This document shows positions 1 through 64,000 of a DNA stretch of 64,000 bases, in pieces. A program made the translations under genes and the position numbers. Position 1 is the first letter of the stretch. The number at the start of each line of letters is the position of its first letter. Source of the DNA: Octopus vulgaris (taxonomy: Eukaryota); NCBI GenBank assembly GCA_951406725.2, contig OX597818.1, positions 18,724,001-18,788,000 on the forward strand. Reading direction: 5' to 3'. The notes below the pieces were generated by a model. It was not told the origin of the DNA, did not search any database, and saw only the letters and a program-made list of their open reading frames with translations.

Positions 1-14
1 TATGTTCTGTTTTA

Positions 15-350
15 TGCATGTATTCTCTTGCATACAGTTGTGTGCCTAGACATGCGTATATATATTTAAATGATAAAGTTTTACAAATTTTTACAGTTTC
101 AGGGTTGGCTCGGATCCACTTTTTCCTTTCTGGCTTTGAGAAACTTAATTTCTCAGGATTGGTACATATGCAGTGTATTACATATACCAGTGCCCCAATA
201 ATAACACACATAAACCTGAACTTGTAACCTGGGTAGAGTTACTGAAGATTTCTCAATAGTTCAGCGTAGGTATTTTCTTTTTTATTGATCTTTAGCTTCA
301 TGTTAATATCTGCTGGACAACTGGTTTCTACTACTGCACACAATTTGTCT
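15..350 (-). mobile_element. 3' fragment of a restriction-like-endonuclease (R4/Dong-like) non-LTR retrotransposon
   Basis: Translates as CAVVETSCPADINMKLKINKKENTYAELLRNLQ, resembling the REL D/E-x-x-x-P...K...Y region; nucleotide match to 47750-48100. Confidence 0.7.
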
Positions 351-1581
351 ATGTATGTATGTATATATGTATGTAGGTGTGTGTATGCCTGCGTGTGTGT
401 GCGTATGTATGTACGTACGTAGGCACGCATGTACACATGCATGTATGTATTTATCTATGGGTGTATATGATTGTGTATGTTTGCTTTTAGGTATTTCTGT
501 GTATATCTGTTGCTGATATACGCCGACGAAAGATGTAAACGTTTGCCTGAAAATCAGTGCTTTCAACAAAAATAACCTATGTTTCATTTGTTCCGCCCAG
601 TTAGACAATCCTAACCCACTCTCGCAATCGGAAATGCAATGGACCAATGATTGGTTCATTAAAAACATGTAATCGACGATACCATTGCGATAGAGAAAAA
701 CAGATAATAAAATAATTATATAATAAAAACACCACCAGATTCTTTAGACCAGCGACCAAAATACCGGTCTTACAAAATCGATATGTTTAAAATAATCCGT
801 TAACACTAACTCTGTAGACGTCATAACAAGGACTACCTCACAATAGATCATTCTATATGTGTTAATCAGCAGCGATACTATGACGTAATCAAATGACCTG
901 ACCCGACAGTGATAGAGTTTTAATATCTATTTAAATACACATAACTTACACTGTTGATATCCTACGGAAACTCGTGAACGTTACAATGACAGATTTCTCT
1001 CTGCTGCAAAGCAAGGACTTTTTTTTCTCTCTGTTTACTCAAACACTCACTTCTGTCGACCGATTATTATTATTCGACCCGGTTTCGATTTCCGATTGAC
1101 GTTAATTCCATTAAAGTTTTAGTGTTGCATAGCAATGCAGTTATTAAGTCGTTTCGGTTTCGATCAATCTGGGCGATATTTTGAGCAAATGTCTTCTACC
1201 ACGGCCGAGACCTGACAAATATTATGCGATTTGAATTTAGTGGACGCAAATTCTGCAAAAGCCCGTCGCACACACACACACACACACACACACACTGATA
1301 AATTCACACATAGTCATGCATGGGCGCATATATCTGTGTGTTCATGAAGGCGGCGAAATCTAGAGTATTAGAATGTGGGAAAAGAATGCCTCGCAGTTCC
1401 TATCTTCTGCAGTGTGAATTCAAATACTGCAGAGTTCACCTTTCATTTCTTTGGGATCGATAGAAAAAAATTAATAGTGAAGGAAGTTGAATTAGCGTAA
1501 TTGTTAGAGCGTCGAACCGAATGCTCTACGATATCAGTTCTGATCTGCACATTCTGAGCTCAAATCCCGCCCGGTCACTAA

Positions 1582-1612
<31 letters not shown>

Positions 1613-2008
1613 GGCGTAGGAGTGGCTGTGTGGTAAGTAGCTTGCTTACGAACCACATGGTTTCGGGTTCAGTCCCACTGCGTGGCACCTTGGGTAGGTG
1701 TCTTCTACTATAGCCTCGGGCCGACCAAAGCATTATGAGTGGATTTGGTTGACGGAAACTGAAAGAAGCCCGTCATATATATGTATGTGCATGTTTGTGT
1801 GTCTGTGTTTGTCCCCCCCAACATCGCTTGACAACCGATGCTGGTGTGTTTACGTCCCCGTAACTTAGCGGTTCGGCAAAAAGAGACAGATAAAATAAGT
1901 ACTAGACTTACAAAGAATAAGTCCTGGGGTCGATTTGATTGACTGAAGGCGGTGCTCCAGCATGGCCACAGTCACATGACTGAAACAAGTAAAAGAGTAA
2001 AAGAGTAA
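1613..2008 (+). mobile_element. tRNA-derived SINE, family A
   Basis: A box TGGCTGTGTGG, B box GGTTCAGTCCC, internal (TG)-rich tract, (GTAAAAGA)n tail; at least six other copies in the window. Confidence 0.85.
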
Positions 2009-3589
2009 ATAAATAAAATAACGGTGACATTTCTGTCAAAAATTGCTGGGGCTCTAAAGGTGATGTAGGCAATGGAAGACTAATTAATATCATATTATTT
2101 TTGCTTCAATCGGAAGAGTGGCTGCAATCACCACCACTTGTGCATATGTGCATGTGTGTATGCGTGCTTGTGTGTGTGTGCGTGTATGTATGTGTGTATG
2201 TATATATGTTATGTGTGGGGTGTATGTGTGTGTGTTTATATATACCTGTATAAATGTCGATGTGCCGCGTTATGCACGTTAAAGTCAATTCATAAACAGT
2301 TATCAATAAAATAAATCATAGATTCGAAACAAGTTGCGTGTATAGAAGGATATATCTACATCTGGACATACACCTCCTCATACCTGAATGCTTTTGTTTA
2401 TACCAATGCCGCATTAACTTGACGCTGGGTGGTATGTCGCACCTAATAGGTTTTTTTTATCAGCTTAGAGGATTCAACTAATGGGAGGTAAACTGCTTTG
2501 CCCAAGGACACAATGTTTCTCTCAGACAAGCAATCGAAACAACAACCTTTTAATCAAGAGTCCATTTACCTAACCACACGTTTTTCGCATTGCAAAATGT
2601 AACTGGGCTCAAATCCTTGATGAGAAGAATAGTCGGTCCATTGAAAGTAACCAGTAAAAGCAGAAATATAATGAGGATTATAATATTACATTCATCCTTC
2701 TCTTACAACACCAATACATCTATCGAAATTTTCTGCCACATCAAAAGATACAATTTACTCAATGTTCCAGATCAGTGTTTATCTTAAGGAGGTGGAACCT
2801 GTGAGGATTGAAGAAATTTTAGAAAGTATAATTGGCCGTCAGTTGCGATAGAGTACGACTTGGTATAATGATTTCGTTATCTGTCATGTGTCTATATAGT
2901 CGCGGGAAACGCTCTTGACTCTCTGATCCTTGACATAGTGGAACAACGAATATGTGACAACTGGAAAAAAAACAGCTGCACTGGCACATGACTACTTCTC
3001 ATTACATCTGTAAAATAAATGTCTTCCTGAAGTGCTTAACGTGTTGCCAGGTCCAGAAATCGGATCCATGAGTTTTTGATCATGAGCGGAGCATCCTAAA
3101 AGCTAACACGTACATCTTCACAACAATTGAGAAAAAAATGGGAGTCAAATTGTTATGCTTAATAAAATTATGATGAAGTTTGAAGAATTACATGGATGCA
3201 AGGAGTATTTTTTCGTTCATTAAAAGTGAGTTTGTAGAGGATGGTCTAAAAATTTCACTATTCAAATCAGAGTAGTGATTAACACGGACCATGAGGATGG
3301 GAATAATACGCATAGCGATAGGGAGAGAAGATACTACTGAGCCGTGATTGATTTAATAGAAGTGACAGGCAAACATGCGTTTCCGTTGCGCAGAAGCTCT
3401 TGAAGTTGTGATAGAAATTACGGAGAGATTGGAAACTTAAACCTATCGTGAAATTACGTTAGATTACAGTGTGTAATATAAATTTTGTCCTTGGGTAGCC
3501 ACTGTTATTTCCTATTTCTTTACTCCTAGAAATTATGAAAAATGGCTAATATTTCCTTCAAACTTTGCTCTTATTTATTCAAACTATAA

Positions 3590-3745
3590 AGCATTCCTCT
3601 CAATACATGGCTATGATGCTCCATCACTACTGCTCCTCATGTTCAGAGATGCAACTATTGTCAGCCACTAAGGGGCAAGCTCAAGTGGTTAAGGTCAAGC
3701 AACTGACAGGAAAACCTGTGGTATTTGGTATGATATTTCTGCTTT
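3590..3745 (-). mobile_element. fragment of the non-coding (AAT)n-associated interspersed repeat
   Basis: Reverse complement matches about 55870-56025. Confidence 0.6.
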
Positions 3746-5076
3746 AGCAACTCTGCACTGACATTGTCTGGAAGATAATAGAAAATAGGTAAGTTTCGAA
3801 ATACTGACGTCCGGTTACAAAAGCAAACATTGAAGGGAATAGTAATCATTTCGTTTGATTTTTAGACAGAAGCTAATAAGAAATAACACTTACTGGCCAA
3901 AAATCAAAAAAATAAAATAAAAATGTTGTCATAATATTATTGTTCCGTACTTGCTATACTGCACTGCCTATTAGGCACGTATTAAAGATACATTGGAGTA
4001 TCAATGTGTTGGCGTATATCATATAATACTGGTAAATTGTAGATATGGCGATTTGTAATTTAACGTGGTTTATAGCACTGCGAGAAAGGCAGAGAAATTT
4101 GGGAATGGATCTGATATTTATCAGTCTGCGAATTATTGAGCAAGACCCTGTCCAGAGAGACACCACTTAAATGACTGACTGACTGACATGATGTCACTCA
4201 CCAATACATTCTAATCACTGGCCCACAGGTTTGCTCTATTCTCTAGCTATTCTATCTTTACTGCAATAACCTCCGTGTCTCGGTGCTGGATAACCTCTTG
4301 CCATAACCAGTCAGATAATCACAGCTCACTCAACCCGCTCTTTTCCTCACCCATATCGATTCCTTCCAGCTTCCACCCATTCCTTCCTTCCTTCTTAGAA
4401 TGTCATTCCTCTAGAATCCTTTCCTTGCACATCTTTTTCTCTGCAGATATTGACTTACAAGAGGAACGTTAACCGCGTCCATCTTATGAATTTAGAGGGC
4501 CTATAAAAACCACGAACAAAATCTTTCCCTCCAGATAAATAAACAAAACAAACTTACACTTCTTTTAGTCAAGAGAAGCGAGCAACTTAACACATTAGTG
4601 ACAAATTCGATGTAATATGAGAGAGGAAATTGCGAGTAAAAATTGAAATCTTTATATTGGGCGTCATTATGAAATCATGATGTAACAGAGAATTTTTTTA
4701 TTTTATTCCAATTTAGAAGGAAAAAAAAATATTTAGAATACAAGAACAGTTAATTTAGGAAACAAAGCATCGAGAGGTATTCGAACAACCGAGAGACAGT
4801 TTTTGTTGTTGTTGCTAAACTCATATCAACACCCAAAAGAGCAGACATATCTAGGACAATATTATCAATGGTAGTCTTTATGTTTTCAAAATTGCCTGGT
4901 ATTCTTTAAAGCAAATTTTATTCCTATTCCAAGAAGGTTCAGTGACCGCGTAGATTACAGCGATGTAACCCGCTGAGCTTCAGAACAGGCGAGTATTTAT
5001 TCATAAATGATAAATCAAAACCAACCACTTGTAACTGACATTGTGTTTCTACAAACAATACGTAATTTCTAGATCC

Positions 5077-5402
<326 letters not shown>

Positions 5403-5542
5403 TACGGAGATGTACTCGCATAGCAAGTAATTTGATCTGAGATCGTGTGCTGAAACGAAAACAATTGCAGCGTGGGAGGTGTTTATAAGCCATTTAAGAA
5501 ACACACAAAAGCCGTTCGATTCACTCCAACATTTAAGTTTAA

Positions 5543-5592
5543 TTTGTCAAAATATTTTCGTCGCTAAAATCCGCGACCTGTTCACTGACAAA
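5543..5592 (-). ncRNA. minimal type I hammerhead ribozyme variant (G3-C8 core)
   Basis: UUUGUCA-GUGAACA-G-GUCGC(loop 8)GCGAC-GAAA-AUAU-UU-UGACAAA. Confidence 0.75.
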
Positions 5593-6560
5593 GTCCGTGC
5601 TGCATCTAAGAAAGTAACAGTTAGTTCGTCATATATACGTATGTACGTATGTATGTGTGTATGTATGCATACATGTGTGTATGTATGTACGTATTCATGT
5701 CCGCACATACGCCTGTGTATGCATGTATGTATGTATGTATGTATATATGTATGTGTGTGTATAAGCACGCACATACACTCTATAAAACATAAAGTTATAA
5801 ACCTGTAGCGATGGATGGATGTAGAGTGACCACTCATCACAACGCTATCAAATTTCAACTCCCTACGGCCGAGGCTAGAAAGTGAATTTATGACGCTTGC
5901 TCACAAGAACTATACCCTAAAATCTATTATCAGATTTTTATCTCTATATCACAGAACTAATGTTTTACTATTGTTCGTATGTATGTATGTATGTGCGTAT
6001 GTATGTATGTATGTATGTATGTATGTATGTATGTATGTATGTATGTATGTATGTACATACGTACGCATGTGCGTATGTATGTATACGCGCCCGTATGCAT
6101 GTGCCCATGTATGTGTGTGTGTACATGTACGTGCGTATGTACGTGTGTATGCCCATACGTAGGTATGTATGTATGTTTGTATTCATGTGCTACGTATGTA
6201 TGTGAGTGTCTAGGAGAATGGGCAGATGTGTCCGTGAGAGTGTGTACATGTGTATGTGTATGTGAACGTATGTCCGTGTACTGGCATGTGTCCGTCCAAG
6301 TTGTGTACATGACTGTTACTTAGCTGAAGGTTGTATACATATTTACATATATGTTTGTATAGACGCACACACATATATATATATGTGTGTGGGTGTGTGT
6401 TTGTTCCTCTCATCGTCGTCTAACCGTGAATGGGTACAACGCCTAGGTGCGACTGTTCGTATCAAACAACGTCTGCTCATACCGTTGTATATAACTGCAC
6501 ATACGCATTGCAACCTGTATGTAAGGACTACAGGTGAAAGGGAGAGAGAGAGAGGGGTGG

Positions 6561-7052
6561 TTATAGAATAGTCCTTCTGAATGGGATCTGGATGTTATTC
6601 CATTCGGACTTTCGGTTGAGAGTAGGTTTGTATTCTTGTATACAAACAGCTTCTGTGACCTGTCTCAACATTGCATCGGTGGGATGTGTAGATAGGATGT
6701 TCAACTTAAGCTCCCCTAAGGATCCCTTGTGGCAGTCTACAGCATGTTGGTAGAAGATGGAGTTTGGCTTCCTTTCAATGTAGTTGTCCAGGTGTTCTTT
6801 GAACCTATCATTGATGCTTCTAGAGGTCTCACCTATGTATGACTCCGGGTTAGCCGCGCAAGCTCCCTCCTGGCACTTAATCTGGTATACAGTGCCCTTG
6901 GTTTTACAATTTACGTGTGGATTTGTCGAACACACTGCACAATTACTCTGACAGGTGATTCTATTAAATGGATATGATCTGCATAATGCCGATTTGATAG
7001 TCCTACCTGTCTTTTCTACAACTTTAACTTTTAGGCCCGTAGTCCTGCGCAC
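6561..7052 (-). CDS. 5'-truncated Penelope-like ORF: Cys-rich linker plus GIY-YIG endonuclease
   Basis: GTVYQIKC...SYIGETSRSINDRFKEH...RQVTEAVCI...LNRKSEW, preceded by C-x3-C-x2-C-x7-C; the track start codon is created by the palindrome centre. Confidence 0.85.
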   Translation of the reverse strand: MRRTTGLKVKVVEKTGRTIKSALCRSYPFNRITCQSNCAVCSTNPHVNCKTKGTVYQIKCQEGACAANPESYIGETSRSINDRFKEHLDNYIERKPNSIFYQHAVDCHKGSLGELKLNILSTHPTDAMLRQVTEAVCIQEYKPTLNRKSEWNNIQIPFRRTIL

Positions 7053-7528
7053 TACGGGCCTAAAAGTTAAAGTTGTAGAAAGACAGGTAGGACTATCAAA
7101 TCGGCATTATCAGATCATATCCATTTAATAGAATCACCTGTCAGAGTAATTGTGCAGTGTGTTCGACAAATCCACACGTAAATTGTAAAACCAAGGGCAC
7201 TGTATACCAGATTAAGTGCCAGGAGGAGCTTGCGCGGTAACCCGGAGTCATACATAGGTGAGACCTCTAGAAGCATCAATGATAGGTTCAAAGAACACCT
7301 GGACAACTACATTGAAAGGAAGCCAAACTCCATCTTCTACCAACATGCTGTAGACTGCCACAAGGATCCTTAGGGAGCTTAAGTTGAACATCCTATCTAC
7401 ACATCCCACCGATGCAATGTTGAGACAGGTCACAGAAGCTGTTTGTATACAAGAATACAAACCTACTCTCAACCGAAAGTCCAGAATGGAATAACATCCA
7501 GATCCCATTCAGAAGGACTATTCTATAA
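7051..7528 (+). pseudogene. inverted copy of the GIY-YIG ORF with multiple 1-bp indels
   Basis: Reverse complement of 6561-7043 with mostly homopolymer deletions (AAAA>AAA, GGG>GG, GGGG>GGG); may be sequencing error. Confidence 0.75.
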
Positions 7529-8507
7529 CCACCCCTCTCTCTCTCCCTTTCACCTGTAGTCCTTACATACAGGTTGCAATGCGTATGTGCAGTTATATAC
7601 AACGGTATGAGCAGACGTTGTTTGATACAGAACAGTCGCACCTAGGCGTTGTACCCATTCACGGTTAGACGACGATGAGAGGAACAAACACACACCCACA
7701 CACATATATATATATGTGTGTGCGTCTATACAAACATATATGTAAATATGTATACAACCTTCAGCTAAGTAACAGTCATGTACACAACTTGGACGGACAC
7801 ATGCCAGTACACGGACATACGTTCACATACACATACACATGTACACACTCTCACGGACACATCTGCCCATTCTCCTAGACACTCACATACATACGTAGCA
7901 CATGAATACAAACATACATACATACCTACGTATGGGCATACACACGTACATACGCACGTACATGTACACACACACATACATGGGCACATGCATACGGGCG
8001 CGTATACATACATACGCACATGCGTACGTATGTACATACATACATACATACATACATACATACATACATACATACATACATACATACATACATACATACA
8101 TACGCACATACATACATACATACGAACAATAGTAAAACATTAGTTCTGTGATATAGAGATAAAAATCTGATAATAGATTTTAGGGTATAGTTCTTGTGAG
8201 CAAGCGTCATAAATTCACTTTCTAGCCTCGGCCGTAGGGAGTTGAAATTTGATAGCGTTGTGATGAGTGGTCACTCTACATCCATCCATCGCTACAGGTT
8301 TATAACTTTATGTTTTATAGAGTGTATGTGCGTGCTTATACACACACATACATATATACATACATACATACATACATGCATACACAGGCGTATGTGCGGA
8401 CATGAATACGTACATACATACACACATGTATGCATACATACACACATACATACGTACATACATATATATGACGAACTAACTGTTACTTTCTTAGATGCAG
8501 CACGGAC

Positions 8508-8557
8508 TTTGTCAGTGAACAGGTCGCGGATTTTAGCGACGAAAATATTTTGACAAA
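8508..8557 (+). ncRNA. minimal type I hammerhead ribozyme variant (G3-C8 core), second copy
   Basis: tttgtca gtgaaca g gtcgc ggatttta gcgac gaaa atat tt tgacaaa. Confidence 0.75.
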
Positions 8558-8634
8558 TTAAACTTAAATGTTGGAGTGAATCGAACGGCTTTTGTGTGTT
8601 TCTTAAATGGCTTATAAACACCTCCCACGCTGCA

Positions 8635-8686
<52 letters not shown>

Positions 8687-11600
8687 TATATATATATTTG
8701 CCTATTTGTAATGCAAATTCTTGCATTCCATCTACCTCACTAAATTCATATCGCTCTCACTCTTCTCATCTCTCAACACGGTTAAGCATTAAACTCATAC
8801 TCTTTATTACACCATCCTGACATTATTGATATCTCGTCGTTTAGTTAATATTAGTTTATCGCAGTGCTATAAACTATATCTAACTCCAAAGACGCCATTC
8901 TCACAATGTAACCATATTGCTTGAGATACACCAACGCATTCTAGCTAGAAGATATCTTTAAATATTTCAGACAATATTTAGCTCTGTACAGCAAGTATGA
9001 AATGATAATCTAATGTAATTTCATGGCAAGTTTCAATCTCCATACAACTAATTTTACTTCGCTGATGCAATTATTTTGCATCGGTGAAAAACATGAGTAT
9101 CATAATCTGAGATAATACAGTCCCTCTGAAAATCTTTGTCTTATTTAGGAATAGCAGCACCAAAGTAATTTCTTTCTTTTTTGTCTGAGGGCGTTTAATT
9201 GAGGTGAATATCTCTGAGTTTTAGTTGTTCTCTTTTCTTCTTGTCGCTATATATTTGTGTTAGTTTTACTGCCCTTAGAAATAGGTAGAAACATTTGTAT
9301 GTGGTGTACGTCCATTCCACCAGCAGCTAGACATATTTACCCAACAGCTGTATTTGCCATTATTTCTTGATGTCAAATAGATTTGCCAACAAGAATTGTT
9401 GTGTTTGGGCGAAATCTACTCATTTGAAAAACTTTTGTCTGACATTCTATAACAACATATGCAGCCAACCATTGAATGCGTAAGTCTGGTGGGAGATTTC
9501 CCCTCTTTACCTCCGCTACTTAACCATCTTAGTAATAAGAATGGCAAAAAACCTATGGAATATCAGTGTCTATTCAGACACTTTCTCCGACAAGCAAGTG
9601 TTATGGTTATGCTTCTTAGCATGCCTTTCTGAAATGATTCTCACTTCTACAGGCCCATATCGTCTGGTGTGAATGATGAAAATCACGTCTCTCGATCTGC
9701 CGGAACTTCTCTGCCCACCTACTCTTCATCCATTTGAATTGATTCATTACTGCCCTGCTGTTCACGCGTTCCGTCATATCGGGAGTTGGGAAACGATTTT
9801 TTTATCTGGAAAACTGTAAAACGGACTTCTTTACCGCCTTCAATTTTCTGCTTGTATTTTAGGATGCCATGTTTAAATCTGCAGGTAGCTCTGACAAAAC
9901 AAATATACAACTTAAAAGGCAATTGTGACGTTATTGTTATACTGGTCAATATAGTACTCGTTGTCGCTATTATTCCATTAATTGTCGCTGTTGTTGTTAA
10001 TGCTGCTGTTTCCCGTTTCTGGCGGCCATGATGGATGTAACGATGGCGATTGTTCTGATGCTAGTGTTCTTTACGCACCATTTCCATCCGGGGAAGCACC
10101 ATTCTGCTTATTGCTCCGCGTAGCATCCACATTGGCCATGGTTGTACTAATGTTGTTATTCGTGGTGGTCTTACTGTTACTACTGGTGATGATGATGATG
10201 GTAGTGGTGGTGGTGGTGATAACACAAGAAAAGTCAACAAAATATACTGATAAATTATTAACAGTTTGCCTATGAAATGCCTGAACAAAATGAAAATGAA
10301 ATGCATGGAACAAAGAGAAGATGAAGTCAAATGTGATGTACTCTAAAGTACAGAATAGCACCAGGAACAGCAAGAGGTGGCCTGTAACAGTAATTAGCGA
10401 CTATAAATAGTTCAAATTAAGGATTTTGTTGCGAAGAAAGGGAAAAGCGTAAGGTTTCAGGCAGTAAGTACATACATATTGTCGGAGTGCGATGTTTGAT
10501 GATCATACTGAATAAGTACCAAATATTCTCAGTATCAAAAAGAGTACTGACTGAAGTCTTTCTTACGTGCTTCGTCTTCCTCACGGAATTAATTTTTTAC
10601 TTCCCTTTGATTTGTTTATATTAAACCAATTGTAATTTGTTGTTTAAATTAAAGAAAGATTGAAATTAAAGACAAGTGAGCCAGATACTTGGAGACGAAT
10701 AAATAATGATGTTAATATATAGAGATGTAAACATTAAGTTAATTTGCTTACAGAAATTAACGGTTAGAGTGATATGTATTGATGTAAACAGTGTTGGGGA
10801 AGAATGGTTACAGAAGTACAAAGTCCGTTACATATAAAAGCAGATGTGAAATATGAGCTTTTAATGATACAGACGTGAACAATTTGAAAAGTAAGATGTG
10901 AACGCACGGGAAATTATACATGCATAGGTAAACAGTAAATGAAAAATGTCTAGAAATGTTAACAGCTGGGAAGATAAACATACATATCTGAACAGCTGTA
11001 TGGAGTATATGTATGAATGTATGTATGTTTGTGTGTCTGTGTGTGTGTGTGTGTGTGGGGGGGTTATCGTCATCTTTTGTTCTCTTTCTCCATTCCTTTT
11101 CATACCGAAGCGTCTGGTTGTATTTTCTCGTCTCCCACTTTTCGCTATGTTCTGTCCTTCTCTTTCTAATCCTTTAGGCTATTCCTCTTGGCGTTAACCA
11201 TATTTTCGTCTCCTGTCTGACCCTAAGTCCGTATTCTGTTTATTTATTTCAGTTTGTTCGTATGTCTTGCTTGTTTTCGTCTTTGTACCTCGTCTCCACT
11301 AATGGTCTCATCTTGAATCACATTTATTCACGTTTGTATGTTCACTTTCTGTATTACATATCTGTTAATTTTTTGTTTGTTTGTTCACTTTCTGTCAAGC
11401 TTGGTCCCTTGTTTGTTGGCTCACCATTTTCCAGCGGCTTCTTGCAGCCGGCGCCACCAGAAGGGAGCCAATATTATCATTGAAGGGGCAAAATTCCGTT
11501 TGACTCTCTGGTCGATAACTGAAGAAGATTGTGTTTATTCCTCATCGTTCAAGCGGTGTGAGATCGTGCGTTATCTTGCTGCAGACGAACTCATTTTCTG

Positions 11601-11775
11601 TTAACCAATGCCATAAAATGGCATACATCCGCCGCATAATGTTATACATCATCTTCAGCTGTTCGGAGTACAGGTTAACCATCGATGGTTAGACCGTCCG
11701 GAATGAATTCGTAGTGAATTATTCCCTCATAATTCCACTACATGCAAAGTATCACATTGAGTTCGAAACGTACAG

Positions 11776-12112
11776 TTTTGGTGACAGATTCTGGAAGCTG
11801 GCTCTTACTTAACCACTGCTTATCTACGTTAAGATTGGGGAAAATATATCTCTCGGATTATTATTGCTCAATGTAAACCTGCTCCGGATATGAACTCAGA
11901 ACATACCTGTATGTATGACATTTTGTCTAGGGCTATACCATTTATGCCCATTTTTGGCGACAGGTTCCGGAAGCTGCCCCTTGCAAAGCCGCTATTTACG
12001 CACGTTTGGATTGCAGAAAAATATCTCCTTCGAGTTATTATTTGCTCAATATAAACCGCCTCCAGTTGTAAACTCAGAAAGTTATCAGCATTTTGGCGAG
12101 CACTATACCATC
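11776..12112. repeat. diverged two-unit tandem repeat, period about 176 bp
   Basis: ttttggtgacagattctggaagctg...ttgctcaatgtaaacc...aactcagaa at 11776 recurs as ttttggcgacaggttccggaagctg...ttgctcaatataaacc...aactcagaa at 11952. Confidence 0.7.
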
Positions 12113-12289
12113 TCTGATCTCTCACCAACGGAAGCAATATATGCAACAGATTAGTTGTTTCGACAAAACACGGCAGTCAATAGCAACAACAGCAATAACC
12201 ACAACATGAAGTAAACACAGCAACAATGTCTCAACTATTCCATTACGACAACCACTATCAACCACACCATCACATCTACCACCACAAGC

Positions 12290-12806
12290 ACCACCGCCAC
12301 CGCCACCTCCACCACCTCAACCCTCCTTCTCCCTCCTCCCCCTTCTCATCATCCTCATGATCATGATCAGGATAATGATGTTGATGATGATGATGATGAT
12401 GATCATCATCATCATCATCATTGTCGTCATCATCATATAATAAATACTGCAACAATTACATGGGTAACTCCAGCATATCGGTCACGAGTCGTCAACATTA
12501 TCATTATCGTCACTAAAATCAACGACATCATCACATTATCACCGTCAACGTTTCACCATTGTTTAAGTTAGTGAGTCGCCATCATCATCATCACCATCAT
12601 CATCATCATGAACACCATCATCATGAACACCATCTTCATCGTCATCAAACCATTGACACCATCATCATCACCGTCGTCGTCGTCGTCGTCATCATCATCA
12701 TCATCATCATCATCACCGTCGTCGTCGTTGTCCTCCTCCTCTTCCTCCTCATCATCATCGTTATTATCGTCGTCATCATCATCCTCATCCTCCTCCTCAT
12801 CAAAAC

Positions 12807-12837
<31 letters not shown>

Positions 12838-12860
12838 CTATTATCGGTTGTCATCAACAG
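12290..12860. repeat. compound trinucleotide low-complexity tract (CAT/CGT/CCT/CAC)n
   Basis: Directly visible. Confidence 0.9.
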
Positions 12861-13249
12861 CAAGAAAAAGACCCATGAGTTTGGAGAAACTACATACCCC
12901 CCCACCCCCGATTCCAAACTGCACTCGCATCCAATTCCGTAGAACACTTCTCCCACACTCGTTTTACTAAATCAAATATGGCGGCTGATGTACTGATAGA
13001 AAGAGTGCAAGCAAATACGTGCAGTTTTCAATTCACCTTTATATGATGCAGCTCTGACAACACCAGCACCAACACCATCAGCATCGACGCCGCTGACGTT
13101 ACTATCATCGCCAACACTGCTGAAGGAGATAGCAAACACAGGCATCTGATTGGTTCAAAAACGGGTCAGTTATTTTCTAAAGAGCGACCGATTTTATCAC
13201 GTGCCAGGCAGTCTGTCACTGCGTAAACGAGTATATACACGTACACACG

Positions 13250-14558
13250 CACACATACGCTTGCACACACGCACGTATGCACGTAAACACGTACAAATCT
13301 TCATGCATGTTATACACACACATATATATGTATATATATATATATATACCTACATACCCATACGCACACAGCTACATGTATAAGTATAAATATAAACACA
13401 CGCCACCACAAACGCACACCGACATATGTATGTATATAAGAATGTGCTTGTGCACGAATTTGCATGTATGTATATGTATATAAGCTTGTGTGTAGATGTG
13501 TGTGTGTGCTTGTGTGTGTGTGTATGTGCTTGTATGTGTGTGTGTGTACTTCTTTTCCCATCTATCTATCAGTCTCTGTACCTTTCTGACTAGGTAATTA
13601 TTAAACAACTTGTCAACTTCGCCGTCAGTCTGTCTGTCCGTCGATCAGCCATTTTCTTTCTTCTTTCGCTTCTTTTCCTCTCAGTACAGAGAGAGAGAGA
13701 GAGAGAGAAAGAGAGGGAGGGAGAGATAGAGATAGAGAGAGAGAGAGAGAGATGGAGCAGACAAACAGACAAACACACACACAGTGACACGCACACACGC
13801 ACACACAGACACACACACGCACACAGACGCACACACAGACACACACACACACAAAAGTACACACGTAAACACAAACAAGTACACACCTAAACACAAACAC
13901 AAGCATATATATACATATATATATATATATATATCTGTGTGTGTGTGTGTATACGCGTGTATGTGTACGCATGTATTTATATTTATATATGTGTACGTGT
14001 GTGTATGTATATCTGTGTGTGTGTGTGTATCAGCGTGTGTGTCTATGCGAATGAATACCAGTCGGTTTACTATATTTTCCATCCATTCATCCATCCGTCT
14101 ATCCATCTGTTAAATTTTCCATCTTCGTTGATATATGTGCAACTCTATCGTTATGTCACTCCAATCTTCATCTTCTATGCATACATGAATATATCGACGT
14201 ATGCATTAATGCATTGTATGCGTTTGTTAATGTATGAATTTATGTATGTACGAACGTATGTATACGTGCATGTATCTACATATGTTTCTGTTAATCTATA
14301 ATATCTGTATATGTAAATGTGTGCTCGTGTGCATACGTCTACACACACGCACATGGGCACACACGCACACGGGTACACACGCACACACATATTGCATATT
14401 TCTATATTTTTGTGTGTGGACATATATTCCTATGCGCATGTGCGTGCCTGTGTGCGATATATGTGTGTGTGTGTATGTGTCTGTGTGTGTCTGTGTGTGC
14501 CTGTATGTATATACATACATGCATATATATATATACATATACATAGATACACACACAC

Positions 14559-14596
<38 letters not shown>
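13250..14596. repeat. compound (CA)n/(TA)n/(GA)n microsatellite field
   Basis: Directly visible. Confidence 0.85.
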
Positions 14597-14785
14597 GTGC
14601 AGGAGTAGCTCTGTGGTAAGTAGCTTGCTTACCAACCACATGGTTCCGTGTTTAGTCCCACTGCGTGTAGCTTGGGCAAGTGCCTTCAATAGAAGCCTCG
14701 GCCCGGCCAAACACTTATGAGTGGATTTGGTAGACGGAAACTGAAAGAAATCCGTCGTATAAGTATATATGTGCGTGCGTGTGTG

Positions 14786-14835
<50 letters not shown>

Positions 14836-15030
14836 TGTGTCTGTGTTTGTACCCCACCATCGCTTGGCAACCGACGCTGGCGTGTCTACGACCCCGTAAT
14901 TTGGCGGTTCGGCAAGAGACCGAGAGAATAAGTACTAGGTTTACAAAGAATAAGTCTTGGGGTCAGTTTGTTCGACTAAAGGCGGTGCTCCAGCATGACC
15001 GCAGCCAAATAACTGGAACAAATAAAACAA
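14597..15030 (+). mobile_element. tRNA-derived SINE, family A
   Basis: Colinear with 1613-2008, with an expanded internal (TG)n. Confidence 0.85.
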
Positions 15031-15132
15031 AATTCATATATATATACATACATATATATATATATAAAAATATGTATATATATATATATATATGTATCTA
15101 TATATATATATATGTATATCTATATATATGTA

Positions 15133-15437
15133 TATCACCGTGACCGACCAGGCTATCAGATGTTTCTACACATCGCTGGTCACAATGCACTTCGCATTGT
15201 TTTTTAGCCTTCAAATGACGCCACCCCACTGGCTAAGCGAGCAGGTCAACAGAAGAAAGAGTGAGAGAAAGTTGTGGCGAAAGAGTACAGCAGGGATCGC
15301 CACCACCCTCTGCCGGTGCCTCTTGGAGCTTTAGGTGTTTTCGCTCAATAAACACTCACAACGCCCGGTCTGGGAATCGAAACCGCGATCCTACGACCGC
15401 GAGTCCGCTGTCTAACCACTGGGTCATTGCGCCTCCA
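15133..15437 (-). mobile_element. tRNA-derived SINE, family C head with an alternative 3' half
   Basis: A box TGACCCAGTGG, B box GGTTTCGATTCC; 5' half matches 48507-48809 and 57469-57773, 3' half does not. Confidence 0.8.
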
Positions 15438-15787
15438 CCGTTGCTGTTGTTGCTTTCGTTGTCATTGTCGTTGTTGATGTTGTTGATGGTGTTGTTGCTA
15501 CTGTCATTATTACTGCCGTTATGGTGGTGGTGATGATGGTGGGGCTGGTCGTTGTTGTATATATATATATATTATATATACACACATATATATAAATTTA
15601 CACACACACATATAAATATATAAGAGGCATATAATTATATGTGTATGTTTGTGCGACTGTGTACGGATGTGACTTTTAGAAAATGTGCACACACTCTTTT
15701 AAACAATTGATACGGCTTCCCCTATTAATACGTTCTTCTGTTACGTATCCCTCTATATGAATGTCTGTGTGTGCGTGTGTGAGTATA

Positions 15788-15827
<40 letters not shown>

Positions 15828-15852
15828 GTATATACATATATATGTGTGTACA

Positions 15853-15883
<31 letters not shown>

Positions 15884-16194
15884 ATGTGTGTGTGCGTGTA
15901 TGCAAATATGCGCACAAACATATTACGCGGTAACAGTTCTAAGAAGTGGTGTGCATAACTACAAACTTCTTGCCTGTTTATAATATGCTTTAGACGTTTT
16001 CGAATATGTAAGAAAGCTATTCACTTAATTTTGTCGCGGAGAAAATTTATAGCAGCAGACAGAAATGCATTGACATACGGAGTTAGCTCGCTGAAGACCC
16101 CGTAACCAGAATGACATGCTTGTATGCATGTATGTATGTATGTATGTATGTATGTATGTATGTATGTATGTATGTATGTATGTATGTATATTTT

Positions 16195-16611
16195 CTTTTA
16201 TTTTTTCTTTTACTTGTTTCAATCATTTGACTGTGGCCATGCTGAAGCACCGCGTTTAGTCGAACAAATCAACCCCAAAACTTATTCTTTGTAAGCTTAG
16301 TACTTATTCTATCGGCCTCCTTTGCCGAGCCCCTAAGCTGCAGGGACGTGAACACACCAACATCGGTTGGTAAGCAAAGGTTGGGGACAAACACAGTCAC
16401 ACACGCACACACACACGTACACACACGCACACACACGCACACACACACATACACATACATATACGACGGGATTCTTTGAGTTTCCGTCTACCAAATCCAC
16501 TCACAAGGGTTTGGCCGGCTCGACACTTGCCCAAAGTGTCATGAAGTGGGACTGAACCCGGAACCATGATGTTGTGAAGTAAGATTCTTACCACATAGCC
16601 ATTCCTGTGCC
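16195..16611 (-). mobile_element. tRNA-derived SINE, family A
   Basis: Reverse complement of the family A pattern with a small internal deletion. Confidence 0.85.
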
Positions 16612-16695
16612 TATACATACATACATACATACATACATACATACATACATACATACATACATACATGCATGCATACAGACATACATTCATACATG

Positions 16696-16766
<71 letters not shown>

Positions 16767-16787
16767 ATATATGTATGTGTGTGTGTG

Positions 16788-16823
<36 letters not shown>

Positions 16824-17779
16824 TGTGTGTGGGGGGTGTATACGTACATTTGGAGAAATAGATATAGAACAAGGAAAGGAACAATATGTGAACCCGTTTT
16901 AATAGTTTATATATTGTGTGTATGTATGTGTGTATGTGTGTGCGTGTGTGTGTATGAGAGTGTGTGCATTGTGTGTATGGGTGTGTATTTGTGTATCTGT
17001 GTATTTCTGAAAATTTTAGTGAAAGTTAATCTAGCTTCGTTCCGGTGCAATATCTTCAAATTAAATTTCATGAAAATAAGTTATTTGCCAGTTTAACGTA
17101 TATTTCTCTCATTGCTCCTGTAACATGCAAATACAACAAATCTGACGTAACTATCTGCGACACACAAAAAACAAAATTCTACATGTCAAATACCGTTTCA
17201 TCTAGATCGTGGCACAGTTTACAGATATGTGGGCTGTGTAGCCGGTGACTTAATATTGTGAACAGGCTACTCTTTACCTATATATTGGTCAACATAATTC
17301 ACTATTTATCGCATCAGGAAGACCGGATGCGATTCGTCGTTTCCTTATTTTTAACTTTCAAGAAATCCAGTCAGTTGGGAACATTTTAAAAGACTTGATA
17401 GCTTTTTGCACAACCCTCTCCTATTGGAAAAAGCCATACAATCTTATCGAGCATCGAAGGTGATACTCCAATCTCCCATTTACACTGAAGAGCGGGTCAT
17501 TCACTGCCACTTTTTGCCCACATTTTTCCAACAAACATTTTGAATATTTTAAATTCATTTTCATTTATAAAAAATTCTTCACCTATTTGCCGCGTTGCGT
17601 ACCGAAACTGCTAACAGCATATTTACATGATTCGTTTTCCTTCTACTTGTGTTTTCGTTAATGATGTTGGTGGTGGTGTTGATGGCGGTGGCTTTGCTGT
17701 TCCCATTGGCGTTGATGGTGCATTTCTTTAGACTTCTGGAATTTTGTGCTAATGGTGACTGGAAAGTCACTTAATGCAC

Positions 17780-19345
17780 GTTCAGATTGTTTGGGGCTAG
17801 CTCTTAGGGGAGGAGGGGTACAAAAGACTCGCAAGCTTGCTCAGAGATTTTCAAATGTCTGACAGGTACCGACTGGATTTCCTGAATGTGTGAGTGTGGA
17901 CATCGACGAACTGCACCAGGCCATCTAGATCGTATCTCGGTTGAGTATTACGCTAGTTAGTAGGTAAGGAGAGTATAAGTTGTCCAATTTTAAAAATCGT
18001 CGGACACATAGACCACAAATTTGGAATCTGCACGGTCGACTTAGATGGACTTCTTAGGCATTGGCCCGGATACTGGAAGCTGAACGCTCACTTCCCTTGT
18101 GTCAGGATTACAGAGACCGGATTAGCGAATTAACCAAGCGGGCGCTGACGAGGTCAATTGTCAACAAGAAATTATGATTTGCTCTGAAAGTGGGAGTTGG
18201 AATAGAATAAATTAGATTTAGTAAGCCATTAGCAACAGAAAGATATAGAATAGTGGGAAATTTAGAAACTCAGAAGAAGCGCTTAGGAAAGTCATCAAAA
18301 TCGACGTGTTCGTGGCGCGATTGGCCCTTGACCAATTCTTCAATATTAAGTACAAAGGGTGCATTGTTTGAGCTAAGGTACGTGTTCTAAGAAAGGATAA
18401 AAAGAAAACCGCTCGATTGGCCCGAGTGGCAGAGGCGCAACTTGACAACAAACCCACAATCTGGTCTTTGGTGGACCAAAATTGGTGCAAGATACTCGAG
18501 ATCTAGCAAGTGTGTATGGCATATCAGCATCACTTCGCTCAATAGTGTGGGACGAATGGCAGTCTAGAACTCAGGATGAACTTCAGTGCCTTTCTCGACG
18601 GCAAGCCAAATCTCTCGGCAAGCGGGACGGAGCATTGAAAAATGCTGATAACAGCAGCAGAAATACGAGATGCGATTATGGGCTGCACGGGGGTGCAAAT
18701 AACCTTCTTTGATTGCCCTACGAGCTTTACTTTTATATGCCGCTATTAGGAGCGGGGCGAGAGAATTTCTAGTTCTGTGAGTCGAGGAGCGGTGGCAGTG
18801 CTGAGAAATGACCCACCCAAAACGCTGCTGAAGGTAAACTCAACAAGCTTGGCCTAGGGGTCAGCAAAGAGGTTGACGCTTGTGTGTGTGTGGAACAGAT
18901 TGGTGATGCACAAACATGTTCAACTCCATGCGGATCCATTCAAGACAACCTCCACCTCAGGAAATACAGTGAACTTTCTTCTTTGACCAATTATCTCATC
19001 AACGTTTTCGTGAAAGAGGGAATTCCTGTACCCCAGTAATTTTGTAGAAAGGTGGGTGAATGTAACGCGAATGGCCCGATTCAACGGGACTACTCTAACC
19101 ATGCGCCTCTAGATTGAAGGTAGATCAAGAGAAGGCACTTCTCCGAGAGTCCAGGGCGATCGTAATTTTTTATGGGTTTCTACGAGCAGTCACGGGGAGT
19201 CTCCCTTTGGTGGGGGGGATTTTGATTGTTAGAATATTATTTATTGTTCTTTTGTTTACACGTCTTGTTCCCACTTTGTATTATCCAGTTTTGTCCCCTG
19301 TGTTTTTTTGTGAACCCTTAATAATGAATAAAGAAACAACCTAAC
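17780..19345 (+). mobile_element. decayed 3' part of an L1/Tx1-like LINE
   Basis: GC-richer coding-like block with many stops, C-terminal FVERWVNVTRMAR-like stretch, T-rich 3' UTR ending in AATAAA plus an A-rich tail; family assignment tentative. Confidence 0.45.
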
Positions 19346-19380
19346 AATAATTCTGCTTGTTCCTCCGTTATTTATTTACA

Positions 19381-19848
19381 TAGCCCATATATAACGCCTG
19401 CATGTGATTAGTTGAAGGGAAAGGCGAAGAGTGAGAGAAAAAGAGGGAGAGAGAAGCGTCCATGACATGAGGTAGGGGGACGTAATATTACGTGTTTAGG
19501 TTTGGTAGCCTTCAACTAATACTATTTCCTCTGAGACCCTGCGGCGCAAGTTGACCAAAATTGAGAGTATGATAGAAGGCTTGCTCTTCCTTCCGTACAA
19601 GAAAAAATTCAAATCGGACCATGTTAACACCAAAAATTATTTACACCACAAAGGTGCTTTTTTTCTATGAAAATTCCTATTTTTTACGATTTTTTGACTG
19701 CTGTGTCGCCATTTTTCGCTGTATTTTAACCAGAAAAATGTTCACTTAAAGAGAATAACAAGCTACCTAATGCAAAATTTTTACTTTTCAAAAATTCCAA
19801 TTCTAAAGGGTCGAAACAAACCCGAGCAACACCAGGCGATACTGCTAG
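19381..19848 (+). mobile_element. non-autonomous Helitron (5' end approximate)
   Basis: 3' end ACAAACCCGAGCAACACCAGGCGATACTGCTAG|T (hairpin relic plus CTAG) is shared with 56538-56824. Confidence 0.6.
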
Positions 19849-20403
19849 TTTATTCATAAAATGTAGATGACAGACGCTGTAAGCTAACAACAGAAAGAAT
19901 GAAACCGAATAGGAAATGACGCAAAGGCAAGCAGAAGGTTGAAACATTAGAACAAGCACGGGAGCATCAGCGAGCAGAAGGGAAAATATGTATCAAAGAG
20001 TATAGAGTGAGTGTTTACAACAGATAAGGGGACATATTCAAGATAGAATATAAAATGTAAACCAGAGAGAACGACAAAAAAAAACCCTGTATACACACGG
20101 TTGAAAGTTACATTAGTGACGTGAATATTCTCTGTAATCACTGTAACGCTCTTAGATTTATAAATTAGCCTCTGAACTTCCGACAGTATGGTAAATTCAA
20201 TATGGTATGCTCCTTCAATTACAGCCTTATCCAGAGAAACTGAAAAGTGTTTTTAAACGAAAATTATGCAGAAGATACAATTTATAAAGGAAGGCTAATT
20301 TTTACGTCTCTATATAAACTTACAACCATCTAAGAATTTTTTTCTTTACCTTTGAATTGCCACAGGTACTCCTAGTCATTATTATTGTTATTATAATCAT
20401 TTA

Positions 20404-20610
20404 GGCGGCGGGTTGGCAGAATCGTTAATACACCGGACAAAAATGCATAGAAGCATTTCGTCTGTCTTTACGTTCTGAGTTCAAATTCCGCGGAGTTCGA
20501 GTTTACCTTTTGTCCTTCCGGGGACAATAAAATGCGAACCAGTTGAGCACTAGGGTCGATTTAATCGACTTACCCCTTCCCCGAACTGGCATTTTGCCGA
20601 AGTTTAAAAC
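20404..20610 (+). mobile_element. tRNA-derived SINE, family B
   Basis: GGCGGCGGGTTGGCAGAATCG A box, GAGTTCAAATTCC B box, GGTCGATTTAATCGACT motif shared with other copies. Confidence 0.75.
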
Positions 20611-20794
20611 TATTATGACGAGTTTTTCATCTTTCAATTTTGTTTCTTTTCCTTGCCGTATGTCTTCCCGACACCTAGGGCAAAGAAACTCGCTGTATAC
20701 ATTGATAGGCCATTAAATTAAACAAACCAGATTATTCATATAAAAAATCAAAGTTGTTGTGGGTGTTGTTGTTGTTGTTGTTGTTGTTGTTCTT

Positions 20795-21397
<603 letters not shown>

Positions 21398-21600
21398 AGC
21401 AGCGAGCTGGCAGAATCGTTAACACGCTGGACGAAATGCTTAGCGGTATTTCACACGTCCCTATGTTCTAAGTTCAAATTCCACCGGGATCGACTTTGCC
21501 TTTCATCCTTTCGAACTCGATAAATTAAGTCTAGTACTGGGGTCGATGTGATCGACTATCCCACTCCCCATAAATTCCAGGCCTTATGCCTAAAGTGGGA
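21398..21600 (+). mobile_element. tRNA-derived SINE, family B
   Basis: Colinear with 20404-20610; CTTTCATCCTTTCG...GATAAATTAAGT central motif. Confidence 0.8.
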
Positions 21601-21619
21601 AGATTTATTATCATTATTG

Positions 21620-21650
<31 letters not shown>

Positions 21651-21728
21651 TATTGTTTTACTGTTATATTTTGCTTTCGCTTTGTCTTTGGTCTTTTGAG
21701 TTATTATTCTTGTCGTTAATTCTGAATT

Positions 21729-21778
<50 letters not shown>

Positions 21779-21859
21779 AATCAGAAGACTAAGAAAATAT
21801 ATCATACAATAAAGAACTAAAACCAGTGAGGTATTGAATATATAAATGCCCTGAAGCTC

Positions 21860-21898
21860 TACCGACGTTTCATATCTTGCGATTCTCTTGAGGCGTAC
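21860..21898 (-). ncRNA. degenerate minimal hammerhead relic
   Basis: CUCAAGA-GAAUC(GCAA)GAUAU-GAAA-CG-UC; core G5 is mutated; close to a (TA)n tract. Confidence 0.35.
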
Positions 21899-22415
21899 TG
21901 AGAAGAATGAATAATGCAGTTGATTTGATATTTATAGTTCATAGCTAAAAACGAAATAAATGTGAAAATAACAATTAATATTTATAACGCAAAAAAAAAA
22001 AAATTAAAAAGAATCCATTTAGATCGGACCTGCTACACGGGTGCATTTGAGATATAAAAGCGGCAAGTTTATAGAGAATCTTAGTCAAATAGCTAATGGA
22101 CATATAATGAAATGTAAAACAGATAATGCAATTATTTCTTTTAAAAGCAAGTAAATTTAATATGTTATTGACTTCAAGTAGTAACGAGAAATTATTCCTA
22201 CGGGTAAGGTTTTAAATCACGCAAAAGCAAATTAGATAGAACGATAGCTAGATAGACAGATAAATGGTAAAAGATTCACGTATCACATTGATCTAAATTG
22301 TTAAAAAATAAAGACAGATATGATCTAAGAATGGTCAAAATTAATTTAATTGATGATTACTAGTTATAGTTACACCACAATTGTCCGAAAGAAACAAACG
22401 ATGAGAATTTTGTTC

Positions 22416-22790
22416 GTATAGGCATGGCTGTATGGTTAAGAAGATCGCTTTTGCAATCACGTCATTTCAGGTTGTTTCACTACGCGGCAACTTGGGCAAT
22501 TTTTTGCTACTATATTCACCAACCGACCAATGCCGTGTAAGTGAAGCCCGGCATCGACACGTGAGTGTGTATGCGTGCTCTTAAGTCTGTATTTGTCCTT
22601 CATCCGTATCGTTTGAAACCGATGTTGATTTGTTTACCGTCCTGTAACTTATAGGTTTGTCAAAAGAACCAGATAGAGAAAGTACCCGACTTACAATGTA
22701 AGTACTGGAGTCGATCACTTCGATTAAACCTTTCAAAATAGGATTCCTGCATAGCCGCAGTCTAACGACTGAAGCGAATAAAAGCAAAAT
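22416..22790 (+). mobile_element. diverged SINE, family A
   Basis: GGCATGGCTGTATGGTTAAG head and CATAGCCGCAGTCTAACGACTGAAGC tail. Confidence 0.65.
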
Positions 22791-23292
22791 ATAAAGCTAA
22801 GTGACTTGATCGTAAACAAAAAAAAGCCATGTTAAACATAACTACGTTAAATAAACCGTATAGAGATTGTTGTGCAATCTTTATAACATTTTAACATGAA
22901 CCTGACGCTGTATGACTTCGCTTTTTAGGTCAGATTGTTAATAATGTTTGCGTCCTCGTAACAGACGTAAAAACAGTAACCAACTCTATATAATTTTTAC
23001 TTGAAACAAAACTGTAACATGTATTATGGTACCATTGATTCTGACAAGCTTTATTTTTACGAGTTAAAATTATTTTTACACTGCGTAAGATACAGACTAA
23101 AATGGAACAGACGAGTTGACGGTCGCTTGGTTTTCCTGACAGCTGTAAACAGAAGACGCTATGGTCGTACAAGAGCCAGTATCATTGCCTTAAGAAAGTG
23201 TTTAAAATGTTTTCAGTAATACAAATAATTTCAACAGTTAAAACATAGAAGGCATATAATAGACATATTAACCACTGCTGGAAAATCTTAAG

Positions 23293-23690
23293 ATAAGTTA
23301 ATTTTGGGGCTCAAAAAGCAAAAAGCAAGGCCATGTAGGGGGACATGGAGTTATGTAAAGGGAGGGTGCTCATGCAAAGAGTTCAGGCCATTTCTGGTCA
23401 AGAGAGACTTTGAACCGAGCGGTCGCCGGCATCTTCACCATCTCGTCCGGCAGCTTATTCCACGGATCCGCAACCCGGACGGAGAAAGCCCCTCTTCTTC
23501 GATTGAGATGAAATCGTCGCAGATAGAGCTTTTCGGAGTGAAACCGCAGCCGACGCTCTGGAGCAGGAGTGAAGAACAGCTCTTTCGAGAGGTTACACTT
23601 TCCGCTTATGATGATGTGAGCGAGAATGAGATCACCACGGCGTCGTCGTTTTTCTAGAGAATAAAGGTCGAGCGTCTTCAGCCTGACAGT
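23293..23690 (-). mobile_element. CR1-like LINE 3' fragment
   Basis: Minus strand reads HLNRRRGAFSVRVADPWNKLPDEMVKMPATARFKVSLDQKW, matching the CR1 ORF2 C-terminal FS.RV...WN.LP...FK..LD motif. Confidence 0.8.
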
Positions 23691-24312
23691 GATCAGTTCG
23701 CAAATGGTGCAACAAAAATTGTGACACCAAGTAATAAATGTTTAAGTGAACTTAGACGTTTTTTATCCGTTTTATTTTCTCTTTTTTTGAGGTAGCTAAT
23801 ATGTGTCATGCATGCTGTAATTGTTTTAGCATCAACACACAGTCTCAGATCAAATCAGTTTGGCAGGCAATTACATCTCCTAAATTCACTTTAGTCTATT
23901 GCAAAAAAGAAGACATGTTTACATCAACCTAATTCTCGAGCTTGCGTTATACCGAGTATGGCTAATTATATATTCATTGGACTTTGATATTTTGTTAGAA
24001 TAATCTGAAATTCCGATAATTGATGTTCAGATAACCGATCGCCAATTATCTTAATTAATTATGTACCAACAGAATACATAATTTATGAAACGAATTAACC
24101 GGCAAAAGTGCACAGATAAAAATTCCGTATAATATATAGTCATATATTATTGTCTAAACATGTTAAATCAAAAATATATACATGCAAAAATGCAACTAAA
24201 TATATAGTTTCTATTGTATATACATATTCCCGGCTCATATGCATACACACACACACCATACACGCGCGCACATGCACGCACGCACATGCACGCACGCACA
24301 CACGCACATGAG

Positions 24313-24620
24313 AGGGCTCATTGCACAGTGGTTAGAGCATCGGGCACGCAATCATAAGGTAGTGAGTTCGATTTCCAGGCCGGGCTGTGTGGTATGTTCT
24401 TGTGCAAGACACTTTATTTCACGTTGCTTCAGTTCACTCAGCTGTACAAACGAGTTGCGACCTCACCGGTGCCAAGCTTTATCGTCCCTTGCTTTTCCCT
24501 TGGATAACATCGGTGGCGTGGTGAGGAGAGGTTGGTATGCATGGGCGACTGCTGGTCTTCCATAAACAGACTTTCCTGGACTTCTGCACCGGAGGGTAAC
24601 TTTTTATCGGTAATCCCATG
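24313..24620 (+). mobile_element. tRNA-derived SINE, family D
   Basis: TTGCACAGTGGTTAGAGCA...GAGTTCGATTTCC head; GCAAGACACTTTATTTCACGTTGCT..AGTTCACTCAGCTG shared with 60595-60902. Confidence 0.7.
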
Positions 24621-24658
24621 GTATATATAAATAAATAAATATATATATATATATATAT

Positions 24659-24794
24659 ACTCTTTTACTCTTTTACTTGTTTCAGTCATCGACCCCGGGA
24701 CTTATTCTTTGTAAGCCCAGTACTTATTCTATCGGTCTCTTTTGCCGAACACACCAGCATCGGTTGTCAAGCAATGCTAGGTAGACAAACACAA

Positions 24795-24863
<69 letters not shown>

Positions 24864-25028
24864 TACGACAGGCTTCTTTCAGTTTCCGTCTACCAAATCC
24901 ACTCACAAGGCATTGGTCGGCCCGGGACTATAGCAGAAGACACTTGCCCAAGATGCCACGCAGTGGGACTGAACCCGGAACCACGTGGTTGGTTAGCAAG
25001 CTACTTACCACACAGCCATTCCTGCGCC
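24659..25028 (-). mobile_element. tRNA-derived SINE, family A
   Basis: Reverse complement of family A with two internal deletions. Confidence 0.85.
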
Positions 25029-25160
25029 TAATAATGTATATATAATATATATATATTTATTTATTTATTTATTTATTTATTTATGTATTTATTATGTGCT
25101 CTTTTCAAGCCTAGCCAGGCTCATAGGCCCGGTTTCTCTATTAATTAATAATAATAATTA

Positions 25161-25202
<42 letters not shown>

Positions 25203-25204
<2 letters not shown>

Positions 25205-25698
25205 GTATTTTTACGATGCTCTGAACTGGCAACAGCGAACCCAGCAGGTCAACTGTAGAAAACTGGAAGATCTACTGTTTACTGTAAGTAATTTGAATTA
25301 CCCTCAAAATAAGTAAAAAAAAACTTACATATCTACAGCTCATACAAACGTACACCTAACAAGAAAAATTAGAAACATAAATATCTCCAATTCTGTGTGA
25401 ACATTTACATTTAGTCGTCTCTCATGACTATAAGAATGTGTAAAATTGCCTTTTAAATTACCTTTTATTGTAACAACACAATTAAATGCACGATAAAAAG
25501 TTATGGAATTAAGCACCTACTACTATATACATACAACTGAATTCAGAAATTTAAAAATATATACATAACATTGAACTCAGAAAGTTATTTAAAAAAAGAA
25601 AAAAAAAATCTTCGACGAAAACATCAGATAATATGTGTGAGTGAATATACATATATATACATATACATATGCATGTGGTGAAGAAGAAAAGAGAAAGG

Positions 25699-25730
<32 letters not shown>

Positions 25731-28700
25731 AATAAATAAATAAATAAACGTAAACAGGTTTGACCTTTTACTGACCATTAACGTCCTTTGTCTCCATCTA
25801 CCGTGGCTATTTATAGACCCAAAGAACATGAATTCTTTAACCACCCATTCTCCAACACAATGGAGTGTTGATGGTGGCTGTGGCTACACATAAAACAATG
25901 TCATTGAAGATGATGATGGTGATGGTGATGTTGCTGATGATGGTGATGGTGGTGAAGATGATAGTAATAACAATAATAACTGACAGATCCCGTCTTTTTC
26001 CCTTTCTTTTCGTTTCCTTCTCCGTATTTTATTCTCATTATTTCGAACTAATACAGACACAGTAAGCCTTGAAGAAAGGAAGAGGAGGAAAGGAAAAAAA
26101 AAAAAAAAAAAAAAATGTCCGGAGATAAAACTATCAACAAAAAAAATACAGACGAATATAGATCTGCTAGTCTTAAGAAGCGGCGCTATGAGCAATGCTT
26201 ACACGTAGTGAACCCTAAACTGACAGATCCATCTCCTAATATAAGAATGGATGCTCGTCATGCTTCAAGGTCAACAAATCAAACAATAAACCGCATTGGT
26301 CATTGCGCGGATTACAAAAGACCACGTACCCGAAAATTGAACCAAATCCTGATTGAAAAATCAGTTACTGGATCAAATCTTCCCAACACACAGGAGCTGG
26401 ACGAACCCCACAACCGGAATATTCCAACAGATGGCCATCCATGCTCATCACCAAATAATCAAAAGAAAAAGAAGGAAAAATGGTCTAGGGAAGATAATAA
26501 AGAAGTTCTTGAGGCCTTCTACCATGCCATATATTTCCCCACAGATAAGTCTAGCACTGTACAAGCATACTTAAACTGGAGACAGAAACACCCTGAAGTA
26601 AGACCCTACATAGACAGTAACAAGCTTGCCAATGTTAGAAGAAACATTATAAAAAAGAAATTACTGACTGAAGTAGAGATTGATCAGGTTAGACAAGCAA
26701 TATCGGATAAAATGAACGAAGCTGCAGCTAGAGAAGATAATACAGAGGAAATGATTATAGACCAGCCCAGGGCGGATAAAAACGAAGAGAGGATTGAAAG
26801 AGTTAGTATAAGTGATAGGCAAAGTGAAATACGCCCTGAACCAATCATAAACACTAAGACAGATGAGCATCAAATAGATAAAGAAAGTCACACAAATATT
26901 GACCCAACAGAACTACATGAGCTAAAAAATCAAATCATGATTGAATGGCTGAAAATTAAAGAAACCAGCATGGATGAGCGTGATACACTTCCTAAAATCC
27001 GCAACTCTAACCAAAACATGAAAATAATTGGTAAAATCCGGCTTGCACTTAAGGATATAATTTCAGTTAATGATGTTGATATCACAAACCTCAACCACCT
27101 ATACTATGCATCCGCGAAAATCTCAACGATCCTATGTGGTGTAAAGATTAGAAAACGGCAACAGTCCCACAAAAAGCCTTCTTGGCAAGAGCGTCTGCAA
27201 CAACAAATTAAAATATTTAGATCTGACATTGAATATTTGAAAAACCTTAAGGCTCACAAGATTACCAAACCTACAAAAACCCAAAAATTACTGAAAAAAT
27301 ACAATATGAAAACTATACTTGATATTGATGCCACCATAGAAACCATCAAAGAAAAGGTATCTGCCAAAGCTGCCCGCATAGCGAGGTATGAAAAGCGTGT
27401 TAGATTTTTCAAGGACAACAACATGTTCAAAAATAACACCAAGAATTTTTACAGGAAGATAGGAAAAACAGCGTTTACTGCAGGGTCTGTACCATCAAAA
27501 GAAGAAGTGCAGAGATTTTGGAATAAAATCTGGGCAGAAGAAAAAACACACAACGAAAAGGCCCCCTGGATTGACAGAATATCTACAGAACTGGACCCCT
27601 TAGAAGAGCAAAAGTGGGAGGGTGTCAAGGTAGAAGATATAAGATCTGCTCTCAGGAGGTCAAGCAAATGGAAGTCTCCAGGAAAGGATAAAATTCCTAA
27701 CTTCTGGCTGAATGCCTTCCCAGAGAGCCATGAACTGCTAACAGAACTGTACAATGATGTTTTGCAACACCCTAGTAGGATGCCTCCTTGGCTAGTTAAT
27801 GGGTTAACATTCCTGCTTCCAAAAAGTGAAGAAACAAATGAACCAAAAAACTATAGACCCATAACTTGCTTAACAACTATGTACAAAACACTAACATCTG
27901 TCCTGACGGAATATACCTATAGTTTTTTAACAGACAGCAGCATATTCCCTAATGAACAGAAAGGATGTAAACGTGGATCCTACGGCTGTAAAGACCAACT
28001 ACTCATCAATAAGATGATCTTAGAAGATTGTCACAAACGACACAAAAACTTATCAATAGCCTGGATAGACTATAAAAAGGCTTTTGATAGCCTACCACAT
28101 AGCTGGATTAGAAAATGCCTTGAAATGTATAAGATAGCACCAACTCTGCGAAACTTCTTGACTGTAAGTATGAGATCATGGAGAACCACACTAACTCTGA
28201 ACAGTGACAGTGAATTCCTAAATGCTGGTGATGTAAAAATTTCGTGTGGCATTTTCCAGGGTGACTCACTGTCACCACTCCTCTTTTGTTTATCCTTAAT
28301 ACCTCTCTCAAAGCTGCTCAATGACGCGCAGTACGGGTATAAAATGTTTGATAAAAATATAAATCATCTCGTTTACATGGATGATTTAAAGCTTTTTGCA
28401 AAAAATGATCAACAACTCAAGGGCTTACTAGCGATAGTCAAACAATTCAGTGACGACATCAGAATGCAATTCGGCCTCGATAAATGTGCAAAGGCTACCT
28501 TTATCAAAGGAAAAATGACAGAAACATCTAACGTTAACCTTGACCAACAGAATGTCATAAAAGAACTAGACCCAGCGGAGAGCTACAAGTACCTAGGGAT
28601 AATTGAAGGGAACGGAATAAGGCATTCAGAGATGAAGGAAAGGATCAGGAGAGAATGCTATCGAAGAGTGAGAGCAATACTCAAGACAGAGCTGAATGCA

Positions 28701-29957
28701 AGAAACAGGATCGAAGCAATCAATGCATTAGCTATACCAGTCGTGACTTACAGTTTCAATATTGTTAACTGGTCAATTACTGAAATATGTCAGCTCGACA
28801 GAAAAATAAGGAAACTGTTGACAATGCATAGAATGCACCACCCTAAGGCAGATACAGAACGACTCTATCTGCCAAGAAAAGAGGGAGGCCGTGGTCTTTT
28901 GCAACTGGCAATAACAATGAAGATTGCTACAATTGGCCTAGACACCTACCTGAAAAACTCTGAGGACTGGATGCTAAAACTTGTCTCAAAACATGAAAAC
29001 AAGAAAGCATCATACTCAGTCACAAAACAGGCAAAGGAATATCTAAGTGAATTCCGAATACAACCAATTTCGGAGATAGATATACAAGAAACAAGCACAG
29101 AAAAAGCTAGGCGCATGAAAACCCGTGCCAAAACTGCGGCCTTAGATATTCTGAATAATAAATGGCAAGAAAAACCTCTCTATGGCAAATACCCAAAGAG
29201 AGCGAATAATGCAGATATCGACAAAGCCCTGACCCATCAATGGCTAATGGCCTCTGGCTTAAAATCTGAAACAGAGGGGTTTATCATAGCAGCTCAAGAT
29301 CAATGCCTACCAACAAGAAACTACCAGGCCAACATATTAAAGATCAGAAGCAGTCCAACGTGTCGTGTATGCAAGCAACAAAATGAAACCATTGACCATG
29401 TGGTCTCCAAGTGCAGTCTTCTAGCGCCTACAGAGTATCTCAACAGGCACGATAGAGCTGCACAATATATTCACTGGGTAATCTGTAAAAACCTGGATTT
29501 GCCCCATGAAAAAAACTGGTGGGAACACAAACCACCCCCAGTGCTTGAAAATGACCACATCTCACTCCTCTGGAACTTCACCATTCAAACTGACAGGAAG
29601 ATAGATGCAAATAGGCCAGACATCATATTGAAAAACTTCAAACAAAGAACATGCCTCCTCATTGATATGACTGTCCCAATCGATATAAACGTATCTGTCA
29701 AGACCTACCAAAAACTGAGCAAATATAAAGATCTTGAAATAGAAATCAGCAAAATGTGGAAGCTGAAGACTAAAACAATACCTGTTGTCATAGGTGCCCT
29801 GGGAATGATAGCAAAAGGGGCTGATAGCTACCTAACTCAGATACCAGGAAACCCAAAAATGGCAGAAGTTCAAAAGATAGTGCTCATGGGAACTGCTCAT
29901 ATCCTACGCAAAATACTCTCTATGTAATCTCAAGGTTTAAAACAAACATAATTTTCG

Positions 29958-29993
<36 letters not shown>

Positions 29994-30166
29994 TTTTTTT
30001 TTTTTTTTTTTCTTTTTAGACATTCATTAGTACAACATCCCCACCCCCCAAATATATGGCACACTAGGCATAACAACAACATGAACTTCCAACCCTGTTG
30101 TCTCTTGAGGTCTCTGGGTGAGACTTGGAGCCAACTTGTACAAATATAAAGCAAAAGTCAAACATA

Positions 30167-30167
<1 letters not shown>
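25203..30167 (+). mobile_element. apparently full-length R4/Dong-clade non-LTR retrotransposon in (TAA)n
   Basis: Single long ORF, about 240-bp 3' UTR, (TAA)n directly after 30167 and before 25203; the 5' boundary is inferred from that microsatellite. Confidence 0.8.
26115..29927 (+). CDS. non-LTR retrotransposon protein: Myb-like N-terminus, reverse transcriptase, CCHC knuckle, restriction-like endonuclease
   Basis: KSPGKD, NYRPITCL, WIDYKKAFDS, GIFQGDSLSPLLF, YMDD, YKYLG; CRVC-x8-H-x4-C; RHD; RPD..LID..P..KLSKY; 1270 codons without a stop. Confidence 0.97.
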   Translation: MSGDKTINKKNTDEYRSASLKKRRYEQCLHVVNPKLTDPSPNIRMDARHASRSTNQTINRIGHCADYKRPRTRKLNQILIEKSVTGSNLPNTQELDEPHNRNIPTDGHPCSSPNNQKKKKEKWSREDNKEVLEAFYHAIYFPTDKSSTVQAYLNWRQKHPEVRPYIDSNKLANVRRNIIKKKLLTEVEIDQVRQAISDKMNEAAAREDNTEEMIIDQPRADKNEERIERVSISDRQSEIRPEPIINTKTDEHQIDKESHTNIDPTELHELKNQIMIEWLKIKETSMDERDTLPKIRNSNQNMKIIGKIRLALKDIISVNDVDITNLNHLYYASAKISTILCGVKIRKRQQSHKKPSWQERLQQQIKIFRSDIEYLKNLKAHKITKPTKTQKLLKKYNMKTILDIDATIETIKEKVSAKAARIARYEKRVRFFKDNNMFKNNTKNFYRKIGKTAFTAGSVPSKEEVQRFWNKIWAEEKTHNEKAPWIDRISTELDPLEEQKWEGVKVEDIRSALRRSSKWKSPGKDKIPNFWLNAFPESHELLTELYNDVLQHPSRMPPWLVNGLTFLLPKSEETNEPKNYRPITCLTTMYKTLTSVLTEYTYSFLTDSSIFPNEQKGCKRGSYGCKDQLLINKMILEDCHKRHKNLSIAWIDYKKAFDSLPHSWIRKCLEMYKIAPTLRNFLTVSMRSWRTTLTLNSDSEFLNAGDVKISCGIFQGDSLSPLLFCLSLIPLSKLLNDAQYGYKMFDKNINHLVYMDDLKLFAKNDQQLKGLLAIVKQFSDDIRMQFGLDKCAKATFIKGKMTETSNVNLDQQNVIKELDPAESYKYLGIIEGNGIRHSEMKERIRRECYRRVRAILKTELNARNRIEAINALAIPVVTYSFNIVNWSITEICQLDRKIRKLLTMHRMHHPKADTERLYLPRKEGGRGLLQLAITMKIATIGLDTYLKNSEDWMLKLVSKHENKKASYSVTKQAKEYLSEFRIQPISEIDIQETSTEKARRMKTRAKTAALDILNNKWQEKPLYGKYPKRANNADIDKALTHQWLMASGLKSETEGFIIAAQDQCLPTRNYQANILKIRSSPTCRVCKQQNETIDHVVSKCSLLAPTEYLNRHDRAAQYIHWVICKNLDLPHEKNWWEHKPPPVLENDHISLLWNFTIQTDRKIDANRPDIILKNFKQRTCLLIDMTVPIDINVSVKTYQKLSKYKDLEIEISKMWKLKTKTIPVVIGALGMIAKGADSYLTQIPGNPKMAEVQKIVLMGTAHILRKILSM

Positions 30168-30227
<60 letters not shown>

Positions 30228-30258
30228 AAGATGAAGAAGAAGAAGAATAGTAATAATG

Positions 30259-32886
30259 AGTTAGATTCTTCAGGGAGAACAGCATGTACAAAAATAACCG
30301 AAAATATTTTTACATGAGGATAGGGAAAATATCAGTTATAGTTAAGTCTGTCCCATCAAAAGTAGTTCAGGAATTTTGTAGTAAAATTTGGGCAGAAGAA
30401 AAAGCACACAATGAAAAGGCCCCTTGGATTGATAGAATATCTACAGACTTAGATTCCTTACACGAGCAAAAGTGGGAGTGTATCAAGGTAGAGGATGTAA
30501 GATCTGCTCTCAGGAAATGAAGCAAATGGAAGTCTCCAGGAAAGGATACAATACTTAAATTCTGGTTGAATACCTTCCCAGAGAGCCATGAACTGCTAAC
30601 AAAACTTTACCACAATTTTTTGCAACAACATAGAGTGATTTTCTCTTGGCTAGTTAATGGTGTAACATGAAGAAACAAATGAACCAAAAAATTATGGAAC
30701 CATAACCTGCTTAACAGCAATGTATAAAACGCTAACATCTGTCTTGTCTGAACATACCTATAGTTTTTTTAATAGAAAGTGGCATATTCCCTAATGAGCA
30801 CGAAGGATGTAAACGTAAGTTTTGTGGTTGTAAAGATCAGCTACTCATCGATAAGATGATCTTGGAAGATTGTCACAAACGACACAAAAATTTGTCGATA
30901 GCCTGGATAGACAACAAAAATGCTTTTGATAGTCTACCACATAGCTGGATTAAGAAACGTCCGGAAATGTATAAAATAGTACCTACTTAGCGAAACGTCT
31001 TGTCTGTAAGTATGAGATCATGGACTTTAAACAGTGACAATGAATCTCTTAACGCTGTAGATGTAAGAATTTCATTTGGCATGTTCCAGGTAGACTTTTT
31101 ATCATCACTCCTCTTTTGTCTAGCCTTAATACCTCTCTCGAAATTGCTCGATGATGTACAATACGGCTATAAAATGTTTGATAAAAATATAAATCGTTTC
31201 ATTTACATGGATGATTTCAAGCTCATTGCACAAAATGACCAGCAACTATAGGGTTTGCTAGCGATTGTTAAACAATTCAGTGATGACTTCAGGATGCAAT
31301 TTGGCTTCGATAGATGTGCAAAAGCTACTTTTATCAAATGAAAAATGACAGAAATATCCATTGTTAATCTTGACCAGCAGAATGTCATAAAGAATGTTTG
31401 AAGGGGGCGGAATCAAACATTCAGTGATAAGATCAGAAGAGAATGTTATCGCAGGGTAAGGGCAATACTCAAGACAGGACTGAATGCAAGAAATAGAATC
31501 GGAGCGATCAATACTTTAGCCATACCGGCCGTGACTTACAGTTTTAATATAATTAACTGGTTAGTTACTGAAACATGTAATCTCGACAGAAAAATACGAA
31601 AATTGTTGACAATGCATAGAATGCATCACCCTAAGCCAGATACAAAACGACTTTATCTGTCAAGAAAAGAGCGAGGCCGTGGACTTTTACAGCTGGAATT
31701 AACAATGAAGACTGCCAAAATTGGCCTAAACATCTACCTGAGACACTCTGATGACTGGATGTTAAAACTTGTCTCAAAGCATAAAAACAAGAAAGCATCA
31801 TTCTCAGTGACAAAACAGGCAAAAGAATATCTAAGTGAATTCCAAATACGACAACTTCCTGAGTTAGACGTACTAGAGACAAGCAGAGAAAAAGTTAAGC
31901 GTATGAAAGCCCGTGCTAAAACTGCTGCCTTAGATATTCTTTCTGATTAATGGTAAGAAAAACCTCTCAATGGCAAATACCCAAAGAGCTAATAGTGCCG
32001 ATGTTGACAAAGCCTTTACCTATCAATGGTTATTGTCTTCTGGCTGAAAATCAGAAACAGAAGGGTTTATCATAGCAACACAAGATCAATGCTTACCTAC
32101 AAGAAACTATCTGGCCGATATATTAAAGAACGGCAGTAGTCTAATATGTGTATGTCATCAACAAAATGAAACCATTGCTCATGTTGTCTCCATGTGCTGT
32201 CTTGCACCTACAGAATATCTCAGCATGCATGATAGAGCTGGGTAGTTTGCAAAAACCTGAACCTGCTCCATGATAAAAAAATGGCAGGAACACAAACCAT
32301 CTCCAGTACTTGAAAATGATCACATCCGACTCCTCTAGAATTTCACCATTCAAACTGACAGAAAGATAGGCCATGCATATAGGCCAGACATTATATTGAA
32401 ACACTTTAGACAAAAATCATGCCTCCTCATTTATATAACTGTCCCAGTCGACATAAATGTATCTGTCAAGACCTACCAAAACCTGAGCAAGTATGAAGAT
32501 CTTGAAATAGAAATTGGCAAAATGTGGAACCTCAAGACTAAAACAATACCTGTTGTCATAGATGTCTTAGGAATGATAGCAAAAAGGGCAAATTCCTACC
32601 TAGCTCTGTTACCAGGAAACCCCAAAATGGCAGAAATTCAAAAGCGAGTGCTCATAGGAACTGCCCATATCCTACGTAAAATACTATCTATGTAATCTCA
32701 AATTCTAAAACAAACTCATAACTTTCTTATGTTTTCTTAAACCTTCTCTAGAACAATACTATGAGCAAAAACCAAATATACGACCCTCTAGGCATAACTC
32801 CAATATGAAATTCCAACTTGTTGGCTCTTGAGGTCTCTGGGTGAGACTTGGAGTCAACTTGTACGAATACAAAGCAAATGTCAAAC

Positions 32887-32887
<1 letters not shown>
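30259..32887 (+). pseudogene. 5'-truncated, decayed R4/Dong copy in tandem with the intact one
   Basis: Colinear with 27400-30167; several stops and frameshifts; same 3' UTR end followed by (AAT)n. Confidence 0.92.
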
Positions 32888-32926
<39 letters not shown>

Positions 32927-32995
32927 CAACAACAACAACAACAACAATAATAATAATAATAATAATAATAATAGTAATAATAATAATAATAATAA

Positions 32996-33183
32996 ATGCC
33001 CTGATGCAGTACCAGGCAGTGGCTCTCATGGCTGCTGATCTTAACTGATTGGAAGTGTTATCATGTACATTGTTTTGTCTTGGTATAAAAGATGGGCTAC
33101 AGCAAATATTCTGCTCAATACTACACATTTGCTTGTCAGTTGTTTGACCTTAACCAGTTGACCATGTCTCTCAGTGGCTGACA
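32996..33183 (+). mobile_element. 5' part of the non-coding (AAT)n-associated repeat
   Basis: 33060-33183 nearly identical to 55834-55955; begins directly after (AAT)n. Confidence 0.7.
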
Positions 33184-34015
33184 TTTGGGCTTATTATTCA
33201 TAAGTAATATATTACCATTATCACAGCATATGTCTCCTAATAAAATCAGGAATTTTACAGTTTACGGAGTATAAACCATCCACTCAATCTGTAACCCAGC
33301 CGTGTAGCAGATTTAATTGTTTTATAAATCAGGTGCCGTTATTTTGGAGGTATATCGAATTGTAAAATGTTGCTGTTTATTCAGTATTATTTTCAATACT
33401 ACTGAACAAATCTACTTATTTCCTGCATGTTGATCCTTAAGCTTAAATTCGACTGTTCTTTCACCTTAATATAATCTTATACAAAAACCTTTTGGTAGAT
33501 TTGTTTGATTTAGTGAGGTTAATATGGAAGGCTTCCTGTTGAAATTTTACAGAAAAAATCAAGCCTCGTATGATCAAGAAGTTCAGTTCTGTAGTTCTGT
33601 AGTTCTATAGTTCTGTCGTACGAATCATGTGTGAGTTAATATGACAATCGAGATTTATTAAGATAAAAAAACAGTGTACAAGCTGCTCTTTATAGAGAAA
33701 GTAATATAATTTCTAATAAAATTATTTTATAATACTCCTCCATCACCTGCATAGCTTTCATCTTAATTTTTCCTTTATTGTTCGGTCTTATTTCCTTTTA
33801 ACAATTTTAAAAGTACATCATTTCTAGAGATAGTAAGACATTTCCTGCTTTGATTTTAATTACATATCCTTTCGTCTCTTGAGTAGCGGTCTTGGTACAA
33901 TTATTTTTTCAATATCGTAAATGAACCTTTTCAACGGGGGCGATATTTTCAAATTACTCTTTTTCATTTTCTGACCATTTTCTGGCTGTACTTTTAGTTA
34001 ATTTATTTATTCATG

Positions 34016-34083
<68 letters not shown>

Positions 34084-34516
34084 GAATTGATTAATATCTT
34101 GAGTCAATGAAACACTGTTAGAGCCGAAATCTATTTATAACAAAAGTACACATAATATATAATACCACCACTCCCTCCTTCTATCTTTATCTATGTAAAT
34201 ACATATGTATAAATATAGAGAGAGAAAAAAGAGAGGAAAATTAGAAAAACAGAAAAGGTTAAAAAGATGGAATATATTCAGGGTAAAAATTTATTGGGCC
34301 GACATTAGGAGAAGTGTAAAAAGCAATTTCTGACGTTTCGGATATAGTGCTTCTTCGAATATTGATCAGTGAAAAGGGAGAACTGAGGAACGAGGAATGA
34401 ATAAACTTAAAGAGAAAATGTCCAGGCGAAATAATTGATATACATTGGTTGGAAGCACCATACCAAAAGAAGGTTAACTGGAGAAGGGTGTTTGCATGTT
34501 GAAAAGTCTTTCTCCT

Positions 34517-34553
<37 letters not shown>

Positions 34554-34724
34554 GTGTGTGTATGTGTACGAGTGGTAGTACAAATGAGAGAAAATTGCAT
34601 TCAGCGGATTTAGTAGAAGTTACATGTATTATTTAAACAGTTTGATTCGGTTCACCGCTAGTTCAAGTTCAAGCTTTTAAATGTGTATATATGTACACAC
34701 ACACAAACACACACACACAAACAC

Positions 34725-34852
<128 letters not shown>

Positions 34853-35019
34853 AGAGAGAGAAATACCGAAAGAGGCAGAGATAAAGAAGGAAAAAGAGAA
34901 AATAGAGGAATAGAAAAGGTTAAAACAATTAATATGAGATAATGTGTGTATGTTTGTGTATATATATATATGTGTGTGTGTGTAAACACACACACGCATA
35001 CACACGCACGCACACACAG

Positions 35020-35053
<34 letters not shown>

Positions 35054-35158
35054 ATCGTCAGTAGTTCATATAGCTGGAAAAGAAGCTCACTCTAAAGCGT
35101 TAGAGCAATAATATATATTTTTGTTTTTTTAGGAAGTGAAAGGATATGGCCGATCACG

Positions 35159-35218
35159 GAGTGACCACTGGTTTCGCACCTATAAAACACTTAGCAGTGT
35201 AGTTAACTCGTCAGACTC
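35159..35218 (-). ncRNA. type I hammerhead ribozyme with canonical core
   Basis: GAGU-CUGACGA-G...ACAC(UGCUAA)GUGU...C-GAAA-CCAGUGG-UC-ACUC. Confidence 0.7.
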
Positions 35219-35396
35219 GAATGGCTGAAGCCGCATAACTGGACACTACAACTGGACGAAGAAAAACACAACGATCAGTTACGTCAGTAATAAGGCTGGT
35301 CAGCTACTTTTGTTATTTAATTGTTTACGCTGGGGAACATTTTCGAAGAAAAAGTTTAGCTGACCTGCTTTTTACAATTAATCCCACCTAATTTAG

Positions 35397-36260
35397 CACT
35401 GCTCAGTTCAGAATTGCCCTCAGAAATTACTATCACGTCAAGTTTTTGTTAAATAGAAATCAATTTTTGTTTTATTAAAAAATGTCAATTTTCCTATTAA
35501 ATGCTATACCGAAATAAAAATTTAAGACTAAGTAAATAGTACTTTTATGGTTTAACAAATATATTATGCAAAATGTTTAATTACATATCTTAGGATAGAT
35601 ATTTCTGTCAAACTGGAGATTCAGCTACTCAAGGAATAATCTTTCTCTTTGCTACTTTGCGTGAATAACTTACATCACGACCAGCAGCAGTCAGCCATCA
35701 TGTTTTGTGTTCCACCAGCTTTGATACCAAGTCTCCGTGGTGTCGATGTCATGGTGGTATCTTTTCCCTTGCTCGTCACTTATCGCACTATGATTTTCAG
35801 AAAAGCAGTCCAAATGACTATGCAAGAAATGCACTTTTACACTCATGTTGTAGCTCAGTGTTCAAGAACTGGTTAACAGGTTCTGCAAAAGTTCTTCATT
35901 ATTTGATGACTTTCTGTTTTCCAGGAAAACAGATAGAACTGCAGCAAAAGCATTCCATGCTTCTTTTTGAACGCCATACATGGTCTCCAACAGCTGATTT
36001 TCCTGCAACAGCCACCTAATCGTCTATTTTAAATGATATTGAAAAACTATGTTTTCAAAGATATTTCAAGCTCCATACATGGGTCTGCATTTGTTGTAGC
36101 CAAATCTATCCTTAGAAATGGTGACGATGTCGGGAATGCTGAAACCTTGAGCTTGTGAAACATTTTTCTCATGATAGAAGAAAATGGGTTTCATTTTTGA
36201 AATAAGCACACCAAACTTATTAGGAAACGCGTCTCAAACACCAGACAATAATCTTGTTCC
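35397..36260 (-). mobile_element. decayed DNA transposon 3' part, Chapaev3-like (CMC superfamily)
   Basis: Minus strand of about 35680-35980 reads KEAWNAF...NMSVKVHFLHSHLDCFSENHSAISDEQGKRYHHDI...MMADCCW; CACTG terminus candidate at 35397; subfamily name from memory of the motif. Confidence 0.7.
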
Positions 36261-36290
36261 TTAGTGTTATATATATATATATATATATAT

Positions 36291-36513
36291 TTCTTTACTA
36301 CCCACAAGGGGCTAAACACAGAGGAGACAAACAAGGACAGACAAACGGATTAAGTCGATTATATCGACCCCAATACGCAACTGGTACTTATTTAATCGAC
36401 CCCGAGAGGATGAAAGGCTAAGTCGACCTCGGCGGAATTTGAATCCAGGACGTAGCGGTAGACGAAATACGGCTACGCATTTCGCCCGGCGTGCTAACGA
36501 TTCTGCCAGCTCG
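36291..36513 (-). mobile_element. tRNA-derived SINE, family B
   Basis: Reverse complement of the family B head and central motif, set in (TA)n. Confidence 0.8.
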
Positions 36514-36605
36514 TTATATATATATATTTGTATGTGCGTCTATGTGCATGAATGTCAGTATGCGTGTTATACTGGAATATACAGGTTGGCCCAAAAGTAG
36601 TTTTA

Positions 36606-37210
36606 AGTTATTCAACTATCATTTGGCCAATAGGAGAGTTTGTTGTCGCTGCCCTCATTAGCACTTCCTGCCGTGAGGTAGGTTCATCTGGGACTCTCGA
36701 CAGGGAGATATCCAGTTCTGTTTTGAACACACCTACATCCACTTCGTATAGGTCCCTCAGGCGTTTTGAGAAAATATAAAAAATCTGTGGGCCCTTGAAA
36801 CTCAGGTTGCTGCAGTAATTGGTCCTGAAGCGCGACGGCATTGTTGGGATCTTTGGCACTGTGCAGTGGAGAGTTGTTCTGGCATTGTGTAGCTTTCAAT
36901 GCCCAAATTTGGCACAATCGCTTCTAGGATCTTCCAGATATTTATTACTGCATATCTCATCCGCCTACTCTCCAGGAAGTAAAGTCTGAGCTATTTCAGC
37001 CTTTCCCAGTAGCTGAGCTGTTGCAAAGGGACAATCTACTCTGTGAAGCTTCGCTAGATTACTTCAAGTTCCGCTGTTAATTTTACACGGTGGGGTGACC
37101 GTATTTGCGAGCAGTAGTTCGGGCGGCTGCGTATGAGTGTCCTCCAAAAACCATCATACTTTCCTTCTTTCTGGTTCTGAAGGTTCTCAGGATCTATCCA
37201 GCCAGCCGTT
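36606..37210 (-). mobile_element. CR1/L2-group LINE 3' fragment
   Basis: ...SFKGPQIF...RLRDLYEVDVGVFKTELDISLSRVPDEP...RAATTNS, a C-terminal ORF2 pattern. Confidence 0.65.
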
Positions 37211-37211
37211 T

Positions 37212-37586
37212 GCACATATATGTGTGCAACATGGTGATCTCATATCAAGATAAACAGCACATGACCTTGCAGGTGGGGCCCAGTTAGAATTTTCTTCAGG
37301 TCGGGTAGCCAATCCTGCTCAGGTCTCTGAATAAATTTTGTTTAGTGGGGTTGAACGAAACACCCATATTTCCAGAGGTGAATTATTCAAACTCTAAAGA
37401 ATTCCTTTCGACACATGGCTATGATGCTCTCCCACTACTTATGCTTTGTGATCAGAATGTAATAGTGTCAGCCACAAAGGGACATCCTCAACTGGAGAAG
37501 ATCAAGCAATTGACAAGCAAATTTATAGTATTGAGCAGAATATCTGTTGTAGCCTATCTTTTATACCAAGACAAAAGAATGTACAA
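37212..37586 (-). mobile_element. non-coding (AAT)n-associated repeat, diverged copy
   Basis: Reverse complement matches about 55838-56210. Confidence 0.7.
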
Positions 37587-37727
37587 TGTCTTCACGTTCT
37601 CAGTTCTAATACCGCCGAGGTCGACTTTGACTTTCCTCCCTTTGCGGTCGATAAAACAAGTATCAGATGAACACTAGTGTCGATGTAATCGACTACCCGC
37701 CATCTCCCAAGTTGCTGCCCTTAAATC

Positions 37728-37787
<60 letters not shown>

Positions 37788-37846
37788 TATCATCATTATT
37801 ATTATCATTATTGTTGTTGTTGGTGGTGGTGGTGGTAGTGTTGTTG

Positions 37847-37939
<93 letters not shown>

Positions 37940-37979
37940 GTAGTAGTAGCATTAGTAGTAGTAGTAGTAGTAGTAGTAT

Positions 37980-39322
37980 TTTACTTTTAATCTGCATGTT
38001 TGTTACAGTCACTTGCTGAGACACACTCGGCGTCCTGGGGTGAGTGAAGAATAAGAATTGTTACAGTATAACTGAAAGCTTGGGGAGGGGAAGTAGTGAA
38101 ATATATTCATGTAATACAGCAAAGACATTTAAATGGATAGGGAATTTCTAAGGATGTGTGCAGTACTTGTTAGTACAATCTTTTGGATTTCTCTGAAACA
38201 TGGTTCTCCTGGGACATTATCTCCATGTTCTGACATAATTTTTTGTTATCATACCTAGAGTGCCTACAGTAACAAGAAAAGTTCTCGCCTTAAGATGCCA
38301 CATCTTTTGTATTTCAAGTTTCAGGTGCATATATTCACTTAGTTTGTCAAATTCCTTCACGGATGTATTTTTATCAGCGGGAACACCTACATCTATTAGT
38401 CTACAAGTATTTTCTTCCCTGTCTTTAATAATTATGTCTGGTCGGTTAGCCTGGATCGTTCTGTCACTGTTGAATGGAAAATCCCGGAGGATAGAGACAT
38501 TTTTACCTTCAACGACTGGCTCAGGATGATGTTCAGACTAGTAAGTAGCAGTGCTGATTTTGTAGTGTCTGCATATTTTCCAATGTAAATACTGTTCTAC
38601 CCTATCGTGGCGATTTTTGTATTCGTTTGGTGTCGGCACAGGACATCCCGAGACAAGATGGTCTACTGTTTAGTCAAATGTGTCGCAGAATCTGCATTTG
38701 GGGTCAGTTTTTTGTGAGCAAGCTTTGATCTTGTGCTGCCAATATGAACGTTCACTCTCTGCTTTCAGTCCTGAACTTCTCAGCCACTGATGGATTGTTG
38801 CTAGATCTACAATCAGCATTTCGAATTCGAAGTATATTCTGTCCATTCAGAGGATTCTGGCCCCACCTGTCCTCAATTTGTTTCTGCCCGTTAATTTTTG
38901 CAGTCTGCTTCATCCGTTTGCTTTTTTAGTGGCAGTGGTTTCAACTATTTCACCATTAACACCAAGTTCCCTTGCAAATTTGCAAGCTTCCTTGACAATA
39001 AAATGTGATCATTTGCTGCTTTCGTTTTTCCTCTGTGCTAGATAAGTACCTGTTCATGGATATTTTAGAGGCCTTATGGCACAGTTCCACCTGCATTATT
39101 CCACTTCCCCCATTACTTCTAGGTTGGTACAGACGATCAACGTCTACTTTCGGGTGGTGCATATTCTTAGAAGTTAGTAGTTTTCTTGTCCTCCCGTCCG
39201 GGCTTTGGAGCTCCGTAAGATTCCAGTTAATGATGTTAAAACTATATTGGACTACTGGAAGTGCCAGGGTGTTAATGGCTTCGATGCGATTTTTAGACGT
39301 GAGTTCAGTTTTTAGTATGAGT
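37980..39322 (-). mobile_element. decayed 5'-truncated R4/Dong element between (TTA)n tracts
   Basis: MHHPKVDVDRLYQPRSNGGSG, CRFC...HLVSGC, RHDRV and RPDIII remnants on the minus strand. Confidence 0.85.
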
Positions 39323-39335
39323 CATTATTATTATA

Positions 39336-39404
<69 letters not shown>

Positions 39405-40689
39405 GTTGTTGTTGTTGTTGTTCTTGTTGTTGTTACTTTTTCCATCATCTACAAGTACGTGTGTACCCACCATTATCTTATTTATTTTAGTTTATTCAAT
39501 TTTAGAAAATTTGAAGCTTGTCTTTGACAATTGCGGAGCACATTGAATTTATTTTGTGCGTGAATTTTCGTATAACCTGTATAGTCAACACTGCATGAAA
39601 AAAAGAGGCATTCCTCTTCAAACGAGAAACAACTTACAAAGTTAGAGCGATGTCCACAATGATATACTAGTCCGACATCTGGAATAATGTTCCTGACGTA
39701 TACATTATAGGCTGCTTCCGATGAAAATCCTCTCTTCTGATTAGAGTGAGGCCATTCACTTAGACATTTCAAACTCTGACTGACATAAATTCTGTCTTTT
39801 TTTTCTCTATCTTTCCTACTACTACTGCAGTAGTTTTTGCTAATGTATTTTACATATATGTTCCCGATGTCCTTTAGCGTTATGTTACCTTCTTCTTTTT
39901 ACCATTGCATGATATGTGATACCCTATCATAAAACATTTACTAGCATCTGGTGGATACTTCGAAACATTATTGTTATATGTGTGATAGAATGATTGTTGC
40001 ATGTGTGATGGGTTATAGTGTTACATGTGTGATAGTGTGGTTTTTATATGCTCTACTAATGTGTTTTGTGTTCCTTATATTCTTATATACTGCCTACAAC
40101 TGATAACTGACCTTTACATATTTTCTATTAAATAATTTATGAAACATATGGCCTGTAGTGGAGTATTTATTAGCGTTCAGTTTCTTCCAAAATATATCGA
40201 CGAAAATACTTTCGCTTTGTTAGACATATTTAGTTATTGGAATAGAATGGCGAAAATAATGCAGCAATAAAATGGTGCGTTATTGATTCTGTCAAAGCTT
40301 ATTATGGAGGTGACAACAAATGAAATGAAAATATAGCGGAAAATTATATCAAACATAATTGTATATTATTCAACAAAAATTAAGATTAGATCTTGAAAAA
40401 CAGATATAAAAGCAAATTTTGTTTTAAGAATCTCAAACCATAATATAACAAGTCAGCAAAATGTACCACGAAGACGTGACAAACATATATGATGAGAGCA
40501 CCAATAATTCTATAGAGTAATTAATATATATCTGAGAGGTTTACATGATACGGAGTTCAGAGCAGTAAGTTAAACTCGATCATGTCATTTATCACACACA
40601 CACACACACACACACACACTCTCTCACACACACGTTAGAACAGCCCATTGCAGGGTTAGTAGAGAAAATCAAACTCAGCATTTATTTTA

Positions 40690-40776
40690 ACTCTGGTACT
40701 TACGCTTATCAGTTTCTTTTACTGAACCACTATGTTATGTCGACGCAAATAAGTCTCCACCTCTTTTCAAGCATAT

Positions 40777-40852
<76 letters not shown>

Positions 40853-40985
40853 TTTCCGCCTGCCAAATTCATTCACGAGGCTTTGGTTGGCCCTGGATTC
40901 TAGTAGAACGTATTTGTCCAAGGTATCATTCAGTGGGGTCGAGCCAGAGAATAAGTGGTTGTTAAATGATCATCTTAACCACGCT
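40690..40985 (-). mobile_element. diverged SINE, family A
   Basis: CAGTTTCCGCCTGCCAAATTCATTCACGAGGCTTTGGTTGGCCC matches family A antisense. Confidence 0.6.
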
Positions 40986-42594
40986 GACTCTCTCGTGCGC
41001 CGTATCTCTCTCTCTCACACACGCACACATACAAACACACGCTCACGCGCACACACACACACACACACACACGCGCACACATACGCACAGATATATGTTT
41101 CGTTTCTAAATCCACTTATTCATTTGTTGTGATGGTTCACGTAAAATCGTGTGTAAATATTTCCATAATCTTTTCAGTCTATGCTTTCGTTCTCATTGTA
41201 TCAATCACAATAAGAAAATACTACAGAACATAAACTAACGGAACACCAATGGAAAATTATGCACATATTACCGATTCCTTTTGACAGTTGCAAATGTTTG
41301 ATCGAATTAAGGAAGCTACTCTTCATTTGTATGGTATTCTGACGCTATCCTAAATATTTTTCAGATATTACACCAGTCCCTAATTAACTCTAAGAATCAG
41401 AATAGTCTGAATAATGTTTTCCGCGGCCTGACGAAGTATGGTCGTCCCGTCACCTTTGAGTACAAGTGCCCACTGGCCTAATGGCACCTCCTTGACTGCC
41501 ACTCTTTTTTTAACACCTCTGATCTTCTAACCAGATCCAGAAAGGTGGTTCTTATCTCCTGTTCTAAGTATTTCTGAAACAAACAATAATGTTACTTCAG
41601 GAACTGGATAGGAGCTAGTTTTTGTTGGGTAAATATACTTTTATGCATATGTTGCTAAACTCATAAGCACTCTTTCTTTTGCTCTCTTTAAAGAAAACGT
41701 TCCATTTCAACTCATTTCGGTATCCATTTGTTTCTAATGTTTTGATATTATTCTAGCAAAACCATTTCTTTCTTGCGATCAATACGAAATTGAGACACAT
41801 GCAAAGCTTGCAATGTAGTATCGTTTACGACGTAGGACCATATTCCGAATGGAATGCAAATCACTCCATTAAACTTGCTTGAACCCCGGGACTCGTGGCA
41901 AAGTTAAGATCATTCCACCCTGAAACTTGAAATCTCAAGAGAATTAAGATTAAGCTATTTTTCACTTCAAATTGAAATACTATATCAAACTTCGATTGGG
42001 ATAATTGCAATATCAATAATGAATCTTAAAATCACCTCAGATTCCTCGACATATCGTTGTTGTTGCTATTGTAGCTGGTGTTACAACTGAAGTGAAGTCC
42101 ATTCTTCCAAATTCTTTATTGGGATACGAATACGCAAATGAGCAAACTTATACTTTCCTTATCTTCACTACTCACTAGGCTTTTTTTTTTCGATTTGTTT
42201 TTTTCGGCAGTTACTAATAGTTGAATCTTCTTTATGTCGATGTTCTTATCGGAGTATTGTAATTGCAACCAGCTGCTGTTTTCTTTCTTTTTCTCTCTTG
42301 CTTTTAGGCAGTATATAATACTATAATTTCTTCATTCCAGCAACCCATATTTGTCGTATGTCATGTAAATGGATCTGATGGCATGTCGTTTCTAACCCTA
42401 CTAAGTTTTCCTTGTCGCTCCTACTTTCGTTTACAACCAAGTCAATACTGATCAAGCGGACCTATCAAGGATATTTGTGTTGTAACCAATTCTGCCTTTC
42501 TAGACTGGCGTATGCTCCATTCATTTGACGAAACATGTGTATGTGTACTGTTGTTGTTGTTCTGCTTGTATTGTTACGCTTCTGAAATGTCACT

Positions 42595-43000
42595 AAAGCT
42601 ATCACCAGCCGCGTGTTAAGAGAATCTCTATGTAGCCTGGTTTCACTGAGCGTAGTAATATCCACACTGCAGCGTCTCAGTTCAGCGACTGTTACAATTG
42701 TTCGACGCTCTGGCCAGTTCATCGTGTTGCTGACCTGAAGCAATGTCCATATATTCCGCATAACAAACCTGATTTGTTTATCGTTTTTGTATTTGTCACC
42801 GCTACTTGGAATGTACTGACAGGTGTGGTTTACTGTAAAAGAATTGAGGTGAGGATACGATGTTTAGGCCTCATTTTCTAGTCACTTCCCAGACTAGAGT
42901 GAAGAATGCGATCCTTGAATAGGACGATTCAGTTGCAGAACAGTGGTAGCTCCCAATCAATTTCCCATCAGCTGTCTCCCAGTGCCACTCAGGTGTAGAG
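42595..43000 (-). mobile_element. RTE-clade LINE 5' fragment (5' UTR plus start of APE endonuclease)
   Basis: NIWTLL...PERRTIVTVAELRRCSVDITTLSETRL matches the RTE WNVRTL..RPERRTA....EL.R..IDIAALSETR motif. Confidence 0.75.
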
Positions 43001-43707
43001 TTCTAGGAGCGTTCAACACATTCAGAATTGCTCCCTTATTATCAGAATAGTAGAAAATAAAAATCAATGGCCCAAGATAAAGGAGAAAATAACTTCTTTA
43101 TAGTGGCGCTGAGTAAAAATACAAGTATTGGCAATTGTGATCCAAGACGGTTGTACATCATCACGGCTGTTACAGGTAATCGGAAGGCTTGTGTGCCAGA
43201 AACCGCCTGAAAACTGAACGCCATAATTTGTTTTTCTCTTGGTGTTTGCTGCCGTGGACTTTGTTTTCTTGCATTCGCACAAAAGGCATCGGGACAGTGA
43301 GGCAGTGACTGATAAAAGTCAGAGCATAGGCGTCAGGTTTGAAATACACTCTCTATTGACCTCTACTACGATATAAACTGCCAAGTTACACTCGGGCTGC
43401 GAGAAAGCCCGAAAAAAAAGCGTTGTTAGGATGTGGCGGTGTAATGGCTGGGAAATCTCATACATGGGCTACTTCCTGCTTCAGCACATGGAGCAGACAA
43501 CGCCAAGGAGCGGTGAGCAAAAGGAATACAAGAAATTCCTCATTGGAAGAATGAAAGCACCATATATGTGTGTGTGTGTGTATGTGAACGTGTATGTGAT
43601 TGTGTGTATATACATATATTTGTAAGGATACACATATACAATTGCATGTATATTTGTGTGTGTATATATATATATATATATAGATAGATAGATAGATAGA
43701 TATAGAT

Positions 43708-43762
<55 letters not shown>

Positions 43763-44749
43763 TATAGATACATACATACATACATACATACATACATACA
43801 TACAGTACATATGGGCACACATATACACACACAAACACACACACACACACTGAGAAACATGTACGTAGTACACAAACTTGCAAAGACATTTACGCACACA
43901 GACACACATATCGGCAGAGAGGAGAGAGAGAGACAAAGAAAGAGAGAGAGAGAGAGACAGACAGACAGAAAGACAGACAGAGAGAAAGAGAGGGAGACAT
44001 GCGAAGAACATTCGTTAATAATTCCAGACAAAACTATCTTTACTCTGATTTGGTCGGCATTGATTTTGGCTGCAAGTTGTTTGTGCAGAGAGTGAGAGAA
44101 TGAGTGAGTGATTGAGTGGTTGAGTGAAGGTGAGATTGAGAAAGAGAGGGAGAGGTAGATCGGTAGCTAAATACATAGATAGACACAGAGTAAGAAGGAG
44201 GGAAAGAAAGAGGGAGAGAGAGAGAGATAAAGAGAGAGAGAGAAAGCGTCCATTTGGTCGAGAACACCTCCCCCTCTGTAATTGAATTAACGTTCGATAT
44301 TCGTCGTTCGTTATGTGGAACCAAGCAAGTCTTGTCTGTTGCCGGGGCCAATGATCACCTGACTGAAGCCAGCCTCTACCTTGACTAAAAATATGTCTGA
44401 ATCAGCAGTGGGTTGCGAATGAATAGTAATATATCTGCTTAATATTTTCAATAGACATTCTACCCGCATCTACCCGATTCTATCCACTTCCATCCACGTC
44501 TGTCCGCTTCTACCTTCGATGTGATTATCAATCGATACTTTTACTCTGAAAGAAATTTAGACTGCTGACATAACAAGTCGTCATTGAACAAGACTGAATT
44601 ACAATTTACTAGTATATATTTCACTCGATTACGTGTCTAAAATTATATTAGCTATAGTTTATTTACGGCGTCTATTTATTTGTCTAATTATTCACCATGT
44701 ATATATGTATGTATGTATATATGTATGTGCATCTCTATAACTGTATATA

Positions 44750-44811
<62 letters not shown>

Positions 44812-44991
44812 GTTATATATTATGTAATAAAAGTATAAATAAATATTATTAGATAATATCGATTTCACTTGTGGTCAGCATACTTGAAAACTACCAACGG
44901 CCTTATATGTATTATGTATGTATTTGAAAATAAACATATACATATACATACACACAAATATTTATATATGTATATATATATATTCACACTC

Positions 44992-45047
<56 letters not shown>

Positions 45048-45098
45048 ATATATGTATGTATATATGTATATATATGTATATATATATATATATATACA

Positions 45099-45164
<66 letters not shown>

Positions 45165-45169
<5 letters not shown>

Positions 45170-45947
45170 TTTCAACAATTGAGGGTAAAATTAATTAATT
45201 TATCAATTTCACCAAGTATTCAGTATGCAAAGGGACCATTTAAGGCGAATTCAAATTATTACATTATATAAAAGGGCTTAGTAAAATAAATTACTTTCCC
45301 GCATACTTTTTTTTTTTTTTTTTTAGCTGCTATTTCTAATGAGTTCAGTATGCGGCAAAGTAATTTATTTTACTAAGCCCTTTTATATAATGTAATAATT
45401 TGAATTCGCCTTAAATGGTCCCTTTGCATACTGAATACTTGGTGAAATTGATAAATTAATTAATTTTACCCTCAATTGTTGAAATTATAATTCATCTCTC
45501 TCTATTTAATGCCTCGGATTTTACCGAAAAAAGCATGTTGTTTGCTGATTTTAACCCACGCTGGTGGAAGGGGGAGAGCAGAAATTCTTCGCTTGCATAT
45601 TTGAATTTGCTGGCACTGTTAGTTTCGAGTAGATCTTCAGAGGCGATGGGAAGCCGAAAAGGTATGCTCCTACTTTCAGTGTTTTCAAATCCAAACCAGG
45701 GAGTTCTGAGCTGATGATAGAAGTGTCGATTTTGACTAATCTTGAAACGTACGTTCTCAAATAACCTTTGCATTTGATTTTTTAATGTTTCTACCCTCAT
45801 ACTTTCGTGAGTTGAATTGAGCAAACATTATATGAGAGAGATTTTCTTTAAGTATTGGAAATAGTTTTAAAAAGTTTTTTTTAGCTGCTATTTCTAATGA
45901 GTTCAGTATGCGGCAAAGTAATTTATTTTACTAAGCCCTTTTATATA

Positions 45948-45949
<2 letters not shown>
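45165..45949 (+). mobile_element. non-coding hammerhead-bearing element: 143-bp inverted copy, 558-bp unit, 67-bp partial direct repeat
   Basis: 45165-45307 is the reverse complement of 45347-45489 (one mismatch seen); 45325-45391 repeats at 45883-45949; (TA)n on both sides. Confidence 0.8.
45707..45759 (+). ncRNA. type I hammerhead ribozyme, canonical core, palindromic stem III
   Basis: UGAG-CUGAUGA-[UAGAAGUGUC GAUUUU GACUAAUCUU]-GAAA-CGUACG-UU-CUCA. Confidence 0.75.
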
Positions 45950-46015
<66 letters not shown>

Positions 46016-46058
46016 ATTTATGCATGTACGCATTTATTTAAATATGTATGTATTTATT

Positions 46059-46157
<99 letters not shown>

Positions 46158-46168
46158 GGAGGATGCAA

Positions 46169-46212
<44 letters not shown>

Positions 46213-46570
46213 GTGTGTATATACATAAATACAGGCACATATACTCATATATACGTATGTATGTATGAATGTATATATATATATATATATATATATGTAC
46301 GTATGTGTGTTGGTACTTGTGTATGTGCATGTGCATGTGCATTACTGTGTGCGTCTCGACAACTGGTGTTGGTTTGTTTCTGTCCCGGTAATCAATTGAT
46401 CTGGCAAAAAGGCCGACATAAGAGCATGACTTGAAAATAGTACTGTCGTTGATTTGATCAAATAAAATTTTCAAAATGATGCTATAACATGGCCGCTATA
46501 CATTGCGTGAAACAACTAAAAAAAGGGAAAGAATAATACACACACCCATATACATATATATTTATGCACA

Positions 46571-46625
<55 letters not shown>

Positions 46626-47749
46626 TGTGTAATTACTATGAGTAATATATGTGTGTGCCACTGTTTGGTCCCCACCAGCGTCTTGTAACCGGTATTGCTT
46701 TGCTTACATCCCCGTTAACTAGCGGTTCGTCAATAAAAGAGCAATAGGATAACTAGCAGACTTTAAAGAGATTGGTAGCAGTGTCGGTTTCTTCGACTAA
46801 TCCATTCAAGACATTGCCCAAGCATGGTCGCTCTCCAATGACTGAAGCAAAGAAAGACAAAGGGAAAGAAAAGATACAAATATGAAAGAACTAATCTCAC
46901 CACAACATGCAATTCACCCTCCATATATATATATATTGTCGTCGCTCAAAATTTGGAATATAGTTGATTGATTGATTGATTCTAGTTCCAGCTTATGAGC
47001 TGTGGCCATGCTGGGGCACCGCCATTTGGTGTTGCTACTTGGTTTCACTTCATGGAGGCTTTCTAGCAACTGCTATTTGGTGCATGAGAGAGTTTCTTTA
47101 TTAGTTCTTTATAGTTCTTTATTAATTTTTAATAACATTAATTATTCTTTGAATAATATTTCATGGGCATTATGTAAAGACTGGTGCTTATCCAACTAAT
47201 ATATTTTCTAAATATGATTGCAGGATAATTTCAGAATACAGGAAACTAAATGCTAAGTCTGTTTCACAAATACATCTATTTGAAAAGGTAATAAATACTT
47301 CAATTAATCCTTGCAATAGATGGACTTCCCTATATGCGCCTCAAATTTGAAAATATTCGGAGCATTTTATACTGACCATATAGGTACATATCTCCAACTC
47401 TGATCACTTGGATTCCCCTTATAGCCAGTCATTACACTCCTGACTTGGACCTCAGGTAAGATATTGAAGTGTAAGTTCAAATTATTTGAGTGCTACAAAG
47501 TGTTTTCTATACTGCGGTTCTCTTGGTCTCATACATATATAAAGATGTATGTATGTCATTATTCAGTTTATTTCAAGATTTCTTGCCAATAGAAAAAGAA
47601 CCGGTTTCTAACCTAGATACAAGGCTCCTTCATTGGAATTTCAACATCAGCAACAGGGTATTTTTGTATGTATGTATGTATGTATGTATGTATGTATGTA
47701 TGTATGTATGTATGTATGTATGTATGTATGTATGTATGTATGTATGTAT

Positions 47750-48987
47750 GCATGTGCAGATTCTCATGCATATAGTTGCATATCTAGACATGCTTATATA
47801 TATTTAAATGATAACATTCCGGAAAGTTTTACAGATTTTTACAGTTCCAGTGATGGATTGGATCTGCAGTCTTCGGATTAACTTTTTCCTTTCTGGTTTT
47901 GAGAAGCCTAATTCTGAAGATTGGTATTTAGGCAGTGTTATATATTCCAGAGCCCCAATAATTACAGGTATAAACCTGAACTTGTAATCTGGATGGAGTA
48001 ACTGCAGATTTCTCAATGGTTAAGCATAGGTGTTCTCTTTTTCACTGTTAATATCCGCTGGACAGCTAATTTCCACAACTGCGCACAGTTTCTCTTCTCT
48101 ATCCTAAATCATCATATCAGATCTGTTGTGCTTACATTTTATTGAGGTCTTCACTGGTACATTCCACCAGTATTACTTTTTATTATGAGTGGCTATGGCT
48201 TCTACCATATTGTGGGTTCTTATTTCTTTGTCCTCTGGATTATGCTTCTGACAGATTTTATTGTAGCGTTTCCTAGCTACAACGCCATGATTCATCATGG
48301 TATAACCATGATGACATTTTCGGACAACTGCTTATGATGTGGGTGATATCTTCAGTGTGAACTCCACAAAGTCTGCATCGGTTATCACACTTTACGGCTT
48401 TTCCTGCATCTCAATCCCTTTTGTGCATCAGGCATTTGATTGATATTTCCTGTTCCTGGATTGCAAACGCAAACCCTTCAAAGTGGGAGGTAGTAATCCG
48501 AATATTTGTTTGTTCCTTCTCGAGCCACGCCTGGTTCATAAGAACCAGTTTCCCGGTTTCCTTGGCGTATAGGTTCCCCACCTGGACGGAACGCCGGTCC
48601 GTCGCAGGTGAGCTGTGAGATGCAGGAGGAAAGAATGAGAGAAAGTTGTGGCGAAAGAGTCAGCAGAAGTTCGCCATTACCTTCCACCGGAGCCGCGTGG
48701 AGCTTAGGTGTTTCGTTCATAAACACACACATCGCCCGGTCTGAGATTCGAATCCGCGATCTCTCGACCGCGAATCCGCTGCTCTAACCACTTGGCCATG
48801 TGCCTCCACAATCCGAATATTGTTCCATGATAAACTGCTTTGATGATCGATGTTACTATCATCACGGAGCTTTCTAGTAACATATCCATGCATAGTCTTC
48901 TGTTCACATAGGCTCATCCTTTCATCTGATATGTTGCGGTAGAGTCATGTGACTTCTTTGGGCATGTTTCACTGCTATATAATCCTG
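47750..48987 (-). mobile_element. decayed R4/Dong-like fragment (same family as 15-350), interrupted by a SINE
   Basis: MHGY..., CRLC...HIISSC, RNLQLLHPDYKFRFIPVIIGAL remnants; 3' end abuts (CATA)n. Confidence 0.8.
48507..48809 (-). mobile_element. tRNA-derived SINE, family C, with 12-bp TSD
   Basis: AATCCGAATATT at 48495-48506 and 48810-48821; A/B boxes; (AAAC)n tail. Confidence 0.9.
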
Positions 48988-49047
<60 letters not shown>

Positions 49048-49143
49048 ACTACTACTACTGCTACTGCTGCCGCCGCCGCCGCCGCCGCTACCACCACCAC
49101 CACCACCGCCGCCGCCGCCGCCACCACCACCACCACCACCACC

Positions 49144-49202
<59 letters not shown>

Positions 49203-49654
49203 AATAATCGTTGTGGTTGTGCCTGCTGTTTACCATAGTCGTATTAGGGGGACAGTGGTCACTTACATGAGCCAGTAATGTAGTTTGGCTGGCAGGCACT
49301 ATAGAACCTGTTGGAAAGTCGCTAACTGCGAATCGACGTGGTGGTCATATATCATTCACGGTTTCGTTTTTGTTTATAGAGTTGGGAAGAAGGTTAATTT
49401 TCGATTTCTTTATAAAGTTACAGTTACTAACCTCCTTTCTATGTTCTACAAATGTTGCTCGTTGGCGTAGTTGCTTCGCAGTAAAAATGATTTAATTCTG
49501 GATAAAGATTGTCCCAATATCATTTCCATCGTTTCATATAACCAGCAGTGGGGTTTTGTTTCACTTTTTCGTAGCAGTTAAATAGATCATTATTCAATTC
49601 ATACCGCCAAGGGAAATAAGCTTTGTATTTACGGCTTTTTCAATACGATTTCTG

Positions 49655-49875
49655 AAGTCACGTTGAGGTTGGAGGACCAAGCTGGGTTCTTCTACAAAAA
49701 CGGTCTCCAAAGCCGCATGAAACGATGGGAGAAATGCGTAACTCTGGGTGGTTCCTATGTAGAAAAAGACTGTAACTCTGGGTGGTTCCTATGTAGAAAA
49801 AGACTGTGCCAAGTTTCGTTGCTCTACTGCTATGGGAAGTGGGTCAGGGGCATTACTTATTGAACGCCCCTCGTA
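49655..49875 (+). mobile_element. mariner transposon 3' end
   Basis: FFYKNGLQSRMKRWEKCVTLGGSYVEK is the mariner transposase C-terminus; ends TTATTGAACGCCCCTCG|TA; 34-bp tandem duplication at 49738-49805. Confidence 0.8.
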
Positions 49876-50087
49876 ACTACAGCTACGAAGAATTTGTTTA
49901 CCTGTTGAGCTGTTGTTTTCGTTCTGTTCTTAGATTGTGTTGTTGTTGATGTGTCCAGATATGTTGTTTGTAGTAACTCTCTGCATGCTAAATTTAAGTT
50001 TCAGTCGAAAATCGCTACAATTGTGAATAAAAGGCTCACTCAGTATCGTGTATCTCTCCGGATGTTTTATTGTCCTCTATTGCGTTG

Positions 50088-50460
50088 TATGCATGCATGT
50101 ATGTATGTATGTATGTATGTATGTATGTATGTATGTATGTATGTATGTATGTATGTATGTATGTATGTATGCATGTATGTATGTATGTATGTATGTATAC
50201 ATACATACATACATACTCTCTCTCCCTCTCCTCCTCCTCTCGCTACCACCCCCTCCTCTCCGCCTCTCCCCTCCTTCTTCTCCTCCTCCTCCTCCTTCTT
50301 CTCCTTCTCCCCTACTTCTCCTCCTCTCCCTCCTCCCTCCTCTCCCCCTCATCTCCTCTCCCCCTCCCCTCTCTTCGCTCCCCCTCTCACTCTCCCCACA
50401 ACCCCCACTCTACCCCAACCCCCACTCTACCCCAACCCCCACTCTACCCCAACCCCCAAA
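50088..50460. repeat. (TATG)n, polypyrimidine tract and three 17-bp CCCCCACTCTACCCCAA units
   Basis: Directly visible. Confidence 0.85.
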
Positions 50461-51859
50461 TTTGAACACAGAGCATTGAGCAGTAGTATCGGTGTTGGCA
50501 TATTAATACCCGGCGCGAATCCTGATGATACATGTAACTCTTTTCCAATATTCAGATAAATTCCAGTCCTCAATGTTGGATAACTTTTTGTCTGTTACAA
50601 CATTAATTTTATGCTCTCCAACACCGTTGATTATTCATGTATACATCCAGCCGCTCTTGAAAAAATGAGGCATACAAATCGTCAGATTTAGCCTGAGCAC
50701 CATGCATTTGTGTAGTGCTGTTTATTCATCACGACTTATTATCAATTTTTAGAACTTCATATCTTTGTTTATAGTTCAAAATACCCATTTGTCAAGAGCA
50801 AATGCGTCCTTGTTCTAAGTTTCTATTTAATTGTAGTCTCATACCAAATGCAAAACAAATGTGGAGATAAATTTTCTCGTGTAAACAAAAGATCCTACAC
50901 GTATTTCGTTAACAACAATAATATCAGTTTTATATGGAAATACATCATATAGAAGTTACGTTATCAGGTTATGAGACTTTGCATAGTAAACTCAAATAAC
51001 CTTTAAATTATATAATGGATTTCGAATAGTGTTATCATATCAATAAGCATAAGTAGTTATGCATGTCGTTGTTTTAAAACTGTTCGATGTCTCTTATGTA
51101 ATGTAAAGGTTATTTACGTTTGCTATGCAATCTCTGATGATGTGATGATGAAATCTGTTTATAAACTATTCTGTATGTAACATTATTATTCATGAAACAC
51201 GTCCACGGTATAGTGAATAAACGTAAATATTTATCTCTCCACATGCGTGTACATACTCGCTCCGAACACCTTTCTTGTATAAACAAAACAATGTAAAACA
51301 ACTAAACCTATAATATAATAATATAAAGGAAAAAAAAAACTAAAAGCCTCAGATCGACTCAAAGTAACATCATCAAGCGAAAAACCACCTCAGCTTCAAT
51401 AAGTTAACATCTCTCCAAAATTACATTTGACCACAACAAAGTAGATATGCGCACACGCACGCACACACACACACACACACAGAAAGATGAATAGAGAAAG
51501 AGAAAGACGGTGAGGGTGACGTATGTATTCCTCATCCCAATACAATGTATTATCAGCAATACTCCACCCATTAATTTTATATGGTATTGTATCCAATCGA
51601 TTGCATAAGCTTCAAATTGTCCATGACAACACCATTTGAACTTCGGTTGCGTTTTTAAATCGTATCATTTCAACGAATCTATTCAACTTATCGACCCTTC
51701 TAAATAATAACAGATTTCACTCGAGGTTTATCTCTGTTTTATACCATCGTTTTTATGTTTATCTTCTATAAAAGGAAATACACAACTGATTATCTCTTAT
51801 GCAACAATACAAATGAAACTAGTGTACACTCATCCCACAGCATGCTCGCACACGCATAA

Positions 51860-51927
<68 letters not shown>

Positions 51928-52298
51928 TCTCTCTCTCTCTCTCTCTCTCACACACACGCACTCTCTTCCTCCCCCTCTCTCTCTCTCTCTTACATACACA
52001 CACACACAAACACACACTCTCTCTGTCTCTCTCTCTCTCCCACACACATACACACACACTAACACAAACTGATTCTGAGCGAATGAGAAAGCCTCTACAT
52101 GGCCGCTCGATCAGCGAGAAATAACAACAAATCCTTGTAGAAATATACGCATTAATATTTAGGAGTATCCTTGAGGCCCAAAAAGTGATATTTGTAATGT
52201 GTTTGTTTGGTGCTTTTGTTTTTTTTTCGTTTTGTTTTGCCTTTTACAAGATATTCTTGTTTTACACCGGAAATTATATAATACTTATTTAGTTGTAT

Positions 52299-52662
52299 CT
52301 CTTTTACTCTTTTACTTGTTTCAGTCATTTGACTGCGGCCATGCTGGAGCACCGCCTTTAATCGAGTAACTCGACCTCGGGACTTATTCTTTTGTAAGCA
52401 CAGTACTTATTCTATCGGTCTCATTTGCCGAACTGCTAAGTAACGGGGACATAAACACACCACCATCGGTTGTCAAGCATTGTTAGGGGAACAAACCTAG
52501 ACACACAAACACACACACGCATACATATATACATATATACAACGGGCTTCTTTCAGTTTCCGTCTACAAAATCCGACACTTGCCCAAGGTGCCACGCAGT
52601 GGGACTGAACCCGTAACCATGTGATTGGTAAACAAGTTACTTACCACACAGCCACTCCTACG
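52299..52662 (-). mobile_element. tRNA-derived SINE, family A
   Basis: Reverse complement of family A with an internal deletion. Confidence 0.85.
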
Positions 52663-53499
52663 AACCAAACTTTCATATATTCCTAATATTTATAATATTC
52701 CGAGCTATGGCTGTACCTAAATATATTAATTATTTCCTTCATTTTCCTGACTAATCTCGTTATTTCACATATCGTTCGGTTTATTACTAGAACAGCTAGT
52801 GTTGGATAACTATTATTACATTTTTATTACTATTTAAATACTTTAGATATTAATCTAACGCAGCTGCAATATTCGTCCCTACACTTCTCTTTAATCTATA
52901 GTGGTGTACTTGTCAAGTTCACGAATACCTAAGTATTTAAATCTTGTGTTTGGTCTAATTCGCATGAGTACATTCAAATTTTCTTATCTAACGTTATATC
53001 AGTGCTCTCTAGTAATTTTCTTAGTTGATTGACACCTTTTTGAACCAAACTTCATAGCAATTCATCAGTTGAATTCCTGTAATACCAGTGTTTTCATTTG
53101 CTTATTATAAGTAGCCACATAGAACTCAAGATAATAATGTGAAAACAGTACGAGTGACTACCTCCCTTCGATAGCTGTATTAAATATTGTATATTTGAGC
53201 GTTATGTTTCGTGAATGTGTACACAACCCAATGTACATAAGAGCATACAAACCTCTGATATTTTGATATATTCTTCAGAAACTTACTCCTATCAGTAATC
53301 TATGTTTTCCTCCGCAGGAAATTTCTCAGAAATTTCAGCTTTATTTTGTAATGTCCAGCATACAGAAAACAACATCAACAGTTACAACAGCGACAAAGAT
53401 AGAATCACCAAGATCAGTAGTTTCAGCGAAATCCGGAACAACGATTACACCACCTCCAACACCACCATCAGCAACTGCATTAAAATAATAATATTCCTT

Positions 53500-53695
53500 A
53501 CTACTAAAGGCACAAAGCCTGAAATTTTGGGTGAGGAGACTCGTCGATTTCATCGACCCAAGTATTTCACTGGTACTTAATTTATTGACCCCGAAAGTAT
53601 GAAAAGCAAAGTGAACTTCGGTGGAAATTTGAACTCAAAATGTAAAGACGGACGAAATGCCGCTAAACATTTCGCCCGGCATGCTAACGATTCTC
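53500..53695 (-). mobile_element. tRNA-derived SINE, family B
   Basis: Antisense family B motifs. Confidence 0.75.
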
Positions 53696-53856
53696 CTCCT
53701 CCTCCTGCTGCTGCTGATGTTGATGATGATGATGATGATAATAATAATGATAATACTAATGATAATAATAATAATTTTAAAAGGATTAACGTAACTTCAC
53801 AATGATAAACAGTCAAGACGAAGAGCGCGATTCGATTGTAATAGATATTTTATTAG

Positions 53857-53899
53857 TTGAACGATATTTCGACAGTAAGTCTGTCTTTGTCAAGTTCAA
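53857..53899 (-). ncRNA. minimal hammerhead ribozyme variant (U3-A8 core)
   Basis: UUGAAC-UUGACAA-A-GACAG(ACUUA)CUGUC-GAAA-UA-UC-GUUCAA. Confidence 0.7.
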
Positions 53900-53998
53900 A
53901 ATACATCAAATGGGAATCTCTACATGCCCCATCTGTATAAATCATAACATTTCTGTTGTGATTCCTGATGGAATTCACTTGGCTCATGTTGCTTCACA

Positions 53999-54319
53999 AT
54001 GAACAGGGCTTATCCGACAGAATGCACGAAACACAACTTGATTTATGTTGGTTGTACAACAGAACAATTTCACAAAAGGTGTAACTGGCACAATAACAGT
54101 AGTTCGACAGAACTTGCTGAACATTTCGTTTCAAGCGGCTGCAATTTTGAAAAAGACTTGAAAGTGAATATTCTCAGAAAATATTCTGAATCTGCTTCAC
54201 TTTCACTTCTCAGAATGCATGAGGAGAAATATGTTTGCGGGTTATTAACATCACGCCCTGGAGGAATGAATAAAATGACAGGAGAATATCATCAAACTTA
54301 TACAAGACTGTTTGATTAA
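53999..54319 (+). pseudogene. GIY-YIG endonuclease remnant of a Penelope-like element
   Basis: AYPTECTKHNLIYVGCTTEQFHKRCNWH...LAEHF...RMHEEKYV...PGGMN; CPIC just upstream in another frame. Confidence 0.75.
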
Positions 54320-54503
54320 ATATTCTTCTTTTTCTTTTTTCTTTCCTCTTTTTTTTTGTCTTTTTTCTGTCTTTTTCTTTTCACCTCTTATAAAATTGAA
54401 ACTTAAAGACCGATGATATTCTATCAACGTGTGGTCGCTGGTTACACTCGTTCATACTTTAAATTTAAATTTCTATAATTTTGAATTTTTATCACCCCTT
54501 AAT

Positions 54504-54546
54504 TTGAACTTGACAAAGACAGACTTACTGTCGAAATAGCGTTCAA
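54504..54546 (+). ncRNA. minimal hammerhead variant (U3-A8), cleavage-site U mutated to G
   Basis: ttgaac ttgacaa a gacag actta ctgtc gaaa ta gc gttcaa. Confidence 0.6.
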
Positions 54547-54591
54547 CCAATAAAATATCTATTACAATCCAATCGCGCCCTTCGTCGTCAC

Positions 54592-54630
<39 letters not shown>

Positions 54631-54633
54631 TTA

Positions 54634-54828
54634 TCCTTTCTACTATAGGCACAAGGCCTGAAACTTAGGGGAGAGGGATAGTCGATTATATGGAGCCCAG
54701 TACTCAACTGTTACCTATTTTATCCAACCCGAAAGGATGAAAGGTGAAATTTGAACTCAACGTAAGGAGGGACGAAACACCGCTAGGCATTCTACCCGGC
54801 GTTTTAACGATTCTGCCAGCTCGCCGCC
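54634..54828 (-). mobile_element. tRNA-derived SINE, family B
   Basis: Antisense head ...CGATTCTGCCAGCTCGCCGCC, between (AAT)n tracts. Confidence 0.75.
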
Positions 54829-54886
<58 letters not shown>

Positions 54887-54945
54887 TGATGATGATGATG
54901 ATGATGACGACGACGACGACGATGATGATAATGATGATGATGATG

Positions 54946-55761
54946 AAACTGAAAATAGATGGGTAAAGAAAAGAATGCATGGTCAATTTCATAGGGATGC
55001 TTAAGACAGAGAAAAAAGATTGCTGTGGATGACTAAAAGTGATTTAAAACTGGAAACGGAGGCTCTAATCTGTGCGACCCAAAAGCAAGCACTAAGAACA
55101 AACTACATGAAATACAGAATAGACAACATTGCAGAAATTGATAAGTGCAGAATCTGTGGACAAAACGGTGAAACCATGTGGCATATTACCAGGCAATGTA
55201 CGCCACTAGCCCGGAAGGAATATAAGAGACGCCTCGACAATATAGTCAGGCTTTTCTATTGGACACTCTGCAACAACTATGGACTTGACAGAGCAAAAAA
55301 TTGGGACGGCCACAAACCCGAAGGAATCGTCTAAAATAAAAATGCAAAGATCCTTTGAGATTTTATGATTCAGAGATAGGGAATAGGAAGCCAGACTGTC
55401 TTAATCGAGAAAGAAAACTATCTATACTGGATCATAGATATAGCATGCCCAACTGACAACAGGGTATGCAATAAGGAAGAAATCACAGTTGAGAGATACT
55501 TTAGGTTAGCTTGGGAAGTTAAGTAGTTATGATCGATGAAAAAGGTGGTAGTAGTACATCATTATTATTGTCGGAGCCCTGGGAATAGTGAGCAAAAATC
55601 TCGAGAAGTACGTGGAACAAATAGGGGCTGCAATAAGGGTGAAGCACTTGCAGAAAACTGCACTGCTTGGAACCGCTCGAATACTCCGGAAGGTGCCCGA
55701 AAAATAAAAGGTGTTACCTTAGTTCACTGCTAGGGAACAGCGTTAGAAGTTGTGAAAAGGC
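54946..55761 (+). mobile_element. decayed R4/Dong 3' fragment, a distinct lineage
   Basis: KRMHGQF, LKLETEALICATQKQAL.TN, CRICGQNGETMWHITRQC; 3' end runs into (AAT)n. Confidence 0.85.
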
Positions 55762-55833
55762 AATAATAATAATAATAATAATAATAATGATGATGATGAT
55801 GATATGATGATAATAATAATAATAATAATAATA

Positions 55834-56439
<606 letters not shown>

Positions 56440-56537
56440 TCTACTAAAGGCAAAAAGCCTGTAATTTTGGAGGTGCGGGATAGTCGATTATTACAGCAAC
56501 ATGACTACCACCGACAACAGCAACAACATCAACAATA

Positions 56538-56824
56538 TCTCTCTATATAAACGGCAGTTTGTCTGTGCGTTTTCTGTGTGTCTGTTTTCTCGTACCTCAC
56601 TCTGACCACGGCTTTCAAAATCGATAAATTCGACATGGGGTCGAGAATCAGAAACCCAAACCACAGACCGTCTAGGGGACGCAACTCCACCTTTTTTAAC
56701 TCTCAAAAAAAATTTACCATCATTTTTTTTCCATTTTTTTTGCTATTTTTTGGCTATAACTCTCTAAAAATGCTTTATAGTTATTTCCCTTACAAACCTG
56801 AGCAACGCCGGGCGATACTGCTAG
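56538..56824 (+). mobile_element. complete 287-bp non-autonomous Helitron
   Basis: A|TCTCTCTATATAAAC ... CCTGAGCAACGCCGGG hairpin ... CTAG|T, no TSD. Confidence 0.8.
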
Positions 56825-57288
56825 TTAATAATAAAAGCAGCAACAAATGCTAGCGTTCTAGTGGACAGCTATTTATTACATACATTGACTTGAATATACG
56901 CAGGTAGCGTCTATCATGTCGAAATCTAAATTCCCTCGTAACAGCTCAGTCGGAGATTACGTGCATACACACACACGCACATACACACGGGCGCACATAC
57001 GCACACCCTCACAATCCGCCCATACTATACATACGCACGCATGCTCGCACACGCGCGTGCAAACACACACATGCACACGGGCATATATCTAAAAAGTTCT
57101 TAAATATATCAAGCAAGACCCATGTACTAAACGTGACCCTAAATCTTTTTCTTGTACATGTAGCACCACAAACTCTAATCTACATGTAGGCCATGATGCT
57201 CACCTTGTGTCAGAATACCCCAATAGTTAATAGCCAGAAAGGGGAAGATGGACCGGTAAACATCCACCATCGAGCTGAAAGCAATCAT

Positions 57289-57820
57289 CCTTTCCACTAT
57301 AAGCGCAACGCATGAAATTAGAGATTAAGGATTAGTTGATTGTATTGAGCCCAGTGCTCAACTGACATTTAGTATATCAACCTAGAAAAGATGAACGGTA
57401 AAGTCGACCTCGGCGGAATTTTAACTTAGAACATAAAGCCGGAAGAACTTTCACTAAACATTCTATCCAAGGCACATGGCCAAGTGGTTAGAGCAGCGGA
57501 CTGGCGGTCGAGGGATCGCGAGTTCGAATCTCAGATCGGGCGATGTGTGTGTTTATGACCTAAACACCTAAGCTCAATGCGGCTCCGGCAGAAGGTAATG
57601 GCGAACCTCTGCTGACTCTTTCGCCACAACTTTCTCTCACTCTTTCCTCCTGCATTTTGCAGCTCACCTGCGACGGACAGGTGTACCGTCCACGTGGGGA
57701 ACCTATACGCCAAGGAAACCGGAAAACCAGCCCTTATGAACCAAGGATGGCTCGAAAAGGAACAAACAACGACAAACATTCTATCCGACGTGCTAACGAC
57801 GCCGTCAGCTGGCCGCTTCG
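57289..57820 (-). mobile_element. old family B SINE split by a family C SINE
   Basis: Family B antisense motifs continue on both sides of 57469-57773. Confidence 0.65.
57469..57773 (+). mobile_element. tRNA-derived SINE, family C, with 13-bp TSD
   Basis: AAACATTCTATCC at 57456-57468 and 57774-57786; colinear with 48507-48809. Confidence 0.9.
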
Positions 57821-57835
57821 AGATAATAATAATAA

Positions 57836-57879
<44 letters not shown>

Positions 57880-57889
57880 ATAATAATAA

Positions 57890-58090
57890 TCCTTTCTATT
57901 ATAGGCAGAAGCACTGAGGTTTTCGTGGCGGGCCTATTTGATTACATCGAACCTAGAGCTCGACGGCTACTTATTTGATCGACCCCAAAAGGATGAAAGG
58001 CGAAGTCTACTTCAAATGAATATAAACTCAGGACGTAAAGACTGACGAAATGTCGTTAAGCATTTTATCTGGCAGGCTAACGATTCTGAT
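57890..58090 (-). mobile_element. tRNA-derived SINE, family B
   Basis: GATCGACCCCAAAAGGATGAAAGGC and GCTAACGATTCTG motifs. Confidence 0.7.
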
Positions 58091-59250
58091 GATGATGAAG
58101 ACGATGATTCAAATATTCCTAGTACCAGGTATCGTAACCCTGGCCACTCTATAAGCAATAAAGCCGCTAATTTGAACCTCAGTAAAAACAAAAAAAAATC
58201 CACACTAACAATAGAAAGAATACTCTATTTTACAATGTAGATAAATTGCAATTTTCTAATAGTAAAAAAAAGTGCCGCGTAAAGTGTTATACACACGTTA
58301 TATAGCAATAGTTATTATATGGTCCCTACATTAGATATATTTATGTGCTACTACACTAAGCATCGACATACTTTTAATAAGAGTAAACTTTTTAAGGCAA
58401 CTCCCCTAGCAGAACTTATATGGAATTCCAGTAAGGTTTTGCCATTTAATATCCTCGCCCTCATCTTCACAACACGATATGTCTCTTTGGTACGATGCGA
58501 GGAGGAGCATCTCATGGGAAAGTTTTGTGTTTTTGTTTTGTTTCTCATATGTTTGTGGCTATTTGGGGCTTCCTAGTGCTGTTGGTTTTGCTGTTGTCTA
58601 TAACGTAGTGGTCATTAATGTTATTTCTGTTGCTCCAACTATTTATTCTGTTGCTGAAAGAAATGCTTGCAGGCTTGGGGATGTCGATACAATCCCTATT
58701 GCTGCTATTGCTGCAGTTGATTCTGTTGCTGTTACTGCCTTTTTCGCGGCTGTTGGTTGTATTGTTGTTGTTGATGTTATTGTAAATGTATGCTGCTATT
58801 GGCGGTACTGACGTTATGGTGTGGCTGCCGTTCTGATAACAGAAACTGCAGAAGAAGCGGTTCTTGCTTCTCTCCTCTATTTCTGTGGCCAGAAATCCTT
58901 GAGATAGTTTGACTCACCACAAAAGTGACGCTAAACCCTTTTCTCACTGCGTCTACGAACAATTGTGAGCAGCTTGGCAGATTGATCTAATGTGGAATGG
59001 CTTCCATACTCTTGAACCGTTTGGATCAATATTTCAAACCTTTGTGTAACCAATTTTTATTCTGCAGCCTTTGGACCTGCAATATATTGTTTTATACTCT
59101 ATGTCGAAGAGAACAACTACTACCATCCTATAGATCTTTACTTCTGGTGGCACATCGACAAACTCCATTATTACTACACATCGACGAGGTAGATTGGTAT
59201 GAGAAGCCGTACGTCACTCTTCAAGATTGTGGAGTGCTTCCTGTGCAACG

Positions 59251-59293
<43 letters not shown>

Positions 59294-60166
59294 TTTTTTT
59301 GATGAATGTATCAATGTATCCATGTATGTATGTTTGTATCTATGTATATTTGTACTACGCACGTACGTATGTATGTATGTATGTATGTATGTATGTATGT
59401 ATGTATGTATGTATGTATGTATGTATGTATGTATGCATGTATGTATGTAAGTTGAAAGAATAATGGAAAACCAATTATTGATATTTTGAAGCTTCCATTT
59501 GTAAGCTTTTGCTGATGAAATCATTTTATGATTGCATTAAATTATTGAAATGAGCGTACAAATGATGGCTTCGAAATATCAATAATTTGTTTTCGGTTAT
59601 TCTTTCAATTTAGTTTGGTAATATTCTACGTTTTAGCCTCCCCACTAAATATACGCAGCATTATACTTCATTAAACGTACAATAACGGAATAGTGGATAT
59701 TAACGTAGTAGAATATAGGGAGCACTAATGCGAGTGGTGACGTATCACGCACTTGAAATACATCAGAGATTATACATACATACATACATACATACATACA
59801 TACATACATACATACAAACATACATACATAGACACACATACATACCTGCATACACATATATACACATACATTCATACATATTTGTGTGTGTATGTGGGCG
59901 TATGTGTCTTTGTGTGTATCTTTACATGTACATGTTTATTTTGGTATGTATGTGTGCATATAATTTCCTTCACCGTGGGATCGACTAACAATAAATTATT
60001 AAAAAACTTAATCTTCTTCAGCAAGATGTATTTCCCGTTTGCGTACAATATATGTGTGTATGTGTTTATGTGTATAAATGCGTGAATAATTGTCTGAGTG
60101 TGTGTATTTGATTCGCCTTGATAGATCGCCAGCCACTAAACCTTTTTTATTTTCTCTCTCTGTTTA

Positions 60167-60203
60167 TTTCTGCTGAAGAGCGTAGACTCGAAACGTAGAA
60201 GAC
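60167..60203 (+). ncRNA. degenerate minimal hammerhead (Penelope pseudo-LTR-type relic)
   Basis: UUU-CUGCUGA-A-GAG(CGUAGA)CUC-GAAA-CG-UA-GAA; A6 is mutated. Confidence 0.5.
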
Positions 60204-60594
60204 TGTCTCACTTCCCGCGCGTTAAACTAATACATCTGTTTGTTGTTTACACATCCGCCTTCGTCTTTTGTTTTTGTTTTTTTTTTCTTGTAAATTCTCA
60301 CTGTTTGTATTTGTATGTTTATTTGATTGTGAACAGTTGATATTCTTTTTTTTTTTACAACTTCGAAATTTTGATCGCATCAATTTTTGCAGACTGAATC
60401 TTGGAGACATCATAATGGAAAGAAGGGAAAATTTCCATTTGCCAGTTTGCTAAGTCATAACATTCCACGACTTTGTATGTATGTATGTATGTATGTATGT
60501 ATGTATGTATGTATGTATGTACGTATGTACGTATGTATGTATGTATGCATGTATGCATGCATGTATGCATGCATGTATACACAGATACACATAT

Positions 60595-60902
60595 AAAACC
60601 GGCACTCTGTCGTTTACCACGACGAGGGTTCCAGTTGATCCTAGCAACGGAACAGATTGCTCGTGAAATTAATGTGCAACTGGCTGAGCACTCCACAGAC
60701 ACGCGTACCCTTAACACAGTTCACTGGGAACATCAGCGTGACACGGCTGGCCCATTTTGAAACACTCCTTTTTATCAGCTGAGTGAACCGGAGCAACGAG
60801 AATTAAAGTATTTTGCCCAAGGACACAAAGCGTCCCAGTGAATTGAACTCACGACCTTGCGATCGTGAGCCGAATGCCCTAACCACTAAGCCACGCGCCT
60901 TC
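60595..60902 (-). mobile_element. tRNA-derived SINE, family D-like
   Basis: GGCGCGTGGCTTAGTGGTTAGGGCA...GAGTTCAATTC head on the minus strand. Confidence 0.75.
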
Positions 60903-60985
60903 GCTGTCTAAGCCACGTGTCTTCATTAGATATAAGAATATATATAAGAATGAGTAAATATTCGAAATAAATACTCGTAAAGATA

Positions 60986-61051
60986 TTCTTCTTCTTCTTC
61001 TTCTTCTTCTTCTTCTTCTTCTTCTTCTTCTTCTTCTTCTTCTTCTTCTTC

Positions 61052-61083
<32 letters not shown>

Positions 61084-61107
61084 CTTCTTCTTCTTCTTCT
61101 TCTTCTT

Positions 61108-61172
<65 letters not shown>

Positions 61173-61195
61173 TACTACTACTAGTATTATTATGA
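60986..61195. repeat. (TTC)n/(TTA)n/(CTA)n compound microsatellite
   Basis: Directly visible. Confidence 0.95.
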
Positions 61196-63469
61196 GCAGC
61201 AAATCTAAATAATTGATAATAAAAATAGCAATAACATTAGTGGCAGCAAGCGATATTAGCATTAAACAGCTATACAATAAAATAAGGATACCCTGTATAT
61301 ATATATATATATATATACCGTTGGCGATTTTTTTCCCTCCATCTTCCCTTCTTTGAATCTTTCCTTTTTCTATGTTTCTAACGAAGCGTCCTGAGCGTCC
61401 AATAATACTATACTTGTTCCACGTCCTCGCGTTGTTGTGTTTTCTCTTTGTTTTTTCATGTTTAGATTAGCTATATATATATATATAGTTATACATAAAC
61501 AGTACCCGCGTGTGTGTGTATCTGTGTGCCTGTGTGACTGTTTGCTTGCGGACGTAGGGAGAGATATATTCCAATCCACAATTGCGTGAAATAAATGTTA
61601 GTTAGTGTATCTCATAAATATATTTTTTGTTTTCAAGCTTCAATCATTGAGCTGCCGCCATGCTGGGTCACCGCCTTCAAATATTTTACCAATCAGATAT
61701 ATTCCAGTAAATAAAAAACAAATTCTGGTAATGAGTTTATCAATCATCATTTATCGAATCACTAATTTACACCATTTGTTACAGCAGCGGGTTTATACGG
61801 GTAAATGTAGTCTCTCACAGACATACGTATACATACGCAACCATACCAACATGAGTAAACACACATACATATATGTGCATATGAATTTTAGTATCACAAA
61901 AGAAAAACCAAAAATGAACTTTGACTGAATAATAAACTCAATATACGATCAAGCCTTTAGGTATATGTGTACATATCTATGTATACATATATCTATATAT
62001 ACATTAAAAAAGATGTGTTTTATATACATAAAAGAAACGATTATTGACTAAATATATTTGAGTGAATCAGTATTGATTCATATATATTCATACAAGGGCA
62101 TGCGTTTACACATACTTACACACATACGCACGCGTATTTCGTTTGTATATCGCCATAATTAATATATTAATTCGCAAATAATTGCCCTAATTTTTTCATG
62201 TTTTCCATTGTATTTTTAGTCAAGTTACAAATGCAAAATATATGCGATATATAGTGTATATAGTATATGATATGCATATGATATGCGATAATTGATTGGA
62301 ATTATATTTTGCCGACTATCTGTAGAGTGAAAGATATTTTGCGAATAGAGAATTTTCTGATAGAATTAAATTGATATTTAAGTAAAATTTACACACATAA
62401 CTTGACAATATTTTCTTGAATAATTCCAGTATTATTAATAATTTTATTTGCCTGATGGATAATATATGTGTGCTTGGCGAACTGTCAGACAGGGTGTTGT
62501 TTGGCGCCTCTACGGTTCAGAATTAGAAATAAAATGCGTGTTGGTATTAATGGTTATGGAAAATCAATTAATGTAAGAAGCTGAAATAGATGTATTAGTT
62601 TAGCCGTTATTTAATTCATTAGCTTCGAATGGACTGTGTATAACATAAAATTGAGCTTTATATATATTCTGTACATATTCAAAATTTGTGTTTAAAGAGT
62701 AATTCAAAGTACATATTTCTGAATTGTACTTGGGATATGGCATTTAAGTATGTGTATGTACGTAATCATGTGTGACAATTATGTGCATATGTCTACAATA
62801 TTTGTTCATTGATGAAATATCACCCCCTCTATTCTTTTTCATCGTTCATTCTTCTGATGAATAATTCATGTCCGAAGCGTCAAACATTTTTGTTACTCTG
62901 AGCGTGAAACGAATATCTAAAGAAACTACAAGTGAACATTTTTACGTATTTTTTAAGTAAAATTATAGTTTAGTAATTGAGTCATTTATACTGCTTATAC
63001 TGGTTTACTTTACCATGTTTATTACAAATTACTGAATACTGTGCTCAAGTAAGAGGGTCTTACTCATCCTTTATTTTAAAAGCATTTCTTGAATATTTAG
63101 TATTGATAAAACTTACTTAACAACAATTTCTGTAACTTGGTGCACATGAGAGAAAATTAGTTGAATGGTATGATGCAGAGAAGTTGTTTTTTCCACAGGA
63201 GAATATGAACGAAGAAGCATTGCAATTTCAGTGATTCACCAATTCAGCGATGAGTTGTGCCACCTTGCGTCACGTAATTACATATAGATAAAGCTCGTTG
63301 TTAAATCGTAATTGAATTGACCATTGGCAAAATGAAATGGCTGTATCAGGATATGAATCGATGATCCCACTGATTGACTGTCTCGTAACGTTTCTGCTTC
63401 ATCATCCACAGTTAGATAGCGCTGGATTTGCACCATTCTAAGTTGTCGGCAACACAGATATGACCCCAT

Positions 63470-64000
63470 GCCCCGATGACTCGCTGTAACTCTTAGATAG
63501 TGATGCTGACTTCTGCGAAAAGCCGATAACTTCTGATGAATTACGTGGAGCGAAGACCGGCTGCACAATGGAGAAGTAGCCGGAGCAGGATGGTCAGCGC
63601 TACTAGCTTTATCGTCATATGCCAAACTTGTTCGGAATCTTCTTGGGTTGTGTCAATTGCAAATGACAGCAGAACGGAAAATTTCACAGTCCTGCGAAAA
63701 TTGGTACAGTTGTGCTGCTAAGAAAGGATCCGAACAAGGGTGAAGATTTCAAAGGCCTCAGACCCAAAACCTAGTTAAATACAGAGTTGAGGGTTTTGGT
63801 TAAGTGCTTGTTAAAAGTTTGAGTCTGTCGCCGATACACTTGTGGGTGAGGCACAGACATGTCCCATATCAAAGAGATCTATCCAAGAAAACCTTCACCT
63901 TAGGCAATACATTACAGAAAGTGTGGGTAAAGAACCTGACATGGGTGGGGCTCTAATTAATTTAGATTAGTCGAAAGCTTTCGATGGGGCCGACCGTCAA
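63470..64000 (+). mobile_element. decayed L1/Tx1-like reverse transcriptase fragment running off the window
   Basis: CEKPITSDEL..., GTVVLLRKDPNK...LRP..LNTELRVL, EAQTC...RSIQENLH, GGALINLD*SKAFD. Confidence 0.75.

What the first reader, a model, noticed from the sequence alone, without database searches (positions are those of the whole stretch)
5403..8639. 3.2-kb near-perfect palindrome formed by two head-to-head Penelope-like 3' halves
Seen: arms of about 1.58 kb separated by only CCTGCGC, both cut at almost the same point of the GIY-YIG-linked ORF, each ending in a hammerhead and then (TA)n. Known: Penelope-like elements often carry an inverted 5'-truncated copy. Unusual here: the inverted part is as long as the direct part, so the whole insertion is one hairpin. 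Inference: the cDNA folded back (the centre holds the short palindrome TGCGCA) and was copied on itself. If transcribed it would give a long dsRNA, an ADAR or small-RNA substrate.
Basis: partly seen in the sequence, partly recalled or inferred. Interest (0 to 1): 0.75.

Follow-up and report, generated by a model that had tools for sequence, protein, structure and literature searches.

The report
Symmetric two-armed Penelope retrotransposon insertion
This 3.2-kb DNA mirror image is a dead, truncated insertion of a young Penelope-type jumping gene laid down as two head-to-head copies, a known layout; its two unequal ends, a rule kept by all 40 two-armed sister copies scored, suggest it was likely copied from both sides of the DNA cut, not by one strand simply copying itself.

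Summary
The palindrome is in the assembly: arms 5461-7043 and 7051-8639, 1574 of 1597 columns identical, 7-nt loop. It is a 5'-truncated, RT-less insertion of a young Penelope-like family (C-terminal GIY-YIG, Neptune/Nematis-type linker, (TA)n target). All 40 two-armed copies scored have one tailed and one untailed end. 10 of 40 are near-symmetric (1.65 expected by shuffling), and two of these carry 12-bp target duplications, which argues against read fold-back artefacts as a class. Best model: two target-primed cDNAs from two fixed start sites, joined head-to-head through the native AGT/ACT microhomology (not TGCGCA); snap-back and co-termination cannot be told apart. Head-to-head Penelope units with one-sided tails and junction palindromes are published, and this scan noted the end rule, double priming and the G3-C8 hammerhead before on other DNA. 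This locus has no read-level confirmation; dsRNA, editing and ribozyme cleavage are untested.

The parts
5363..5402 (.). left (TA)n target tract
5403..5460 (-). 58-nt one-sided tail (long 3' end of the element), absent from the right arm
   Evidence: continuous with pLTR and 5' region in full-length copy L033
5461..7043 (-). left arm (tailed), 5'-truncated element: EN coding remnant plus 3' UTR/pLTR
   Evidence: 99.3% to natural copy L033
5543..5592 (-). minimal hammerhead-like motif with G3-C8 core, left copy
   Evidence: mirror of 8508-8557
6561..7043 (-). open C-terminal 160 codons plus stop: CX3CXXC linker and GIY-YIG endonuclease; no start codon, no RT
7041..7053 (.). centre: native 3-bp stem AGT/ACT closing the 7-nt loop CCTGCGC; junction unique in the assembly
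7041..8639 (+). right arm (untailed, loop-bearing, 10 nt longer at its 5' end)
   Evidence: 98.1% to L033
7041..7528 (+). GIY-YIG coding remnant, frame broken by single-base indels (possibly assembly errors)
8508..8557 (+). minimal hammerhead-like motif: stem I, core GUGAACA, extra G, 5-bp stem II, GAAA, palindromic AAUAUU
   Evidence: z -3.07; 90 of 98 arm copies identical; Rfam none
8640..8697 (.). right (TA)n target tract, followed by flank unrelated to the left flank

Best explanation
This is one non-autonomous insertion of a young endonuclease-bearing Penelope-like retrotransposon, likely made when the element's enzyme nicked both strands of a (TA)n tract and primed two cDNAs on the same element RNA (or sister RNAs), one from a long (tailed) start site and one from a short start site 58 nt inside it. 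Shown: anatomy, family identity, the one-tail/one-no-tail rule, the excess of symmetric centres, the AGT/ACT microhomology. Inferred: the two cDNA 3' ends were joined head-to-head. The arms are equal either because the right-arm cDNA snapped back on AGT/ACT and was extended until it met the left cDNA (about 45%), or because both cDNAs stopped at nearly the same point of one template and annealed through the same 3 bases (about 40%); sequence cannot separate these. The product encodes nothing usable and most likely has no function.
For: Ends: 35 of 35 two-armed insertions with both ends readable had one tailed and one untailed end, then 5 of 5 in loci fetched later; 40 of 40, p 2e-12 against independent choice. 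The longer arm is tailed in 16, untailed in 21, equal in 3, so neither end belongs to a fixed first strand. Symmetry: 10 of 40 have 5' ends within 70 nt (shuffle mean 1.65; without this locus 9 of 39, p 2e-5). Symmetric copies L040 and L044 sit in non-(TA)n DNA with 12-bp target duplications. Arms of one insertion nearly always share their subfamily variants, and here a variant seen in no other sampled locus: same template. Junctions mostly show 1-7 nt overlaps or short templated inserts; short snap-back copies occur in L032, L036, L037, L115. 32 of 34 two-armed copies have (TA)5 at an end. Literature: a purified PLE protein cuts and extends both target strands, starts RT at two sites that bound the tail, and is predicted to be a dimer (PMC11167929, parts 1-2 of 4).
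Against: No long reads were available, so this locus rests on the assembly alone; 8 single-base indels crowd the right arm next to the centre, so the sequence there is probably imperfect. No target duplication can be read inside (TA)n here. The sample is biased: best-scoring hits, two-armed copies have two chances of being picked, and break points were listed by hand from BLAST. 44 of 84 sampled loci were not counted (34 single-armed, 6 old or fragmentary, 4 with one end unreadable). Three counted arms are only 39-126 nt (L080, L091, L102) and L056 is a three-piece insert. The single-armed copies show that second priming is not obligatory. A 3-bp stem with a 3-10 nt loop exists at 11.6% of positions by chance, and this hairpin is not stable on its own (z 0.78). 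The in vitro data come from another clade, and that paper saw no difference in start site between strands, which by itself does not predict the strict rule.
Confidence: 0.8

Rival explanations
1. One reading: one cDNA folded back at the centre and was copied on itself along its whole length.
For: Native 3-bp stem/7-nt loop at the centre; the same geometry at L040 and a native stem with 7-nt loop at L086; one private variant shared by both arms; in the first-search loci arms of symmetric copies differ less than arms of asymmetric ones (3 in 9160 against 16 in 8211 bases, p 0.002; 0.03 after dropping 5 calls beside simple repeats).
Against: The strand that would fold (right arm) lacks the 58-nt tail present on the copy. 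The untailed arm is the longer one in 21 of 40 insertions. Private variants are also shared between arms of asymmetric insertions (L083, L084, L090).
Confidence: 0.06
2. Self-priming on an antisense element RNA gives a hairpin intermediate whose open end is cut by the endonuclease at two staggered sites before integration (after the proposal in PMC3846280).
For: Explains head-to-head orientation and junction palindromes; the tail has been ascribed to EN-mediated resolution (PMC8557442).
Against: A staggered cut of fixed polarity would put the tail always on the longer or always on the shorter arm; observed 16 and 21. Antisense RNA was not examined here.
Confidence: 0.07
3. Artefact: a fold-back long read or misassembly produced the mirror arm.
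For: Fold-back reads are a documented artefact (PMC12870357, abstract and Background). Indel-only differences cluster in one arm; symmetric copies carry more indel sites per kb (0.75) than asymmetric (0.28) or single-armed (0.12) copies of the first search.
Against: A read fold-back would mirror the tail and flank; here the flanks are unrelated and the arms end at two different family-specific sites, as in 39 other insertions. Arms also differ by one substitution and a 12-nt repeat length. Sister palindromes carry 12-bp target duplications.
Confidence: 0.05
4. Two independent insertions in opposite orientation into one (TA)n tract, or a later rearrangement of one copy.
For: The family strongly prefers (TA)n.
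Against: No (TA)n or host DNA between the arms; a shared private variant; strict end rule; no duplicated flank.
Confidence: 0.02

Closest known systems
Insertion unit of EN+ Penelope-like elements: partial tandem, adjacent inverted 5'-truncated copy, one-sided tail (Craig et al. 2021, PMC8557442; passages and section 11 read, supplement listed but not opened)
   Same: Inverted truncated copy at the 5' end, tail at one end only, (TA)n targeting linked to a CX2-5CXXC linker; L033/L106 shows the full textbook unit.
   Different: Tail is 58 nt, not 30-40; here both arms are kb-long and equal; the one-tail rule is counted (40 of 40).
Adineta vaga Penelope copies with palindromes at head-to-head junctions (Arkhipova et al. 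2013, PMC3846280; passages read)
   Same: Head-to-head arrangement, junction palindromes, tail on one inverted pLTR, TSDs of 8-10 bp, self-priming proposed.
   Different: Palindromes named in those passages are 18-38 bp; that paper invokes an antisense template, which the 16:21 arm polarity here does not favour.
Anolis PAc (Poseidon) in vitro mechanism (Frangieh et al. 2024, PMC11167929; parts 1-2 of 4 read)
   Same: Both strands cut and extended, two RT start sites bounding the tail, AT-rich target, predicted dimer.
   Different: Different clade; the parts read do not treat inverted or symmetric insertions, and start-site use did not differ by strand.
[quoted passage not shown]
   Same: Position in the pLTR, extra nucleotide between 9 and 10.1, G10.1-C11.1 pair, short palindromic stem III.
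   Different: Core pair is G3-C8; the parts read report C3-G8 and U3-A8. C3G/G8C is known as a partly active laboratory double mutant.
Drosophila Penelope copies with long inverted repeats that yield siRNAs (PMC3681739; passages read)
   Same: Rearranged copies with long inverted repeats; the model for the dsRNA prediction.
   Different: No RNA evidence for this locus.
Snap-back synthesis-dependent microhomology end joining (PMC5728401, passages read) and L1 twin priming (recalled, not read)
   Same: Short inverted primer repeats, templated inserts and microhomology at junctions; two priming events on two target strands.
   Different: Snap-back synthesis there is non-processive; in L1 twin priming the two pieces cover different parts of the RNA, whereas here both arms copy the same 3' part.

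Membership tests
EN+ Penelope-like element | One ORF with RT and C-terminal GIY-YIG endonuclease | tested here: met
   Sister copies give open frames of up to 777 aa with a YVDD motif and the same EN end; PF01541 above cut-off on the window fragment; best named homologue is annotated as RT-domain protein. Pfam found no family on the L058 frame. This insertion itself lacks RT.
EN+ Penelope-like element | Pseudo-LTR / partial tandem | tested here: met
   L033: 1.1-kb 3' region repeated upstream of the ORF, 98.4%
EN+ Penelope-like element | Adjacent inverted 5'-truncated copy and one-sided tail | tested here: met
   This locus and 39 others; tail 58 nt
EN+ Penelope-like element | Hammerhead in the pLTR | tested here: inconclusive
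   Minimal-hammerhead layout with G3-C8 core; Rfam 0 matches; cleavage untested
EN+ Penelope-like element | Target-site duplication | tested here: inconclusive
   Unreadable in (TA)n here; 12 bp at L040 and L044, 9 bp at L062
Neptune/Nematis clades | CX2-5CXXC linker upstream of GIY-YIG | tested here: met
   C-x3-C-x2-C read in the translation; definition
Neptune/Nematis clades | CCHH motif with two Cys inside the GIY-YIG core | tested here: met
   Two Cys between VYQI and YIGET and downstream His residues, read by eye; not aligned to references
Neptune/Nematis clades | Placement in the RT phylogeny | not tested
   No named reference sequences were held; Neptune versus Nematis is not resolved
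Hydra clade | CxCX5C linker and loss of CCHH | tested here: not met
   Linker is CX3CXXC and core cysteines are present, although RWR and DKS motifs resemble Hydra's RWK and DKT
Naiad/Chlamys | N-terminal endonuclease | tested here: not met
   EN is C-terminal
Non-LTR retrozyme | Non-coding tandem units with one hammerhead each | tested here: not met
   Arms carry ORF remnants and no tandem unit
Long-read fold-back artefact | Both halves map to the same place, ends and flank mirrored | tested here: not met
   Unrelated flanks and different ends; raw reads not seen
Hairpin-RNA / siRNA or ADAR substrate locus | Transcript across both arms, small RNAs or A-to-I edits | not testable with these tools
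   No raw RNA reads could be laid

The most novel reading that the evidence does not exclude
Penelope integration is an obligately asymmetric two-ended reaction: one RNP uses its long start site on one target strand and its short start site on the other, and in about a quarter of two-armed events both cDNAs end together, planting near-perfect 2-5 kb palindromes in one step. An active family would thus keep seeding an octopus-like genome with long hairpins that become dsRNA substrates for ADAR or Dicer wherever they are read through.
Probability: 0.3. Interest if true: 0.6.

Novelty: new member of a known kind. Interest (0 to 1): 0.32.

Why it matters
How Penelope-like elements make their tandem and inverted insertions is named as an open question (PMC8557442). 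This young family gives a countable footprint, 40 of 40 one-tail ends and 10 of 40 symmetric centres, that links the in vitro two-start-site result to genomic products and can be tested with a purified protein. The locus itself is a dead truncated copy of a described layout, and the scan has noted the same rule on other DNA, so the gain is modest.

Tried and rejected
Read support for the junction: Logan short-read contigs of five coded runs were laid on 6980-7660 (X2, X3, X5, X6) and 7008-7084 (X1, X2, X3, X5). No listed piece crossed the centre; both lists were cut (795 and 4 pieces not shown). This is uninformative: contigs drop rare forms, hairpin centres may drop out of short-read libraries, and the insertion may be absent from those animals. 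RNA: no RNA holder listed. Empty allele: not attempted, since (TA)n tracts of about 40-59 nt would likely break such contigs and both lay calls were used. Rfam at gathering score: 0 matches in the window. TGCGCA as primer: rejected, off-axis. Stability of the 3-bp snap-back hairpin: none by folding. Age difference between symmetric and asymmetric copies: none among first-search loci (0.69 against 0.78 private substitutions per kb), so no sign that palindromes are purged faster. Host gene: the ORF list of 110 aa or more showed only repeats and retroelement frames near the locus; short exons would be missed. No family sequence in the 10 kb left of the window (L116). A paper on dimeric PLE hammerheads, looked up by a recalled DOI, is not held, so prior description of a natural G3-C8 core is not excluded (searches). 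Search for PLE twin priming listed 3 papers, none on topic by title and abstract start. Clade tree not built.

Full report
Observation. The window holds a near-perfect inverted repeat: 5461-7043 against 7051-8639, 1574 matches in 1597 columns, one substitution and 22 gap columns, with CCTGCGC between the arms. (TA)n tracts lie on both sides and the flanks beyond them are unrelated. The left arm keeps an open frame for a CX3CXXC linker and a GIY-YIG domain; the right arm has the same sequence with eight single-base indels near the centre. High-depth family contigs carry the left-arm form at those places, so they are either private to this arm or assembly errors.

Family. Searches of G000 returned 219-572 first-look candidates per query, 40 scored each time; these are not copy numbers. 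Top copies are 98-100% identical, so the family is young. I examined 84 loci including this one (L106 is the other end of L033; L116 is only the window's left neighbour). L033/L106 shows the full unit: inverted arm, 1.1-kb pLTR, ORF with RT and C-terminal GIY-YIG, pLTR. The closest named homologue is an Octopus vulgaris RT-domain protein at 57% identity, so the host is probably an octopus (inference). Recently active Penelope-like families are reported for that species (PMC13282606, passages). The linker and core cysteines point to Neptune/Nematis and not to Hydra or Naiad; no tree was built.

The end rule. Element copies end at one of two sites, a short end and a tailed end 58 nt further on. 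Among head-to-head insertions with both outer ends readable, 35 of 35 had one of each, and 5 of 5 in loci fetched afterwards: 40 of 40, p 2e-12 against independent choice. Not counted were 34 single-armed loci, 6 old or fragmentary ones and 4 with an unreadable end. The longer arm was tailed in 16, untailed in 21, equal in 3. 32 of 34 two-armed copies touch (TA)5; the two that do not, L040 and L044, are themselves symmetric palindromes of 4.8 and 3.7 kb with 12-bp target duplications.

Symmetry. The 5' break points of the two arms lie within 70 nt in 10 of 40 insertions (0, 0, 0, 2, 10, 10, 21, 39, 51, 64), against 1.65 when arms are shuffled between insertions; without this locus 9 of 39, p 2e-5. 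The other 30 differ by 177-2796 nt. Equal arms are therefore a recurring sub-class, not unique to this locus. The sample favours young and two-armed copies, and break points were listed by hand, so the fraction is approximate.

The centre. Unrearranged copies read AGT CCTGCGC ACT at this point: the junction uses a native 3-bp inverted microhomology around a 7-nt loop. TGCGCA is off-axis. The loop is antisense on the minus strand, so the strand that could fold back is the right-arm cDNA. That strand starts at the short end and cannot template the tail on the left. The insert therefore needs a second cDNA primed at the tailed site (inference from the sequence). L040 has the same 3-bp/7-nt geometry; other symmetric centres have a small palindrome or templated inserts (L037, L041, L044, L073, L115), and short inverted copies occur at asymmetric junctions (L032, L036). 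Such stems occur at 11.6% of positions by chance, so the stem alone proves little.

Mechanism. A purified PLE protein cuts and extends both target strands, starts reverse transcription at two sites that bound the tail, and is predicted to dimerise (PMC11167929). The simplest reading is two target-primed cDNAs, one per start site, joined at their 3' ends by microhomology. Both arms nearly always share subfamily and sometimes private variants, in symmetric and asymmetric copies alike, so they come from one template or source. Equal arms arise either by snap-back of one cDNA, extended until it meets the other, or by both cDNAs ending at one point of the template; both leave the same junction. Arms of symmetric copies differ less than arms of asymmetric ones of similar age (p 0.002-0.03), which fits snap-back copying but also conversion between arms or assembly polishing.

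Artefact. Fold-back reads exist, and indels are more frequent in the palindromic copies. But an artefact would mirror tail and flank, and would not obey the end rule or leave target duplications. I put it at 5% for this locus, which has no read-level confirmation.

Hammerhead. Each arm carries a minimal type I layout (stem I, seven-base core, extra G, 5-bp stem II, GAAA, palindromic stem III; z -3.07) identical in 90 of 98 arm copies, with G3-C8 in place of C3-G8. Rfam does not detect it. The parts of PMC4209133 read describe C3-G8 and U3-A8 cores; C3G/G8C is a partly active laboratory mutant. Activity is untested; in a read-through hairpin RNA both motifs would be paired shut (inference).

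dsRNA. Long inverted Penelope copies give siRNAs in Drosophila (PMC3681739). Here the pLTRs face outward and no host gene was seen nearby, so a hairpin transcript needs outside read-through; untested.

Novelty. The layout (inverted truncated copy, one-sided tail, head-to-head junction palindromes, self-priming idea) is in print. In the passages read I found no count of the end rule or of kb-scale symmetric centres (searches); supplements of PMC8557442 and PMC4209133 were not opened and may bear on this. Earlier AI notes of this scan report the end rule, double priming and the swapped core in this genome and similar palindromes in other genomes; my counts were made before those look-ups except the last five loci. 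Verdict: real in the assembly, a new member of a known kind, interest 0.32.

Noticed in passing
window 8508-8557 (+) and 5543-5592 (-): Hammerhead-like motif with swapped G3-C8 core pair, identical in 90 of 98 arm copies; not detected by Rfam.
   Followed up: partly
window 26073-29927 (+): Uninterrupted 1284-aa frame with RVT_1 (E 4.8e-27) and weak zf-RVT match: an apparently intact non-LTR retrotransposon; degraded relatives at 31402-32695 and 38956-39321.
   Followed up: partly
window 23811-23880: 70-nt, 77% match to the element's tail region, just beyond an RT-like C-terminal fragment at 23370-23741 (-): an older related end.
   Followed up: no
window 53969-54319 (+): Frame with a YVG-containing GIY-YIG-like stretch, possibly a remnant of another Penelope-like family (read by eye).
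   Followed up: no
window 45165-45489: 143-nt arms, 99% complementary, 39-nt spacer, next to a (TA)n tract: possibly another small head-to-head insertion.
   Followed up: no
L036 6137-6179: 36-nt inverted copy at a junction: either a short snap-back or a perfect palindrome later revised by a one-sided deletion near its centre.
   Followed up: partly
L083 4297 and L086 4278-4293; L041 4914 and L100 6001: Separate insertions share the same 5' break point (reference 5003; reference 5415), suggesting preferred RT stop sites; 5003 lies at a native stem with a 7-nt loop.
   Followed up: no
L033/L106 (G000:C4 about 22.95 Mb): Near full-length unit with inverted arm, pLTR, ORF and pLTR; the 5' part of the ORF has a stop and a frame change as assembled.
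   Followed up: partly
L093/L094, L096/L097, L104/L105: Pairs of loci with the same junctions on one contig: segmental duplications or unmerged haplotypes.
   Followed up: no
L062 6246-6254 and 8195-8203: Single-armed copy in non-(TA)n DNA with a 9-bp target duplication.
   Followed up: partly
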